Shown: one piece after another, positions 1-56,746 of the stretch
Layout: the number at the start of each line of letters is the position of its first letter
Numbering within the stretch: the stretch's first letter is position 1
Source of the DNA: Candidatus Zambryskiibacteriota bacterium
GTDB taxonomy: Bacteria; Patescibacteriota; Minisyncoccia; Phycocordibacterales; WO2-35-19
Direction: 5' to 3'
DNA length: 56,746 nucleotides
Assembly: GCA_048499675.1 (NCBI GenBank)
Contig: JASNZL010000001.1
Location: 1-56,746 of the forward strand
Program-made: the position numbers and the translations under genes
Notes under the pieces: model-generated
The model's input: only the letters and a program-made list of their open reading frames with translations
Databases searched by the model: none
What the model was told of the DNA's origin: nothing

Positions 1-41
1 GCATACTGTCTATCCTCTATTATACATGAATCAGTTTTTTT

Positions 42-153
42 GTCAACCACGTTAGACATTTCGTGTAAGCATGTGTCAGACAAACCTTATATATAGCCAT
101 ATTATCGAAGTCTCGCAAAAACGACTGAATGTAAATCTCTAGCGGGGCAACCC
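42..153 (-). repeat. Copy A of a 112-nt intergenic repeat (copy B at 42543-42654; 96/112 identical, ungapped)
   Basis: Base-by-base alignment of the two copies. The most conserved core carries a sigma70-like promoter on the minus strand. Arms 47-60 and 134-147 form an imperfect inverted repeat (12/14). Confidence 0.8.
90..118 (-). promoter_or_regulatory. Candidate sigma70-type promoter, TTGCGA-N17-TATATA, firing leftward off the window
   Basis: The minus strand reads TTGCGA (113-118), a 17-nt spacer, then TATATA (90-95). The same arrangement is conserved in copy B. Confidence 0.5.
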
Positions 154-228
154 AGTAGTAGATTTTAGCATCGCACAAAGTGCATGGTTTATAACCAATG
201 CCAAAAAATTCACTACTGGGTCAACCTC

Positions 229-1368
229 CTAGAAAAGCTTGACTATATCTCTGTATGTAACAACAAGCATCAAAAGTATAAGTATTCCAAAACCAACAGT
301 ATTTACAACCATTGCAAATTTTGGATTAATTGGTTTTTTTGTAATACCTTCGATTGCTACAAATAACAATCTACCTCCATCAAGCGCAGGAAAAGGTATC
401 ATATTTATAATTGCAAGATTAATTGATATAAGGGCAGTAAAAGTAATCAAGTATGCAAATCCAAGTCTAGAAGCGTCTCCAACCAAACCCACGATTCCAA
501 CTGGTCCTGTGACCTGACTAATATCTGCCTCCCCTTTAAAAGCATCCTTCACCAACCCATAGAGTCCTTCTACAGTTAAATACGTAAACCTCACCGTTAC
601 TTTTGCCCCTTCGTAAACTGCTTTGTGTGGAGGTAGAGAAAGTTCGCCTACAACGTCCATACTAATACCAATAATTCTCTTGTCTTCAACAATGTTCTCA
701 TCAGGAATAATATTAAATTTAATCAGTTCCTCTCCTCTCACAATATCCAATTTTATTTCCCCTGTAGATCTATTTATGAAGTCAGAAACTATTTCTGGAC
801 TGGTTGGTTCAAATGGAATCTCATCACCAAAACTCATAGAAACAATTTTATCTCCAGACTTAAGTCCAACTTCCTTTGCTGGAGAATTTTCCAAAACAGA
901 AATAACAGTGAGTGACGGATTTTTGACTTCACCTCCAAACTCATTATCAACCGGTGTCGGAATTCCAATCATAAATGCCAATGAAAAAAGAACCCACGCA
1001 AACAAAACATTAAACAAAACACCCCCTGCTAATATAAGGGCCTGCCACTTCCTTGAAACTTGAGTGAATCTTAAAGCTTGGAGCTTAGAGCTTGAAGTCT
1101 CGGAAAAATCTTTTGATTCTTTACTTAGATCTTCTTCGGTTTCTTTATCATAATTCTCTCCAAGTATTTTTACAAACCCCCCAAAAGGCACCCAATTTAA
1201 ACTAAATCTTGTCCCCCACCAAGTTCCAAGAGTTGTAGCTTTTGGCGGGTACCCTATGCCAAATTCTTCCACGTGCACACCAGCTTTTTTTGCAAACAGA
1301 AAATGGCCCATCTCGTGAACCAAAACTAAAATACCGAGTACAATTATAAATATAATAAGAGTCATCAT
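229..1368 (-). CDS. rseP: Site-2 (M50) zinc metalloprotease, RseP family
   Basis: N-terminal HEMGHFLFAK zinc motif inside a TM helix, a central PDZ-like segment, C-terminal TM helices with an LDGG motif, and position next to frr. Confidence 0.85.
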   Translation of the reverse strand: MMTLIIFIIVLGILVLVHEMGHFLFAKKAGVHVEEFGIGYPPKATTLGTWWGTRFSLNWVPFGGFVKILGENYDKETEEDLSKESKDFSETSSSKLQALRFTQVSRKWQALILAGGVLFNVLFAWVLFSLAFMIGIPTPVDNEFGGEVKNPSLTVISVLENSPAKEVGLKSGDKIVSMSFGDEIPFEPTSPEIVSDFINRSTGEIKLDIVRGEELIKFNIIPDENIVEDKRIIGISMDVVGELSLPPHKAVYEGAKVTVRFTYLTVEGLYGLVKDAFKGEADISQVTGPVGIVGLVGDASRLGFAYLITFTALISINLAIINMIPFPALDGGRLLFVAIEGITKKPINPKFAMVVNTVGFGILILLMLVVTYRDIVKLF

Positions 1369-1376
1369 CCGTAAGA

Positions 1377-1925
1377 TTAACTTCTAATTTCTGATTCCTT
1401 CTTTGCCGTTATTTCCTCCATTTTTCTCCCAGCCTCGTCTATCATTTTTTGTAATTCCTCTTTGAATCTAAACTTGTCATCCTCTCCCATACCACCTTCT
1501 TTTTCTTTTTCATCAATTGACTTAGAAGTTTTGTCTCTGAGAGCCCTTAGAGTAATCCTCGCTTCTTCGAGTTTTGCTCTAATTACTTTTACAAACTGCT
1601 CTCTTCTTTCTGCGGTCAACTCTGGAAATATAATTCTCAAACCTTTGTCATAGGGAGCTGTAGATAATCCAAGATTAGAATTTGTGACAGCTTTTTCTAT
1701 ACTTTTTCCAAGAGTCATATCCCATGGTTCTATTTTTATAGTTTTAGAATCTTCAACAATCACATTGGCAAGTTCTTTTATTCCCATTTTGCTTCCATAA
1801 GCATCTACTTGAATAAATTCCAAAATAACCGGCGTAGCTCTTCCGGTGCGTATCAAAGAAAGCTCCTTTGCCAACCAAGCCTCAACATCCGCTATTTTTT
1901 GTTTTAATTCTTGAAAGCTATACAT
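1377..1925 (-). CDS. frr: Ribosome recycling factor
   Basis: Size is 182 aa. Typical RRF sequence (LSLIRTGRATPVILE..., DKGLRIIFPELTAERREQ, charged C-terminal helix). Confidence 0.9.
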   Translation of the reverse strand: MYSFQELKQKIADVEAWLAKELSLIRTGRATPVILEFIQVDAYGSKMGIKELANVIVEDSKTIKIEPWDMTLGKSIEKAVTNSNLGLSTAPYDKGLRIIFPELTAERREQFVKVIRAKLEEARITLRALRDKTSKSIDEKEKEGGMGEDDKFRFKEELQKMIDEAGRKMEEITAKKESEIRS

Positions 1926-2011
1926 AAATTTTAATTACTAATATGAATAAAAGTATTATAACACTTTGTATCAGATTTTAGCATATCACCTAAAGTGCTC
2001 TCGGAGCAATG

Positions 2012-2701
2012 TTAGATTTTACTACCAGACAAAACACTCGCCAACCACTCAATAATCATCCTAGACGAAGAACCCCTCATTTTTATATATTTTTCTGCTT
2101 TTAGAATTTTCTTTAATTCTAGCAATTCCTCCTTTGTAAGCTTCCTTTTTTTATTATAAAAAGCTTTTAAAATATTTGTCACAAGTTCTTTAGTTTTTGT
2201 TTTGTTTTCTTTTTTAACAAGATTTTTTACACTACTAAGCCTCTTGCCTACACTAGCATCTATAAATTTTTGTGCCTCTAAAATACCTGAATCATTATGA
2301 TTTTGTGAAATATTTAAATCAGAATATTCACTACTATTAAAATCAATCACTCTAACTCTAGATAAAAAAGTAGGAAGGAAATTACCCGAATCAGTAATAT
2401 TAATAAAAGTGAAGTTGCCCTGTTTTGGCTCCTCAAGCACTTTGAGCAAAGCATTTTGTGCCTCTATTGTTATGGTTTCAGATATGAGAAGCGATACTTT
2501 AGTATCACCAATTAGAGGTTTACCTATAGACCACTTCTCGAAAAATCTTGCGTCGTCTATACCAAAATTTTCAGACTCAAAGATATAATAATCGGGATTT
2601 TTTGAAACATCAAAGTTAAAATCCTTTTTTAGAATTTTTGCTACAAAATTTTTGGAATCTGTCTTTCCTACTATTAGATTTGCATGATGCCAATTTTTCA
2701 T
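2012..2701 (-). CDS. holB: DNA polymerase III delta-prime-like clamp-loader subunit
   Basis: NALLKVLEEP and LPTFLSRV sensor motifs of clamp-loader AAA+ folds. No Walker A, as is usual for delta-prime. Confidence 0.6.
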   Translation of the reverse strand: MKNWHHANLIVGKTDSKNFVAKILKKDFNFDVSKNPDYYIFESENFGIDDARFFEKWSIGKPLIGDTKVSLLISETITIEAQNALLKVLEEPKQGNFTFINITDSGNFLPTFLSRVRVIDFNSSEYSDLNISQNHNDSGILEAQKFIDASVGKRLSSVKNLVKKENKTKTKELVTNILKAFYNKKRKLTKEELLELKKILKAEKYIKMRGSSSRMIIEWLASVLSGSKI

Positions 2702-2713
2702 TCCTAAAGAATA

Positions 2714-3727
2714 TTATTTTTTTGAAATTACTACTTTTTTGTAGGCACTCAAGTGATCTAGTGCAATTCCTGTACCATTAACAACGCAATAAAGTGGATT
2801 GTCTGCAAGAACTGCTTTTACCCCAACTCTAGCCAAAATAAGTTCTGGAAAATTTCGGAGCGAAGATGTGCCTCCTGTCATTATTATTCCACTATCAATA
2901 ATATCGGAAGCAAGTTCTGGAGGAGTCTCTTGTAATACATCTTTTATTGCCTTTATCATTTCTCTCAAATCTTTTGATATAGCTTTTACTATTTCATTTG
3001 TTTTGATTTCTACCGAACGAGGTAACCCTGAAATCAAATCTCGTCCTTTTATCACCATCTGAAGTTCTTCTTCAAGAGGCATAGCTGAACCTATACTAAT
3101 TTTTATATCCTCGGCAGTTTTGTCTCCAATTGCTAGATTAAAAGTTTTTTTGACATAATCAATAATACTTTCATCGATTCTATTACCGGCACATTTTACA
3201 GAAGTAGAAGAAACAATTCCTCCAAGTGAGATTACAGCAACATCAGTCGTTCCTCCTCCTATATCAGCAATCATGTGACCCTTTGCTTCATATATCGGTA
3301 TGCCTGCACCTATCGCCGCAAGAATAGGTTCTTTGATAACATATGCATTTTTTGCACCTGCCTTTATAGCTGCCTCTATGACAGCTCTTCTTTCAGTTGA
3401 TGTAATTCCAGCAGGCACAGAAATCAAAACTTCTGGTTTAATAAAGCTCCACCCACCAAGAGCCTTCCTCATATAATAACGGAGCATTGCCTCTGTTACT
3501 TTATAGTCGGCAATAACACCATCTTTCATTGGTCTATAAGCTATTATAGCTTCTGGTGTTCTACCTATCATTACTTTGGCTTCGTTTCCAACCGCTAAAA
3601 TTCTTTTGTTTTCCGTTCCAATTGCTACAACAGAAGGCTCGTTTAACACAATACCCTTATTTGGCACAAAAACCAGTGTGTTTGCTGTACCCAAATCAAT
3701 GCCTAGTTTTTTAGAAAAGATACCCAT
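2714..3727 (-). CDS. mreB: Rod-shape determining actin homologue MreB
   Basis: The IDLGTANTLV phosphate-1 and DIGGGTTDVAV phosphate-2 motifs. Size is 337 aa. Confidence 0.92.
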   Translation of the reverse strand: MGIFSKKLGIDLGTANTLVFVPNKGIVLNEPSVVAIGTENKRILAVGNEAKVMIGRTPEAIIAYRPMKDGVIADYKVTEAMLRYYMRKALGGWSFIKPEVLISVPAGITSTERRAVIEAAIKAGAKNAYVIKEPILAAIGAGIPIYEAKGHMIADIGGGTTDVAVISLGGIVSSTSVKCAGNRIDESIIDYVKKTFNLAIGDKTAEDIKISIGSAMPLEEELQMVIKGRDLISGLPRSVEIKTNEIVKAISKDLREMIKAIKDVLQETPPELASDIIDSGIIMTGGTSSLRNFPELILARVGVKAVLADNPLYCVVNGTGIALDHLSAYKKVVISKK

Positions 3728-3821
3728 CTTATTATCAAAATAATATACCTTTAGTGCATTATTTTCAACATCAAGAGATTTACCACTTGCTACTTTTTGG
3801 TTTTTAACTTTTACTTATTAT

Positions 3822-5726
3822 ATGTATTTAGTAAATTGCCTACCTTTCTCAAAAGCTTTAAACAAAGATTCTCTAACATATTTTTCTGCTGATTTTTTGG
3901 AACCCGGGCAACTTGTAAAAATCAGTATCAGAGGTAAAAATACTTCTGCTCTGATTCTCGATATTAGATCAGTAAGAGAGGCAAAATCAGAAATACGAGG
4001 AGCCGACTACAAAATAAAAAAGATTATATCTATTTCTTCAAAACCTTTTCTAAAAAAAAGTTTTTTGGACGCTGTAATTAAGACCTCAGATTATTATGCA
4101 ACTAGTGCCGGAGCGGTTTTGTCTCAAATAATACCATCAGCAATTTTAGAAAATCCAAACCTTCTATCTAATTTTGTTGTAAAGCAAAATGATAAAACAA
4201 AAACAGAAATGGCTGGAACGAAGCTTGCTCTCCAAGATGAAAAGGATGAGAGAATGAGTTATTACAAATCTTTAATACGAGAAGAGTTCGCCAAGAAAAA
4301 ATCAATTTTTATTTGTGTACCCCAAAATGAAGATGTCAAACAAATCAAAGAAAAGATTGAAAGAGGAATAGAACAATATGTGTGTGCTTTCCACAAAGAT
4401 ATGACCAAGAAAACTTTTAGAGAAGAGTGGAAAAAAATGTCTGTACAAAAGCACCCTTTAGTTATTATTGGTACAGCCAGATGGCTTTTTATACCAAGAG
4501 AAGATTTGAACACTATCATAATAGAGCGCGAAACAAGTAATGGATGGAAAACAATGGTAAGACCTTTTATTGACTTAAGGACTTTTGCAGAAAATTATGC
4601 AGAAGAGAGAAAAATAAGGATTATTTTTGCGGACACTTTTCTTAGAATAGAAACTCTTTATAGACACAAAAACGATGAGATTCAGAAATTCGAGCAAGTG
4701 AAATGGAGACTGGAAATGAAAGATGAAATTACGATTGTAAACCCAACAGAAATAAAACATAAAACAAAAGAATTCAGTGCTATTTCAAAGATAACAGCCA
4801 GTAAAATAAAGACCGCTCTAGAAAACGGATCTAATGTTTTCATATACACAACACGCAAAGGACTTTCTCCAATAACACTCTGTGGTGATTGTGGTCAATA
4901 TGTAGAGTGCGCAAACTGCTCTTCGCCTATGGTTTTATACAAAGGGAAAAATGGTGGAGTCTTTAGATGTCATCAGTGTGGCGAATCAAGGGATGCTTCT
5001 GAAACTTGTAAGAAATGCGGTAGTTGGAAGTTGGTTGACCTTGGCATCGGTATAGAAAAAGTCACAGAAGAAATTACTGAGCTTTTTCCTGACACTCAAA
5101 TTTTTCAATTAAACAAAGATGTAGCGACCACTAATTTAAAAGCAGAAAAAATAGTAGATAATTTTTACAACACAAGAGGATCAATACTTATAGGTGCAGA
5201 TATGGCCTTTTCTTATTTATACAAAAAAGTCGGTATGACTATAATTGCTTCTCTCGATTCCCTATTCTCTATTCCAGATTTTAGAATAAGAGAAAAAATA
5301 TTTAGTATAATGATACAAGCAAGGAATGCATCAAAAAACTCACTTTTAATTCAAACCCGAAATCCAGAAGATGTCTCTATCAGAAGTATCATATCTGGAA
5401 ACTTACTTGAATTTTACAACGCAGAAATACAGGACAGAAAATTATTAGAGTATCCCCCTTTTGGAGTATTTATAAAAATTACCATTAGAGGAAACCATCT
5501 TTCCATAAAAAAAGAGTCTCTATACCTAAAAAAGAATTTAGATAGACTTGAAGGTCTAGATATTTCTATTTTTCCATCCAATCACGAAAAAAAGGGAGAG
5601 CAAAGTGCAATAAATGCCGTTATAAAAATTTCCAAAGAAGATTGGCCGAACGAGGAATTAATTGATTTCCTAAAATCCCTTCCTAGTTATTATGAAATAA
5701 AAGTTGATCCAGACAATCTCTTATAA
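3822..5726 (+). CDS. priA: PriA-like primosomal protein N' lacking recognisable ATPase motifs
   Basis: PriA-type double zinc ribbon (CGDCGQYVECANCSSPMVLY...FRCHQCG...CKKCGS) and overall length and architecture. No GKT/GKS P-loop anywhere in the ORF. Confidence 0.7.
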   Translation: MYLVNCLPFSKALNKDSLTYFSADFLEPGQLVKISIRGKNTSALILDIRSVREAKSEIRGADYKIKKIISISSKPFLKKSFLDAVIKTSDYYATSAGAVLSQIIPSAILENPNLLSNFVVKQNDKTKTEMAGTKLALQDEKDERMSYYKSLIREEFAKKKSIFICVPQNEDVKQIKEKIERGIEQYVCAFHKDMTKKTFREEWKKMSVQKHPLVIIGTARWLFIPREDLNTIIIERETSNGWKTMVRPFIDLRTFAENYAEERKIRIIFADTFLRIETLYRHKNDEIQKFEQVKWRLEMKDEITIVNPTEIKHKTKEFSAISKITASKIKTALENGSNVFIYTTRKGLSPITLCGDCGQYVECANCSSPMVLYKGKNGGVFRCHQCGESRDASETCKKCGSWKLVDLGIGIEKVTEEITELFPDTQIFQLNKDVATTNLKAEKIVDNFYNTRGSILIGADMAFSYLYKKVGMTIIASLDSLFSIPDFRIREKIFSIMIQARNASKNSLLIQTRNPEDVSIRSIISGNLLEFYNAEIQDRKLLEYPPFGVFIKITIRGNHLSIKKESLYLKKNLDRLEGLDISIFPSNHEKKGEQSAINAVIKISKEDWPNEELIDFLKSLPSYYEIKVDPDNLL

Positions 5727-5770
5727 ATTAAACGCTGGTATAGATTTTAACCCAATTCTGTGGTAAACTT

Positions 5771-6355
5771 GTGTATATGGAGAGTGGAATAATTCAAAAA
5801 GACAATAAAATCCTAAGACAAACAGCCAAGGAAGTACCAATTGAGGAAATTAGTAGCAGGAAGATTCAGACAATAATAAAAAGGATGCAAAAAGCACTTG
5901 ATGCAGAAGAAGATGGAATTGCAATTGCTGCCCCACAAATCGGCGAAAGTCTGAGAATATTTGTAGTATCAAGAAAAATTTACGACATAATGGAAGATGA
6001 AAGAAAAGCAAAAAAAAGAAAAGACTCTCTGCCTGTTTTAAATGAGGATATTCCGATAGAAAAAATACCAAAAATAAAAGAAGATATGGTCTTTATAAAT
6101 CCGGAAATAATAAAAACTTCAAAGAAAAAAATCCCGATGGAAGAGGGTTGTTTATCGGTACGTTGGCTATATGGCAAAGTTATGCGTTCCGAAAAAACAT
6201 TAATAAAGGCATATAATTCAAACGGTAAACAAATAACGGTAGGAGGTTCTGGTATTTTGTCACAAGTTTTTCAACACGAAACTGACCACTTAAACGGTAC
6301 CCTTTTTATAGACAAAGCTAAAGAATTAAAAGATATTCCTCCCGAAACGATATAA
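5771..6355 (+). CDS. def: Peptide deformylase
   Basis: Three PDF motifs are present: GIAIAAPQIG, EGCLS, HETDHLNG. The ORF starts at GTG 5771; an alternative ATG lies at 5777. Confidence 0.9.
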   Translation: MYMESGIIQKDNKILRQTAKEVPIEEISSRKIQTIIKRMQKALDAEEDGIAIAAPQIGESLRIFVVSRKIYDIMEDERKAKKRKDSLPVLNEDIPIEKIPKIKEDMVFINPEIIKTSKKKIPMEEGCLSVRWLYGKVMRSEKTLIKAYNSNGKQITVGGSGILSQVFQHETDHLNGTLFIDKAKELKDIPPETI

Positions 6356-6358
6356 ATT

Positions 6359-7231
6359 ATGAATATTAATTTAGAAAAATTAGTATTTTTTGGTTCATCA
6401 GAATTCAGTGTATATGTTTTGAATGAATTAAAACTTCACAATATTCTACCTCGGCTTATTGTTACTACTCCCGACAAACCAAAGGGACGAAAATTGATAA
6501 TGACACCTACTCCGGTCAAAACTTGGGCTCAAGAAAACAAGATTGAAATACTTGAACCTAATTCATTAAAAAATAATCCTTATTTTGTCTCGAGGCTCAA
6601 AGCTCTAAGCTCTAAGCTCTTTCTAGTAGCTTCTTACGGCAAAATAATTCCCAAAGAAATTTTTGAAATTCCAGCAAGAAAAACTTTAAACATCCACCCA
6701 TCTCTCCTGCCAAAATATCGTGGCGCCTCGCCAATCCAAAGTCAAATTTTAAATGATGAAGAAAACATAGGTGTTTCTGTAATGCAGATAGAGGAAAAAA
6801 TGGATAGTGGACCGCTAATATCCAGTAAGAAAGTTACAATAGAAAATTGGCCGATTGGACGAATTCAATTGGAAAAAAAGTTAGCAGTAGAGGGAGCAAG
6901 GCTTTTTGCACACATTTTACCGGAATGGATTATGGGAGCAATTCATCCAATTATGCAAAATGAAAACGAAGCTACTTATTGTCAAAAAATAAAAAAAGAG
7001 GACGGCGAGCTCCAAATAGATTTGAATGATTTAAGTAAAAATGCCCATCAAAATCTCCTCAAAATTAAAGCGTTTGAAGAATGGCCTACTGCATATTTTT
7101 TTCATAATAATAAAAGAATTATTATTACTGACGCTACTATCGAAAGTGATAAACTAAAAATACTCAAAGTTATACCTGAAGGTAAGAAAGAAATGCTTTT
7201 TGAAGATTTTATGAGGGGAGTTAAAAATTAA
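6359..7231 (+). CDS. fmt: Methionyl-tRNA formyltransferase
   Basis: The NIHPSLLPKYRGASPIQ motif and def-fmt gene order. Confidence 0.9.
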   Translation: MNINLEKLVFFGSSEFSVYVLNELKLHNILPRLIVTTPDKPKGRKLIMTPTPVKTWAQENKIEILEPNSLKNNPYFVSRLKALSSKLFLVASYGKIIPKEIFEIPARKTLNIHPSLLPKYRGASPIQSQILNDEENIGVSVMQIEEKMDSGPLISSKKVTIENWPIGRIQLEKKLAVEGARLFAHILPEWIMGAIHPIMQNENEATYCQKIKKEDGELQIDLNDLSKNAHQNLLKIKAFEEWPTAYFFHNNKRIIITDATIESDKLKILKVIPEGKKEMLFEDFMRGVKN

Positions 7232-7590
7232 ATCTTGCTTACGAGCATTTCAAGTAAATTTTTAACTTCTATTTGAGCTTGCCCCTCAGTATCACTTTCG
7301 GTAAATTTCTCCCATTGGTTTAAAATCTCTTCATCATCAATAGAGCGAACGGCATTTTCTAACGCCAGTCGGGTTTCAAAATCTACTTCCCCTTCAGATT
7401 TTAAAACTTTTTCTATAAATAATTTTATAAAATTGACTATTTTTTCATTTCGCACATTCGCAATTTGTTGATTTTCTTGAGCAGAGTTCTCACCCGAAAC
7501 AGACATCCATTTGGTAATAAAAAATATATTACTCAATAATAAAACGGCTATTAATCCAAGTGCATAATATTTCTTATTTTCTGTTTGCAT
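7228..7590 (-). CDS. Hypothetical membrane-anchored protein
   Basis: Single N-terminal TM helix followed by an acidic helical region. No recognisable motif. Confidence 0.5.
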   Translation of the reverse strand: MQTENKKYYALGLIAVLLLSNIFFITKWMSVSGENSAQENQQIANVRNEKIVNFIKLFIEKVLKSEGEVDFETRLALENAVRSIDDEEILNQWEKFTESDTEGQAQIEVKNLLEMLVSKI

Positions 7591-7599
7591 AAAATTACA

Positions 7600-9369
7600 T
7601 TATTTGAACATATTAAATAAATTTCGCCACCAACTTTTTGGTTTTAATTCAATATTTTGATGAACACCTCTACCCTTCTCCACATCAAACTCCTTACTTT
7701 CAAAATTATAATAACCGTCAGCCTCTACCAAAATCTTGTACTTTCCTTCTGGAACTAGAAACGAGTAGGAACCACTATTTAAGGTTTTTTGAGGATTGGT
7801 TTGTTGATACAAATTTGATGGCCAAATTTCAAATACACTCTTTTGTGGATTAAGCCACATCAAGGAAACTTTGGCGTCAGGAATTCTGGCCTCTTTATTT
7901 TTAATTTTTTCATAAACATATCCTTCAGGATCAATCACTGTTATGAGCCTCAACTCTTTCTTGCCTAAACTTATTTTTTTGTATTCTATGATCGAAAGTA
8001 TTTCATATTCGCCATAGACCAACGGAGCCTCAATCTTTGCTTTATAAATATTGTCTCCAGCATAAGTATATTCAAATTCACTCACTACCAACTTTTCTTC
8101 AACTTCAATTATTTCATCAGATGAACGATTTATCCCGAGAGAAGCCATCAAAGGACTGGCGAGCATAGAATTTGCCGGCACAGCTTTTGCCTGCTGTCTT
8201 TTAATATTGTTAACCAATAAGTAGCCTTTTATTTCTTTGACAGGCTCATCAACCTTTATTGCAAGCTCAATTGGTTTGCCGACTACAGTGGTGATAGTTT
8301 GCTCAGGTTGTCCATCTGGAGTTAATGATAGATTTATAGTGTAATCGGTAAGTTCGTTAACTTTAGCAAACACCACTTCTGACGGCAGAGCGCTTTTTTG
8401 CTCTTTTGATAATTTTGAAATCGGCACACTTACTCCGCTCGTTAAACCACTTTTGTCTCCAATGTTGGGTAAGTTGAAACTGGCATTTTTAAGTTTACTC
8501 AAATCAGAAATTTTGGTTATACCAACTTCAGAAAAAGTTTTTTGAAGTTCGGGAAATTTATTGACTAATGTTTGTATCTCATCAGGTAATGGCGCAAATA
8601 AAAATCGATTAATTGGATCATTTGAAATAAGATTCCATTTGCCCGCCATTGCCATAATAACACTCTCAGTTTTTGCCACATCTTCAGCGGTCAAAGCTGG
8701 CTCTCGTGAAAAATCAGGTGTGATAGATGTCAAAAACGATTTTAAAGCATTACTTGCTTGTACAGCGTAGTTGGTCACAGTAGTAACAACATTACTCCCC
8801 GTTTGGAGCAAGCCAGCTTGCGATGCGATGGCGCTATTTCGTCGGCCACTTGCCGAACCAGAAGTATTAGTTGGAACAGTAGTCGGAACAGTCCTTGCTG
8901 AAACTGGTCGCCAATCAGTTTTGACAGGATAATCACCATCAAATATTATCCAGCCAACAGTCTCGCTCAACGCGGAACCTATAAATTTACCTGAGGAATT
9001 GATAGAGACTCCTCCATTTTCAGGGTCAAATTTTATATAGCCTATATTTTCACCCCAAGCGTAGCCTGATAAATTGCCTTCGCTGTCATTTACTACTCCA
9101 TCGAGGTTTATCCATCCAACCGTCTCGCTTAAAGCATAACCTGAAAGCGCCGAATCAGTGACAGATACGGCACAATTATCACAAGCAAAATTGAGCCAAC
9201 CAATATTTTCACCCCAAGCGTATTTGTACTCAGTATCAATTGTTCCGTTTGTCTCTGAGGCAAAAACTGTACTGACAGATAAAAAAACTAACAAAAATAC
9301 AGCCAAAACCATTTCGTTTTTCACAATTTTCATTATATAAATTTTAACAAAATAGGCTAAAATTAACAA
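7600..9369 (-). CDS. Secreted repeat protein with a C-terminal carboxypeptidase-regulatory-like beta-sandwich
   Basis: Signal-peptide-like N-terminus; the probable start is the ATG at 9333. About four repeats of SGYA-x-(G/S)E-x-(I/V)GWI-x-(F/L)D. C-terminal YSFLVPEGKYKILVEADGY motif. Confidence 0.6.
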   Translation of the reverse strand: MLILAYFVKIYIMKIVKNEMVLAVFLLVFLSVSTVFASETNGTIDTEYKYAWGENIGWLNFACDNCAVSVTDSALSGYALSETVGWINLDGVVNDSEGNLSGYAWGENIGYIKFDPENGGVSINSSGKFIGSALSETVGWIIFDGDYPVKTDWRPVSARTVPTTVPTNTSGSASGRRNSAIASQAGLLQTGSNVVTTVTNYAVQASNALKSFLTSITPDFSREPALTAEDVAKTESVIMAMAGKWNLISNDPINRFLFAPLPDEIQTLVNKFPELQKTFSEVGITKISDLSKLKNASFNLPNIGDKSGLTSGVSVPISKLSKEQKSALPSEVVFAKVNELTDYTINLSLTPDGQPEQTITTVVGKPIELAIKVDEPVKEIKGYLLVNNIKRQQAKAVPANSMLASPLMASLGINRSSDEIIEVEEKLVVSEFEYTYAGDNIYKAKIEAPLVYGEYEILSIIEYKKISLGKKELRLITVIDPEGYVYEKIKNKEARIPDAKVSLMWLNPQKSVFEIWPSNLYQQTNPQKTLNSGSYSFLVPEGKYKILVEADGYYNFESKEFDVEKGRGVHQNIELKPKSWWRNLFNMFK

Positions 9370-9376
9370 TCAAACT

Positions 9377-10549
9377 GTGCATAAGGTTTTCAATTTCAAA
9401 AATCTGTATAACGCCTATTTAGATTGCAGAAAAAATAAAAGAAATACCATAAATGCAATAAAATTTGAACTATATTGTGAAAAAGAAATTTTTAAACTAA
9501 AAAACGAGTTACTAAACAAAACCTATCATCCAGATAAATCAATATGTTTTGCGGTGACCAAGCCCGTACCGAGAGAGATATTTGCCGCCTCATTTCGAGA
9601 TAGAGTGGTTCATCACCTAATTTATAACCAAATAGAAAAGATGTTTGAAAAGTCATTCGCCGACCAATCTTGCGCTTGCCGAAAAGGGAAAGGCACGCAC
9701 TTCGCATTAAAATATTTCAGGAAATACGCCAAAAAAATCACTGGGAACGGCACCAGAGACGCATATTTTATGCATTTAGACATCAGAAGCTTTTTTATGA
9801 GTATTGATAAAAATATATTAATGAATATAATTGTCAAAAAAATTAGAGACCCAGACTTACTTTGGCTTATTAGAACAATAATATATAACGATCCAACAAA
9901 AAATTACTATTGTAAGAGTCCAAAATATTTAATGTCCTCGGTGCCGAGACATAAATCCCTTTTAGGTGGTAGCAAAGGCAGGGGTCTGCCCATCGGCAAT
10001 CTCACATCGCAGTTTTTTGCCAATGTTTATTTGAATGATTTGGATATGTTTGTGAAGCACAATCTAAAAGCGAAATATTATTTACGATATGTTGATGATT
10101 TCATTTTGTTAAATAGTGACCTTAAAACTCTTAAAAATTGGCAAATAAAAATTGAAAAATTCTTAAAAGAAAGACTAAAGCTTGATTTAAACATTCATAA
10201 AACCAAACTCGGTCAAATTAAAAATGGTGTTGATTTGGTAGGTTATATCATCAAACCCCATTATGTACTGGTACGGAAAAGGGTTGTCAATGCTTGCAAA
10301 GGAAGACTTTATGAATTTAACAAAATATTAGAGAACGAATTGTCGGACGAAAAAACGAGGTTCAAAATCCTTTCTGTCATAAATTCCTATTTTGGCCACT
10401 TTCATCACGCCAACTCCTTCAAATTGCGAAAATATTTATACACCAAACATTTTGGTAAAATTCGAGAAATTATAGAACCAAATGATGAAAAAATAATAAG
10501 TTTTAAATTAAAAAAGGATTCAATCCAAAATCACAAAAAGCCGAAATAA
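9377..10549 (+). CDS. Diversity-generating retroelement reverse transcriptase
   Basis: RT motifs include YVDD (10088-10099) and the DGR-typical IGNLTSQ-FFANVYLN block (9992-10012). It is adjacent to a TR/VR pair and an avd gene. GTG start. Confidence 0.9.
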   Translation: MHKVFNFKNLYNAYLDCRKNKRNTINAIKFELYCEKEIFKLKNELLNKTYHPDKSICFAVTKPVPREIFAASFRDRVVHHLIYNQIEKMFEKSFADQSCACRKGKGTHFALKYFRKYAKKITGNGTRDAYFMHLDIRSFFMSIDKNILMNIIVKKIRDPDLLWLIRTIIYNDPTKNYYCKSPKYLMSSVPRHKSLLGGSKGRGLPIGNLTSQFFANVYLNDLDMFVKHNLKAKYYLRYVDDFILLNSDLKTLKNWQIKIEKFLKERLKLDLNIHKTKLGQIKNGVDLVGYIIKPHYVLVRKRVVNACKGRLYEFNKILENELSDEKTRFKILSVINSYFGHFHHANSFKLRKYLYTKHFGKIREIIEPNDEKIISFKLKKDSIQNHKKPK

Positions 10550-10560
10550 GGCGAGTTTTC

Positions 10561-10705
10561 ATTTCCGGGGCGAACGCAACGAATGAAGTTCAAGCCGGTG
10601 AGCTTATTGTTGGTGTTCGTGTTGCCGTTAGAAAGGTTCGTGTTCCAAGCGTTAGCGGTATTATTGGATTGAGTAGTGGCCGACCAGTAGTTGCGATTGA
10701 CGCCT
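10561..10705 (-). repeat. DGR template repeat (TR)
   Basis: It aligns without gaps to 12319-12463 (127/145 identical). All 18 differences are at plus-strand T, which is A on the minus strand. In the VR frame the TR is rich in AAY (Asn) codons. Confidence 0.9.
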
Positions 10706-10779
10706 CTGCAAAATGTCCCGTCATACCTGATTTTCTCCAAAATTCGATTATTTAAAAAAATACAAATTCACGCCATAAA

Positions 10780-10798
10780 TATCCGTTAAAAACGGATA
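10780..10798 (-). other. 8-bp hairpin between avd and TR
   Basis: The sequence tatccgtt-aaa-aacggata. It lies in the presumed avd-TR transcript. Confidence 0.35.
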
Positions 10799-10916
10799 AA
10801 CGGGACCGCAATAAACAAGCTCGCTCCCTATTTTTCAATCATCCTTAATTGGACAGGTGAAAACAAATTACAAGAAAAGTTCTTGAATATTTGAGGGATT
10901 CCGGCTTTTTGAAATT

Positions 10917-11297
10917 TTATTTTGATTTTAATGAACAATTTAAACTAACCTTGTTGCATTTTGCCCAATCAAGCCAACCATAGAGCTGTTTTGATATTTC
11001 CTCTATCATTTTATTAAAATATTCATATCTTTTCAAACCAAGCACATTTAAATCTCTTGCCAATCTGAAGTGTATGCGAAGTTGCTCCAATCTGAGAGTG
11101 GCTCTTTTTAAAACCAAAGTTTTGTCCTCCTCTGAATTGGCTTCAATCACATAGTTTATAAGACTTGACGCAATTTCCTTCAGGGTTTTGCCCAATCCAT
11201 ATTTGTATTCTCGTGGAAATTTGGCCACTGTTCGGTAAACCTCAAGATTCATCTTGTAAACCGATTGAAAAATCTGCAAATGATTGTATTGAGCCAT
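10917..11297 (-). CDS. avd: DGR accessory variability determinant (Avd), four-helix-bundle family
   Basis: Size is 126 aa and the protein is helical. The FPREYKYGLGKTLKEIASSLINYVIEAN segment is typical of the four-helix-bundle / 23S-IVS protein family. It lies directly upstream of the TR on the same strand. Confidence 0.75.
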   Translation of the reverse strand: MAQYNHLQIFQSVYKMNLEVYRTVAKFPREYKYGLGKTLKEIASSLINYVIEANSEEDKTLVLKRATLRLEQLRIHFRLARDLNVLGLKRYEYFNKMIEEISKQLYGWLDWAKCNKVSLNCSLKSK

Positions 11298-11325
11298 ATC
11301 AGCCTATTTTAACAAATTTAAAAAA

Positions 11326-11532
11326 TTATTTGACACTTTCTATATCTCTCAAGATCATCTTAATTATTTTTGGATGAAGAGCCTTTTGTCCATGATTAGG
11401 AATAGTAACACGAACCCCTTTTTGATGGTAAAAAATAACATGAGAACCTTTTTGTCGTGAAAAAACAAAACCAGCTTTTTTGGCTAGGATTTCTAGCTGT
11501 TTGTAATTTTTTGGAAGTTGCTTAGGAGACAT
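11326..11532 (-). CDS. hicA: HicA-family mRNA interferase toxin
   Basis: The SRQKGSHVIFYH...TIPNHG..ALHPKIIKMILRDI pattern. The start is placed at ATG 11532 and overlaps the end of hicB by 11 nt. Confidence 0.75.
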   Translation of the reverse strand: MSPKQLPKNYKQLEILAKKAGFVFSRQKGSHVIFYHQKGVRVTIPNHGQKALHPKIIKMILRDIESVK

Positions 11533-11785
11533 GACTTGGTGCAGAAAATGAAAAAGTTGTAATCGAGACATCACTTCGATCCGAATAAGGAACCACAAAA
11601 TCACCGCGCTCTAAACGATCATCTATATGCATTTCTATCACCTCCTTAATGCTTTTTATTGCTTCCTCATAGGTTTTGCCCTGTGCATAACACCCCTGCA
11701 GTTCACGACACTCTGCGACATACCCATTTTTATCTCTTTCGATAACTGCCGAAAATATTAAATTTTGATTTTTTATATTTTTCAT
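11522..11785 (-). CDS. hicB: HicB-family antitoxin
   Basis: The FSAVIERDKNGYVAECRELQGCYAQGKTYEEAIKSIKEVIEMHI segment matches the HicB/UPF0150 N-terminal fold. It is directly upstream of hicA. Confidence 0.75.
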   Translation of the reverse strand: MKNIKNQNLIFSAVIERDKNGYVAECRELQGCYAQGKTYEEAIKSIKEVIEMHIDDRLERGDFVVPYSDRSDVSITTFSFSAPSHVS

Positions 11786-11955
11786 ATAAGTATATTATAG
11801 CATACACACTATATTCGTGCCATAATTTCAAAAAGTATATTAACTAGATTCAAGATTGTGTCAGATATTTTTTTATTTCTCGTTCTGCCTCTAAAGATTA
11901 AGCTCCTAAAAATTTGTTACTTAATTTAAAATATAGCGAGTATTTCATAATATTT

Positions 11956-12255
11956 CTAACGGGATTCATAAATTGGTTTCAAATCCCTGTAAATATATTC
12001 CTTAAAATAAGGCACCACTGCTCTATCGGACACAATATCTACCGATTTATTCAATCGTTCTGATATCTCTTCTTTAAAACTTACCATATCAAGTAATGTA
12101 AATATCTGGTCGCCGAAGGAAACCAAAATGTCCACATCACTATCTTGCCTAGCTTCGCCCCTGGCATACGAGCCGAAAATGCCGGCAGATTTTATACCAT
12201 ATTTTTCAAAAATCGGTCTCGTGTTTATCGCTATATTTTCTAATGTCTCAGTCAT
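11956..12255 (-). CDS. Minimal nucleotidyltransferase (MNT-type antitoxin-like) with no HEPN partner
   Basis: The GIFGSYARGEARQDSDVDILV catalytic motif. The start is chosen at ATG 12255; alternatives are 12279 and TTG 12303. No ORF of 60 aa or more in the 170 bp downstream. Confidence 0.7.
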   Translation of the reverse strand: MTETLENIAINTRPIFEKYGIKSAGIFGSYARGEARQDSDVDILVSFGDQIFTLLDMVSFKEEISERLNKSVDIVSDRAVVPYFKEYIYRDLKPIYESR

Positions 12256-12315
12256 AAAAACATTATAACATATTTTCATTAAAATTTTAGGAAAATAATT
12301 CAAATGAAAAAATAA

Positions 12316-13497
12316 TCAAATGCCGGGGCGAACGCAACGAATGAAGGACAAGCCGGTGAGCTTAGAGTAGGGGTTCGTGAGGCCGAAAGAAAGGTTCGTG
12401 TACCAAGCGAGAGCGGTATTATAGGATAGAGTAGTGGCCGACCAGTAGTAGCGATTGACGCCTGAGGCCTCCAAATTGCCATACGAGCCATTAATATATG
12501 CTTGCATAAGTTGTTTTTGATGCGGTAGATACCAGCCAGATTTTTGATGGTCTCCATTTGAACAAAGTATTGAGGCGTCAACAATCCCTGCATTTACTAC
12601 AGAATAACTTCTGTCATATGTAGCAGAAGAGGATGCGGTCCAAGTATAAGTTGACGGCGACACATTTGAAAATTCACTACATCCAGCATTTTTGCAGGGG
12701 TGACTCCATATCAGATTTACTGCATCATCTTTGATGTATGCACCGTCGTCACCAGTACCACAATAATTATTGGCGACATCACAAATAGTCCAACTTGTTG
12801 CGTATCTATCCACAGGCGGAGCCTTAGCATTATTATAATCATCATTTCCACCATTTGCTTGACTGCCTCCATCAAATCCACCATCAGTGCGTGTGCCGTT
12901 CCAAAGATTTTTAAGTGATGTGCCAACGACCCCAAAAACATTTTTATCCGCCAAAATATTTGAGGCGATGAGATCAGTGTCGCCCTCAACATAGCCTGTA
13001 CCGTCGTGATAACCCTGCGAAATAGTTTGATTGTTGGTGTTTGGAGTAAAAAGCTGTTGGCCGATATTTGGCATCGTGCCAGTTTGGAATGACCAATCAG
13101 TCTGGGAATCACCGAAGTAGGTCCGTCCGCTCAAAACTTCAGAGGTGGTCGCTGTGCCACCCGAGGGCAAAAGTGTTCCCGCCACTCCGAGGTAGGTGGT
13201 GCCAGTTTTTACTTTGTCAGCCGAAATCAGACTTGCCAAAGCATTATAAATTTCACTTAGAGTTTTGCCACTACTCGCTAGACTGTCAGAAAAAGTGAAA
13301 CTGTGTCCACCTTCGGTCGCAGGAGTGTTGCTGGTAATAAAGTTGTAAATTTCAGAAAGAGTGTAAAACTGAGCTGAGGGAGTTCCAGAGGGCGGTGTGA
13401 TTGAGCCAGCATAAACCACGATGCCCGTACCCAAAAGTACGGATACAAGGACTGGCAGAAGCCACTTTACAAATTTCATATTTAAAAAATTTTTCAT
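12316..13497 (-). CDS. DGR target protein: secreted or anchored, with a C-terminal DUF1566 / C-type-lectin-fold variable domain
   Basis: N-terminal signal/TM segment. The C-terminus YYWSATT...AWY.N...G......K....FIRCVRPG matches the DUF1566-type ligand-binding fold. The VR occupies the last ~48 codons. Confidence 0.85.
   Translation of the reverse strand: MKNFLNMKFVKWLLPVLVSVLLGTGIVVYAGSITPPSGTPSAQFYTLSEIYNFITSNTPATEGGHSFTFSDSLASSGKTLSEIYNALASLISADKVKTGTTYLGVAGTLLPSGGTATTSEVLSGRTYFGDSQTDWSFQTGTMPNIGQQLFTPNTNNQTISQGYHDGTGYVEGDTDLIASNILADKNVFGVVGTSLKNLWNGTRTDGGFDGGSQANGGNDDYNNAKAPPVDRYATSWTICDVANNYCGTGDDGAYIKDDAVNLIWSHPCKNAGCSEFSNVSPSTYTWTASSSATYDRSYSVVNAGIVDASILCSNGDHQKSGWYLPHQKQLMQAYINGSYGNLEASGVNRYYWSATTLSYNTALAWYTNLSFGLTNPYSKLTGLSFIRCVRPGI
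12319..12463 (-). repeat. DGR variable repeat (VR), ending one codon before the stop
   Basis: This is the counterpart of TR 10561-10705. All 18 substitutions correspond to TR adenines and alter about 13 codons. The GC-rich invariant 3' end (12323-12346) is IMH-like. Confidence 0.9.
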
Positions 13498-13583
13498 ATT
13501 AAATTGAGCTACTTAGTAAGCCACTTTATTATAACAAAATTTAATTATTTTTTGCTACTAATTATCCCCTTTTATTAACTCTT

Positions 13584-13985
13584 TTATTTATTTCTTCTTA
13601 TTTTTTTCCACCCCTTATCGCCCACCTCAGCAATTCCTTTTAGTATCATTTTTATCTTTAGAGCACCTTTTTTAAATAGTCTCAATGATTTCTTCTTACT
13701 ACTTGAAAGTTCGTTTGATATATCGTCTTTAACTTTATCAATTGATGCATACAAGTCGTCTGTTTCTGCTGTAGCATAATAATCTTTACCATCTACAAGG
13801 AGATGTATTTCCGCTCTAAAGTAGTCACCTGACTTGTGGTGTTTTGTAGTTTTACCAACCTCAACATTTACTAAAACTTCTTCGGTATCATTAAAAAATT
13901 TTTGGAGCATTTTGATTTTCTTGTCAACATAGTCTGAAATCGCATCCGTCATTTCTATATTTGTTGTTTTAGTATTTATATTCAT
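13584..13985 (-). CDS. hpf: Ribosome hibernation promoting factor / RaiA family
   Basis: The N-terminal motif I..T.IEMTDAISDYV.KK is typical of the sigma-54 modulation / HPF family. Size is 133 aa. Confidence 0.8.
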   Translation of the reverse strand: MNINTKTTNIEMTDAISDYVDKKIKMLQKFFNDTEEVLVNVEVGKTTKHHKSGDYFRAEIHLLVDGKDYYATAETDDLYASIDKVKDDISNELSSSKKKSLRLFKKGALKIKMILKGIAEVGDKGWKKIRRNK

Positions 13986-14047
13986 TTTATTTAAGTTAAT
14001 TATAATTACTATAATTATAACACTTCAAGCAAAATTATGAATTATTG

Positions 14048-15634
14048 TTATAACTCTACAATAACTGCCTCATTTGGTGCCAAAATCCCTTTTTCAGCGT
14101 CAGTTTTTACTTTGCTAGACATAGTTATTTTTCCATTTAGAGGGAAATCAAAACTTCTTTCGTTTTCACTCATATTTACATAGACATAAGCTTTGTTGTT
14201 ATTATACTCCCTACAAAAACAAAAAATTTTTTCGTTTTGAATTGGCATCTCTACATAACTACCATATTTAAATAGATCTTTCTTTGATAGGTTTATGAGT
14301 TTTTTGTAAAAATTTAAAACAGAATCATTATCTTTTAATTCGAAATTTACATTTATTACATTTTGATTTTTTGGTAAACCTATCCAAGGTTTGACACTTG
14401 AGAAACCAGCGTATTCACTATTGTCCCACTGCATAACTCCTCTCTCACCATCTCTTCCCAAACTCATCCCTGGAACCTGCTTACCCCACGGATCCAGTTC
14501 TCTATTGTTTGCCACTTCTATATCTTCCATTCCTATTTCATCACCATAGTAAACAAAAGTTGTACCTGGAAGAGTGAAAGAGAGTAAAGCTAACGCCATC
14601 GCTTTATCTTTACCAACTCTTGAAATTATTCGGTGCTTATCATGATTTCCCAAAACATAATTTTTAGGCAGACCATTTGTCTCTTTTATATACCTATCAA
14701 TAAAACTCTTATACTCGTGTGCGTTCCAAGAAAGTGAAAGGAGATTAAAATTAAAAGGCATATGGTTTCCGACCGGACAATTTTTGTATACATGAAGCAA
14801 GCCATCTATATCTAAATAAGCCTCAGATATAAATACTATGTCCCCATATTTTTTTATATGATTTGAAATATTCAAAACCGATTCAATTGTCTCAGGTAAA
14901 CCATTTGTTTTGTTGTGTGCAACAGCATTATATGGGTCATCAATACCCGGTCTAAAATATGTATTTTCTTCTTCATCTCCAAATTCTTCGTCTTCAAAAA
15001 AATGATGCACCGCATCTCCCCTAAATCCATCAACTCCACGAGTGAGCCAAAAATCCATAGTCTTAAAAATTTCATTTTTAACTTCTGGATTTCTCCAATT
15101 CAAATCTGGTTGTGAAGAAAGAAATGTGTGCAAATACCACTCGTTAGTTAGAGCATCTTTTGTCCATGATGGTCCACCGAAAACTGAAACCCAGTTGTTT
15201 GGTGGAATTTCTCTACCATCCTTATCTATTTTACCTTCTCTCCAAATGTACCAATCTCTTTTTGGATTATCCTTTGATTTTTTTGATTCCAAAAACCAGT
15301 TATGTTCACTTGAAGTGTGATTTAAAACTAAATCAATCAAAACTTTTATATTTCTACTATGAGCTTCAGAAATTAACCTGTCAAAATCAAATAAATAACC
15401 AAAAATTGGATCGACTTCATTATGATTAGAAACATCATAACCAAAATCTTTTAAAGGTGATTTATAAAAAGGAGTAAGCCAAATGGCGTCCACACCCAAG
15501 TCTTTTATATAATCAAGCTTCTCTATTATTCCATTCAAATCTCCGTAACCGTCCCCGTTTGTATCTTTATAAGAAAGAGTATAAATTTGATAAATTACTG
15601 CACTATCATACCAACTTTGTTTTTTCTCTAACAT
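14048..15634 (-). CDS. GH13 alpha-amylase-family glycosidase (oligo-1,6-glucosidase / alpha-glucosidase-like)
   Basis: Motifs YQIY..S..DTNGDGYGDL.GI..KLDY...LGVDAIWL.P, DLVLNHTS, GFRGDAV and the NHD region. Confidence 0.85.
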   Translation of the reverse strand: MLEKKQSWYDSAVIYQIYTLSYKDTNGDGYGDLNGIIEKLDYIKDLGVDAIWLTPFYKSPLKDFGYDVSNHNEVDPIFGYLFDFDRLISEAHSRNIKVLIDLVLNHTSSEHNWFLESKKSKDNPKRDWYIWREGKIDKDGREIPPNNWVSVFGGPSWTKDALTNEWYLHTFLSSQPDLNWRNPEVKNEIFKTMDFWLTRGVDGFRGDAVHHFFEDEEFGDEEENTYFRPGIDDPYNAVAHNKTNGLPETIESVLNISNHIKKYGDIVFISEAYLDIDGLLHVYKNCPVGNHMPFNFNLLSLSWNAHEYKSFIDRYIKETNGLPKNYVLGNHDKHRIISRVGKDKAMALALLSFTLPGTTFVYYGDEIGMEDIEVANNRELDPWGKQVPGMSLGRDGERGVMQWDNSEYAGFSSVKPWIGLPKNQNVINVNFELKDNDSVLNFYKKLINLSKKDLFKYGSYVEMPIQNEKIFCFCREYNNNKAYVYVNMSENERSFDFPLNGKITMSSKVKTDAEKGILAPNEAVIVEL

Positions 15635-15937
15635 AAATATATTGTATCAAAAAATCCTAGTTATAAAACAAATATTGATATTTTTATAAAAATATTTCTT
15701 TGTATTATATCCACAGATTTGTGAGACTTATCAACATATAATCCACAACTATTACACCGATTTAACCCCTTGAGACTATTGACTAAATAAAATATAGCGG
15801 GACAATTAGTATAGCGGTTAATTTGGGGAGACCTCCATAAATCAAATATATGAGATTTTATGTGTCTGAGTGTTATGAGCCTCAACCTTAAATCATAAAC
15901 TATAAAAAAAGGGGTGATACTCTTCAAAAAGAACCGA

Positions 15938-15978
15938 GACACCAAAAATGCCACGCCACGTGCGGCATTTTTGGTGTC
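15938..15978 (-). terminator. Hairpin downstream of the VanY-like gene
   Basis: A 15-bp perfect stem, gacaccaaaaatgcc / ggcatttttggtgtc, 17 nt after the stop at 15995. Confidence 0.55.
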
Positions 15979-15994
15979 AACTCCTTAACAAATA

Positions 15995-16846
15995 CTAATC
16001 AAATATACTCAAAAGATAGGCGTCAATTATTGACTGATTTACATTATAAAAACTCTCTCCATCTTCTTTTAATCTTTTTGCAAGATTAACACCAACAAAT
16101 CTCCAGTGCCATGGTTCATACTCGTAAAATTGATTTCCTTCTGGATAAGACAATATAAATCCATAATTGTGTGCATTATCCAAAAGCCATTTATAACTTT
16201 CTGTATTTTTGAATAAACCAAAACTTGTTCCGGTTTTTGGAGTAGTAAAATCTACAGTTGTTCCGAGTTGATGTTCCGAATAACCTTGATCTGCCGAAAA
16301 CCTATTTGCTCCACTACCATATACTACTGAATAACCGTTTTTTAAGACTGTCTGATCACCAAAAGAACGATAAGCAGAAATTATTTTTAAAGGAATACCA
16401 TCTTTCTCTGCGTCTAAAATAAGTTCTTCTAGTTTTGGTAAAACTTTGGCATGTATTTGCATTGATCTACTCTTATCAAACAAATATTCTTCTGGTATTA
16501 GAGCCAAATCACTTGGAACATAATGTTCGTTTAAAAAATATACTTTTGAATATTTTTGAAGCAATTCTTTGTCGGTTTTTGATAGTTTATCTAGATTGCT
16601 AACAGTCCCAACTATCTCTCCTATTTGAGTTTGAAATAGAGTATTTCGCTCCCTTTCCGCAGAAAGTTCTCTTTGTAACAAATAATTATTTTCGCCCATC
16701 TCTAGGGTTTTAGACTCAATATTTAATATAGTGCTATTTATCTCTTGATTAAATATGTAGGAGTAATAGGCATAAAAAAACAGACTAGCTAGTGCCAATA
16801 TGGATAAAATGTATTTCAATATTTTATGATATTTTTCTTTTTTCAT
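15995..16846 (-). CDS. M15B (VanY-like) D-alanyl-D-alanine carboxypeptidase
   Basis: SEHQLGTTVDF and EPWHWRFVG zinc-site motifs, with an N-terminal TM anchor. Confidence 0.8.
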   Translation of the reverse strand: MKKEKYHKILKYILSILALASLFFYAYYSYIFNQEINSTILNIESKTLEMGENNYLLQRELSAERERNTLFQTQIGEIVGTVSNLDKLSKTDKELLQKYSKVYFLNEHYVPSDLALIPEEYLFDKSRSMQIHAKVLPKLEELILDAEKDGIPLKIISAYRSFGDQTVLKNGYSVVYGSGANRFSADQGYSEHQLGTTVDFTTPKTGTSFGLFKNTESYKWLLDNAHNYGFILSYPEGNQFYEYEPWHWRFVGVNLAKRLKEDGESFYNVNQSIIDAYLLSIFD

Positions 16847-16873
16847 CTTATGAATATATCACACTTTGGGAAA

Positions 16874-17314
16874 CTAGTTTATTAAAAAATAAACTAGTAA
16901 CAAAAGATTACCCCACCAAAAAATGTCAGATACAATGAGCGAAAAAGTAATTTTTTTCTGCCATAACTCAGGTAAAAGCTCTTTTGATCTCCCTTGTATT
17001 TCTCTTTCAATAAGTCTCGGACTAATTACAAAACTTAGGAATAAACCATTCAATATTAGAATCAATGCAGAAATAGTGTGAATAAATGGAATCCAAAAAA
17101 ATGGCACATCTCTATAAAAAATAAAACCGCCAATCAAAGTTAAAATTATACCCAGCCATATTAGAGGTTTTGTAACTTTGTGAGTTCTGATGGTTGCCTC
17201 ATTCCAATATGGATTCTTCCTCCCCAAAAATCCGTGAATATCAATAACTGTCACAGCGCCAAGCCCCACCACAAATCCCGTTATCAAAATAAACAAACCT
17301 AAAAAATCAATCAT
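16874..17314 (-). CDS. Hypothetical integral membrane protein (4 TM)
   Basis: Hydrophobicity pattern only. Confidence 0.5.
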   Translation of the reverse strand: MIDFLGLFILITGFVVGLGAVTVIDIHGFLGRKNPYWNEATIRTHKVTKPLIWLGIILTLIGGFIFYRDVPFFWIPFIHTISALILILNGLFLSFVISPRLIEREIQGRSKELLPELWQKKITFSLIVSDIFWWGNLLLLVYFLIN

Positions 17315-17907
17315 ATTTGTATATTATTTTTACTTCTGGCATTTTTAAGTGCTTCACTCCACCACTTAAGCTCATTTATAATTTTAAGTGCTCCATTATT
17401 ATATTCATCCAAAACACCTTCTTTTAATTCATTGTTTTCGTTAACCAAAAACCACGGACTATTTATGTGCAACGCATTTCTAGTTGATGCCATCTGTATT
17501 TCCACAGCAACCTGTCTCAATTGTTCTACAGCTCTTGCACCTCCCTGACTACCATAGGCAACAAAAGCTACAGCCTTATGGTTCCACTCTTTGTATAAAT
17601 GATCTATTGCATTTTTTAAAGCCGATGAATAACCGTGATTATATTCAGGAGTAACAATTATAAAACCATCCGCCTCGCGTATTTTATCCGCCCATTTGTC
17701 TATTTTTGGATTACCATAAGATCCTTCCACATACGCAGGGGAAGTTTTTGAGTTAAAGATTGGTAAATCAAAATCTTTCAAATCCAAAATTTCTACATCC
17801 AATTCATTGTCCTTTGAAATTATTTCGTAAAACCATTTTGTTGCATGTTCTCCAAACCTGCTCTCTCTTATACTCCCTATTATTATTTTTATGTTTAACT
17901 TTTCCAT
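17311..17907 (-). CDS. NAD(P)H-dependent FMN reductase family protein
   Basis: The GSIRE.R.G and IIVTPEYNHGYSSALKNAID motifs. Confidence 0.8.
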   Translation of the reverse strand: MEKLNIKIIIGSIRESRFGEHATKWFYEIISKDNELDVEILDLKDFDLPIFNSKTSPAYVEGSYGNPKIDKWADKIREADGFIIVTPEYNHGYSSALKNAIDHLYKEWNHKAVAFVAYGSQGGARAVEQLRQVAVEIQMASTRNALHINSPWFLVNENNELKEGVLDEYNNGALKIINELKWWSEALKNARSKNNIQI

Positions 17908-17924
17908 TTTATTTTTTATAAATA

Positions 17925-18452
17925 TTAAATTTTTGTTGAATCAATCGCCCAATGTAATACTGCTTGTCTTTGTCTTCTCCTGCAGTTTAAATCTCTTGCC
18001 CTGCAATTTTTTGCTATTGCTCCCACATGTCTCTTTATTGCCTTCCATCTTTTTATTTGTCTGCGATCTTCCTCTGGAATTCTTCTGCCCAAATAATAAC
18101 GACAATACCACTCAAACCAACCATGAGGATCATCCTTGTATATCCAACCTTTTTGTTTCCACACAGAGAGAGGTTGGCTTGCTTCTACACCAAAAAAATT
18201 TAATTCACCCTTTTTTGTATTATTTTGAGAAAGTTTAATTCCTTTAAACCACGACTTTGGTAAATCATTTGGTATTAATCCTTTTACTCCTATAAAATAT
18301 GCACCTCCAAAAACTCCCATCTTTAACATTTCTTTTGGTGTTAGATCAGGTTTAAATTCTATATCAAAATTTTTACCGATTGGTCGAACAAGCTCGTATT
18401 TATATTTTTTCTGGAATGTATTGTTTGCTATCAACTCTCTTTTCTTTGACAT
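17925..18452 (-). CDS. Conserved hypothetical protein with a basic C-terminus
   Basis: Long ORF with protein-like composition (GWFEWYCRYYLGRR segment). No function assigned. Confidence 0.5.
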   Translation of the reverse strand: MSKKRELIANNTFQKKYKYELVRPIGKNFDIEFKPDLTPKEMLKMGVFGGAYFIGVKGLIPNDLPKSWFKGIKLSQNNTKKGELNFFGVEASQPLSVWKQKGWIYKDDPHGWFEWYCRYYLGRRIPEEDRRQIKRWKAIKRHVGAIAKNCRARDLNCRRRQRQAVLHWAIDSTKI

Positions 18453-18453
18453 A

Positions 18454-18990
18454 TTATTCAGAAAATACTATCGGTATAATTAGATAATCATCATTTTCAG
18501 GAAGACCTGATGGATTATCTTTTTCAAATACTATTACACCATTTTTGGTATCAGGTTTTTCAAATTCCAAAGTTGCCTCAAATGGCACAAACTCTGTTGT
18601 CATCCAATCACTTTTTGCTGTCGCTATAGCTAGAGCAATCTCTTTTCCGTTTGAATCAAAAAGTCTTATAGGAAAGCTGGCTTCAAAATACCAGTATCCC
18701 CTTGCTGTCCCTTTTATCAAATAAGGACTTTGTATTTCTGTGTTTGGTCTTGGGTTTTCAACCATTATTAAATCAATTTTTTCAAACTCATTTCCAATAT
18801 CTCTCGTAAAAGTTTTGTCCGGAGAAACACATTGTTCTGGATAACTCTCTAGAATCGGATAACCCATTTCCACACACTCCTCAAAACTATTTATAGATAT
18901 TTTTTCTGTATCTTTATTAAAATTCGCTATAGCCAAAAAGATTGCGAGGAGTACAATTAATATCGATATAATAATATAATACTTGTTCAT
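18454..18990 (-). CDS. Membrane-anchored Gmad2-type Ig-like domain protein
   Basis: TM anchor, then SPYLIKGTARGYWYFEASFPIRLFDSNG...WMTTEFVPFEATLEF, which is typical of Gmad2 Ig-like domains. Confidence 0.6.
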   Translation of the reverse strand: MNKYYIIISILIVLLAIFLAIANFNKDTEKISINSFEECVEMGYPILESYPEQCVSPDKTFTRDIGNEFEKIDLIMVENPRPNTEIQSPYLIKGTARGYWYFEASFPIRLFDSNGKEIALAIATAKSDWMTTEFVPFEATLEFEKPDTKNGVIVFEKDNPSGLPENDDYLIIPIVFSE

Positions 18991-19014
18991 ATAAATATTT
19001 TAACACTAAATCAA

Positions 19015-19041
19015 AAAAGCGGAAATCAACCCGCTTTTTTG
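19015..19041 (-). terminator. Rho-independent terminator (bidirectional form)
   Basis: The sequence aaaaaagcgg-aaatcaac-ccgctttttt, 22 nt after the stop at 19063. Confidence 0.7.
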
Positions 19042-19062
19042 TAGTGACTTAGTTTAAGGTAA

Positions 19063-19614
19063 TTACTGAGAAACTTCGCCAGAAACACCTACATCAACAG
19101 AAGCCTCTACTCCTGCACCAGCTTCTGTTCCCGCTTCAACTCCCGCTCCTTCATCTGTTTCTTGTATATCAACCACACCTTCAACTTTCCACTCTCCGTC
19201 CTCTACTATCATATATACTCCCTTTAGGATTCTTCCTCCGGAGTAATTTAGGCCAGCAATCAATATAGACTCATTTTCACTCAAAATCTGCAAATCTTCT
19301 ACACTCACACCCATATCAGGCACATCCTGAACACCCACAAAACCAGCTAAATCAGAAGAAAGATTATCTACTGACACTCTTGCTTTTGCGTTAGTTGATA
19401 GAGCTCCATAAGCTCTTGTCATAGCTTCCGCATCTGGTTCGGGTGGGGCAACTTTTACAAAATCTTGTAAAAAACCAAAAGCTACAAGCTCTGCTTGCTC
19501 ATCAGATGGAGCAACTACGGGGGCTACTTCGGGAGCAGTATCATTTGACATATACCACCAGACACCTCCTAGAATCAGAAGTATCACTATTATTGAGGAA
19601 ATTAACTTACTCAT
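19063..19614 (-). CDS. Hypothetical membrane-anchored protein with an acidic Ala/Gly/Val/Glu-rich tail
   Basis: N-terminal TM helix and a low-complexity C-terminus (AGVEAGTEAGAGVEAS). Confidence 0.5.
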   Translation of the reverse strand: MSKLISSIIVILLILGGVWWYMSNDTAPEVAPVVAPSDEQAELVAFGFLQDFVKVAPPEPDAEAMTRAYGALSTNAKARVSVDNLSSDLAGFVGVQDVPDMGVSVEDLQILSENESILIAGLNYSGGRILKGVYMIVEDGEWKVEGVVDIQETDEGAGVEAGTEAGAGVEASVDVGVSGEVSQ

Positions 19615-19865
19615 ATTATTTAATCTTAGACTGATAATATACTTATAATAATCGGACTATATCAAAATCTCCCTCCTTGTCCAACCAAAATGGTGGACTA
19701 CCCGTTGACTAATTTTTGTTGCAACTTTAGGTAATTTTGATAGAATAAATTTGTCTAATTTTAACAATTAGACAAAGGACTTTTAGGTCCTAGTTCCTCG
19801 GTAGCTTCTACCTGTCGGTAGACCTATCTCAACCGATAGGTAGACAGGAAGTTGGTGCAGAGCGT

Positions 19866-19938
19866 TCCTCGGTAGCTCAGTTGGTAGAGCGGCGAGCTGT
19901 TAACTCGTTGGTCGTAGGTTCGAGCCCTACCCGAGGAG
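19866..19938 (+). tRNA. tRNA-Asn (GTT)
   Basis: Manual cloverleaf: acceptor tcctcgg/ccgagga, D-arm gctc-agttggta-gagc, anticodon loop ctGTTaa, T-arm gtagg-ttcgagc-cctac. CCA is not encoded. Confidence 0.9.
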
Positions 19939-19939
19939 C
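19925..19939 (+). repeat. attL core (tRNA-Asn 3' end)
   Basis: Identical 15-mer at 31941-31955. Confidence 0.8.
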
Positions 19940-21561
19940 CCTAGTGACGAAACCTCACATTTTGTGGGGTTTTGTCTTATATGGCTTGATATTTTACAGG
20001 TTCGAGCGCGCTCTAATTCTTGCTCGACCGCCTGACGACTTTTTATGATTGTTTTAATGAAAGAATGGTAATTTACAAAGACTTTTTTGCCCTTTAGGGT
20101 GAGGTTCGAGCCAAGGCATGCGAGTATTGCTCGTTTGGCTTTATCATCTCCTTTTTCAAACCAAATGTGGGCGTAGCAAGCAAAGTCAAAGGTCTGCTCA
20201 GTGAGGTCTACCCATTCCAAAACTTCTCTGTTTTTGGTTTTCAATTCTTCTTCGAGTAATAACTTCTTTTTGACCATGGCAACCTTGAGTGTTTGGTATT
20301 CTTCATCGGTGATTATGACTCTCTCGCTGTTTGCCGGTGAGGTGAAGTTGAGTGTCAGTGATTGTAAATTCTTGGTAACTTCTTCAAGCTCTTTATGTTT
20401 ACCTTTGAGGACCAAGGTGTCGCTATCGACTTCAGTCTTTCTAAGTTCATGAAGGTGTTTTATTGCCCAGTCTTTGAATCTTTCTGAAATGGTAATCTCG
20501 CTGAGCTTGCCTTTGATATCAAGAATGAGGTCTTTAAGCTCTATGACTTTCTCAGGACACTTCACATCTACCTTTTTCTTGGTGCAGTTGTAGTAGACAT
20601 AGTGGTGAACATTGCCATTCTTACATCGCTTTACTTTTGCCTGGGCGGTGATGCTACAGCCACACGTTCCACATTTCATAAGGGAGGTGAAGGCAAAGCT
20701 ACGCTCGGGGCGTGGGCGTGGTTGCATAGTTCTGCCCATTATCTGTTGAACCTTGTTGAATTCTTCTTCGGTGATCATAGCCTCATGTGCGCCTTTGTGC
20801 CAATTGCCACTTTTGTATGGATATTCAAACCAACCGTAATAAAAAGGGTTGCTTAGAAGTGCATAGATACCGCTTTTTGATAAATGCTTGCCACCCATAT
20901 TTCTTCGCTGATATGTTTTCAAATTCAACTCCTTACGAGCCACGTCCCATATTTGTATCGTGCTGTAGTTACCAGTGAGCATGAGGTCGAATAATCTCTT
21001 TACTACTGGAAAGCGTTCAGGGTCCTTCATGATTGTCTTGAATCCCTTTTCTCTATCTGGCGTACTCATGTACCCGACCGGACACATGCTTGGTAGCCAG
21101 CCTTCTCGGACCTTCTTTGCTAAGCCTCGCTTTACGTTCACCGACAAGTCTCTGATGTACTGGTTCGCCATTCCAAGCTCTACCTGCATCATGAGGACGT
21201 TGTCTGTCGGATAGTAGGTTCGTCCGAAAGTCACGATCTGTGCGATTGCACTTTGCTGTAGCATCCAACTTATCTGTCCGCCGTCTACTGGGTTACGAGC
21301 AAGGCGGTCTAGTTTCCAGCAGATTATTCCATTAGCCTCACCTTTATAAATTCTCTCAAGCATTTTGTTGAAGACTGGTCTTCCTGGCTTTTTAGCTGAT
21401 TGTGATTCGGTAAGGACCTCGATTATCGCCAAACCTTGCTCTTCGGCAATCTTTAAGAGTTCATCTTTCTGGGCATCTATGGATGCCGCTTGTCTGTCTT
21501 CCGCCTCGCTTGATTTACGAGCGTAGAGGAAGTATTTGATTGTGGGTTTTGTATTATTCAT
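19927..21561 (-). CDS. Large serine recombinase (integrase)
   Basis: The N-terminal resolvase catalytic region YARKSS...DRLARN, a recombinase domain, a Cys-rich zinc ribbon (CGTCGC...YYNC) and a coiled-coil tail. The start is set at ATG 21561, an 8-nt overlap with the upstream gene. Confidence 0.85.
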   Translation of the reverse strand: MNNTKPTIKYFLYARKSSEAEDRQAASIDAQKDELLKIAEEQGLAIIEVLTESQSAKKPGRPVFNKMLERIYKGEANGIICWKLDRLARNPVDGGQISWMLQQSAIAQIVTFGRTYYPTDNVLMMQVELGMANQYIRDLSVNVKRGLAKKVREGWLPSMCPVGYMSTPDREKGFKTIMKDPERFPVVKRLFDLMLTGNYSTIQIWDVARKELNLKTYQRRNMGGKHLSKSGIYALLSNPFYYGWFEYPYKSGNWHKGAHEAMITEEEFNKVQQIMGRTMQPRPRPERSFAFTSLMKCGTCGCSITAQAKVKRCKNGNVHHYVYYNCTKKKVDVKCPEKVIELKDLILDIKGKLSEITISERFKDWAIKHLHELRKTEVDSDTLVLKGKHKELEEVTKNLQSLTLNFTSPANSERVIITDEEYQTLKVAMVKKKLLLEEELKTKNREVLEWVDLTEQTFDFACYAHIWFEKGDDKAKRAILACLGSNLTLKGKKVFVNYHSFIKTIIKSRQAVEQELERARTCKISSHIRQNPTKCEVSSLGLLG

Positions 21562-22459
21562 ATGCGCTTTTGATATTATCGTCCTCACGTTGTTTTTGCG
21601 TTGTATTATCAACGTAAGGGGTGTATGTCTCGGGGTTGTCATTTCCCGTTAATTTCCCGTATTTACGGGTATCTATCGTGTTGGCACTAGTGCCAACACG
21701 ATGAGTCTGTATTTCACCTGTTTTATCAGACACTTCGACCCTCATGTCTTCTGCTTTTTCGGCATTAGGGACAGTATTGCTAGAAGGCTCTGGAATAGCA
21801 ACTTTAGACGGGTCTTCTGGCATTTTGAATCTTTCCCTTAAAATATCTCCAATATTTTGTATTTTATTATTATAGTTTTCTCTTAGGTTAGTTAGATTGG
21901 CAGTAGCGCCCACACGATAGATTTCTTTTTTGCCAACACTGTGGGTAGTATTTTGCCAACTCGGTAACGGATCAGTGAGTTTAATCTTTTTAATATCCTT
22001 TGAGAGTGGTCGCCAATATCGGACCGATTGAAAGGTATACACATTCACAACCCTCATTCCTTTTTTGGACCGACGAATGCCAATGATCCCATATGCATTT
22101 AAAATTTTTAGAGCACTCATAATACTTCGAAGATTAGTACATCCTGATAAGTCTCGAATAGTCCTTACGCTTGGAAATGCATCTTGTCTTTTGAGATTGC
22201 AGTGGACCAATAAGGTGAGAAGTACTTGTGTGCAGGCAGGTGGAAACTTTGCAAGATATTGACCTCTTACATATTCATTATCAACAACAAACCTATTTGG
22301 TTTTTTCTTGCTACGAAGTGTGCTCGGGTCTACTTCATTTCTAACTTGATCGAGGTGTGTCTTTTTGAATTCCTGAAACTGCGCTACTCGTATTGGTGAT
22401 TTTTCTTTTTGATTGAGGATTTTTATCCATTCCTCGTTCAGTTTTATTTCTTCGTCCAT
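21554..22459 (-). CDS. Island protein with a winged-helix-like DNA-binding core (possible replication or regulatory protein)
   Basis: The segment VLLTLLVHCNLKRQDAFPSVRTIRDLSGCTNLRSIMSALKILNAYGIIGIRR resembles a wHTH. The start is uncertain (ATG 22459 chosen; the ORF is open to 22546). Confidence 0.5.
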   Translation of the reverse strand: MDEEIKLNEEWIKILNQKEKSPIRVAQFQEFKKTHLDQVRNEVDPSTLRSKKKPNRFVVDNEYVRGQYLAKFPPACTQVLLTLLVHCNLKRQDAFPSVRTIRDLSGCTNLRSIMSALKILNAYGIIGIRRSKKGMRVVNVYTFQSVRYWRPLSKDIKKIKLTDPLPSWQNTTHSVGKKEIYRVGATANLTNLRENYNNKIQNIGDILRERFKMPEDPSKVAIPEPSSNTVPNAEKAEDMRVEVSDKTGEIQTHRVGTSANTIDTRKYGKLTGNDNPETYTPYVDNTTQKQREDDNIKSAYE

Positions 22460-22616
22460 ATTCTTTGAGCCACTCTTTTTTGATCGGTCGATAGACAAAG
22501 TTAAAAAGAGTAAGCAAGTTAATTGCCTCATTAGCGAGAACTTCATCGGGAAGAACCGTACCGGTTTCCTGGCGATGTATTTCTTTATATTCTTCTAGTG
22601 CCTGTTTGGTAAGCAT
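22341..22616 (-). CDS. Small island protein; its 3' part overlaps the next gene in another frame
   Basis: The start is chosen at ATG 22616 (MLTKQALEEYKEIH...). The frame stays open to 22341, overlapping the 21554-22459 gene by 119 nt. Confidence 0.35.
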   Translation of the reverse strand: MLTKQALEEYKEIHRQETGTVLPDEVLANEAINLLTLFNFVYRPIKKEWLKEYGRRNKTERGMDKNPQSKRKITNTSSAVSGIQKDTPRSS

Positions 22617-22664
22617 AATGAGGGGTTTCGACCTTTGTTCGGGTCCAACTCTTCCCATAAACAG

Positions 22665-22703
22665 AAAGAGCTGAGTCCCCATTGCAAGTTGACTCAGCTC
22701 TTT
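22665..22703 (-). promoter_or_regulatory. 13-bp perfect inverted repeat upstream of the small island gene
   Basis: The sequence aaagagctgagtc-N13-gactcagctcttt. It could be an operator or a 5' UTR hairpin. Confidence 0.4.
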
Positions 22704-22950
22704 CCGTGCAATGGGTATTTACATCTTAAGTTCCAAAAAGAGCAAAATTAGGTGCATTACTTTTTGGACCAAGATGTCCTTATCCTAGAGGGTAAAATAA
22801 TTCAAATAGTAGGAATTACTTTTATCCTTTTGGATACCTCAAGCATAAATGCATTATCGGTTCAAACAGCGTGCAGTGATTTTTAGTGCTTAAAATAAGG
22901 CCGAATTTGGCTTTAGGTTCGTATTACAGGCATGTATTGCCACACATACG

Positions 22951-22972
22951 CAAAAACCCCTGAATAGGGGTT
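22951..22972 (-). terminator. Terminator of the four-gene R-M operon
   Basis: Minus strand: aacccct-attc-aggggtt followed by tttt, about 55 nt after the stop at 23029. Confidence 0.6.
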
Positions 22973-23028
22973 GAAAAGCGTACACGGGGCAACTTGGGGG
23001 CTAACTGGGGTGCTTTTATAAGCAGATT

Positions 23029-24129
23029 TTAATTAATCTTTGTTAATTCTTTTAACAAAAACCACTCTCTTCCAAAAGACCAATTCCAATCACCGCGTTT
23101 ATCATCGTATTTGACTTTATATTTTTTGCATCCATATTTTGAATGAGATATTTCTAATATCTCAGCCTTGACTTGTCTTAGAACTAAAACCTTATCTCCA
23201 ACGACGAATGTATAATTTTGTGGTAAGTGATCCGTCTTTAAACCCTTAATAGCTTCTTTAATATCAGTATTACTTATTTCTTTTTCACCTATAGATACAA
23301 GATTTTTTAGAATATTAGAAGCTAGAACTGCAATTCTCGCATACAATGCTGTAACTTCTTGGTGATAATTACGTAGATTAAAATTGGGTCCTCCAGAAAA
23401 TCCGTGAATTACATCACTTGTTTCTGCATATAGTTGATATGACTCACCGACCATCTCTCTCAACCCATCTGTCATTCCTAGCATTACTTCTTCAAGTAAA
23501 TTTCGGAATGGTTTAAATAAATTCTTAATATCTCCGTCCTTTTTATAATCTTTATTATTGACGAGATAGAATGCATTTTTAACAGACATACTATTTAGTT
23601 CTGACCGAATTTCAGAAATAGCTTTGTTATCAAAGTCTAAATCAAAATCACAGAATTCCTTAGTATTACTCTTTCTTGAGTAAAAAGCTTTTAGATTTCT
23701 AAGAAGATGAAAGTACCTAAATGCTTTCTCCTTATCATTACTAATTTTCTCAAAATGAGTACTTTCTACAAATAATTCTAATATCCTCCTTAGCATAAGC
23801 CGAGCTTCAATTTCAAAATTTCTACCCACTATTTCACCGGCGCCATTATTAAGTTGTTCGTCTGAATATTGCGCAAGCTCTTTCCTGTACTTTGTATAAG
23901 AAATTCCACAAATCTGCAAAGATTCGCATGCGTTATATACATACTTCTCAATATTTTTATTTTTGGATAAATAGTCTTTTCCCCAGTCTTGTGTATCTGT
24001 TTTTGACGACACACTCTCTTTAAGAATATTCGGAAATAAAAACAATATCGGCCGAAAAAATCCATCATCAACATTTTGAAATGATTTTTTATTTCGAAAG
24101 ACTTTAATAAGTTTCTTAAACCATGTCAT
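23029..24129 (-). CDS. Unknown 366-aa protein, fourth gene of the R-M operon
   Basis: Its ATG overlaps the TAA of the upstream methyltransferase (TAATG). A helical N-terminal ~300 aa is followed by a small beta-rich, SH3/Tudor-like C-terminus (VGDKVLVLRQVKAEILEI...YKVKYDD). Confidence 0.6.
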   Translation of the reverse strand: MTWFKKLIKVFRNKKSFQNVDDGFFRPILFLFPNILKESVSSKTDTQDWGKDYLSKNKNIEKYVYNACESLQICGISYTKYRKELAQYSDEQLNNGAGEIVGRNFEIEARLMLRRILELFVESTHFEKISNDKEKAFRYFHLLRNLKAFYSRKSNTKEFCDFDLDFDNKAISEIRSELNSMSVKNAFYLVNNKDYKKDGDIKNLFKPFRNLLEEVMLGMTDGLREMVGESYQLYAETSDVIHGFSGGPNFNLRNYHQEVTALYARIAVLASNILKNLVSIGEKEISNTDIKEAIKGLKTDHLPQNYTFVVGDKVLVLRQVKAEILEISHSKYGCKKYKVKYDDKRGDWNWSFGREWFLLKELTKIN

Positions 24130-24890
24130 TATATTTTTTGAAACACAAAAAGGTGCTCATGCATTATCAATAAAAAGTTAGACTCTTTTGATTTAGTAAC
24201 CCAGAATCCAGTGGCCTTACAGTTGAACTGTCGCTTGATGATATCTTCTTTAAGAAGTAGTCCAGCCTTAAGAAAACGGTCCATAACCTTATAGGCGAGC
24301 GGTTGGTACATTTTCTTTCGTCTTGTATCTCCCATAAGGATTGCGCAAAACTTACCGGGCTTTAGGACCCTATAAAATTCCTTTGCCACCTTTTCCATCT
24401 CATCACAAAAGGCATCTATATCACTTATGTTTGATAGATCATCAACAAGTTTTCCTTCGCTGTATTTAATTATATCTACGTAGGGTGGATGGGTTAGAAT
24501 AAAGTCTATAGTCTCATCCTTAATTTTTGAAAGATTACGTGAATCCCATTTGAATCCTCTTTGCCATGCTTTGTTATCAACTTTAAAATTAAGCGCTTTC
24601 TTTGTGCGATCGAGTGCTATCTGATTCACATCAGAATAAATAATATTTCTATTCAAAATCTTCGCCTCTATAGCAGTAGTACCGCCACCGATCATTGAAT
24701 CAAGTAAAACATCACCTTCTTTTGAGTATCGAAGGATGAGATTACGAGCTACTTCAGGGGACCAATTGCCACGCCAGTCTGAAGTATGTGTGGCCCAGTT
24801 ACCACGACGAGGAAAAGCCCAGACTGTTGTACATTCTAGTTCAAATTCTTCCGGATGCAGTTTTAATTCTGTAGCTTTCTTTATTGCCAT
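24129..24890 (-). CDS. DNA methyltransferase (N6-adenine or N4-cytosine class)
   Basis: SAM motif VLLDSMIGGGTT followed by catalytic THPPY. This motif I then IV order differs from the beta-class DpnA. Confidence 0.75.
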   Translation of the reverse strand: MAIKKATELKLHPEEFELECTTVWAFPRRGNWATHTSDWRGNWSPEVARNLILRYSKEGDVLLDSMIGGGTTAIEAKILNRNIIYSDVNQIALDRTKKALNFKVDNKAWQRGFKWDSRNLSKIKDETIDFILTHPPYVDIIKYSEGKLVDDLSNISDIDAFCDEMEKVAKEFYRVLKPGKFCAILMGDTRRKKMYQPLAYKVMDRFLKAGLLLKEDIIKRQFNCKATGFWVTKSKESNFLLIMHEHLFVFQKI

Positions 24891-24896
24891 GAGTAT

Positions 24897-25754
24897 TTAC
24901 CATTTTAGTTCATTTAGTGCGCCTGATTCGAGCATATTGAGATTGAACACATACTCATTATGGTTGTATGTTTCTTCAAGAGGTCTCTTGGTTGTGTTCC
25001 AGCCTAATCCATCAGTTATCCAAATGAAATCAATATCTTGAGCTTTTAGTTCGTCGTAGAGACTTCTAAATTCTCCACAAACTGCTTTAAGTTTAGATCC
25101 ACCACCGTTATAAAAGTTAGCCTCAAATAGTTTAAGTTTCTTATTCTTGGTGTTGTATATAGCAAAGTCAAAGCTACGTTCTGATTTATCTACTTTCACA
25201 TCAAAACCCCATTTAGCTTTTATTGCACTAGGACGTGCTTGAGCAAGACACTCATAACCGTTCTTATTGCAGAAATCAGTTAAGAAAGCGCCTGTTATTT
25301 CTTCCATTAAAGTGCCACCACGATTCTTTCTTCCATTACTATCAAGACCCACCTCAACACCCATGACATAATCAACAAGGTTCTTAATACCATCTTTTTG
25401 GAAGAGTCGTGCAAGACCTGATTTGTCTAGGAATTCAAAATATTTATCAGCATTCTTTTCTTTACCAGTAAAATCAAAGAATTCGGAATTTTTGGTGGCC
25501 TTATCAAACACCTCGAGCTTGTTTTCTCGGACCGCTAATAGGACCGGAAGAGCTTTTACTATGTCAGGATTTGAACTGTAAAGTTTTATAAATTCTTCCT
25601 TTAAATTCTCCTTACCGAGTAGGTAGTTGAGCTTATTGAGAGCTATCTCCAACTCTGAGCTATTTGAAAATACCTTATTCCAATTAACGAAATAGTCCCA
25701 AGTTTTAATTGAGCTTTTGAATGTTGTTATTAAGTTATTAAAATCTTTTTTCAT
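24897..25754 (-). CDS. Type II restriction endonuclease, DpnII/MboI family (GATC)
   Basis: Blocks IKNLVDYVMGVEVGLDSNGRKNRGG, FYNGGGSKLKAV and FIWITDGLGW match my recollection of DpnII/MboI-family conserved blocks. It is flanked by two methyltransferases, as in the MboI system. Confidence 0.7.
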   Translation of the reverse strand: MKKDFNNLITTFKSSIKTWDYFVNWNKVFSNSSELEIALNKLNYLLGKENLKEEFIKLYSSNPDIVKALPVLLAVRENKLEVFDKATKNSEFFDFTGKEKNADKYFEFLDKSGLARLFQKDGIKNLVDYVMGVEVGLDSNGRKNRGGTLMEEITGAFLTDFCNKNGYECLAQARPSAIKAKWGFDVKVDKSERSFDFAIYNTKNKKLKLFEANFYNGGGSKLKAVCGEFRSLYDELKAQDIDFIWITDGLGWNTTKRPLEETYNHNEYVFNLNMLESGALNELKW

Positions 25755-25756
25755 AT

Positions 25757-26743
25757 TTAGTAATTTGTTACGAGAACCTCAGTTATTTTTCCTCTACCTG
25801 TTCCTTTTGAGTTGATTGCTCGGCCTGCCTCAACCTTATTAATCCTTATTCCTTTACATCCTGAGTAAATCTTATTGATGAATGGTGTATCTGAGTTTGA
25901 AAGCATTACATAGCATCCTCTCTTGTGTAGTTCGAGGACCGTATCTCTAAGTTCTATTTGTTCTTTATCAAGGAATGATTCTGCTGTGTACGATGTAAAC
26001 GATGCGGTCTTACTTACTGGGTAGTAGGGTGGATCAAAATAAACAAAGTCACCTTTTTTAGCTTTCTTGAGGACCTCTTTGTAATCCTGATGTTTTATTT
26101 CTATTCCCTGCAAAGCCTTAGAAACTTTTTTGAGGTTGTCTTCATCACAAATCAAAGGGTTAGTGTATTTACCATATGGCACATTAAATCCGCCCTTGCT
26201 GTTTACTCGATACATTCCGTTGAAACATGTTCTGTTGAGGAATATAAAACGTGAGGCAACATTCAAATCACTTAGTTTGTTCGGGTCCTGGGCACGAATC
26301 ATTAAGAAATATTCTTTATCAGTCTTGTGTTTCTTAAGAGATGCAATCAGTGCATCTACATCATTTTTAATAACGTTATATGTGGTAACGAGTTCTTTAT
26401 TTAAATCAGAAAGAAACCCTTTATCAGGAAGAAGATCAAAGAATACTGCGCCGCCACCGACAAATGGCTCAAAATATCTACCAGTTTTAATATCAAATAA
26501 TTCAGGTGGGTATAAATTTAATTTCCTGAATTGTGCGAGGAGTTGCCTTTTACCACCAACCCATTTGACGAATGGTTTTGGCTTTTCAGCAATTATTTTT
26601 GCAACGTCTTCAAATAGATTTTTCTTATCAGCAAGAGAATATAATCTATATGCAAAGATAGCATTAACATCAAATTTGTTTTGTATTTCTTTGATAGCTT
26701 GCTGAGTAGTCATACTTGGTATTTTAGCATTTTTAGCAACCAA
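25757..26743 (-). CDS. Dam-family (D12 class) N6-adenine DNA methyltransferase
   Basis: KWVGGKRQLL, FEPFVGGGAVFF and FVYFDPPYY motifs. The ORF starts at TTG 26743; an alternative ATG lies at 26713. Confidence 0.85.
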   Translation of the reverse strand: MVAKNAKIPSMTTQQAIKEIQNKFDVNAIFAYRLYSLADKKNLFEDVAKIIAEKPKPFVKWVGGKRQLLAQFRKLNLYPPELFDIKTGRYFEPFVGGGAVFFDLLPDKGFLSDLNKELVTTYNVIKNDVDALIASLKKHKTDKEYFLMIRAQDPNKLSDLNVASRFIFLNRTCFNGMYRVNSKGGFNVPYGKYTNPLICDEDNLKKVSKALQGIEIKHQDYKEVLKKAKKGDFVYFDPPYYPVSKTASFTSYTAESFLDKEQIELRDTVLELHKRGCYVMLSNSDTPFINKIYSGCKGIRINKVEAGRAINSKGTGRGKITEVLVTNY

Positions 26744-26782
26744 ACTAAAGGTCCCGCTTTATCTTTATTTTAGAAGCTTATT

Positions 26783-26986
26783 TCACTCTTTTTTGTACCA
26801 CTTTCGTTTCTCGTATTCATCCGGTCCCAACTCTTTACAAGACCATCGACCAAATCTAGCACCACAATCAAGGCACTGGATTTCACTTGTGCCATCATAG
26901 TGCTCGGGATGGTCCCACGAATACTCAATAAAGATAATCTTCTCACTTCTACATTTCTGACATTTTGTGTCATCGATTATTGGCAT
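26783..26986 (-). CDS. Small zinc-ribbon protein
   Basis: CQKC...CLDC spacing. Size is 67 aa. Confidence 0.45.
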   Translation of the reverse strand: MPIIDDTKCQKCRSEKIIFIEYSWDHPEHYDGTSEIQCLDCGARFGRWSCKELGPDEYEKRKWYKKE

Positions 26987-27294
26987 AGTTTATATTCTTT
27001 TAAAAAATCATTTAACAATTTCTTATTTCCTTTCATACCGACATGCCAAGTACAAACCTCTGATATTGGAATTATTTCTTTGTAGTCATAGATAGTGATG
27101 ACTGTTGGATTTCTTGATCTGGTTTTGAAGGACCATTCGGCTTTTGTCTTCCAATCGCCGAACATGCCATACATGTCTTTTGGTTGGCCGAGACACTTTA
27201 CAAGGTCGTCATACGAGGAAAGGATGTAGCCGACAAAACTTGTGCCTGTAATATCTTTTTCCTGTGCTTTTATAAACCTCTTTTTCATGCACAC
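26977..27294 (-). CDS. Hypothetical island protein
   Basis: ORF with protein-like composition, overlapping the downstream gene by 10 nt. Confidence 0.45.
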   Translation of the reverse strand: MCMKKRFIKAQEKDITGTSFVGYILSSYDDLVKCLGQPKDMYGMFGDWKTKAEWSFKTRSRNPTVITIYDYKEIIPISEVCTWHVGMKGNKKLLNDFLKEYKLCQ

Positions 27295-27388
27295 ACGAAC
27301 ATACCGGAAGATTTTGAGGAAGTCTAGTAAATTTTTAAGCCCTATTTCAAATACTTAAGAAAAAAACTACAATAGATAATATTAACCT

Positions 27389-30300
27389 ATGGCTAAAGCA
27401 ATATCTGAAAATACTTCAAAAAAGAATCAAGAAAGGCTGTTACGCCATGTTATTGAATCTGTGGGTCAGAAATATACGCCTGACTTGCATATTCCCTTAC
27501 CAATTGCAGAAGTTTTTGAAGGATTGGGCCGAACAAAAGAAGTTTTCTATGCCTTAAAGAAAGAGCTTCCCGAGTTAGTTACTAGTCGTGGATACATAGA
27601 ACGCAATAAAACCAAAGAGGTAGCTGAAGGAAAACAGAAAAAACTAATCGCTGAATTAGATACTCTTATAGAGGTAATTGGTCATGTCCCTAACTCAGGA
27701 ATCAGCACTTTTCCGACGAAACAAATGAGAAAACTTGTTCGAAGCATTGAGGAACGAGCTCATGATCTGATGAGGTTAATTTCAGCCGCTGAGCGCAAAG
27801 AGGAAGAAGCTAGTGGTAAAAAACGTGACGAATATTCTTCTTCAAAATATAGCTCTGAGACTAACGACTTACATCGTCTTTTAAATCAGACCTACGCAGT
27901 CCAAAAATTTCTAGGTAGTGATAGTTCGAAAGCTGCGAATAATCCATTCCTCCTTCTTACTGGAGAAGCCGGTACTGGCAAGACTCATCTCCTTTGTGCA
28001 ATTACAGAAGAACGCTTACAGAAAAATCTTCCAACATTCTTTTTTCTTGCTGAAGAGATTAATAGCCGAGATCCTTGGAGATCAATCTTAAAAGCCATCA
28101 ATGCCAGTGATGGAGAAGATAAATTTCTCAAAGAACTCAATGAGTTTGCTGCACGCAAAAAGGTGCGAGCTTTGATCGTTATTGATGCAATAAACGAAGC
28201 CCCTCGGCAAGTTACTTGGGAGCGATTAATCGAGATAAAGAAGTATCCTTGGATTGGTCTGGTTCTGAGTGTCAGAAATGGTTTTGAAGAGGAGTATACA
28301 ACTCAAACAATTAGAAAGTCTTTTGTTAGGGTTGAGCATAAAGGTTTTGCTTTAAGAGAGTGGGAGGCAGTAACAAAATACTTCAACCAGTATGGAATTC
28401 CATTGCCTGAAATTCCATTACTTTTGCCAGACTTTTCAAATCCATTATTCTTAACTATATTTTGCAAAACCCATAAGGGTGGGAAGAAGCAGATAAAGGG
28501 TCATGCAGGCTTCACAACTATTTTTGAAGACTATGTAATGCAACAAGGAGATGAAGTCCTGTCCTCTTTTGGTCTTCCTACTGGACGTGTAAAAGGTAAA
28601 CATTCGATATGGGATTTTGTATTCAAGGATATAGCTCTATCAATGAGTAAAGCTAATTCTGAAAGAATTTCCACAGCTGAAGCCGAAGCAATAATTATTA
28701 AGCATTTTCCAGCAGCTAACTCAACTCTATTTCTTGGAGCATTAGAGAAACACTTTTTATTATTCAGAATTCCGCACTACGACGAGAATTACAAAATCAA
28801 AGGATATGATTATAAATTTCCTTATCAAAAATTCAGCGATCACCTAATTGTTCGTTATCTTCTCATTGAACACTTAAACAGATCAGATCCCGAATCTTCA
28901 TTTAAACTTGGCACTCCATTGGGAGATATTCTCCATGCCTCTTGGCCTGATTATGGAATTATAGAAGCTCTTTCAATTCAAGTACCTGAATGGCTGAAAG
29001 GACGAGAATTGATTTTCCTGGCACCGCCAAAATTTCGAGCCACTGATGCTGCAAAACGAGCATTTCTAGCTAGTCTTGTGTGGCGCGAACTTGATCTCAA
29101 AGATGGTAAATCTCAAACGATAAGATACCGTCCTGTCATTAACTATTTCAATAAGCACCTGATTCATACACACTCAGAGGAATTGAAAAACACATTAATC
29201 TCTACAGCTCCGATTCCTTCTCATCCTTTTAACGCACACTTTCTCCACAAACATCTATCGGGAATGAAGATGCCGACGCGAGACCATAATTGGCTACCGT
29301 TCCTTAATCACCACTACGCTACTTATGGTGAAGACAGCTCCATAGATAGAATCATTTATTGGTCATGGAAAAGAAGTAATTCATTCCCATTATCGAATGA
29401 ATCCATAAAGCTAACAGCGATACCCTTGGCATGGTTCTTGGCTAGTTCAAATCGTTACTTACGAGATAGATCCACAAAAGCTCTTGTTGCACTGTTAGAG
29501 AAACATATTGATTCCCTTATTGAGTTGCTAAAGTCTTTTGAATCAATTGATGACCCGTACATTCTTGAGCGGCTATATGCTGTTGCATATGGCTGTGCAA
29601 TGAGAAGCCAAGACAAGGATGCTGTGGGCAAGCTAGCCCTCTATACTTACGAAACAATCTTTTCAAAAGGAAATCCTCCAGTTCATATAGTTTTAAGAGA
29701 TCATGCCAGAGGAGTCGTCGAGGCAGGTTTAATTCGCAACCCTCGATTACCAGTAAATAAAAAACTTATAAATCCTCCTTATGGTTCAAAGTGGCCAAAG
29801 ACTATCCCTTCGCTTAAATACTTGCAGAAAAAGTATGATTCCCAAAAAATCAAAAATCGTTTTGGCAAAGAGATAGATGCTTACGGCCAAATTTGGCACT
29901 CACTAATGTATGGAAGTCATGGCGGTCTTGGAGACTTTGGTAACTACGTTGTTGGTTCGGCTGTAGGACACTGGGCTGATGTTCCAATCAAAAAAGAAGA
30001 CAGACCTCCAACACGAAAAGAAATGTATAAGATGTTCCTCAGAGGTTTAACACCTGCACAACTTTTAAGGTGGAGACTCTATCAAGGGGCACGCTACCGC
30101 TATATTAAATCTAGACCATTATGGGCAATTTTGACCTATACAAAAAATTTAGAAGGAGAAGATAAGGAAAAACATGAGAAGGAGTTAACAAAAATATTTG
30201 CAAGAGAGAAACTGGTTGAAATGCGGCGCAAAGAGTTTGTTAAAGAACTTTCACCAAAGCAAAAGAAAATCTATGAAGACTGGATTGGTCCCTATCAAGA

Positions 30301-31540
30301 CAGAAATCCACATAAACCTAGAGACCTGGACCGTCAAGCAATAGAAAGACTTATATTCTCAACCATCATAAGACTTGGATGGGATCCTAAGTTATTTGCT
30401 GACTTTGATAACACAATTGATAGTCATGGAAGAGACGCAAAGAAAAGCGAACGTATTGGAAAGAAATATCAGTGGATCGCATTTCATGAAGTGCTCGCAC
30501 GAATTGCTGATAATTATGCATTTAAGGCTAATTGGTCGGATGAACTAAAAGACTATAAAGGTGTGTGGCAATTCTGGGACCGAGATTTGGACCCTTCAGT
30601 TTTATGGAATCAATCCCTCAGAAAACATGATGATGAGAAGTATCACATTTCATACTCTAATTGGAAACCTAGTCTCGCACCAACTCAGTGGCTGCAAATC
30701 AAAGATGATCTGCCATCTCAACCCAAAATGCTTCAAATCAAAGATGCGACTGGTAAGAACTGGTTAGTTCTCAAGCGTTGGTATACATGGAAACAACCTG
30801 ATACACCAGGACAGGAAAAATATAGCAAGATACGCAGAGAGGTATGGTATGTGACCCAGGCTTATCTTGTTCCGCGCAAGGACTCAGATGCATTCTTTGC
30901 ATGGGCAAAGAAACAAAATTTTATGGGTCGATGGATGCCAGAAGGTTTTGAGGTGCGCGAAGTTTATCTCCGAGAGTTTCCTTATCATATTGCTTATCGT
31001 GATTTATACAACGAGAATGGTGAGAAATTTAGATGGAAAGAAGTGCGAGCTGGCGATAGATCCAGTGAAAAGACTAAGTTCAAGGTTGTTTCAACTGATG
31101 AAGATTATTCATCAGAATTTAGCGGCTTCGACTGCTCAGGTGACGAGAGTTTTGGCTTGATGCTTCCTTCTAAGGAAATATGTGAACTCCTAGGACTTTC
31201 TTCTTCAGACGAAGACGGCGTATATATGCAAGGTAAGGAGATAGTGGCATTTGACCCCATTGTGCGAGGAGAAGCCCGAGGTTTAGTGGTTGAAAAAGCA
31301 AAACTTCAAAAGGCACTTGCAGATAATGAATTGGAATTGTTCTGGGTTGCAATTGGTGAAAAACAAGTTCTAGGAGGAATGGGAAATTTTATGGGAAGAC
31401 TTGAGATGGGTGGTGTCCATTGGTTGAAAAGTAATGGAAAGATAGATTCTCATACTTACACTAAATATTTACCTCCAGACAAACCCAAAGCATCTAAGCC
31501 AAAAAAAGATCCAAAAACACCCCTCGATTCTAACCTTTAA
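27389..31540 (+). CDS. 1383-aa STAND/NACHT-like P-loop NTPase; candidate single-gene defence protein
   Basis: Walker A LLLTGEAGTGKTHL (nt 27962-27985) and Walker B ALIVIDAINEA (nt 28172-28198). It has a long helical-repeat middle and an unassigned ~330-aa C-terminal domain. It sits in the island beside the R-M system. Confidence 0.7.
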   Translation: MAKAISENTSKKNQERLLRHVIESVGQKYTPDLHIPLPIAEVFEGLGRTKEVFYALKKELPELVTSRGYIERNKTKEVAEGKQKKLIAELDTLIEVIGHVPNSGISTFPTKQMRKLVRSIEERAHDLMRLISAAERKEEEASGKKRDEYSSSKYSSETNDLHRLLNQTYAVQKFLGSDSSKAANNPFLLLTGEAGTGKTHLLCAITEERLQKNLPTFFFLAEEINSRDPWRSILKAINASDGEDKFLKELNEFAARKKVRALIVIDAINEAPRQVTWERLIEIKKYPWIGLVLSVRNGFEEEYTTQTIRKSFVRVEHKGFALREWEAVTKYFNQYGIPLPEIPLLLPDFSNPLFLTIFCKTHKGGKKQIKGHAGFTTIFEDYVMQQGDEVLSSFGLPTGRVKGKHSIWDFVFKDIALSMSKANSERISTAEAEAIIIKHFPAANSTLFLGALEKHFLLFRIPHYDENYKIKGYDYKFPYQKFSDHLIVRYLLIEHLNRSDPESSFKLGTPLGDILHASWPDYGIIEALSIQVPEWLKGRELIFLAPPKFRATDAAKRAFLASLVWRELDLKDGKSQTIRYRPVINYFNKHLIHTHSEELKNTLISTAPIPSHPFNAHFLHKHLSGMKMPTRDHNWLPFLNHHYATYGEDSSIDRIIYWSWKRSNSFPLSNESIKLTAIPLAWFLASSNRYLRDRSTKALVALLEKHIDSLIELLKSFESIDDPYILERLYAVAYGCAMRSQDKDAVGKLALYTYETIFSKGNPPVHIVLRDHARGVVEAGLIRNPRLPVNKKLINPPYGSKWPKTIPSLKYLQKKYDSQKIKNRFGKEIDAYGQIWHSLMYGSHGGLGDFGNYVVGSAVGHWADVPIKKEDRPPTRKEMYKMFLRGLTPAQLLRWRLYQGARYRYIKSRPLWAILTYTKNLEGEDKEKHEKELTKIFAREKLVEMRRKEFVKELSPKQKKIYEDWIGPYQDRNPHKPRDLDRQAIERLIFSTIIRLGWDPKLFADFDNTIDSHGRDAKKSERIGKKYQWIAFHEVLARIADNYAFKANWSDELKDYKGVWQFWDRDLDPSVLWNQSLRKHDDEKYHISYSNWKPSLAPTQWLQIKDDLPSQPKMLQIKDATGKNWLVLKRWYTWKQPDTPGQEKYSKIRREVWYVTQAYLVPRKDSDAFFAWAKKQNFMGRWMPEGFEVREVYLREFPYHIAYRDLYNENGEKFRWKEVRAGDRSSEKTKFKVVSTDEDYSSEFSGFDCSGDESFGLMLPSKEICELLGLSSSDEDGVYMQGKEIVAFDPIVRGEARGLVVEKAKLQKALADNELELFWVAIGEKQVLGGMGNFMGRLEMGGVHWLKSNGKIDSHTYTKYLPPDKPKASKPKKDPKTPLDSNL

Positions 31541-31679
31541 ATTTCATCATTTCTTCAGCCGTCGGTCTCGTAATTCCAAAGAAACCCTGCTTGATATTTG
31601 GTAGCCAAATGTGAGCTTTATTCTCTTTCCAAAAGGTTCCAATTTCTCGTGCAATGTCGAGCCGCGTAAAGCAAATAAC

Positions 31680-31707
31680 AAAATTCCACATGAAAATGTG
31701 GAATTTT
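31680..31707 (+). terminator. Terminator hairpin after the NTPase gene
   Basis: 12-bp perfect stem aaaattccacat-gaaa-atgtggaatttt, followed by gttttattt. Confidence 0.65.
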
Positions 31708-31940
31708 GTTTTATTTGCCACGCGGCTACTCGGAGCAAGCAAACTGCTTTGCTTGCGTGTAGGGTGAAAAGCGAATACTTGGAGCTTTGCAAGACCTTTG
31801 ATAGTTTTTTACAAATTTATGAAGTAAAAAACAGAAAAGGTGTACAGCTTCTGTAAGAAGCGAAATCCTTCTCCCATATTTTTGAAAACCTCTGCTTTGA
31901 AAAAATGGGAAAGGTCTACTGGTTCTGTAAGCGGAGAGAC

Positions 31941-31955
31941 CCCTACCCGAGGAGC
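31941..31955 (+). repeat. attR core (displaced copy of the tRNA-Asn 3' end)
   Basis: Identical 15-mer at 19925-19939; no tRNA body is attached here. Confidence 0.8.
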
Positions 31956-31961
31956 TAATAC

Positions 31962-31990
31962 TTGACACTATTATTATAATATGCTATACT
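31962..31990 (+). promoter_or_regulatory. Consensus-like sigma70 promoter immediately outside attR
   Basis: TTGACA-N17-TATACT, followed by AGGAGG and ATG 32011. Confidence 0.6.
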
Positions 31991-32010
31991 TCAATGTAGG
32001 AGGTGTTACC

Positions 32011-32178
32011 ATGAGAGTTGGCTGTTTTGAATTTGGGGACGACTGCGAAGAGCCAGAGCGTCTCGAGGAAATTCTCAACAAGAAGCTTGAGGAGCTTGGT
32101 ATCTCGGCGGAAGACATCATCTCGATGTATCAACCGTCTGAGTACAATGTGACTCATGTCTTCTACAAGAAGAAGTAG
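32011..32178 (+). CDS. Small acidic hypothetical protein (55 aa)
   Basis: A strong SD (aggagg) lies 7 nt before the ATG at 32011. A promoter lies upstream and a terminator downstream. Confidence 0.6.
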   Translation: MRVGCFEFGDDCEEPERLEEILNKKLEELGISAEDIISMYQPSEYNVTHVFYKKK

Positions 32179-32218
32179 TCGTCTAGCGGAGTCGTTCGCT
32201 GGACGACTTTCGCTTTTA
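32179..32218 (+). terminator. Rho-independent terminator
   Basis: 11-bp stem gtcgtctagcg / cgctggacgac, followed by tttcgctttt. Confidence 0.6.
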
Positions 32219-32413
32219 TAAACCCTTCGAATCTGAAATCGGTTGATTTTGAAAAAATTCTAAAATCCCCTAAACATTAATTTGTTTTTGAATGGCAATC
32301 AATGCGTAGTTCTATACTTTTTTAATAATGAGCTCTTAAAAATCTTAAGTCGTCAGCAATAACTGTATTTGATTGTACAAAAACACATTAAACAAAAAGT
32401 CGCCTAGGCGACT

Positions 32414-32608
32414 TTAATTTTCTGAAGCTTTTTCATCTTCAGAGATTTCTTCGGGGTGCTCCAGCTTAATGTGGAGTTGCATAAAACCCCTTTCGATATT
32501 TTTGTTGCAATGTGGGCAAATAAAACAGCACGGCCCACAATGCATAATTCCACTACCCTCCTCGTGACAAGAGCAGTCACATTCATAACTTGATAGAACT
32601 TTTGACAT
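32414..32608 (-). CDS. Small Cys/His-rich zinc-finger protein
   Basis: The pattern C.C.CH....HCGPCC..CPHC...H...H in 64 aa. Confidence 0.5.
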   Translation of the reverse strand: MSKVLSSYECDCSCHEEGSGIMHCGPCCFICPHCNKNIERGFMQLHIKLEHPEEISEDEKASEN

Positions 32609-32714
32609 AATTTCTCCTAAAAACAGTTTATCAGGTTATATTTAAAAAAATAGTGCTTGGTTATATACTTTCCTTTTACAATTATTTGAGATAGATTAAG
32701 TTGAGAGAGGACGT

Positions 32715-33035
32715 ATGTCAAAAAAGAAATTGTCGGAAGAAGATGTTCGGAAACTTTTAGACCAAGGTATTCCGTGGCCAAGAGAACTTCAAGTAGATAA
32801 GGTCTATGCACGACTCCACGACGACCATGATGGCACAGAAGTAGGTGAGATTCTACTGGGATTTTCACCCGATGGAGACGTTTAGATTACCATACGTGGA
32901 GATATCGGATCATTTTTGAGGTTTAGAACACCTTTTGGCGGTGGTGGTAGTCCAAGAGTCAGAAATGCTCTTGTGTTACTTGCATTAGCTATTCATTTTG
33001 ACAATGAATCGGAAAATCGTGATAAGGGCTCTTAA
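32715..33035 (+). pseudogene. Small ORF interrupted by one in-frame TAG (56 + 49 codons)
   Basis: The reading frame runs from 32715, meets TAG at 32883-32885, and continues in the same frame to TAA at 33033-33035. Confidence 0.35.
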
Positions 33036-33117
33036 GATAAGAGCTCTTTCCTTTTGTAAATACACTTCAAACTAAAATATGCTAGAATAAATACATAATA
33101 AATTAATAATCAAAAAT

Positions 33118-33222
33118 ATGGCAAAAAGAAGCACAGGAGTGGGAAACAATAAAACTTCTCGCTCAAGAAAAACCAAAAAAAGAATCTTGGCAAAAGTTGC
33201 AAAAAAGAAAGCTAAAAAATAA
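33118..33222 (+). CDS. Possible 34-aa highly basic peptide
   Basis: MAKRSTGVGNNKTSRSRKTKKRILAKVAKKKAKK, ending just before a strong hairpin. No clear SD. Confidence 0.25.
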   Translation: MAKRSTGVGNNKTSRSRKTKKRILAKVAKKKAKK

Positions 33223-33225
33223 CCC

Positions 33226-33261
33226 AAAACAAAAGTTGTCGCTCCCGACAACTTTTGTTTT
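33226..33261 (-). terminator. Terminator of the atp operon (bidirectional hairpin)
   Basis: 16-bp perfect stem aaaacaaaagttgtcg-ctcc-cgacaacttttgtttt, 16 nt after the atpC stop. Confidence 0.8.
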
Positions 33262-33276
33262 ATATTTGTATAAATT

Positions 33277-33549
33277 TTAAACCTCTAGAAAATTAGAAGC
33301 ATTACTTGAAAGTAAAATCACTTCGCTCCCCTTCATAACTTCCAAAACTCCACTATCACATTCTGAAGTGTATATACTGTCACCCGACACAACCCTCACC
33401 AAACCTTTTTCTACGGTTGCAATGAGAGGAATATGATTTGGGAGGACTGTTATCTCGCCCATTGTGGTTTTTAAGTTTACCGATTCCGCCTCTCCATCCC
33501 AAAGTACTCCATCAGGTGTTACCATTTTTAAATGTATCTTTTCTTTCAT
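33277..33549 (-). CDS. atpC: F1 ATP synthase epsilon subunit (short, 90 aa)
   Basis: Position after atpD and an N-terminal beta-sandwich-like sequence. Confidence 0.8.
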   Translation of the reverse strand: MKEKIHLKMVTPDGVLWDGEAESVNLKTTMGEITVLPNHIPLIATVEKGLVRVVSGDSIYTSECDSGVLEVMKGSEVILLSSNASNFLEV

Positions 33550-34929
<1,380 letters not shown>

Positions 34930-34941
34930 TCAAAATAATAA

Positions 34942-35859
34942 TTACACTAATGCCTCAGCACCAGAAGAAATCTCAATAATCTCTCTGGTTATTGTCGATT
35001 GTCTTGCTTGGTTATAAATTATTTCCAACCCATTTGCCATCTTTTCTCCGTTTTCACTCGCAGACTTCATAGCAACCATACGAGAAGATTCTTCACTTGC
35101 TTTTGATTCCAAAATTGACTGATAAATCTGATTAGAAATGAGTTTTGGGATTATTATATCCATTACATATTTTGCATTTGGCTCATACTCATATTTTAGA
35201 AAATCTTTTTCATCTAATTTTTTTAAATGAATGTCATCTTCTGCACCACCAAGTCTTTCAATCATATTCTTTAAACTTTTTTTAGAAATCGGGATTAATT
35301 CTCTTATGTGTGGTTCTCTCTTAAAAATTGACACATAGTTAGTGTAGACAACTACCGCTTTTTGATATTCCCCCGTCTTATATTTATCAAGAACAAGATT
35401 ATATATTTCATTTCCCTCAATATACTTTGTGTAGTCAAGATTAGCTCTATATTCTGCGATAACATTTACTCCTATTTTTTTAGCGTTCATAACCGCATAT
35501 TTTCCTATACAAACAAAATCTATTTTACTCTTTTTTATGTGATGGCTTGCTATATATTTTTTTAATGATTTAAATACCTGCAGGTTGTATCCACCACAGA
35601 GACCCTTATCGCTCGCAATATATATTATTAGGATTTTATCCCCTTTGCCATTGTTCAAAAAAATATTGTCGTGAAAAACATATTTGGATATGTTAACTAA
35701 AAGCTTTAAAGCCAAAGTAGCATAAGCCCTTGTTAAAAGTGCTGTGTCTATTGCTTTTTTCATTTTACTTCTTGCAATCATCTCCATCGCTTTTGTAATT
35801 TTTTGCAACGATTTTACAGACTTTATTTTTTGTTTTAATTCTTTTGGATTATTTGACAT
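34942..35859 (-). CDS. atpG: F1 ATP synthase gamma subunit
   Basis: Operon position, the N-terminal IKSVKSLQKITKAMEMIA motif and the C-terminal ITREIIEI motif. Confidence 0.9.
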   Translation of the reverse strand: MSNNPKELKQKIKSVKSLQKITKAMEMIARSKMKKAIDTALLTRAYATLALKLLVNISKYVFHDNIFLNNGKGDKILIIYIASDKGLCGGYNLQVFKSLKKYIASHHIKKSKIDFVCIGKYAVMNAKKIGVNVIAEYRANLDYTKYIEGNEIYNLVLDKYKTGEYQKAVVVYTNYVSIFKREPHIRELIPISKKSLKNMIERLGGAEDDIHLKKLDEKDFLKYEYEPNAKYVMDIIIPKLISNQIYQSILESKASEESSRMVAMKSASENGEKMANGLEIIYNQARQSTITREIIEISSGAEALV

Positions 35860-37356
35860 CTATTTTTTTGTTGACATATTAAATCCGTCTAAAACCTCTT
35901 TAAGCTCCAGTTCTATTTCTTCATTCCAACCACTTTCGATTTTCAACAAAAGTTCACTTTCGGCTGATTCCAAGAGATAAACAATTCCCGTTTCCCATTG
36001 TTTTACTTCTTCTATTTTCAATTCATCCAAATATCCATTGTTAATTGCATAAAAAAGTGCAACCTGTGTTCCAACCCTCATAGGTTTATTATTTTGTTGC
36101 TTTAAAAGTTCTGTAATTCTCCTGCCTCTATCCAATACTTTTTTTGTTTCAGGGTCGAGATCACTTGCAAACTGGGCAAAACTTTCTAGCTCCCTATACT
36201 GAGCCAAATCAAGTTTCATTCTTCCAGAAGCTTTTTTCATAGATTTTATTTGGGCTGAACCTCCCACCCTAGAAACAGAAAGACCAATATTTATAGCCGG
36301 ACGAATTCCTTTATTAAACAGGGCCCCTTCTAAGAAAATCTGGCCATCTGTGATAGATATAACATTTGTTGGTATATACGCACTTATATCCCCCGCTTGA
36401 GTTTCAATAATCGGCAATGCTGTTATAGAACCTCCACCAGACTGCTCGTTTCTTCTTGAGGCTCTTTCCAAAAGTCTTGAGTGTAAGTAAAAAACATCTC
36501 CAGGGTATGCCTCTCTGCCGGGTGGTCTTCTAAGCAAAAGGGAAATTTCCCTATAAGAAACTGCATGTTTTGAAAGATCGTCATAAATTATAAGCACATC
36601 TTTCTTTTGATCCATAAAATATTCAGCAAGAGCGGTAGCCGAATATGGAGCCAAGTATGAAAATGTTGGACCATCAGAACTTCCAGCCAAGACAACTGTT
36701 GTATATTCCATAGCTCCATTTTCCTTTAGAGTACTAACAACTCTTGCAGTTTTGGATTTTTTTTGTCCAATGGCAACATAGATACAGACTACGTCTTTAC
36801 CTTTTTGATTTATTATAGTATCAATTGCAACCGATGTTTTACCTGTTTGTCTATCGCCAATTATTAATTCTCTTTGTCCTCTTCCAATCGGAATCATAGA
36901 ATCTATTGATTTAATACCAGTTAGGAGCGGTACTGTGACCGGCTCTCTTTCCATAACACCAAGGGCTCTTTTTTCAACTAAATAATCCGCTTTCTTTTCT
37001 ATTTCTCCCATATCATCTATTGGTTGTAATAGTGAATCCACCACCCTGCCCAAGTATGCATCACCCACAGGCACACTCAAAACTTTGCCTGTTCTCTTTA
37101 CAGTATCCCCTTCTTTTACTTTTAAATCTGGGTTTATTAGAATTGCACCGACAAAATCTTCTTCCAAGTTCAAAGCGAGTGCGTAAGCACCAGACTCAAA
37201 AACAAGCATTTCTGATGCAAGACAATTTGATAGTCCAGATATTTTAACCACTGAGTCATAAACCAAAGCAACACTCCCAACCTCGCTTATTTCTCCCTTT
37301 GATTCAAAACCCTCTATCCTATCTTTTAAATTTTTTAATATAGCATCAGTTCTCAT
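35860..37356 (-). CDS. atpA: F1 ATP synthase alpha subunit
   Basis: [10 protein letters not shown]-loop and the [21 protein letters not shown] motif. Confidence 0.95.
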
Positions 37357-37357
37357 T

Positions 37358-37753
37358 TTAAATTGGTTGTCTTAATTTTTTTAATAAAATATCTGCATTT
37401 GTTGAAACTCTACAATCAAAAACTCTCCCTCTGTATGATGCAATAAATCCAGTGTTTGAAGAATCTATTTTCAGAATAAGAACTTCGTCGTCTGGTAAAA
37501 CACCAAGCTTATCTTTTATGTTTTTTATGGTATCCAGATTAAGCTCTTTTTCGTTGCTAGTTTTTATTATCAAAGTATTTCTTCTTTTGTATTCCAAGGT
37601 TTTTGCTCTTAATATTTTTTCTGCTTTTGGTAACAATCCCAACATACTGAATTTATGTAAAAATTCATAAATTTTGTCTGCTATAACTTTAGGAGAATAA
37701 TTTTGTTCCCTTTCTAATTTTTCTATTATTCTTACTAAATCCTTATGGTTCAT
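37358..37753 (-). CDS. atpH: F1 ATP synthase delta (OSCP) subunit, short form
   Basis: Operon position between atpF and atpA. Size is 131 aa. Confidence 0.7.
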
Positions 37754-37754
37754 T

Positions 37755-38249
37755 TTAATTTTCTGAAATCCTTTTGGCGTAATTGGATTTTATTTCATCG
37801 CTCAAATCTTCGTTGATAAGCTTCTCTGCCCCCATAACAATCAAATTAGAAGCTTCTTCCTGTATTTTGGCTCTTGCTTCCTTTTCCTTTCTGTTAATTT
37901 CTAAATTACCTTCTTCTATTATTCTCTGCTTCTCAATTTCGGCTTCTTTTTTAAAATGGTTTAGTATTTCTTCACCTTTAACTTCAGCTTTATCCATTAC
38001 TTTTTTGGCTTTTTTATGTGCCTCTACCAACATTTCTTCTTCTTTTTTCCTAGCTGATAGTAGACCTTCTTCTGCTTCTTTTTGAAAAGCTAGGCCTTCT
38101 TCTATCTTCTTTTTTCTTTCGTCTATTGATTTACCTATTGGACCAAAAAAATATTTTTTTAGTAAAAAGAAAATAATTACAAAATTTACTGCATTTGCTA
38201 TTGCTAGTTTGTAATCAAATCCAATTTTTCCTAGTGCCTCAAGAAGCAT
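37755..38249 (-). CDS. atpF: Fo ATP synthase b subunit
   Basis: N-terminal TM helix plus a long charged coiled coil; operon position. Confidence 0.85.
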   Translation of the reverse strand: MLLEALGKIGFDYKLAIANAVNFVIIFFLLKKYFFGPIGKSIDERKKKIEEGLAFQKEAEEGLLSARKKEEEMLVEAHKKAKKVMDKAEVKGEEILNHFKKEAEIEKQRIIEEGNLEINRKEKEARAKIQEEASNLIVMGAEKLINEDLSDEIKSNYAKRISEN

Positions 38250-38258
38250 TTTAGAGAA

Positions 38259-38492
38259 TTAAACAATAAAGAACATAACCAAGGCATAGATAGCTGTTGA
38301 CTCAGCCATAGCAACACCGATAATCATTTTACTAAAAATAGAATCTGTTTCAGCTGGATTTCTCCCGATAGACTCAAGAGCTTTTGCAATAATCATACCT
38401 TCACCTATTGCTGTTCCAACCATTGATAGAGCTATTAATCCTTTTGCGATCATTCGCGCAGATTCCACCGAAAACATAACTGTAGGTTCCAT
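38259..38492 (-). CDS. atpE: Fo ATP synthase c subunit
   Basis: Two-TM hairpin with a GRNPE loop and the carboxylate in AMAESTAIY. Confidence 0.9.
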   Translation of the reverse strand: MEPTVMFSVESARMIAKGLIALSMVGTAIGEGMIIAKALESIGRNPAETDSIFSKMIIGVAMAESTAIYALVMFFIV

Positions 38493-38582
38493 AAATTTGA
38501 ACTTAAATTAATAATTAATAATTTTACAAACAAAAATAATACTGCGGGACTTTTCCCGTATTATGTAATCTATTTTTATTTA

Positions 38583-39368
38583 CTAATCTTTATCCGATCT
38601 TCTTGCTCCAGCATAATAAACCGTAACCAAAGAAGAAAAAACTATCGCCTGAACCAAACCAAAGAGAAGTGACATAGACATCCATATTGTGGGCACCATA
38701 AACGCAATCGCCCCAAAGATAATGACCATCAAAACTTCTCCAGCATAAACATTACCAAATAAACGCAAAGAAAGCGATACCACTTTTGCCATCTCTGAAA
38801 TTATATCAAGTAACCCTATACCAAAATTAATCAATGACATCGCACCCTCTTTTAATCCTTTTTTGAATCCATTAAAAACTTCTCCCACTTGAAAGAACTT
38901 ACCCAGATATGAAAATAGCCCATAATCTTTTATTGCGAGGATATTAATAATTACTATCATGCCCAAGGCAAGACCAAATGTTGTATTGAAATCTGAAGTT
39001 GGAGACCTAAATATAGAAACACCATTATAATTAATACTAGCGAGTCCCGGAACCATCGTAATCAAATTTGATACGACAATATAGAAAAAAATGGACGCAG
39101 ATAATGGTAGTATAAATTTTGCATTTCTTTCACCACCTGCAAGTTTTGACAAAAAATTTATTAAGGATTCATAAAAAATTTCCACTAAAGCTGTATACTT
39201 TCCATACCTTCTTTTTAGAGCAAAATTTGTGTAAATGCAAACAACTATAAAAATTATAAGGATTAAAAAAGAAAGCAAAAACGAATTTGATACAGGCCAC
39301 GAACCTATATAAAAAATAATATCTGGCGATACATCTGGTATACCTTGTTTTATTTGCAAAAAATCCAT
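38583..39368 (-). CDS. atpB: Fo ATP synthase a subunit
   Basis: The LSLRLFGNVYAGE motif with the essential Arg. Confidence 0.9.
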   Translation of the reverse strand: MDFLQIKQGIPDVSPDIIFYIGSWPVSNSFLLSFLILIIFIVVCIYTNFALKRRYGKYTALVEIFYESLINFLSKLAGGERNAKFILPLSASIFFYIVVSNLITMVPGLASINYNGVSIFRSPTSDFNTTFGLALGMIVIINILAIKDYGLFSYLGKFFQVGEVFNGFKKGLKEGAMSLINFGIGLLDIISEMAKVVSLSLRLFGNVYAGEVLMVIIFGAIAFMVPTIWMSMSLLFGLVQAIVFSSLVTVYYAGARRSDKD

Positions 39369-39372
39369 TTTA

Positions 39373-39684
39373 TTATTGTTTGTTTATAGATTTTGAATCT
39401 CCACCTTCTTTAATTTGAGTATTAAGATTCTTCAACTCGTTATTTATGTTTCTGAATCTAAAAATAAAAATGACCCAACCCAAAATAAAAGATGGTATAA
39501 GAACAAAAATCCAAACATAAGTTCCAAGTTCAAATTTTGAAATCAAATATTTTCCCAAAAAATATGCTCCGAAAGCTGGAATTCCAAATATAGCAAAAAT
39601 TTCAAAAATTAATGTATGGGCCTTTTTTCTCAAAATCTCCCTCCTTTCTTTTAGAATATCTATATTATCATTCATAACGAACAA
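39373..39684 (-). CDS. AtpI/AtpZ-like small membrane protein at the head of the atp operon
   Basis: Two TM helices, immediately upstream of atpB. Confidence 0.55.
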   Translation of the reverse strand: MFVMNDNIDILKERREILRKKAHTLIFEIFAIFGIPAFGAYFLGKYLISKFELGTYVWIFVLIPSFILGWVIFIFRFRNINNELKNLNTQIKEGGDSKSINKQ

Positions 39685-39719
39685 AAATCATTGTATTGTT
39701 TTTTTGAATAAAGTCAAAG

Positions 39720-40265
39720 TTATAAATCACTTCTAGCATCTTTCTTGAACTCGTTTTGTAGTTTTACCATTAGCGACCTTGCTTCCTCTGGATAATACGC
39801 ATCTTTAATAACAATCTCTCTATGACTTCCAGCAGTTTGAACATGCAAAGTCCCAAACTTAAACAAGGTTTCTATAAACCCTCTTGTTTCTACTGTTATA
39901 TCTTGAATTCGTTCATATGAAAGACTTGTAACTTCTCTATGAAAGAAACCTTTTTGTTCAACATCTATAACTCTCTTGTTTGTAATAACCCAGATATCCA
40001 AATAGTAATCAGTCCACTCAATGAAAAATATAGTCCATAAGAACAACGCCCAAAGAGAATATCCGAAGTATTTTAAGTCAGCCACCACATCTCTAATTCG
40101 ACTAACAAGTTCTGGATCAAGAGCCAAAAAATCTGAAACCAAAAAAAGAACAATTACTATCGGCGCCAAAAGTCCCAAAAGTATTGTCGTTACAAAAGGC
40201 AATATAACAAAATAATGTCTTCTTACGATTTTTATTACTTCTTCTCCTTCTTCAAATTTAATCAT
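39720..40265 (-). CDS. Membrane protein with a bacterial PH (YdbS/YdbT-like) domain
   Basis: Two N-terminal TM helices, then ITNKRVIDVEQKGFFHREVTSLSYERIQDITVE, which is typical of bPH_2 domains. Confidence 0.65.
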   Translation of the reverse strand: MIKFEEGEEVIKIVRRHYFVILPFVTTILLGLLAPIVIVLFLVSDFLALDPELVSRIRDVVADLKYFGYSLWALFLWTIFFIEWTDYYLDIWVITNKRVIDVEQKGFFHREVTSLSYERIQDITVETRGFIETLFKFGTLHVQTAGSHREIVIKDAYYPEEARSLMVKLQNEFKKDARSDL

Positions 40266-40371
40266 CCCGTTAAAGTTTAAATTATTTTATAAAATTACTT
40301 AATATATTTATCCGCATAATACCATTTTGTCTTAATTGTCTTTTTGTAAAACTCTAACGGGATTATTCTAA

Positions 40372-40590
40372 TCAGGGTAAATTAAAAAATGCTACAGTAA
40401 GCAACACGACTGATACTGTGAGGTATATCGTTTCTGCCATAGCTAATTTGGCTCCACCCATTCCATATTTTTTCCAATGAAAAAACATTATGATTGTGGC
40501 TCCTGCACAAAACAATACCACAAACAAAAAAACTAGAGTTGCTATTGTGTTTCCATTTAAAAAAATGCTCGGAATACCAAAATTATTCAT
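40372..40590 (-). CDS. 72-aa two-TM membrane protein
   Basis: The start is set at ATG 40590 (MNNFGIPS...). The longer ORF to 40716 runs through a GC-rich structured segment and a terminator. Confidence 0.55.
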   Translation of the reverse strand: MNNFGIPSIFLNGNTIATLVFLFVVLFCAGATIIMFFHWKKYGMGGAKLAMAETIYLTVSVVLLTVAFFNLP

Positions 40591-40615
40591 ATCTAAATTA
40601 TACCAAACAAAATAA

Positions 40616-40750
40616 AAAGAAAAAGGCACCAAGAGGCGCCTTGTTGGTTGGGGGTTGGACGGCAGGTAAATAGCCCAACCCCCACGACCGAGAACCGAGC
40701 CGTTGGCTCTCGGCAAACGAGAGGCGAACTATGAGGAAACACCTCTCCTT
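40616..40750 (-). ncRNA. Candidate ~135-nt structured RNA (sRNA or riboswitch-like leader) of unknown class
   Basis: Minus-strand promoter TTGACT-N17-ATAAAT (40757-40785). A GC-rich segment has a 10-bp stem (tgggggttgg/ccaaccccca) and alternative ccgaga/tctcgg and gagcc/ggctc hairpins. The terminator ggcgcc-tctt-ggtgcc plus a T-run lies at 40616-40640. Confidence 0.5.
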
Positions 40751-40881
40751 GTTATTATTTATACCAAAAGACATCTTTTAGTCAATCATATATGAATATT
40801 AGTTATTTTTTATCAGATATGATTTAATTAAAATAGAAAGGAGGAGTACTATCGAGTAGTCAGGGTACTTCAAAGGGCGAC

Positions 40882-40918
40882 AAAAAGGGAGAATCTTGTC
40901 ACAGGTTTCTCCCTTTTT
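40882..40918 (-). terminator. Terminator after dus
   Basis: The sequence aaaaagggagaa-N13-ttctcccttttt, immediately after the stop at 40922. Confidence 0.7.
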
Positions 40919-40921
40919 AAT

Positions 40922-41983
40922 TCATTTTTGATTTAAGTACTCATTTACCACAAGAGACACCTCTTTTGAATTATTTGTTTCCATAAGCTTAACTCGCAAT
41001 TCTTTGGCGCCGTTAAATCCTTCTACATACGCTTTGAAATGTTTCTTCATTACAGCAAAACTTTTTCCCTGTCCTTTTGGAGGTCTCGGTTCTACAAGCT
41101 CTTCAAAAAGTTTTGAATGCTCTACAAGCACCTTTAACTTTTCTTCTACCGTTGGAATGTGGCCCGAAAAAAGCCACGGATTACCAAAGATTGCTCTCCC
41201 GAGCATCACCCCATCACAACCAGTCTCTTTAGCTTTCATCTGAGCGTCTGCTATACCCACAACATCGCCGTTTCCAAAAATCAGAGTCTTTTTTTCTCGT
41301 GACTCGTACATCGTATCTCGTATTTCTACTGCCCTTTTGATATGTTCCCATCTTGCTGGAACAAGTGACATTTCTTTGCGAGTGCGCGCATGTATTGTGA
41401 TTACTGCTGGTTCGGTTTCCAAAAGATTTGGCAACCACTCTTCCAGTTCGTCTTTGTTATAACCAATTCTGGTTTTAACAGAAACCGGTATTCCCAAGGT
41501 CTGACCTTTGGAACCTTTTTTAAGGTCAGACCTTTGCGCCCCCTGCTTGGCTGCCAAAATTATTTCTTTGGCTAAGTTAGGATTTTTTATAAGCGAAGCT
41601 CCTGCTCCCTGCTTCTCTACACTTTTATCTGGACAACCCATATTTATATCTATTCCATCAAAACCAAGCTCCACCGCGAGTCTAGATGCTTTTTCCATCA
41701 TCTCTGGCTTGCTTGTAAAAAATTGAGCAATTATTGGTCTTTCTTCCTCCGTAAAAGATAAATCATTTATAAGCGCATCATAACCACCCAAAAAAAGTCC
41801 ATCCGCAGACACAAACTCAGTCCAAGTCACATATCGATTTTGTTCAAAATTATTTTTATTGTTTTTAGAATACTTGGCAATAATCTGCCTAAAAGCTCTA
41901 TCTGTCACATCTGCCATTGGTGCAAGGCAAAGTATTGGCTTTTCCTTTTTTTCTTCCTTTAATTTTTGCCAAATCTTTTTCAT
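40922..41983 (-). CDS. dus: tRNA-dihydrouridine synthase
   Basis: LAPMADVTDRAFR, DINMGCP and the TIM-barrel Dus pattern with GNGD. Confidence 0.9.
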   Translation of the reverse strand: MKKIWQKLKEEKKEKPILCLAPMADVTDRAFRQIIAKYSKNNKNNFEQNRYVTWTEFVSADGLFLGGYDALINDLSFTEEERPIIAQFFTSKPEMMEKASRLAVELGFDGIDINMGCPDKSVEKQGAGASLIKNPNLAKEIILAAKQGAQRSDLKKGSKGQTLGIPVSVKTRIGYNKDELEEWLPNLLETEPAVITIHARTRKEMSLVPARWEHIKRAVEIRDTMYESREKKTLIFGNGDVVGIADAQMKAKETGCDGVMLGRAIFGNPWLFSGHIPTVEEKLKVLVEHSKLFEELVEPRPPKGQGKSFAVMKKHFKAYVEGFNGAKELRVKLMETNNSKEVSLVVNEYLNQK

Positions 41984-42117
41984 AATTATTAAACCAAAAT
42001 AACATAAAATGTGGTTAATTTAAAATTAACCCACCAATCTACGAACAACATAAATTAAAAGTGTAAAAATCAAAATTAAAAATTAAGAAAAATAAAGATT
42101 AAAAATACAAATTTAAA

Positions 42118-42585
42118 GGCGCCCGTACGGACGGACGCCTGAATCTTTTGTGGCCTTTTTCTTTTTTTTACAGGGTACCTCCCCGTGAGGCCTAAGGGTG
42201 AGACAGTGAGCTCACTTGCACCTCAGGTCGCGATTGTTTTTTTCCTCCACACTTTCGTGCGGAAATTCATTTTTTCTCCTTTCCGGTGTTACGTGCTAGT
42301 TGTTACTGCAACGCACACCTGTTGATGAAGGCTCGCGGGGGAATGTCGGCATAACGCCTGCCCCCGCCGCCGTTCAGTTGGCCGGCGCGGTCGCAGCAGT
42401 CGAATTCCGGTTCATTTTTTCAATCTTACACCCGAGATTCCCAGGCGGTGCATGAATGTGCCTCATACGGCCTCCTTTGAGTGGGGGCTCACAAAACCTC
42501 CCCCAACTCGTCTTTCATAAGTATAGCATAGTCTGGGATTATGTCAACCCCGTTAGAGATTTTGTGTAGGTGTGTGCCAGATAAA
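42118..42585 (-). ncRNA. Candidate ~460-nt GC-rich structured RNA of unknown class
   Basis: No ORF of 60 aa or more in any frame. GC content is far above the surroundings. A minus-strand promoter lies at 42591-42619. There are many hairpins, including cac-GAAA-gtg, cggaaa/tttccg and ggggg...ccccc. The terminal hairpin at 42118-42139 is followed by a T-rich run on the minus strand. Confidence 0.5.
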
Positions 42586-42654
42586 CTTTATTTATAGCCA
42601 TATTTACGAAGTCTCGCAAAAGTGAGTGAATGTAAATCTCTAACGGGGCAACCC
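42543..42654 (-). repeat. Copy B of the 112-nt intergenic repeat
   Basis: 96/112 identical to 42-153. A perfect 14-bp inverted repeat (42548-42561 and 42635-42648) brackets the promoter core. Confidence 0.8.
42591..42619 (-). promoter_or_regulatory. Candidate sigma70-type promoter, TTGCGA-N17-TATAAA
   Basis: The hexamers and spacing are conserved with copy A. It points into the GC-rich candidate RNA. Confidence 0.55.
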
Positions 42655-42717
42655 CTATATACCTATATTGTTTAGATTATCAGGCGCGACTGTATATTTC
42701 AAAAAATAACATCTCGA

Positions 42718-45141
42718 CTATTTCTCTTCCAAATCCTTTCTGTCAACAAGTATTCTACTCCCAGCCGAAACTTCCCCACTCACTATTCTCCTAGCAACTA
42801 AATCTTCTATTTTATTCTGCACAATTCTGTTTATTTCCCTTCCACCAAACTCACCACCTTTTGCCTCGTCTACCAAATAATTAATTGCCTCATCGGTTAA
42901 TGTGAGTTCTATATCTTTTTCATAAAGTCTTTGTCGGAGTTTATCAACCGCCATTATAGACACGTCTTTGAGTTCATCTCTGTCTAGCGGATGGAACAAA
43001 ATGACCCCATCAAATCTGTTTATAAGCTCTGGTTTAAATATACTTTCTTTTATTATTTTATTTATTATTTCATCTTTTTTATCATCCAAACTATTTCCCG
43101 ATTTTACAGCATCCCAAATATACTGACTGCCTGCATTTGATGTTGCAATTATAATCAAGTTTCTACACATCACCTGTTTTCCAGTTGCATCCGTAAAAAT
43201 CCCTTCGTCCAAAACTTGCAAGAACAAATCCAAAACATCAGAAGAAGATTTCTCCAATTCATCCAAAAGCAAAACACTATACGGGTTGTCTCTTATTTTA
43301 CTTGCCAAGAGTCCTGATTTATTGAGTGCAAAATCTCCAATCAATCTTCCTATAGCATCCACTCCACTGTATTCAGACATATCAAATCTAATCATATTTT
43401 TTTCGTCACCAAAAAAACTTTCTGCCAAAGCTTTTGAAACTTCTGTCTTCCCAACACCAGTCGGACCAATAAAAAGAAAAGATGAAATTGGTCTTTTTGA
43501 ATTGGCTACACCAGATCTCGCTCGTCTTATTGCACTCGTGATTCCTTTTACTGCAAGGTCCTGCCCCACAATTCTCTTATGAATTAATGCTTCCAAATTC
43601 TCAATTTTGAAAGCTTCACTTTCTTTTATTTCCCCAGTCGTTATCCCTGTTTTTTTGGAAACAAAATCAGATACTAGAGACTCGGTAATAATCGCAACTC
43701 CTCTCTCTCTAGCCCATGGCGCAATTTCCACCATCATATCTATCGCCTTGGATGGCATTTCACCATATGAAATATATTTGATAGCAGAGTTTGCTATAGC
43801 CAAAATAGAAGGATAAGAGAAAATAGTACCGTACTGATTTTCTATACTAGGAAGTTGCTCAAGAAGTGGTGGAATAGAGGACTCGACTCCAGCCGTATCT
43901 GGGATAATCCTTTCAAACTTTTGCAATAAGTTAACATTTGTTTCTATAAAAAAGTGGAAGTCTGCATTTGTGGCTGATGCAATAATCTGTATCGCACCAG
44001 AATTTAAGTATGGGAATAAAATAGTACCCATATTAATACCATAACCCTTGACGCTAGATATAAAACTTGGCAAATCTCTTATATAAAGAATGATGTTACC
44101 AGCAGTGACGGCTTCGTTGAACAATTTTATGATTTCTCTTTCTAAATCTGTTTTATTTTTGAAAGATGCAGTCAAACTAATCCAATCAAGTTCAATTACA
44201 TTTTTATGCTCTATACTAGGTGGAGAAATACCAAGCTTTATTTTTTTTACCAATCTCCCAACAATGTCTCTAGAAACATTTTCGTCGTCGTCAATAATAA
44301 TTGTATTAGCATCTTGTCGTTTTTCTAGCACACTCTCAAGCAAATTTATTTCTCGCTCTCGGTAGCCATTTTCTATATCCAATGATGATACGTCTGAAAT
44401 TCGCTCAAAAAGAGTTCCGAATTTACCCAAATCAGAAGTGGTTCCATAGGACCAACTGGTCCCAATCGAAGGAATCCGGCCTAAATTTTCTCTACCCCAA
44501 AATCTATTCTTTCGCCTCTTCTTTTCTTCTCTATTCATAATCCATTCAACTGTGCCCAAAAATTCCTCACGATTGATTGAGTTTTTGGAAAGAAATGATT
44601 TTAATTCTTTATCAAAATCATAAACCACACTCAAATACTCTGATAAATTAACGGTTTGGCTATCAAAATTTAAAGTCGAGGCAATAAGAGGCGACCTACT
44701 GTTTGATAAGAAGTTAACAATAGAATCAGACGGTATTCCCAACCTAAGCATAATCTGTAATCCAATTCTACTTTCAAATAGAGCTCTAGAGACATCAATC
44801 TCATCTGTTTTAAAAATCAGATCAGAAAGGGAATAATCTATTGTAGTATCTCTATCCAAAGATTTCTCCTCCACAAAAACCTGAATGCCTTCGTTTAGCA
44901 TTGATCTATAAAAAACCTCAATAAAAAAGAAAATCAAATATACGAATACAAAAATAAAAAACAAACCGTCGGTACTTACAGAAATGAGCGAAGGAAAATA
45001 AAATGAAATCACAAATGATATGAGAGCCAGAAAGATGCTTCCGGATCTAAACAAATCACGAATTTTTTTGGACAAGAAATTATCTATTATTAGACAATAA
45101 TAGTGCGGTCTTGATATTTCTTGTAATTTTCTAAATGTCAT
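42718..45141 (-). CDS. Membrane-anchored ClpA/B/C-family AAA+ protein with a degenerate first nucleotide-binding domain
   Basis: A canonical D2 (FIGPTGVGKTE, LLLDELEK, ATSN). Two N-terminal TM helices. The D1-equivalent region lacks Walker A and B. Confidence 0.75.
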   Translation of the reverse strand: MTFRKLQEISRPHYYCLIIDNFLSKKIRDLFRSGSIFLALISFVISFYFPSLISVSTDGLFFIFVFVYLIFFFIEVFYRSMLNEGIQVFVEEKSLDRDTTIDYSLSDLIFKTDEIDVSRALFESRIGLQIMLRLGIPSDSIVNFLSNSRSPLIASTLNFDSQTVNLSEYLSVVYDFDKELKSFLSKNSINREEFLGTVEWIMNREEKKRRKNRFWGRENLGRIPSIGTSWSYGTTSDLGKFGTLFERISDVSSLDIENGYREREINLLESVLEKRQDANTIIIDDDENVSRDIVGRLVKKIKLGISPPSIEHKNVIELDWISLTASFKNKTDLEREIIKLFNEAVTAGNIILYIRDLPSFISSVKGYGINMGTILFPYLNSGAIQIIASATNADFHFFIETNVNLLQKFERIIPDTAGVESSIPPLLEQLPSIENQYGTIFSYPSILAIANSAIKYISYGEMPSKAIDMMVEIAPWARERGVAIITESLVSDFVSKKTGITTGEIKESEAFKIENLEALIHKRIVGQDLAVKGITSAIRRARSGVANSKRPISSFLFIGPTGVGKTEVSKALAESFFGDEKNMIRFDMSEYSGVDAIGRLIGDFALNKSGLLASKIRDNPYSVLLLDELEKSSSDVLDLFLQVLDEGIFTDATGKQVMCRNLIIIATSNAGSQYIWDAVKSGNSLDDKKDEIINKIIKESIFKPELINRFDGVILFHPLDRDELKDVSIMAVDKLRQRLYEKDIELTLTDEAINYLVDEAKGGEFGGREINRIVQNKIEDLVARRIVSGEVSAGSRILVDRKDLEEK

Positions 45142-45142
45142 A

Positions 45143-45544
45143 CTAAATAATAAAAAAAGTTACCGCTAAAACTAAACACCCGAGTAATACTATCGGGACC
45201 AAAATCCAAATAAAAAAGACAGTTATCCCAATTAGAGTAACGACCAGATAAGACACAAATCCTATAAATATAATTATTGACCGTGTCAAAAAACCAACAA
45301 ATCTCATTAAAGTGTTTACAACCAAAGTTGAAGCTATGGCGCCCAAATTAAATGTCCCATCGTATGATTCTCCTAATCTTTTCCAAGGAGAAAAAAGTGT
45401 TCGGATCAGAAGTTTAAATGAGAAAAAATGCGACACGAACCAAAGAAAATTGGATACAACTCCAATAAACTCTCTTATACCTTTCCCGTAGTGCCATTTT
45501 ATATAGGCAACAAAAATTTGATCTCTGTCATATGCTTCAGACAT
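45143..45544 (-). CDS. Hypothetical membrane protein, likely co-transcribed with the Clp-like gene
   Basis: Three to four TM helices. Its stop lies 1 nt before the Clp-like start. Confidence 0.5.
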   Translation of the reverse strand: MSEAYDRDQIFVAYIKWHYGKGIREFIGVVSNFLWFVSHFFSFKLLIRTLFSPWKRLGESYDGTFNLGAIASTLVVNTLMRFVGFLTRSIIIFIGFVSYLVVTLIGITVFFIWILVPIVLLGCLVLAVTFFII

Positions 45545-45563
45545 ATCTTTATTATAGCAAAAA

Positions 45564-46397
45564 TTAATCAGTTAATATTTTATAATACATTTTGTTTCCA
45601 AATCTTGAATCAACATATTCAAAAGATACATCCTCTTCATTTCTAAGCTCACTTATTAAAACTACTGCATTTTGTAACTGACTTTCCAAATCTTCTTCGG
45701 GATTTAGAATAATCAATCCTACACCTGTACTAAGTGTGAGTTTGTTAGATGCTTCTAATTCCAAAGATACCAAATCAAATGGTAGATTTTTAAAATAATC
45801 AATAACACCTAAAAACTTGTTCATCAAACCTTCCTCCGAATAATATTTCAAAATAGGGTCACTACTTACATTCCCTTTAAATATTATTTTCCCTAGTAAA
45901 TCTATTTGGTCTGCTTTACTAAATATCAATCCGTTTTTACTCATCAAATAACATTCGTTCTCTCTCGTGCACCAAATAAAATCCCCAACCCTTTCATTTA
46001 TTTCTATTTCTAAAATGTTGTTTAATTTTTTTGTTATATCCACACTCTCTATTCTAGGAAATGAATCGAGGATGATCTTCTCCAAGTTATCTTTACTTAA
46101 AAACAAATAATTTGTATTTGGCACAAAAAGGAATCTTTTTTGGGACATAAAAGATTCAGTAACAACAACCACTTCTTCTGGTAAAACCTCTTTGTTGCCA
46201 ACAACAGAAACTTGTTCAATTTGTAAAAAATCAGATCTGATCAAGAAAAAAATCGAAATTAAAAAAATCAAAGGTAATCCTATTTTTACTGAAATAAAAA
46301 ATATATGCTTTAATTTTCTCCTCCTACCTATTCTAGTTGAAGCTTTTTTGTATCTACTTCCAAATTGCATTTTTAAATTATACAACATAGCTCGCAA
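45564..46397 (-). CDS. ftsQ: FtsQ/DivIB-like cell division protein (POTRA)
   Basis: Basic N-terminus, one TM helix, then a POTRA-like segment LQIEQVSVVGNKEV... Confidence 0.6.
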   Translation of the reverse strand: MRAMLYNLKMQFGSRYKKASTRIGRRRKLKHIFFISVKIGLPLIFLISIFFLIRSDFLQIEQVSVVGNKEVLPEEVVVVTESFMSQKRFLFVPNTNYLFLSKDNLEKIILDSFPRIESVDITKKLNNILEIEINERVGDFIWCTRENECYLMSKNGLIFSKADQIDLLGKIIFKGNVSSDPILKYYSEEGLMNKFLGVIDYFKNLPFDLVSLELEASNKLTLSTGVGLIILNPEEDLESQLQNAVVLISELRNEEDVSFEYVDSRFGNKMYYKILTD

Positions 46398-46570
46398 AAT
46401 ATCTTTTTGCTTTCTGTTGTAAAATTATCTAAGTATTGTGATTAAATTATAGAGAAATTTTTATAATCTCTCTCGACACTTTTATACCAAACATAAACTC
46501 ATTTCTCTATTTGAAAATTGAAAGTAGTATCAATTTTATTTATTTTTAGAAATTAGAATAATTAGGTTAA

Positions 46571-47887
46571 TTAAACTAATTTAATCTTATCTCTCCCTCC
46601 CATATAAGATCTTAAAACATCAGGTATTGTTATTGAACCATCTTTATTTTGATAATTCTCCATTATTGCAATCATTATTCTGCCCATAGCCATAGCTGTT
46701 GCATCATTCATATGCACGTGCTCAATCTCACCACTCTTTCTTTTTACTCTAGTATTTAGTCTCCTAGCTTGAAAGCCTTGCATTAAGTCGGATGTATGAG
46801 TCTCTCTGTATTTATTTTGACTAGGTATCCAGCACTCAACATCAATCTGTCTATGATCAGGACCGCCCATATCGCCAGTACAAACCGAAACAACCTGATG
46901 TGGTATTTTTAATTTCCTTAATAAATATTCCTGAATAGCAACCAAAAAATCTTGTTCTTTGTAGGAATTCTCTGGTAAACAAAAAGTTTCCATTTCTGCT
47001 TTATCAAACTGATGTTGTCGCAGTATTCCTTTTGTGTCTTTCCCGTAACTTCCTGCTTCTCGTCTCATGGCAACCGAATATCCAATATATCTTTTTGGGA
47101 GTTCACTCTCATCTAATATTTCATCCATATGCAATGGACCGAGTGTGTGTTCTGCGCTTCCCACAAAAACCATATCGTCTTTTTCAAAATAATATCTCTC
47201 ATCTAATGGCTCTAGTCTTGCCATTTTGTTCATAACACCAGATTTCATCATAATTGGAGGGAATACCGGCACAAAAGGCTTTATTGAAACCACTAGGTTT
47301 GCCTCGTCTGCAACAACTTTTAATTTTTCTTCATCGGTTACGACACTAAAAAGAAAATTAAGAAGCCCAAGTTGGAGCATTGCGAGATCTCCCATTATAT
47401 AAGTAAATCTCGCGCCCGAAACCTCACTCGCTTTTTCTGAATTAATTATTCCAAGCTCTCTGCCTAAATCCGCATGGTCTCTTGGTTCAAAATTAAATTT
47501 TGTTTTTTCACCCCAAGATCTTATTACTTTATTTCCGCTCTCATCCGGACCAACTGGAGTATCTACAGAAGGAATATTTGGAACTTTCATCATAAGGACA
47601 AACCATTTTTTTGTAACCTCCTTTAGCTTTTCTTCCTTTTCTTGTAATCCAACCTTTAGAGTTTGCATCTTTTCTATTATTAAATCTCTTTCTGCCGGGG
47701 AAGTAGCGCTTGCAATTTTTTTGCTATTTTCATTCTGTTCACTTCTATCTTTTTCTACCGAGCTTAAAATTTCTCTTCTTATGTCGTCGAGTCTCAAAAG
47801 CTCATCAATATCCACCTCAATTTTTTTCTTTGAAGCTGAATCTTTGACTATATCCGCATTTTCTCTTATGAATTTTATATCAAGCAT
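46571..47887 (-). CDS. serS: Seryl-tRNA synthetase
   Basis: N-terminal coiled-coil arm MLDIKFIRENADIV and class II motifs (FRREAGS-like MRREAGSYGKDTKGILR, TGDMG). Confidence 0.9.
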   Translation of the reverse strand: MLDIKFIRENADIVKDSASKKKIEVDIDELLRLDDIRREILSSVEKDRSEQNENSKKIASATSPAERDLIIEKMQTLKVGLQEKEEKLKEVTKKWFVLMMKVPNIPSVDTPVGPDESGNKVIRSWGEKTKFNFEPRDHADLGRELGIINSEKASEVSGARFTYIMGDLAMLQLGLLNFLFSVVTDEEKLKVVADEANLVVSIKPFVPVFPPIMMKSGVMNKMARLEPLDERYYFEKDDMVFVGSAEHTLGPLHMDEILDESELPKRYIGYSVAMRREAGSYGKDTKGILRQHQFDKAEMETFCLPENSYKEQDFLVAIQEYLLRKLKIPHQVVSVCTGDMGGPDHRQIDVECWIPSQNKYRETHTSDLMQGFQARRLNTRVKRKSGEIEHVHMNDATAMAMGRIMIAIMENYQNKDGSITIPDVLRSYMGGRDKIKLV

Positions 47888-48034
47888 AAAAATTAATTTA
47901 CAATTATCAATTTAAAATTTTCATTAAATTTATAATGTTCTAATTTAAAATTTTGTCATTTATTGAAAATTGAAAATTAGAAATTGAAAATTTAGTACAT
48001 TTATATCTTACCATTTGTTAAAATAAAGATAAAT

Positions 48035-48922
48035 ATGACTTACAAGATAAATGTACTAAAAAAGACAGATTGGCCTCCTTTAATTAATGAGATTAATCAG
48101 AAACCAAAAGAGCTTTTTTATGCAGGAAACATCCCAAATTGGCAAAACAAAATGCTATGTGTCGTTGGTGCACGAAAAAATTCAAATTATGGTAGGGAAG
48201 TGACAGAGTCTTTAATTCTTGGTCTTCGTGGTTTCCCTATAACAATCGTCTCCGGACTGGCTTTTGGAATTGATTCAATTGCTCACAAGTCCGCAATCAA
48301 AGCTGGTCTCAAAACAATCGCTGTCCCCGGCTCGGGACTTAACAAAGAAGTTCTCTATCCCCGCTCCCATCTAAATCTTGCTGAAGAAATAATAGAACAA
48401 GGTGGAACACTACTTAGCGAATTTGAACCGAGTTTCAGAGCAACCAACTGGAGCTTCCCTCAAAGAAACAGAATTATGGCGGGAATTTCTGATGCGGTGC
48501 TTGTGGTAGAAGCGGAACAAAAATCCGGCACGCTCATCACTTCACGATTGGCAGTCGAATACAATAGAGATGTTTTAACAATCCCTGGAAATATTTTTAA
48601 TCCACAAAGCGAAGGTCCTCATATGTTACTACGGCTTGGTGCAACTCCCATAAGAGACAGTGATGATATTTTGGAAGCACTACACATTCAGAATGTGTCC
48701 GCCTCCACTAAAGCTACGGCGGACGATGCAAAGTATTTTGATTGTTCAGAAAAAGAGATGCTTATAATTGAATTTTTAAACGAACCAAGAGAAAAAGATT
48801 TGATTTTGAGACAAATGAAAGAAATTCACAATATGGAAATTTCCGAAACCCAGACACTTTTGACTCTTTTAGAATTGAAATCAATTACAAAAGAATCAAT
48901 GGGTGAAATATACCTTAATTAA
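48035..48922 (+). CDS. dprA: DNA processing protein DprA (Smf)
   Basis: The GLAFGIDSIAHKSA, FPQRNRIMAG and KSGTLITSRLA motifs. Confidence 0.9.
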   Translation: MTYKINVLKKTDWPPLINEINQKPKELFYAGNIPNWQNKMLCVVGARKNSNYGREVTESLILGLRGFPITIVSGLAFGIDSIAHKSAIKAGLKTIAVPGSGLNKEVLYPRSHLNLAEEIIEQGGTLLSEFEPSFRATNWSFPQRNRIMAGISDAVLVVEAEQKSGTLITSRLAVEYNRDVLTIPGNIFNPQSEGPHMLLRLGATPIRDSDDILEALHIQNVSASTKATADDAKYFDCSEKEMLIIEFLNEPREKDLILRQMKEIHNMEISETQTLLTLLELKSITKESMGEIYLN

Positions 48923-48979
48923 GCCCTATTTTGACATTTACCATTCCTCCACCCAAATACTTGTATTTTTTCTTGATTT

Positions 48980-48988
48980 GTGATATAA
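48980..48988 (+). promoter_or_regulatory. Extended -10 promoter element (TGATATAAT)
   Basis: It matches TGnTATAAT and lies about 20 nt upstream of the first small ORF. Confidence 0.45.
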
Positions 48989-49007
48989 TTGTCTGTAGGA
49001 GGTTGTG

Positions 49008-49148
49008 ATGATTGTGTTATTAATCTTAGTCATCACACCGTTTTTTCTGGCAAGCGACATTGTACTTGCTGGGTACCTTTCTTTCTTTACCACCACCCTC
49101 TTCCTTTCGGGGCGAGAGTGGTGGAGCAGACAAGATGCTCTGTATTAG
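49008..49148 (+). CDS. 46-aa hydrophobic peptide (small ORF 1)
   Basis: AGGAGG lies 5 nt upstream. The peptide is MIVLLILVITPFFLASDIVLAGYLSFFTTTLFLSGREWWSRQDALY. The start codon sits inside a 10-bp hairpin. Confidence 0.4.
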   Translation: MIVLLILVITPFFLASDIVLAGYLSFFTTTLFLSGREWWSRQDALY

Positions 49149-49156
49149 GAGGAAAA

Positions 49157-49297
49157 ATGAGTTTTGAAATTCTGGGGATTTGCATCCCCTTCGTCACGAT
49201 TATTCTCCTCCTCGTGCTCGCCCCTCTCTACAAGGGCAAACTCGGGGGAGGAAAGGAAGAATTCTTCCGCGAATTCTCGCGGAAGAAGGCTCGATAA
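49157..49297 (+). CDS. 46-aa TM peptide with a basic tail (small ORF 2)
   Basis: AGGAGG lies 4 nt upstream. The peptide is MSFEILGICIPFVTIILLLVLAPLYKGKLGGGKEEFFREFSRKKAR. Confidence 0.5.
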   Translation: MSFEILGICIPFVTIILLLVLAPLYKGKLGGGKEEFFREFSRKKAR

Positions 49298-49311
49298 ACC
49301 GAAAAAGTTCA

Positions 49312-49345
49312 GGCCTCGCGCGCAAGCGCGAGGCCATTCATTTTT
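49312..49345 (+). terminator. Strong rho-independent terminator
   Basis: The sequence ggcctcgcgc-gcaa-gcgcgaggcc (10-bp GC stem with a GNRA loop), then attcattttt. Confidence 0.8.
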
Positions 49346-49557
49346 ACAATATTTGCCATTTTTATTTTTATAAACTATCCTTACATTATTATTCCCTTTA
49401 TTCGTAGCAATTCGTTAGTTTATTCGTTACTTCGTATTTATGAATCCCGTAGTAGAAAATGGCATAGAAAAGCTTTTTCAATTCGATCTTAACAATGTAA
49501 CCAACAATGAAATGATTATTAAATTAATAAATAAAATGGTGGCTTTTCAGGAAAGCA

Positions 49558-51789
49558 ATGCCATTTTTCACTAACAGGATGAAGCTTTTAATCGTCGAAT
49601 CACCAGCCAAAGCAAAAACAATAGGAAAATACTTGGGTAACGGTTTTACTGTAACCGCTTCTATTGGGCATGTCCGCGATCTTCCAAAATCAAACAAAAA
49701 AGCCATAGACATAGAAGGTGGTTTTATCCCCCACTACGAAATATCAAAAGGTAAAGAAAAAGTAATTTCAGAAATAAAAAGTCTAGCAAAAAAAGCTGAT
49801 GAAATACTACTTGCAATGGACCCCGACCGTGAAGGAGAAGCCATCGCGTGGCACGTAGAAGAAGAGATTAAAAAATTGAAAATTAAAGATTTAAAGATTA
49901 GGAGGGTCAGCTATCATGAAATTACCAAAGAGGCTATTGAAGAAGCACTTAAGCATCCGAGAAGCATTGATCAAAATTTGAGGAAGGCCCAAGAAGCCCG
50001 AAGAGTTTTGGATAGACTTGTTGGATATGACCTATCAGGTCTCATCTGGAAGAAAGTTCGTTATGGACTTTCCGCCGGGAGAGTACAGTCCCCCGCTCTC
50101 CGAATCTTGATGGAGAGAGAAAGAGAAATAAGAGCGTTCATCCCAGAAACTTTTTTTGTAATTTCTGCTGATTTATCTACAAGCAAAAAAGAAAAATTTA
50201 AGGTTATATGCGAAGAAGAACCAAAGACAGATATTGAAGCAACCAAAATTTATGAAAAAGCCAAATCTGGCAAATGGGAAGTATTAGATGTAATAGAGTC
50301 AGAAGCCAAAAGAAGTCCAAGAGCGCCATTTACAACCTCTACCCTCCAACAAACAGCAAGCACCAGACTTGGGTTCTCTCCAAAACGAACAATGATGACC
50401 GCTCAAAAACTTTATGAAGCGGGACATATAACGTATATGCGTACCGATAGCACAAGTATGGCCGGAAGCGCGCTCGCCCAAATCAAGCAGGTTGTATCAA
50501 AAAAATATGGTGACAAATTACACCAAGTGAGAGTTTTTAAAACCAAATCAAAAAATGCCCAAGAGGCACACGAAGCAATCAGACCAACACATTTTGAAAA
50601 AGAAAATCTTGGTCACACCGAAGATCAAAAAAGACTATATAGATTAATTTGGGAGCGCTCAGTGAGTTCTCAAATGAAAGACGCAAAAATAATGCGCACA
50701 AAAATAGTAACCAATATAGAAACCGGGGACATCCCAAATTTTTCTGCAAATGGTTCAAGAGTTTTGGAAGACGGCTGGCTACTTTGTGACAGTGGAGCAA
50801 AAGGAGAAGATGTAATTCTTCCAAATGTAAAACGAAAGGACGCGCTTGATTTAATTGATTTAGAAAAATTAGAAAAACAAACCGAACCCCCAAACAGATA
50901 TAGCGAAGCGGGACTTATCAAAGAGCTTGAAAAAAGAGGCATAGGCCGACCTTCCACATACGCCTCTATAATTAACACAATAATAGAGCGTGGCTACGTA
51001 GATAAAGATGGCAGGACTTTGAAACCAACCGACACAGGTGATGTAGTGTCCACATTTCTTGAGAATAACTTTGAAGAATACATAAGCGATACTTTTACAG
51101 CAGAAATGGAAGATAAATTGGATGACATAGCAGAAGGCAAAAGAGAATACGAAAAAACTCTAAGTGAATTTTATAAACCATTTATAAAAGAAGTTAAAGA
51201 AAAAGAAAAAACAGCAAAACTAACCACACTCGGTGACGCTGATCCAAACCTTAAATGTCCAATCTGTGACGCAGGAATGATTGTTAAACTTGGAAAAGGT
51301 GGTAAATTTTTGAGTTGCGAAAGATTTCCAGAATGTAGCGGAATGCGCAACATAGACGGAAGTGAGGTAAAAGAAGCAGAACCAATTGGAGTTGACCCAG
51401 AAAGCGGACTTCCTATACTTGTGATGGATGGAAGGTTTGGACCTTATGTTCAGTTAGGCAATCCCACTTCGCAAAAGCTTCGCGGGACGCCGACTAAAAA
51501 GTCGGCGAAAGAAAAGCCAAGAAGGGCAAGTATACCGAAAGACATCGATCCGAATCAGATTACAGTAGAGCAAGCGCTCAAATTACTCAGTCTTCCACGA
51601 GAGCTTGGACCCCATCCAGAGACGGGCGAAATGATTTCAGCCAACGTAGGAAGGTTTGGACCATATATTGTACATCAAAAAGATTTCCGCTCATTAAAAG
51701 ATGACGATGTATACACCATCACTCTTGAACGGGCTCTTGAAATATTAAAAGAGCCAAAAAAATTCAGAGGAAAGAGAACAAAGAGTTAA
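49558..51789 (+). CDS. topA: DNA topoisomerase I
   Basis: Toprim N-terminus LLIVESPAKAKTIGKYLG, the active-site region YMRTDS, and C-terminal zinc ribbons CPIC...C..C. The probable true start is ATG 49579. Confidence 0.92.
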   Translation: MPFFTNRMKLLIVESPAKAKTIGKYLGNGFTVTASIGHVRDLPKSNKKAIDIEGGFIPHYEISKGKEKVISEIKSLAKKADEILLAMDPDREGEAIAWHVEEEIKKLKIKDLKIRRVSYHEITKEAIEEALKHPRSIDQNLRKAQEARRVLDRLVGYDLSGLIWKKVRYGLSAGRVQSPALRILMEREREIRAFIPETFFVISADLSTSKKEKFKVICEEEPKTDIEATKIYEKAKSGKWEVLDVIESEAKRSPRAPFTTSTLQQTASTRLGFSPKRTMMTAQKLYEAGHITYMRTDSTSMAGSALAQIKQVVSKKYGDKLHQVRVFKTKSKNAQEAHEAIRPTHFEKENLGHTEDQKRLYRLIWERSVSSQMKDAKIMRTKIVTNIETGDIPNFSANGSRVLEDGWLLCDSGAKGEDVILPNVKRKDALDLIDLEKLEKQTEPPNRYSEAGLIKELEKRGIGRPSTYASIINTIIERGYVDKDGRTLKPTDTGDVVSTFLENNFEEYISDTFTAEMEDKLDDIAEGKREYEKTLSEFYKPFIKEVKEKEKTAKLTTLGDADPNLKCPICDAGMIVKLGKGGKFLSCERFPECSGMRNIDGSEVKEAEPIGVDPESGLPILVMDGRFGPYVQLGNPTSQKLRGTPTKKSAKEKPRRASIPKDIDPNQITVEQALKLLSLPRELGPHPETGEMISANVGRFGPYIVHQKDFRSLKDDDVYTITLERALEILKEPKKFRGKRTKS

Positions 51790-51920
51790 AAAATTTAGAA
51801 AGCTTAGAATTATTAAACTGTGTTTTGAGTTTTGTGTTTTATTTGTGTTTTGTTTAATGTATTTTGTAAACTACTAATTTGGAGTTCGATTACCATAATG
51901 ATTTTTTGTATCTGTAATGA

Positions 51921-53453
51921 GTGGGTAACACTTGGAATTTCTACTATTTATGCTTAAATACTCCTATGGAACCCAATCTAAACACTCTCCTAAATATGGT
52001 CTCTGACCTCGACGATAGCGACAAAAAGCTTATAAAAAAAGCATATGAATTTGCAATGGAAGCTCATCGTGATGAAAAAAGAAGTAGTGGAGAGCCATAT
52101 TTCAACCATCTATTTGGAACAGCTGTAAACTTGGCAGAACTCGGAATGAGTGGTGTCACAATTTCAGCTGGTCTTTTGCATGATTCAATAGAGGATGTGG
52201 GAGTTTTACCAGAAACAATAGAAAAAGAGTTTGGTTCTGAAGTTAGATTTATTGTAGAAGGAGTTACTAAACTTGGTAAGGTACGCTACCACGGCGCAGA
52301 CCGACACAACGAAAGTTTGCGGAAACTTTTTGTGGCAATGTCCCAAGATATAAGAGTTTTAATTGTTAAGCTTTGTGACAGACTCCATAATATGGAAACC
52401 TTGGAATTTGTTAAAAAAGAAAAGCAAGAAAGAATTGCGCGCGAAACACTAGAGATATATGCACCAATTGCCTACAGATTAGGGATCAGAAAAGTTTCCA
52501 AAAAACTAGAAGATCTTTCCTTCCCTTTTGTTTATCCAAAAGAATACAAAGAAATAAAAGAAATAGTTAAAGAAAGATATGACAACCAAATGGAAACTTT
52601 GGAAAAATTCCGAAAATCAGTAGTCAAAGAGCTGGGAAAAGCAGAGATAAGGGATTTCAAAACTGATTATAGAGTAAAAGGTCTTTATAGTTTGTACAAA
52701 AAGTATATAAAGAACAAAAAAGATATAGACAAAATATATGACATCGCGGCAATGCGTATAATACTCAAAGAACAAAATGACTGTTACAGAGTCCTTGGAG
52801 TAATACACGCAAACTGGAGACCTCTCCCCGGTAGAATAAAAGACTATATCGCCTTTCCGAAGCAAAATGGCTATCAAGCGCTTCACACGACAGTTTTTAC
52901 AGGAGATGGTGGTATTGTAGAAATTCAAATAAAAACAGGAACGATGCACAAAGAAGCAGAATTTGGTATCGCCTCCCACATATCTTATAAATCAGAATTC
53001 AAAAAGAAAAAACTTAATCCGAATTTTGAGTGGATAAAAAGAATTCTTCCAAATGTATTAGTAAAAAACTCCACTGTTTCAGAAAACAAAGATGTACCAA
53101 ATTGGATAAAAGAACTTGTTGAATACCAAGAAAATAATCCAAAAGAAGGCGTATTAGACGATATCAGGAACGACTTCTTTAGTGAAAGAATTTTTGTCTT
53201 TACCCCCAAGGGAGACGTGATTGATTTACCAAACGGCGCATCTGTCATTGATTTTGCTTATTCAATCCACACAGACATTGGTAACCATATAGCCGGCGTC
53301 AAAATAAATGGCAAAATGTCCTCTATCGAGTCTGTGCTAAAAAGTGGAGACATTATAGAGATAGTTACTAAGAAAAACGCCAAACCAAATAGAAAATGGC
53401 TAGAATTTGCCAAAACAACTTTTGCCAAAAAACACATCAGGCAATTGATGTAA
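51921..53453 (+). CDS. RelA/SpoT homologue, (p)ppGpp synthetase/hydrolase (HD + synthetase + TGS, no ACT)
   Basis: HD motif LLHDSIED, a synthetase block, and a TGS domain VFTPKGDVIDLPNGASVIDFAY. An alternative start is ATG 51966. Confidence 0.85.
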   Translation: MGNTWNFYYLCLNTPMEPNLNTLLNMVSDLDDSDKKLIKKAYEFAMEAHRDEKRSSGEPYFNHLFGTAVNLAELGMSGVTISAGLLHDSIEDVGVLPETIEKEFGSEVRFIVEGVTKLGKVRYHGADRHNESLRKLFVAMSQDIRVLIVKLCDRLHNMETLEFVKKEKQERIARETLEIYAPIAYRLGIRKVSKKLEDLSFPFVYPKEYKEIKEIVKERYDNQMETLEKFRKSVVKELGKAEIRDFKTDYRVKGLYSLYKKYIKNKKDIDKIYDIAAMRIILKEQNDCYRVLGVIHANWRPLPGRIKDYIAFPKQNGYQALHTTVFTGDGGIVEIQIKTGTMHKEAEFGIASHISYKSEFKKKKLNPNFEWIKRILPNVLVKNSTVSENKDVPNWIKELVEYQENNPKEGVLDDIRNDFFSERIFVFTPKGDVIDLPNGASVIDFAYSIHTDIGNHIAGVKINGKMSSIESVLKSGDIIEIVTKKNAKPNRKWLEFAKTTFAKKHIRQLM

Positions 53454-53491
53454 AATGATTAAACGCTAAGCATGGAGCGCTAAACGATAAT

Positions 53492-54685
53492 TTATAGGCT
53501 GAAGTTTTTGATGGAGTAAAGATCGTCATCGATTGGAGTATCGTCTGCTTTTTTTATCTCTTCTTTTGTTCTATCATCAACTGCCACAACTTCTTCCTGT
53601 TCTACACCCAAATCTAATCCAGTAAGATTCTCAATTCCAATCAAATTGTTTTGTTCTTCTGAGTTTATTTCAGTCACCTTACTTACCGGTTCAACATTAT
53701 CTGCTGTTGAATAACTGACGGGATTTTCTGTATTTTGTTCACCATCGCTTACCAATTCCCCATCTGAATCTGAAACTTTTTCTTCTTGTACTTCTGCAAC
53801 ACTTTCATTAACTGTATTTTGTTTACCCAACATTTTTAGAAGTTCCTCCAAATCATCATTTGAAAAGAAATCTATCGTAAGTTTTCCCCCACTTTCTTTT
53901 CTTTCAATCCTAACTCTTGTACCTAATTTTTCAGCAAATTTCTCTTCAAAAGCACAAATCTCAGGATCAATAGAAGCATTAATTTTTCTTACCCTTTCTA
54001 TTGCAATTTTTCGAGCCGCAAGCTCCGCTTCTCTAACACTGAGTTTTCTAAGCATTATGTCTTTAAACAGCACCGCCTGCTCTTCTTTCCTGTCTATAAG
54101 CATAAGGAGAGGTCTTGTGTGACCTTCGTTTATTTTTCCTTCCGAAAGAGCGTTTAACATTTCCTCGGGCAAATCGAGTATTCTCATTGTATTGCTCACA
54201 TACACCCTACTCTTGCCCACCTTCTCTCCGATTTGATGTTGTTTAAATCCAAACTCCTCAACCAGTTTTTTAAAAGCTCTCGCTCTTTCTATTGGATTTA
54301 AATCTTCTCTTTGAACATTTTCAATAATGGCAAGTTCAAGTTTCATCAAGTCCTCTTTTTTCTGATTTTCTGTCTCCCCCGGCAATCTGATTATAACCGG
54401 CACTTGAACAAGTCCAGCCATTTTTGAAGCACGAAGTCGTCTCTCACCTGCAATAAGTTCATACTCTACCGCAAGGCCATCCTCTTTGATTATTTCTTTT
54501 CTTGTAACAACTAGAGCTTGCAGGACTCCATACTGCTTGATTGAATCAGCAAGAGCTTTGAGAGCATCTGGATCAAACTCTCGCCTTGGTTGAAATGGGT
54601 TTGGTTTGATTTTATCTACCTCCACCCAAAATATAGAATCTTGATAAAAATTTGAATTGTTTGACATGTGATTTAGCGAAACCAT
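53492..54685 (-). CDS. parB: ParB/Spo0J partition protein with a long acidic C-terminal extension
   Basis: The LIAGERRLRASKMAG box and an HTH region. The probable start is ATG 54667. No parA is adjacent. Confidence 0.85.
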   Translation of the reverse strand: MVSLNHMSNNSNFYQDSIFWVEVDKIKPNPFQPRREFDPDALKALADSIKQYGVLQALVVTRKEIIKEDGLAVEYELIAGERRLRASKMAGLVQVPVIIRLPGETENQKKEDLMKLELAIIENVQREDLNPIERARAFKKLVEEFGFKQHQIGEKVGKSRVYVSNTMRILDLPEEMLNALSEGKINEGHTRPLLMLIDRKEEQAVLFKDIMLRKLSVREAELAARKIAIERVRKINASIDPEICAFEEKFAEKLGTRVRIERKESGGKLTIDFFSNDDLEELLKMLGKQNTVNESVAEVQEEKVSDSDGELVSDGEQNTENPVSYSTADNVEPVSKVTEINSEEQNNLIGIENLTGLDLGVEQEEVVAVDDRTKEEIKKADDTPIDDDLYSIKNFSL

Positions 54686-54758
54686 GTCGCACGATACCGT
54701 CCTTTGAAGTGCGACTTATTTCCTTTATATTCTAGCACAAATATAATTTGCATTTTAG

Positions 54759-56111
54759 CTATCCACTGTTATTATCATTGTTCTTTACACCACCCATTTC
54801 TTCTATCATTCCAAGAGCTTTCTGTTGGTTAGAAAGCATGACGTTTAATAAATGATTATTTTTCAAACTTTCCTCAAATTCTTCAAGACTCGTATCTATT
54901 TTACCTTCTTTAATTTCATTTCTAACATTTTCAACCTCTTTACTATTTATAACAGGGTGACCAAGAGGACTAATACTATGATGTGCAGATAAACTAAAAT
55001 TTCTAAAATTTATATCCGTTTCAGTGACACGAATACTTTTTAAGGGAGGAATAGGTACTAGTGTATTATCAATTAATATAAGCCCTTTTTCTTGCAACTC
55101 AGATATTTGCAGCATGTCATCAAAAGCTACACCTTTTCCTTTATTCAAATTTAACACTCTAGCTTCATTGTCATATATACCAAATCGAATTGCTCTAAAA
55201 CTGCTCGGGGGAATTCTATTGGATATTCCTATATCTCCTCCTGTTTCTTTACTGTTGGCCGCACCCTGCTCATATTGGCGTAATTCATGTGGTGCCTTAA
55301 AAAAAATTTGAATATTGCCCACCGATAATTCTGATGTAAAAAACTTTTCTAATTTAGAAAATTTTTCCTTCATGTATCCAGAGGACGAACTACTTATAAG
55401 ATCTTTGCCAGACATTACTGATGGTAAAGAATCCCACGTTTCAATATTTTTATAATTTTCAGGAAGATCTTCAGGATTAGTATGGATATATTTACTTGTA
55501 AGAGTATTTCGTATACCTAAACTATTGCTTGCATGACCCTCAACCTTATGAGTTCTGTTGTTATATACCCCGACTGGAAGTACAGGATAGCCAACCTCTC
55601 CAATAATTCGTGGTATCACTTTATTTAAAAAATGTGCTACTCTAGCCCTACCTATTTTTGGTGCAGTTTCTATAATTTTATTTTTTTCTGATTCATATTC
55701 TCGTCCATCAATAACACCTTCCTCAAATCTTTTATGGAGCTCTAAAAAGGAGTTGATCCTTTGTCGCGCTTTTCTACCACCAGAAGCCTGATATGGTCTA
55801 TCCCAACCATGATCTGCTATTGTTGAATCTTCCAATTGTTTTGCTGACAATATTCCCTTTTCAAAAATACTTCTTATTATTCCTTTTGCATATCTGCTAT
55901 TTGAAGCAGTTACAGAATGAACAAATATCTCATCATCATTTATCCAATCCAAAAACTTTTTGAAATTTTCTTTACAAAATTTTTCTTCCGCTTCTTTTTC
56001 TTCAGGGGTAAGTTCTGCTTCTGTTTTTCCAGCCAAACTTTCGTTCAATACCCCCAAATTCATATTTTCAGAATTTACTGATTTGTTATTTTGATGACTT
56101 ATTCCTTCCAT
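54759..56111 (-). CDS. Hypothetical 450-aa protein
   Basis: Long ORF with protein-like composition and no recognisable motif. It overlaps the upstream LAGLIDADG gene by 13 nt. Confidence 0.5.
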   Translation of the reverse strand: MEGISHQNNKSVNSENMNLGVLNESLAGKTEAELTPEEKEAEEKFCKENFKKFLDWINDDEIFVHSVTASNSRYAKGIIRSIFEKGILSAKQLEDSTIADHGWDRPYQASGGRKARQRINSFLELHKRFEEGVIDGREYESEKNKIIETAPKIGRARVAHFLNKVIPRIIGEVGYPVLPVGVYNNRTHKVEGHASNSLGIRNTLTSKYIHTNPEDLPENYKNIETWDSLPSVMSGKDLISSSSSGYMKEKFSKLEKFFTSELSVGNIQIFFKAPHELRQYEQGAANSKETGGDIGISNRIPPSSFRAIRFGIYDNEARVLNLNKGKGVAFDDMLQISELQEKGLILIDNTLVPIPPLKSIRVTETDINFRNFSLSAHHSISPLGHPVINSKEVENVRNEIKEGKIDTSLEEFEESLKNNHLLNVMLSNQQKALGMIEEMGGVKNNDNNSG

Positions 56112-56680
56112 AACTTTATATCTTTAATAAATTTGTTAACATTTTTTGATATTCGGATTGTATACTTATCTGGATTTGCAGATCTAAAAACTTGCACATT
56201 CGGTTTATAACCTATATATTCCATTCCTTTTTTAATTGACAGCGCAAGGGTTGGAATACTGGAGACAACATTGACGTGTGTATATTTTCTATCTTTGAAA
56301 ATTGAACCATCAGTTTGAATTATACCTCTTAAACACTCTTTAGTGTATTTATAATCCTTCAATATCCAATTCGGGATCTTAACCATTTGAACCATTTTTG
56401 ATCCTTTTCCAGTTTTCCAACCTAAAACGTTTTCCCAACAATTTGAATAACAACTAACGTCTATTGAATTATCTTTTCTGTTGACCAAAGACACCTTATT
56501 ATCAGGTAACATTTTAGAAATGGAATCTTTTATATGATTAAGAAGTTTTGGATATTTTTTATCGCAAGTTATTCTAAGTCGCACCGCTCTTCCATTTGAA
56601 TTAGATAAATTTCCATCACCCAATGCCAATCCTATTATGTAAGATCTTAACATAAGATTTGTACTGATAGTTTTTGACAT
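56099..56680 (-). CDS. Free-standing double-motif LAGLIDADG homing endonuclease
   Basis: Two LAGLIDADG motifs: IIGLALGDGNL and LRGIIQTDGSI. Size is 193 aa. Confidence 0.8.
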   Translation of the reverse strand: MSKTISTNLMLRSYIIGLALGDGNLSNSNGRAVRLRITCDKKYPKLLNHIKDSISKMLPDNKVSLVNRKDNSIDVSCYSNCWENVLGWKTGKGSKMVQMVKIPNWILKDYKYTKECLRGIIQTDGSIFKDRKYTHVNVVSSIPTLALSIKKGMEYIGYKPNVQVFRSANPDKYTIRISKNVNKFIKDIKLWKE

Positions 56681-56682
56681 TG

Positions 56683-56746
56683 TGCCAGAGGGGAGACTTG
56701 AACTCCCAAGCCTTTCGGCGCTCGATTTTGAGTCGAGTATGTTTAC
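56683..56746 (-). tRNA. tRNA-Leu (CAA), 5' part truncated by the window edge
   Basis: Minus strand: anticodon arm ctcga-ctCAAaa-tcgag, long variable arm gcc-gaaa-ggc, T-arm gggag-ttcaagt-ctccc, acceptor 3' strand ctctggc plus discriminator A. CCA is not encoded. Confidence 0.8.

Follow-up and report, generated by a model that had tools for sequence, protein, structure and literature searches.

A probably functional chromosomal diversity-generating retroelement of Patescibacteria with an opposite-strand reverse transcriptase and a structured RNA domain upstream of its template repeat

The locus described here is read, with a probability of about 0.85, as a functional chromosomal diversity-generating retroelement (DGR) of a Patescibacteria (Paceibacteria, Zambryskibacteria-like) bacterium, in whose genome the reverse transcriptase (RT) gene lies on the strand opposite to avd, the template repeat (TR), the variable repeat (VR) and the target gene (Table 1). 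The window, which is the whole 56.7-kb stretch of DNA that was analyzed, encodes an MreB protein 85-88% identical to those of Zambryskibacteria/Paceibacteria MAGs. The RT gene is convergent on avd-TR, its stop codon is 11 nt from the TR end, and this convergent layout is shared by three independent assemblies (L030-L032) of a relative that is 91% identical. A preliminary description of this DNA had called the cassette complete, and the RT, Avd, adenine-only TR/VR pair and C-type-lectin target are indeed all intact; while its parts were correctly named, the strand of the RT, the genes nested in the cassette and the RNA structure flanking the TR had been passed over.

Table 1. Positions of the DGR components, passenger genes and RNA elements in the window
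Feature	Position	Strand	Remarks
RT gene	9377-10549	plus	390 aa, GTG start; Pfam RVT_1 2e-18
P1 3' strand	10520-10547	minus	just 3' of TR on the template RNA
TR (template repeat)	10561-10705, core 10565-10705	minus	43 A in 145 nt; AAY codons at variable positions
avd-TR spacer	10706-10916	minus	211 nt, non-coding; structured 5' domain of the template RNA, holds P2
P1 5' strand	10898-10925	minus	covers the avd stop codon
avd (accessory variability determinant)	10917-11297	minus	126 aa; Pfam bAvd 58.6 bits (cut-off 40)
hicA	11326-11532	minus	Pfam HicA_toxin 1.7e-16
hicB	11522-11785	minus	Pfam HicB_lk_antitox/UPF0150
467-nt insertion with MntA-like nucleotidyltransferase gene (11956-12255/12303)	11814-12280	minus	block missing in L030
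VR (variable repeat)	12319-12463, core 12323-12463	minus	contains the final 49 target codons
Target gene	12316-13497	minus	393 aa; N-terminal hydrophobic helix, C-terminal DUF1566/C-type-lectin-like domain with VR

The TR and VR align without gaps, and all 18 of their 18 mismatches fall on a plus-strand T of the TR, that is, on an adenine of the minus, coding strand, where 12 are A-to-T and six are A-to-C changes. Given the adenine content of the TR (43 of 145 nt), the chance of this restriction is 1.5e-11; for the 16 mismatches of the 141-nt core it is 1.3e-10, and none of 94 non-A TR positions is mismatched in the VR of the window. Realignment, which produced no non-A mismatch, thus bears out the gapless 145-nt alignment and adenine-only divergence noted earlier. 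Because the adjoining bases on either side are non-A mismatches, the repeat boundaries were set at these ends. No further copy of the repeat was found within the 56.7-kb window. The VR spans target codons 345-393 of 393 and recodes 13 codons between 350 and 393, of which ten are AAY and one is CAA in the TR, in agreement with the initial estimate of about 13 recoded codons and an AAY-rich TR. In DGRs the VR usually sits at the 3' end of its target, with the TR adenines on codon positions 1-2, as in AAY.

Two of the mismatches, at 10562 and 10564, lie at the 3' edge (GGAAAT versus GGCATT) and are less likely to stem from mutagenesis than to be fixed IMH/IMH* differences, because the identical differences are present in the TR/VR pair of the 91%-related lineage. 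Both repeats end in the GC-rich invariant GCGTTCGCCCCGG, followed by CATTTGA after the VR and AAATGAA after the TR, a contrast that is kept in L030; this end would provide the IMH/IMH* pair expected of a DGR, in a putative role. A search for a GC-rich inverted repeat 3' of the VR found none, only a weak AT-rich hairpin with a non-significant z-score that is not kept in L030; such repeats are present downstream of the VR in just 34% of DGRs (Wu et al., 2018).

The RT contains the motifs LPIGNLTSQFFANVY (with IGNLTSQ) and RYVDDFILL. Its IGNLTSQ aligns with IGSLTSQ of the Bordetella phage bRT and its YVDD with YMDD, which agrees with the earlier observation of DGR-typical motifs in an RT that is intact. 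The phage enzyme is also the best solved relative (8ub7, 6e-36), group II and retron RTs following at 1e-13; motifs and best PDB match together point to an RT of the DGR-clade type. The GTG start and the N-terminus are kept in L030-L032. The final approximately ten codons (10520-10549) run through the 3' strand of the helix P1 described below, and the L030 RT ends ten codons sooner. In the canonical order TR and RT share a strand; here the RT is plus and the TR minus. Opposite-strand RT/TR pairs have been documented in DGRs before (Schillinger et al., 2012, as 'inverted' Group 4; Wu et al., 2018), and the layout is a documented though uncommon variant that does not exclude a locus from the DGRs. 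Among 78 related DGR loci, ten (~13%) have an opposite-strand RT together with intact TR/VR pairs, and these occupy at least two separate places of the RT clade in a rough NJ tree.

The presence of an Avd-like gene, also proposed in the preliminary description, holds: the product scores above the Pfam bAvd cut-off (Table 1) and slightly under that of NCBIfam DivGenRetAVD (74.8 bits; cut-off 80). Most DGRs, though not all, have this accessory protein. Three unrelated genes, hicA, hicB and one for an MntA-like nucleotidyltransferase, lie between avd and the target gene. The hicA/hicB toxin-antitoxin pair, which is likewise found in L030, consists of passengers nested in the cassette that are no DGR components. 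The MntA-like product matches NCBIfam MntA_antitoxin at 55.4 bits (cut-off 60) as well as Pfam Polbeta/NTP_transf_2, and no HEPN partner adjoining its gene is present in the list of open reading frames of the window.

The target scores 32.0 bits against Pfam Lcl_C (formerly DUF1566), whose gathering score is 34.9; its homologues are named DUF1566 in Patescibacteria, and nearly all have a precomputed PF07603 match. In the AF2 model, pLDDT exceeds 90 for most of residues 220-393 and drops to 88, 76 and 87 in blocks near residues 281-310. The top Foldseek match of the VR-bearing domain is the C-terminal domain of Legionella Lcl (8q4e, E 1.2e-3, probability 1.00), followed by snaclecs, langerin, InvE and Bd2740, with many CTLDs at TM scores to the target of 0.5-0.7. 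Modelling of this C-terminus, which the preliminary description had proposed, therefore recovers a predicted C-type-lectin-like fold. The last three beta-strands and loops of the domain are VR-encoded, and the variable positions are interleaved with an invariant scaffold (W352, A364, W365, L369, G372, K379, R387 and C388) and correspond to high-entropy N/Y/S/T columns among 70 homologues, a pattern that would fit variable residues gathered on one solvent-exposed face. The target is probably a hypervariable protein that binds a ligand at the surface of a tiny-celled bacterium of episymbiotic type.

In the RNA around the TR, P1 is formed by two 28-nt strands that are 79% complementary, with a 14-bp core (AAAAAGCCGGAAT/ATTTCGGCTTTTT); it was found in the MFE fold and the centroid fold alike, none of 100 shuffles reached its score, and it constitutes a long-range helix that closes the 211-nt spacer domain and the TR. 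Helices with the geometry of P1 and unrelated sequence occur in six of ten relatives with an opposite-strand RT and in many with a same-strand RT. An upstream:downstream duplex around the TR is required by the phage DGR and was predicted in 207 of 278 DGRs (Handa et al.). P1 would supply an upstream:downstream pairing of the kind seen in the phage 'cPRT Stop' duplex, with its 3' strand as the putative counterpart of the Sp strand; the roles suggested for P1 and P2 are both assigned by analogy with the phage structure.

Helix P2 is formed by GCCGGAAT (10898-10905) and GAGCGAGC. Covariation in relatives supports it, 95.6% of cells being paired versus 76% in shuffles, with none of 500 shuffles as high, and the clade consensus pairs GCCRGAAY with GAGCGNGC, the internal loops being conserved and the cap variable. 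A covariance model built from 15 relatives (R1) has a weak match in the window (10776-10908, minus strand, 21.3 bits, E 1.3e-4), in which 9/9 P2 pairs are formed, and the R1 domain was detected in ~40 of 100 sources, every time on the TR-sense strand. Furthermore, the spacer and the 41 nt past the TR diverge from L030 by 2.4-3.8%, versus 14-16% for adjacent CDS: the spacer by 3.8%, set against a dS of 0.24-0.39 in the neighbouring genes, and the 41 nt by a single substitution, a pattern that shows selection on the RNA. An Rfam search of the spacer matched no family, and the phage-type Sp RNA (Rfam RF03022 Phage_DGR) gave no match at E <= 10. No earlier description of the upstream structured domain seems to exist, and it is the sole element of the locus that is possibly new.

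Comparison with L030 also bears on whether the system has been active. The two TRs differ at eight positions, and all eight differences (8/8) are copied into the VR of the same lineage, which points to TR-to-VR transfer after the two lineages split. Seven A-sites have the identical substitution in both VRs, which is unexpected under full re-randomization of each VR; this comparison covers two lineages, the 90% protein cluster having two members. Versus L030, dN/dS is 0.09 for both RT and Avd and, with the VR left aside, 0.08 for the target, indicating that all three are under purifying selection. From the tracking of TR changes by the VR, the dN/dS values and the coincidence of variable sites with high-entropy columns, we infer present-day DGR activity. 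The whole ~7-kb island has been exchanged between lineages in recent time.

Might the locus instead be a fossil, in which inversion of the RT uncoupled it from the TR, so that homing was lost and the TR/VR differences are historical? The seven A-site substitutions common to both VRs would fit such a history, as would the fact that in 64 of the 78 related loci the TR is on the same strand as the RT and immediately upstream of it, often touching its start codon. This explanation is nevertheless improbable, because at every one of the eight positions the lineage-specific change of the TR reappears in the VR, with the RT inverted in both lineages, RT and Avd retain dN/dS values of ~0.09 and the RNA flanks are conserved; moreover, the convergent layout recurs with intact TR/VR pairs across the clade, and published surveys accept opposite-strand DGRs. 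That the repeats are an ordinary duplicated gene fragment, with chance or misassembly producing the adenine bias or the strand position of the RT, has the unusual strand arrangement in its favour and nothing more. Its probability is negligible in view of the odds against the adenine restriction, the adjacency of RT and Avd and the recovery of the same convergent arrangement in ENA and Logan assemblies of different runs.

A further alternative concerns P1, whose strands might be a 28-nt inverted repeat at the DNA level, a recombination site that flips the 350-nt TR cassette on or off and forms no RNA helix. The imperfect inverted repeats do enclose exactly the spacer and TR, and a flipped TR would sit in sense behind the RT, an RT-TR order that occurs in the relatives L024, L116 and L119. 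Against this stand the single orientation in 4/4 assemblies, the absence of a recombinase gene nearby, the sequence-unrelated equivalent helices in same-strand loci, where flipping would be pointless, and the phage precedent, which is an RNA duplex. A DNA switch is thus very improbable, even less probable than a fossil element.

For a functional DGR, the following mechanism may be proposed. The minus strand would give rise to an avd-TR transcript from a presumptive transcription unit, the non-coding part of which (~10925 to 10520) would fold into the structured 5' domain and the TR, closed by P1. The RT would be expressed from a separate, presumably convergent plus-strand unit and work in trans with Avd. 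RT-Avd would then reverse-transcribe the TR, misincorporating opposite adenines, with an RNA element presumably priming or stopping cDNA synthesis, and the cDNA would be installed in place of the 3'-terminal VR of the target gene. Up to ~15 AAY-type codons could be recoded in the face of the C-type-lectin-like domain that would bind a presumptive ligand, the target protein presumably being anchored in the membrane or secreted. A point against this scheme is that convergent transcription might, in principle, yield antisense TR RNA.

More tentatively, and at somewhat less than even odds, this template RNA may be clade-wide (Patescibacteria, Desulfobacterota, Nitrospirota, Omnitrophota and others), with the upstream structured domain replacing the phage Sp and P1 closing domain and TR. 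Because the avd-TR transcript would carry all cis-acting RNA elements, the RT gene would be free to move or invert, and this freedom would explain the repeated convergent RT layouts in the clade.

The locus is one more well-supported DGR of Patescibacteria, a group already known to be rich in such elements. As a natural case, it provides evidence that a DGR works when its RT is encoded on the opposite strand and supplied in trans, as TR changes were copied to the VR after the split under purifying selection. It also has a covariation-supported RNA domain upstream of the TR, which is found in many relatives and which neither Rfam nor the phage model contains. If it is confirmed, this domain would offer structural and biochemical studies of DGR reverse transcription a second, differently organized template RNA to compare with that of BPP-1, and would improve DGR detectors, which seek the TR on the RT strand.

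DGRs of the Candidate Phyla Radiation (CPR)/Patescibacteria were reportedly treated by Paul and colleagues in 2017. Those with DUF1566/CLec targets are common in Patescibacteria, and the present locus resembles CPR/Patescibacteria DGRs in host group, DUF1566-type target and unrelated ORFs nested between components; nothing essential differs, the nested ORFs here being HicAB and a solo MntA-like gene. The C-terminal domain of Legionella pneumophila Lcl (8q4e), although the best structural match, is only 26% identical over 90 columns, and to our knowledge Lcl itself is not known as a DGR target. CPR DGRs, nested ORFs and different-strand architectures have been noted in an earlier survey (Wu et al., 2018).

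The prototype, the BPP-1 DGR (mtd-avd-TR-Sp-brt), has the closest solved relative of the RT (8ub7) and shares with the locus the IGxxxSQ/YxDD motifs, Avd, a TR/VR pair of ~140 nt differing at TR adenines only, and the 3'-terminal place of the VR in a gene for a receptor-binding protein of C-type-lectin fold. In BPP-1, however, a single strand carries all parts, avd and TR adjoin (0 nt), and TR is separated from brt by a 144-nt Sp RNA (RF03022, 104.7 bits); the present RT gene is on the opposite strand, a 211-nt structured domain separates avd from the TR, and the conserved sequence after the TR is limited to ~40 nt, with no match to RF03022. The R1 model matches the window and has no match in BPP-1; the VR of the window, unlike that of BPP-1, is without a downstream GC hairpin; and the BPP-1 DGR is phage-borne, while the present one is chromosomal with nested toxin-antitoxin genes. 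Finally, the inverted Group 4 DGRs of Shewanella baltica OS155, Vibrio sp. RC586 and Photobacterium angustum S14 (Schillinger et al., 2012) are gammaproteobacterial and were regarded as one rare event, whereas the layout found here is patescibacterial and recurs in 10/78 loci at two or more places in the tree.

The template repeat (TR) and variable repeat (VR) of this diversity-generating retroelement (DGR) align without gaps and differ at 18 positions, all of which (18/18) are plus-strand T in the TR and thus A on the minus strand, the changes from TR to VR being 12 A to T and 6 A to C on that strand. With 43 A in 145 positions, the probability that all 18 mismatches fall on A is P = 1.5e-11. 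The bases bordering the repeat are non-A mismatches, while none occurs inside the 145 nt, so that the gapless, adenine-only divergence claimed in the preliminary description withstood the re-alignment that could, as stated there, have refuted it. The claim of about 13 recoded codons and an AAY-rich TR was likewise accurate, as 13 codons (350-393 of 393) are recoded, 10 of them AAY in the TR. Chance or an assembly artefact was considered as the source of this pattern and rejected, given the P value and the recurrence of the same layout in independent assemblies. The 3'-edge mismatches, GGAAAT in the TR vs GGCATT in the VR, form the same pair in a second lineage, L030, one of three assemblies (L030-L032) of a close relative. 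Because they are identical there, these two mismatches are read as fixed IMH/IMH* differences, the 3'-edge sequences that distinguish VR from TR, leaving a repeat core of 141 nt with 16 mutagenic differences. No third copy of the repeat was found within the window, a metagenome scan for extra TR/VR copies with the invariant 20-mer ATTCGTTGCGTTCGCCCCGG returned three unrelated chance matches and no DGR, and a GC hairpin 3' of the VR is absent. The TR lies within an open 69-aa frame (10531-10740, minus strand, TTG start), which is a by-product of the copied target reading frame and does not speak for a gene.

The protein components (see table) agree with this reading. By far the nearest solved relative of the reverse transcriptase (RT) is bRT of the Bordetella phage prototype BPP-1 (PDB 8ub7, 6e-36), group II intron and retron RTs lying at about 1e-13; LPIGNLTSQFFANVY aligns to IPIGSLTSQLFANVY of bRT and RYVDD to RYMDD, in keeping with the DGR-typical motifs given in the preliminary description. 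No exact copy of this RT is on record in the assembly index. The Avd-like (accessory variability determinant) gene was confirmed by its Pfam bAvd match, and a sequence search of the PDB with Avd gave no match. Homologues of the target are nearly all "DUF1566" proteins of Patescibacteria. The proposed DUF1566/C-type-lectin-like C-terminus was checked by modelling: in an AlphaFold model built with 71 sequences, residues 220-393 are confident, and the Legionella Lcl C-terminal domain heads the PDB matches, ahead of many C-type-lectin-like domains. Across 70 homologues the variable positions are high-entropy columns, mostly N, Y, S and T, and the residues between them (W352, A364, W365, L369, G372, K379, R387, C388 and V389) are nearly invariant.

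Features of the DGR, its template RNA and nested genes (window coordinates unless a related locus is named)
Feature	Location	Strand	Evidence or remark
RT	9377-10549	+	RVT_1 match
TR	10561-10705	-	
Structured RNA domain upstream of TR	10706-10925	-	conservation, P2 covariation
Match to covariance model R1	10776-10908	-	all pairs formed
Upstream RNA domain in loci with related RTs	L003 5697-5790; L021 5426-5517; L136 3202-3289; L120 4962-5061 (-)		R1
Avd	10917-11297	-	Pfam bAvd 58.6 bits; NCBIfam DGR Avd 74.8 bits (cut-off 80)
hicA/hicB toxin-antitoxin pair	11326-11785	-	between avd and target
MntA-like nucleotidyltransferase gene	11956-12255	-	55 bits vs cut-off 60; type VII antitoxin family; between avd and target
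VR	12319-12463	-	
Target	12316-13497	-	N-terminal hydrophobic helix; C-terminal Lcl_C/DUF1566 match slightly under threshold

The preliminary description of a complete cassette holds for its parts, all of which are present, and overlooked that the RT gene lies on the opposite strand: RT is on the plus strand vs avd, TR, VR and target on the minus strand, and the two units converge, the RT stop codon lying 11 nt away from the TR 3' end. The convergent layout is not an artefact, because three independent assemblies of the nearest relative (P0001, RT 91% identical) share it; the GTG start and N-terminus of RT are also kept in these assemblies. A simple adenine-mismatch detector, run on 107 GTDB loci encoding relatives of this RT, identified a TR/VR pair in 78, with the TR upstream and on the RT strand in 64/78, many directly against the RT start, and downstream on the RT strand in 4/78. 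The TR was on the opposite strand in the remaining loci, downstream in 9/78 and upstream in 1/78. A rough, unbootstrapped neighbor-joining tree groups most opposite-strand loci together and places the window and L191 elsewhere, a placement suggesting that the opposite-strand RT layout may have arisen more than once. "Inverted" DGRs have been reported (Schillinger et al., 2012) and TR and RT on different strands have been noted (Wu et al., 2018), so this layout is known, though uncommon. Just upstream of the RT and avd starts, 9340-9363 (plus strand) and 11296-11319 (minus strand) share a 24-nt inverted-repeat motif, AAAATAGGCTRA, with 75% complementarity, the RT-side copy of which is fully conserved in L030-L032; this motif may serve both convergent units as a shared promoter or leader.

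Comparison with L030 bears on the activity of the element, by way of TR-to-VR transfer. The two TRs have 8 differences, and at 8/8 the VR of each lineage carries its own TR base. At shared non-A sites (n = 94) there are 0 mismatches in the window VR and 2 in the L030 VR, while 10 A-sites are altered only in the window and 2 only in L030. Because both lineages have the convergent RT, this transfer most parsimoniously took place in the convergent layout. The target proteins differ at 14/49 residues in the VR vs 27/344 outside it, and dN/dS against L030 is 0.09 for both RT and Avd, and 0.08 for the target outside the VR; the 90% cluster that contains the target protein numbers two members only. 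At 7 A-sites the same substitution occurs in the VRs of both lineages (window 12319-12463 vs L030 12420-12564), including codons 363 (CTC), 366 (TAC) and 384 (TCC) and two 3'-edge positions. Selection, patchy incorporation of cDNA and fixed IMH differences are all possible sources of these shared substitutions.

The non-coding spacer of 211 nt between avd and TR diverges from L030 by 3.8% and the 41 nt after the TR by 2.4%, vs 14-16% for adjoining coding sequence and a dS of 0.24-0.39 for neighbouring genes. An nhmmer search with the window spacer found near-identical L030/L032 only and a whole-spacer MAFFT alignment was too disordered for use; the spacers of relatives are linked by motifs and structure, not by sequence alone. 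The motif GCCRGAAY occurs 100-240 nt upstream of the TR in 31/78 loci vs 0.03 expected, and RNAalifold pairs it with GAGCGNGC across a variable hairpin, forming helix P2 within the spacer. The nine pairs of P2 are formed in 95.6% of cells vs 76% in shuffles (0/500 as high), pairing falls to 35-46% when the partner is slid, and double-change cells number 31 vs 10 expected. A covariance model of this domain, R1, built from 15 loci, matched in about 40/100 sources, many outside the training set and on the TR-sense strand every time. No family of Rfam 15 matched the TR flanks, either in the window (at gathering and at E <= 10) or in 16 relatives (at gathering). This clade may use an undescribed upstream template-RNA domain, which would be a property of the DGR family rather than of this window.

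A long-range 28-nt helix, P1, encloses this domain and the TR, pairing the avd-stop region (10898-10925) with 10520-10547 just after the TR in both the MFE and centroid folds. In an ungapped helix search, its score was reached by none of 100 shuffles; RNAduplex-type folding of the long flanks gave meaningless giant interactions. Helices of P1 geometry, with the 5' strand 150-250 nt upstream of the TR, the 3' strand <=40 nt after it and unrelated sequences, occur in 6/10 opposite-strand relatives and about 10/22 same-strand relatives with a gap after the TR, and are rare where the RT ORF adjoins the TR directly. By analogy only, P1 could be a cPRT-Stop-like duplex. The window GCCGGAAT has two possible partners, GAGCGAGC in the family fold or ATTTCGGC after the TR, and adenine-mutagenised cDNA would start inside GCGTTCGCCCCGG. 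An intrinsic terminator after the TR (GGATTGAATCC plus a T-run) was rejected, as L030 has TATATT and a terminator scan made no call, and a hairpin of TR end and primer-like sequence beside P1 (CCGGAA with TTTCGG) is speculation for which relatives lack clear support, its ATTTCGGC being also the alternative partner of GCCGGAAT. The C-terminal tail of the window RT (KDSIQNHKKPK, 11 residues, 10513-10549, plus strand) is antisense to the conserved P1 3' strand and is missing in L030, which has a TAG stop. Because the L030 RT ends 10 codons earlier, the last ~10 codons of the window RT represent read-through of the P1 3' strand, which is conserved as RNA and not as coding sequence. We infer that every cis-acting RNA element of this DGR resides on the avd-TR transcript, which would leave the RT gene free to occupy either strand.

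Nested ORFs are a known trait of DGR cassettes (Wu et al., 2018). The hicA/hicB pair is conserved in L030 under purifying selection (dN/dS 0.08), and the nucleotidyltransferase gene, with no adjoining HEPN/HepT partner, sits inside a 467-nt insertion (11814-12280, minus strand) 38 nt downstream of the VR that is missing from L030. The window is chromosomal Patescibacteria DNA, with housekeeping neighbours and an MreB 85-88% identical to those of Zambryskibacteria/Paceibacteria MAGs. An island of ~7.3 kb (~6.7-14.0 kb; L030 7300-14100), containing the whole DGR as well as a 120-aa ORF, the gene of a 589-aa secreted protein and a ribosome hibernation factor gene, is 85-95% identical to L030 (dS 0.12-0.54), whereas identity in the housekeeping genes on either side is 65-80% (dS 1.6-2.6). 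This contrast indicates that the DGR island passed between two Paceibacteria lineages in the recent past, by horizontal exchange or recombination. The 589-aa protein (7600-9369, minus strand), encoded back-to-back with RT within the exchanged island and not a DGR target, has an N-terminal signal/TM segment, a C-terminal CarboxypepD_reg-like domain and repeats of the form YAWGENIGW(L/I)NF / ALSETVGWI(N/I)(L/F), with a DNA direct repeat at 9000-9063 / 9159-9222. Outside the island, a tRNA gene (19866-19938, plus strand) is uninterrupted, whereas its L030 orthologue (19939-20288) is split by a ~270-nt group I intron (Rfam RF00028, 77 bits, L030 19967-20242).

The original DGR observation was correct and the DGR interpretation is supported; the system is a further example of a known one, with an architecture that is documented though uncommon. 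In BPP-1, avd lies directly against the TR, whereas here a 211-nt spacer intervenes. Synthesis of cDNA in BPP-1 depends on the end of avd forming a duplex with Sp, the 144-nt RNA that follows its TR (Rfam RF03022), beside the TR:Sp primer duplex; RF03022 was not found in the window. Conversely, an R1 search of BPP-1 gave no match, and the template RNA is organised differently in the two systems, BPP-1 being without the R1 domain that the window carries upstream of its TR.

Follow-up and report, generated by a model that had tools for sequence, protein, structure and literature searches.

The gene at 27389..31540 (+) of the window (the whole stretch of DNA analysed, 56,746 nucleotides) encodes a protein that, on sequence comparison, almost certainly belongs to the Avs2 (AVAST type 2) family, in a short form without the N-terminal effector. 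Unusual here is the architecture, which lacks the usual cell-killing domain; the family itself is already known. It is proposed, at somewhat less than even confidence, that the gene encodes a functional antiviral STAND NTPase of an effector-less ('short') lineage of this family.

Family identity and domain layout

The reading frame is intact (1383 aa, ATG start), and a STAND-type NTPase of this length with both Walker motifs was found as the original prediction had described it. Family placement was made with NCBIfam, PADLOC and the EcAvs2 structure 9O4E. The NCBIfam Avs2 equivalog NF041813.1 scored 1122 bits against a cut-off of 1000, residues 22-1349 covering model positions 1-1313 of 1317; six PADLOC Avs2 models matched the protein (top match E=0, 1164.7 bits); a PDB search returned 9O4E_A at E=5.3e-162, with query residues 21-1355 collinear with 177-1478 at about 37% identity, and the C-terminal 483 aa alone matched 9O4E at E=1.4e-54. 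Relatives are named 'AVAST type 2 anti-phage system protein Avs2' in RefSeq. Membership in Avs2 is independent of the effector, because the NCBIfam model starts only with the core.

The protein had first been read as a new kind of tripartite STAND/NACHT defence system whose two flanking domains were unassigned. Pfam alone would allow this, giving weak matches to AAA_22 (29.1 bits, residues 185-280) and NACHT (PF05729; 26.0 bits, residues 188-320) and none for the flanks. Against it stand the curated Avs2 models, which the protein matches above threshold over its full length, the solved Avs2 structure and relatives already annotated as avs2; since NCBIfam, PADLOC and 9O4E all place the protein in Avs2, the novelty of the system is rejected, and the reading is scarcely tenable. 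The N- and C-terminal domains called unassigned are covered by the end-to-end alignment with EcAvs2, and the domains fall in a known defence family, not in the non-defence family that would have refuted the original prediction; what the Avs2 match would support is an antiphage sensor of the Avs class encoded by one gene. Placement among bNACHT proteins was also considered and set aside, the NACHT score lying below the gathering threshold (26.0 against 26.7 bits) and the STAND P-loop fitting Avs2 better.

Five regions were delimited on the forward strand, most with approximate boundaries. The 'helical extension' (residues 1-185, approximate; 27389..27943) aligns over residues 21-190 to EcAvs2 177-345 and is all-alpha in an AF2 model that is otherwise poor; in fused Avs2 this extension is terminase-proximal and lies between effector and ATPase (PMC13601566). 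The STAND NTPase module (residues ~186-500, approximate; 27944..28888; Pfam AAA_22/NACHT) aligns to the EcAvs2 ATPase and holds Walker A (GEAGTGKT, residues 192-199, with K198; 27962..27985) and Walker B (ALIVIDAINE, residues 261-270, with D266 and E270; 28169..28198), both assigned from motif and conservation. The predicted DAINE signature and Walker A lysine are well conserved: G192, A194, G195, G197, K198, T199, D266 and E270 are invariant across 34 homologues; K198, D266, E270 and R296 are present in 45/45 members of the main short clade, and K198 in 85/85 long forms. There follow a TPR-like alpha-helical sensor array (residues ~501-1000, approximate; 28889..30388), collinear with EcAvs2 and named after PMC13601566; a C-terminal sensor region (residues ~1001-1355; 30389..31453), aligned to 9O4E 1056-1478; and a Lys/Pro-rich tail (residues 1356-1383; 31454..31537), outside the EcAvs2-aligned part, which ends at 1355. 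The closest homologues measure 1358-1384 aa.

The EcAvs2 C-terminus is the terminase sensor, and residue roles in contacting terminase or the bridging ATP were taken from PMC13601566. By alignment, most of these contact residues appear to be retained in the window protein, six of nine being conserved and two conservatively changed. EcAvs2 D981, in the TPR array, corresponds to D849 (kept in 44/45 of the short clade), R1132 to R1015 (40/45), E1362 to E1243 (27/45), E1444 to E1324 (43/45) and E1462 to E1339 (37/45); W1266 corresponds to Y1145 (Y in 38/45, F in 3/45), T1128 is replaced by S and R1130 by H, and E1364 has no counterpart.

The tRNA-Asn island and selection on its cargo

The gene is cargo of an island of about 12.0 kb in a CPR bacterium, integrated at tRNA-Asn (GTT; 19865..19941, +), and is its largest gene, as had been claimed. 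The 3' end of the tRNA holds attL (19925-19939), overlaps the recombinase stop and is repeated exactly, over 15 bp, at the right island edge as attR (31941..31955, +), which lies 400 bp after the Avs2 stop codon. The repeat, CCCTACCCGAGGAGC, matches the window at these two places, with a chance expectation of 0.00. A large serine recombinase (19927..21642, -; Pfam Resolvase, Recombinase and Zn_ribbon_recom) lies at the left end and drives the island. With recombinase domains and a duplicated target at both ends, this is a large-serine-recombinase integrative island; the same geometry at tRNA genes recurs in three surveyed loci (L010, L088, L101).

An HTH_36/replication-initiator-like protein (21554..22546, -; Pfam HTH_36; phrog_1032 replication initiation, E=7e-5) is encoded here and in the sister island L086. 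The adjoining restriction-modification (R-M) operon of the original prediction is DpnII-type, type II (24129..26743, -; Pfam; PADLOC REase_II and MTase_II), with a D12 (Dam-like) MTase (25757-26743, -; PF02086, E=4.5e-62), a DpnII REase (24897-25754, -; PF04556, E=1e-92) and an N4/N6 MTase (24129-24890, -; PF01555, E=1.9e-21). It is led by a pair of ORFs (26783..27294, -), one of 105 aa and a Zn-ribbon-like one of 67 aa, placed there by homologue contexts. The pair gave no match in Pfam, PADLOC or PHROG and is conserved in L086; at loci that lack Avs2, its homologues stand first in type I R-M operons, and it was ruled out as an Avs2 partner on these grounds. A 366-aa ORF of the island is absent from L086. 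No capsid, TerS or other satellite hallmark was found in the island with Pfam, PADLOC and PHROG.

Upstream of the gene lies a divergent, AT-rich intergenic spacer of 94 bp (27295..27388) with a weak sigma70-like match. Of the promoter and terminator proposed for the gene, the terminator held: a terminator-like hairpin with a 15-bp stem (31677..31710, +) lies 137 nt past the stop codon, within a longer inverted repeat (31660-31727). The promoter is plausible at most, the best -35/-10 match scoring 9/12 (27346-27373) and the region holding 18 promoter-like sites against 16.3 in shuffles, i.e., no excess. Against four relatives, pN/pS of the coding sequence was 0.15-0.22, and 0.11-0.29 across all four regions compared; the window gene and the short clade are under strong purifying selection in every region.

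Effector absence across the short-form lineage

The protein begins at PADLOC model position 176, equivalent to EcAvs2 residue 177, the point at which the effector is attached in other Avs2 proteins. A TAA at 27383-27385, in frame and two codons upstream of the ATG, limits any N-terminal extension to at most one codon. Six-frame scans of the flanks with profiles of three fused-effector types found no effector remnant, and the same three profiles found nothing among the neighbours of 54 short-form loci. The original prediction that neither flanking domain matches a known effector was correct in Pfam, PHROG and PADLOC, residues 1-185 included; the flanks match none because both are parts of the Avs2 core and the effector is absent altogether. 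Across tripartite Avs proteins the N-terminal effector is typical but variable, and the family models are not defined by it.

All of the best 120 database matches have the short form, their Walker A lying near residue 190, and short forms fall into two pure clades, of 45 loci (including the window) and of 5 loci. Effector absence is, as far as these comparisons indicate, a trait of the lineage and not specific to the window. Core length is 1370 aa in the short clade versus 1367 aa in effector-bearing forms, with no clade-specific insertion. The 45-member clade, at 26-37% pairwise identity, ranges over CPR, DPANN, other archaea and several bacterial phyla, its members in the genome sample being mostly CPR bacteria with a few archaea; this spread over many phyla implies that transfer of the single gene works.

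Neighbours were surveyed at 54 short-form versus 92 long-form Avs2 loci. The only neighbour enriched at short-form loci was the large serine recombinase, present within 5 kb at 13/54 short-form versus 2/92 long-form loci (p=4.7e-5). Neither BLAST clustering nor phmmer searches with immediate neighbours nor the fused-effector profiles revealed a partner gene conserved over the 54 short-form loci, and immediate neighbours are heterogeneous. R-M genes are co-located with short-form Avs2 in the window and in relatives. Independent stand-alone Mrr_cat genes lie on the same strand 142 and 48 bp downstream of Avs2 at two short-form loci (L085 and L095, respectively), and a T5orf172 gene lies 15 bp upstream, on the same strand, at a third (L094); in the minor 5-member clade a conserved 160-aa gene overlaps the Avs2 start. 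MBL neighbours were seen at 6/92 long-form loci but at none of the short-form ones, and trypsin-type extensions at five loci plus one singleton, all long forms.

Sensing, output and relation to known systems

EcAvs2 of E. coli (PDB 9O4E; Evans et al. 2026, PMC13601566) shares with the window protein the extension, STAND ATPase, TPR array and beta-rich C-terminal sensor; it differs in an N-terminal effector of about 176 aa of uncharacterised activity, in lacking the 28-aa Lys/Pro tail and in its enterobacterial host. Like most Avs2 proteins, which are Mrr-fused, KpAvs2 of Klebsiella pneumoniae (Béchon et al. 2024, PMC11564622) has the same NTPase/sensor core as the window protein and likewise occurs in defence-island or mobile contexts, but it kills through its N-terminal Mrr nuclease, a domain missing here, and is in operon with Avap1 and Avap2; radical-SAM/DUF6375 neighbours were not seen for the window gene. 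In Avs2-trypsin-MBL (bioRxiv 10.64898/2026.08.25.746987) the Avs2 core recognises the ATPase domain of terminase, again with bridging ATP; a trypsin-like domain is fused to this core and an MBL nuclease is linked to it, neither of which the sampled short forms have. Avs2 output can therefore run through a separate gene product. Avs1/Avs3 (e.g., SeAvs3, PDB 8DGC) follow the same logic, a STAND NTPase tetramerising on the phage large terminase, but their sensor is built differently and their effector is a Cap4 nuclease; the PDB sequence search with the window protein gave no significant Avs1/Avs3 match. In plant sensor/helper NLR pairs the sensor NLR has no executioner domain of its own, an analogy to short-form Avs2 and not a homology; no helper STAND linked to short-form Avs2 was found among the surveyed loci.

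The window protein probably senses terminase or a terminase-like ATPase, although the example of KpAvs2 reportedly shows triggers other than terminase to be possible in the family, which counts against terminase sensing, as does the modest identity of about 37% to EcAvs2. On the model of the EcAvs2 structure, the window protein would bind the ATPase domain of the phage large terminase in a pocket of extension, TPR array and C-terminal sensor, with bridging ATP, and would then oligomerise via the ATP-bound NTPase. In the least certain step, the oligomer would lock terminase in an inactive, ATP-sealed complex, so that packaging is blocked without host suicide. In EcAvs2, binding is in itself inhibitory: the bridging ATP closes off the active site of terminase, whose nuclease domain is partly unfolded (PMC13601566). 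Nothing fused or linked appears able to kill the cell, and output is therefore most likely self-contained; effector-independent terminase trapping is tentatively preferred as that output, at less than even confidence. Several points count against it. Nuclease-dead KpAvs2 (K71A) loses defence, binding alone being unprotective (PMC11564622), and every Avs family tested ceased to cause cell death once its effector was deleted or mutated (PMC13581612). Stoichiometric trapping would demand that a protein of 160 kDa be expressed at a substantial level, and the stand-alone nuclease genes beside a few short-form loci speak for another output. In every Avs characterised to our knowledge, NTPase-driven tetramerisation activates the effector by proximity; with NTPase motifs perfectly conserved, a downstream effector fits at least as well as trapping.

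Two options for protection are live, direct trapping of terminase or an unlinked effector. Abortive output by an effector in trans (an unlinked gene, a conserved host factor that the oligomer recruits or, resembling plant sensor/helper NLR pairs, a hetero-oligomer with an effector-bearing STAND) is a serious though doubtful possibility. It draws on the split arrangement of the 5-member clade, the separate Mrr_cat and T5orf172 genes, the fully conserved NTPase motifs, the action of Avs2-trypsin through a separate MBL nuclease (bioRxiv 10.64898/2026.08.25.746987) and the loss of function on effector loss in tested Avs (PMC11564622, PMC13581612). It is weakened by the lack of a partner conserved over the 54 loci, by a window island without a candidate (the small ORFs there are those of R-M operons, the 366-aa ORF is not in L086 and attR follows at 400 bp) and by a clade whose lone gene moves between phyla of bacteria and of archaea. 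Components of horizontally spread defence systems are normally linked.

Cryptic toxicity of the oligomerised core, by runaway NTP hydrolysis or clustered helical extensions, would likewise be abortive and need no separate effector; it would suit a clade self-sufficient as a single gene with strictly conserved NTPase motifs, but is improbable, given a core of the same length as in effector-bearing forms with no insertion, the polar first 20 residues of the window protein, an EcAvs2 extension that is engaged with terminase and not free (PMC13601566) and effector-inactive cores of effector-bearing forms that are non-toxic (PMC11564622, PMC13581612). No more is to be said for a non-defence or decaying gene, whether a truncated Avs2 relic or a domesticated terminase binder serving the island itself (e.g., one interfering with helper phage packaging), which is about as improbable. 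Absence of the effector, residence on an integrative element with a replication-initiator-like gene and enrichment of short forms on serine-recombinase elements would agree with it, but all regions are under purifying selection, 45 members as divergent as these still keep the catalytic residues and, for the most part, the contact residues, the truncation falls cleanly at the domain junction without frameshift or remnant, R-M genes are co-located here and in relatives, and the island carries no satellite hallmarks.

The broader proposal built on terminase trapping, that a deep and widespread Avs2 branch without executioner domain or partner protects non-suicidally, the oligomer itself being the weapon, is less likely still and is offered as a rather unlikely reading. 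If true, it would describe the first pattern-recognition STAND/NLR whose sensing step doubles as its effector step, and such non-suicidal defence might suit tiny episymbiotic cells, where altruistic suicide pays little.

Assignment of the 1383-aa protein to Avs2

The ORF at 27389-31540 (+) is confirmed, with an ATG start and 1383 aa, as are its Walker A (GEAGTGKT, residues 192-199, with K198) and Walker B (ALIVIDAINE, residues 261-270); an alignment of 34 homologues shows no variation at G192, A194, G195, G197, K198, T199, D266, and E270. The original prediction took the gene for a novel single-gene defence system. This claim falls because standard pipelines would label the gene Avs2; by every sequence criterion the protein belongs to Avs2 and would work as one. 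It looked novel by eye because Pfam alone yields marginal P-loop matches (AAA_22, 29.1 bits; NACHT, 26.0 bits against a cut-off of 26.7). PADLOC, one of the checks proposed at the time, returned Avs2, with six Avs2 models matching (best E = 0, 1164.7 bits). The NCBIfam equivalog NF041813.1, 'AVAST type 2 anti-phage system protein Avs2', matches residues 22-1349 with 1122 bits (cut-off 1000), and a PDB search aligned residues 21-1355 with Escherichia coli Avs2 (EcAvs2, PDB 9O4E, 1484 aa; E = 5e-162), the C-terminal 483 aa alone giving E = 1e-54. Plasmid-borne relatives of ~31% identity are annotated avs2 in RefSeq, and several short homologues carry the NCBI name Avs2. As a defence gene it is ordinary, and both PADLOC and NCBI PGAP would call it Avs2.

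Avs2 proteins comprise an N-terminal effector, a helical extension, a STAND ATPase, an elaborate TPR domain, and a beta-rich C-terminal sensor (PMC13601566). In EcAvs2, extension, TPR domain, and sensor jointly grip the phage large terminase by its ATPase domain; the interface is sealed by a third, 'bridging' ATP, and the complex is a flat tetramer (PMC13601566). Both domains previously left unassigned have a place in this plan: the N-terminal 190 aa, aligned to EcAvs2 177-345, are the helical extension, and the C-terminal ~330 aa are the Avs2 sensor (9O4E alignment). A single-sequence AlphaFold2 model of residues 1-340 had a mean pLDDT of 41, too poor for a fold search. Among the contact residues probed experimentally in EcAvs2, D981, R1132, W1266, E1362, E1444, and E1462 align with D849, R1015, Y1145, E1243, E1324, and E1339 of the window protein, respectively; T1128 and R1130 are replaced by S and H, and E1364 is without counterpart. 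Most of the mapped positions are conserved clade-wide. We regard family membership, domain order, and the intactness of motifs and contact residues as established. Unlike the usual tripartite Avs2, the window protein has no effector; the effector is the variable part of Avs2 and not the basis of its family models.

The PADLOC Avs2 model PDLC02165 (1375 positions, matched from position 42), at least, appears to represent short proteins, so that the short architecture is already catalogued, even if uncharacterised. A full-text literature search for effector-less Avs or STAND proteins retrieved nothing relevant; Gao et al. 2022 (Science) may already note the short architecture. A phage-borne origin is unsupported, given that phage records held only two weak partial relatives.

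The predicted terminator is matched by a terminator-like hairpin at 31677-31710, and the predicted promoter is only plausible, its best match in the 94-bp divergent spacer scoring 9/12 and such matches being no commoner than in shuffled sequences. An inverted repeat with 32-nt arms (78% complementary) surrounds this hairpin at 31660-31727, between stop codon and attR, and could be a terminator only, or a recombinase or regulatory site.

A short-form lineage and its absent effector

Against the best PADLOC model the window protein starts at position 176, and against EcAvs2 at residue 177; the effector is therefore absent. This is no annotation or assembly artefact, because an in-frame TAA lies two codons 5' of the ATG, the upstream neighbour is on the opposite strand, and profiles of three fused N-extension types, run against six frames of both flanks in search of a remnant, gave negative scores throughout. 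The same scores rule out a degraded effector. Lengthening of the ORF under an alternative genetic code is ruled out by the identity of the upstream stop, TAA, which to our knowledge no bacterial genetic code reads through. Purifying selection is established, and gene decay rejected, because pN/pS against four relatives (71-83% identity) is 0.11-0.29 in each of four regions.

The best 120 matches in a collection of 5.8 billion proteins measure 1267-1405 aa, save two partial sequences, with the Walker A at residues 180-219 in 117 of them (median 193). Loci were classed by the space available upstream of the Avs2 core; the 165 loci (160 related loci from GTDB genomes and metagenomes, four contigs of the closest homologues, and the window) comprised 59 short forms, 86 with a ~160-aa extension, 6 with an extension >200 aa, 1 intermediate, and 13 truncated. 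The N-extensions (n = 84) form four clusters. A PD-(D/E)xK-like motif was seen by eye in 68 (the representative being without a Pfam match), in agreement with the literature, where most Avs2 are said to bear Mrr-like nucleases; 10 are of a second, non-enzymatic-looking type, and 5 plus one singleton are trypsin-like (Trypsin_2 23.5 bits, under the cut-off).

On a midpoint-rooted neighbour-joining tree built from the core shared by 135 complete proteins, the 50 short forms fall into exactly two pure clades, one of 45 members that includes the window protein and one of 5. Within the larger clade, median pairwise identity is 37% and the lowest value 26%; K198, D266, E270, and R296 are present in 45/45, and no insertion sets the clade apart (core 1370 vs 1367 aa). 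Ten of its 15 loci from the GTDB scan are titled CPR (Parcu-, Roizman-, Levy-, Peregrini-, and Saccharibacteria, Paceibacterota) and three are archaeal; complete long-form loci from CPR, with a fused N-terminal extension, were not found in the GTDB genome scan. Other named short homologues come from WOR-3, Omnitrophota, Ratteibacteria, Thermoleophilia, Legionella, Desulfobacteraceae, and Argoarchaeum.

Neighbours, candidate partners, and the tRNA-Asn island

For 54 short and 92 long loci, every ORF lying no more than 5 kb away was clustered. Large serine recombinases are the one family enriched near short forms, at 13/54 loci against 2/92 for long forms (odds ratio 14, p = 4.7e-5). Other recurrent neighbours are Fic proteins, R-M subunits, and tyrosine recombinases, and MBL hydrolases occur beside long forms only. 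This survey, likewise proposed in the original prediction, revealed a defence-island or mobile context. Immediate neighbours within the large short clade are heterogeneous. Near the 54 short-form loci no conserved trans effector was found by BLAST clustering, and neither the three effector profiles run against their neighbours nor phmmer on the immediate neighbours gave a conserved family; an iterated Mrr_cat profile retrieved only its own seed among the short-form neighbours.

A few relatives depart from this picture. Stand-alone, mutually unrelated Mrr_cat genes lie 142 and 48 bp downstream of Avs2 on the same strand in two of the compared loci, L085 (14282-15196, +; with a hydrophobic N-terminal stretch, TM-segment-like by eye) and L095 (4620-5822, +; beside a short-form Avs2), and a T5orf172/MUG113 gene lies 15 bp upstream on the same strand in L094 (5007-6239, +). 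In a minority of lineages these nucleases may act as trans effectors; tblastn with the L085 gene found no Mrr partner in the window. In the 5-member clade, a conserved 160-aa gene overlaps the Avs2 start (L016 9358-9849; L024 9185-9667; also L112, L119, and L123); L016 and L024, the clade's two members from genomes, are cyanobacterial. The 160-aa gene has the look of an effector separated into a gene of its own. Its N-terminal ~12 residues (MEPFSVLAGVV...) are similar to those that open one N-extension type (MEPLSITVIAYV...); profile-level homology to the fused type was not detected. Split effectors thus exist in the Avs2 family, and are absent from most of the window's clade and from the window.

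The predicted mobile island, with an R-M operon next to the gene, is borne out by an att repeat, a recombinase, and a DpnII operon. The tRNA-Asn gene (19865-19941) abuts the recombinase gene, and its last 15 bases, CCCTACCCGAGGAGC, are repeated exactly at 31941-31955, 400 bp beyond the Avs2 stop codon, the pair delimiting an element of ~12.0 kb. In order, the island holds the recombinase, an HTH/replication-initiator-like gene, an orphan ORF, the DpnII R-M operon with two leader ORFs, and Avs2. G+C is 0.41-0.435 at the left end of the island (19-22 kb), 0.37-0.41 over Avs2, and ~0.31-0.33 in the left flank. The right flank is an F-type ATP synthase operon, its beta subunit closest (71-75%) to Magasanik-, Moranii-, Lloyd-, Falkow-, and Woykebacteria; a Parcubacteria MAG holds the nearest genomic Avs2, and the host is accordingly placed in CPR/Patescibacteria. 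Between attR and atpC, 1.3 kb (31956-33276) are dense with tiny, well-punctuated units, none with a family match: ORFs of 65 aa (31981-32178; 11/12 promoter match, own terminator), 64 aa (32414-32608, -; Cys-rich), 56 aa (32715-32885), and 34 aa (33118-33222; Lys/Arg-rich), the last followed by a perfect 16-bp hairpin (33226-33261). A partial tRNA at 56683-56746 (-) is cut by the window end and has an Rfam score exactly at threshold.

Among the closest homologues, Avs2 lies in the same island type in L086, alone between groEL and housekeeping genes in L083 and L084, and at tRNA-Asn with a decayed recombinase and the Mrr_cat gene in L085. In islands with short-form Avs2, a large serine recombinase is found at tRNA-Asn in the window (19865-21642) and L101 (15709-17455), at tRNA-Gly in L010 (7272-8888), at tRNA-Glu in L088 (6802-8537), and at tRNA-Gln in L118 (17077-18734), in all five with its 3' coding end overlapping or abutting the 3' end of the tRNA gene. 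Targeting of tRNA genes is a classic trait of tyrosine integrases; serine-recombinase defence islands that target tRNA genes may form a family in CPR and further uncultured lineages. A ~900-aa TrwB/TraG-like type IV secretion coupling protein is encoded ~50 bp before a short Avs2 in L055 (7236-9938; a Saccharibacteria MAG) and L118 (7283-9928; a metagenome contig), and the Avs2 of these loci may be borne on a conjugative element.

The only ORFs adjacent to the window Avs2, of 105 and 67 aa and divergent from it, are one case of a small ORF pair (window 26783-27294, -; L086 9322-9901; L247 7001-7539; L250 7001-7330), in which a ~105-117-aa protein and a Cys-rich, Zn-ribbon-like protein of 67-77 aa overlap by a few bases. 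The pair heads R-M operons of differing type, DpnII type II in the window and type I with Fic elsewhere, has no match in Pfam, PADLOC, or PHROG, and could be an unrecognised R-M leader/controller module. It is ruled out as an Avs2 partner, since its homologues also stand at the head of type I R-M operons where Avs2 is lacking. Also ruled out is the 366-aa ORF between the replication-initiator-like gene and the R-M operon (23029-24129, -; no Pfam, PADLOC, or PHROGs match), which is missing from the otherwise syntenic sister island L086. The absence of an effector and of a conserved partner and the mobile defence-island context are established; the lineage of the window gene is monophyletic, selectively maintained, and horizontally mobile, with neither effector nor conserved partner.

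Possible modes of action and their meaning

Judged from EcAvs2, the protein would engage the ATPase domain of terminase through a bridging ATP and would oligomerise. As output we tentatively favour a self-contained one, terminase trapping, because the lineage has travelled between bacterial and archaeal phyla as a lone gene, without any linked helper, and because EcAvs2 binding is intrinsically inhibitory, the active site being sealed and the terminase nuclease domain partly unfolded (PMC13601566). The main rival, to which we give a lower though still substantial probability, is an effector provided in trans. Klebsiella pneumoniae Avs2 with a dead effector gives no protection (PMC11564622), death was lost on effector deletion in all Avs families tested (PMC13581612), and the NTPase is strictly conserved, as proximity-activation of an effector would require; a few relatives do have split arrangements. 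Against this rival, no conserved partner was found among the neighbours of the 54 short-form loci. Cryptic toxicity of the core, relic status, and co-option by the island are minor alternatives.

All characterised Avs proteins require a fused or linked effector, and in published mutants the Avs core alone is not protective. The notable part is the architecture, a maintained mobile lineage with neither effector nor partner, unlike characterised Avs. The finding also records Avs2 and a tRNA-targeting serine-recombinase defence island among CPR bacteria. If an unlinked helper is needed, the lineage would be the bacterial counterpart to sensor/helper NLR pairs; if it protects alone, it would show that capture by an NLR-like receptor can neutralise a virus without cell killing, and the lineage would also yield a simple, non-toxic terminase-binding module.
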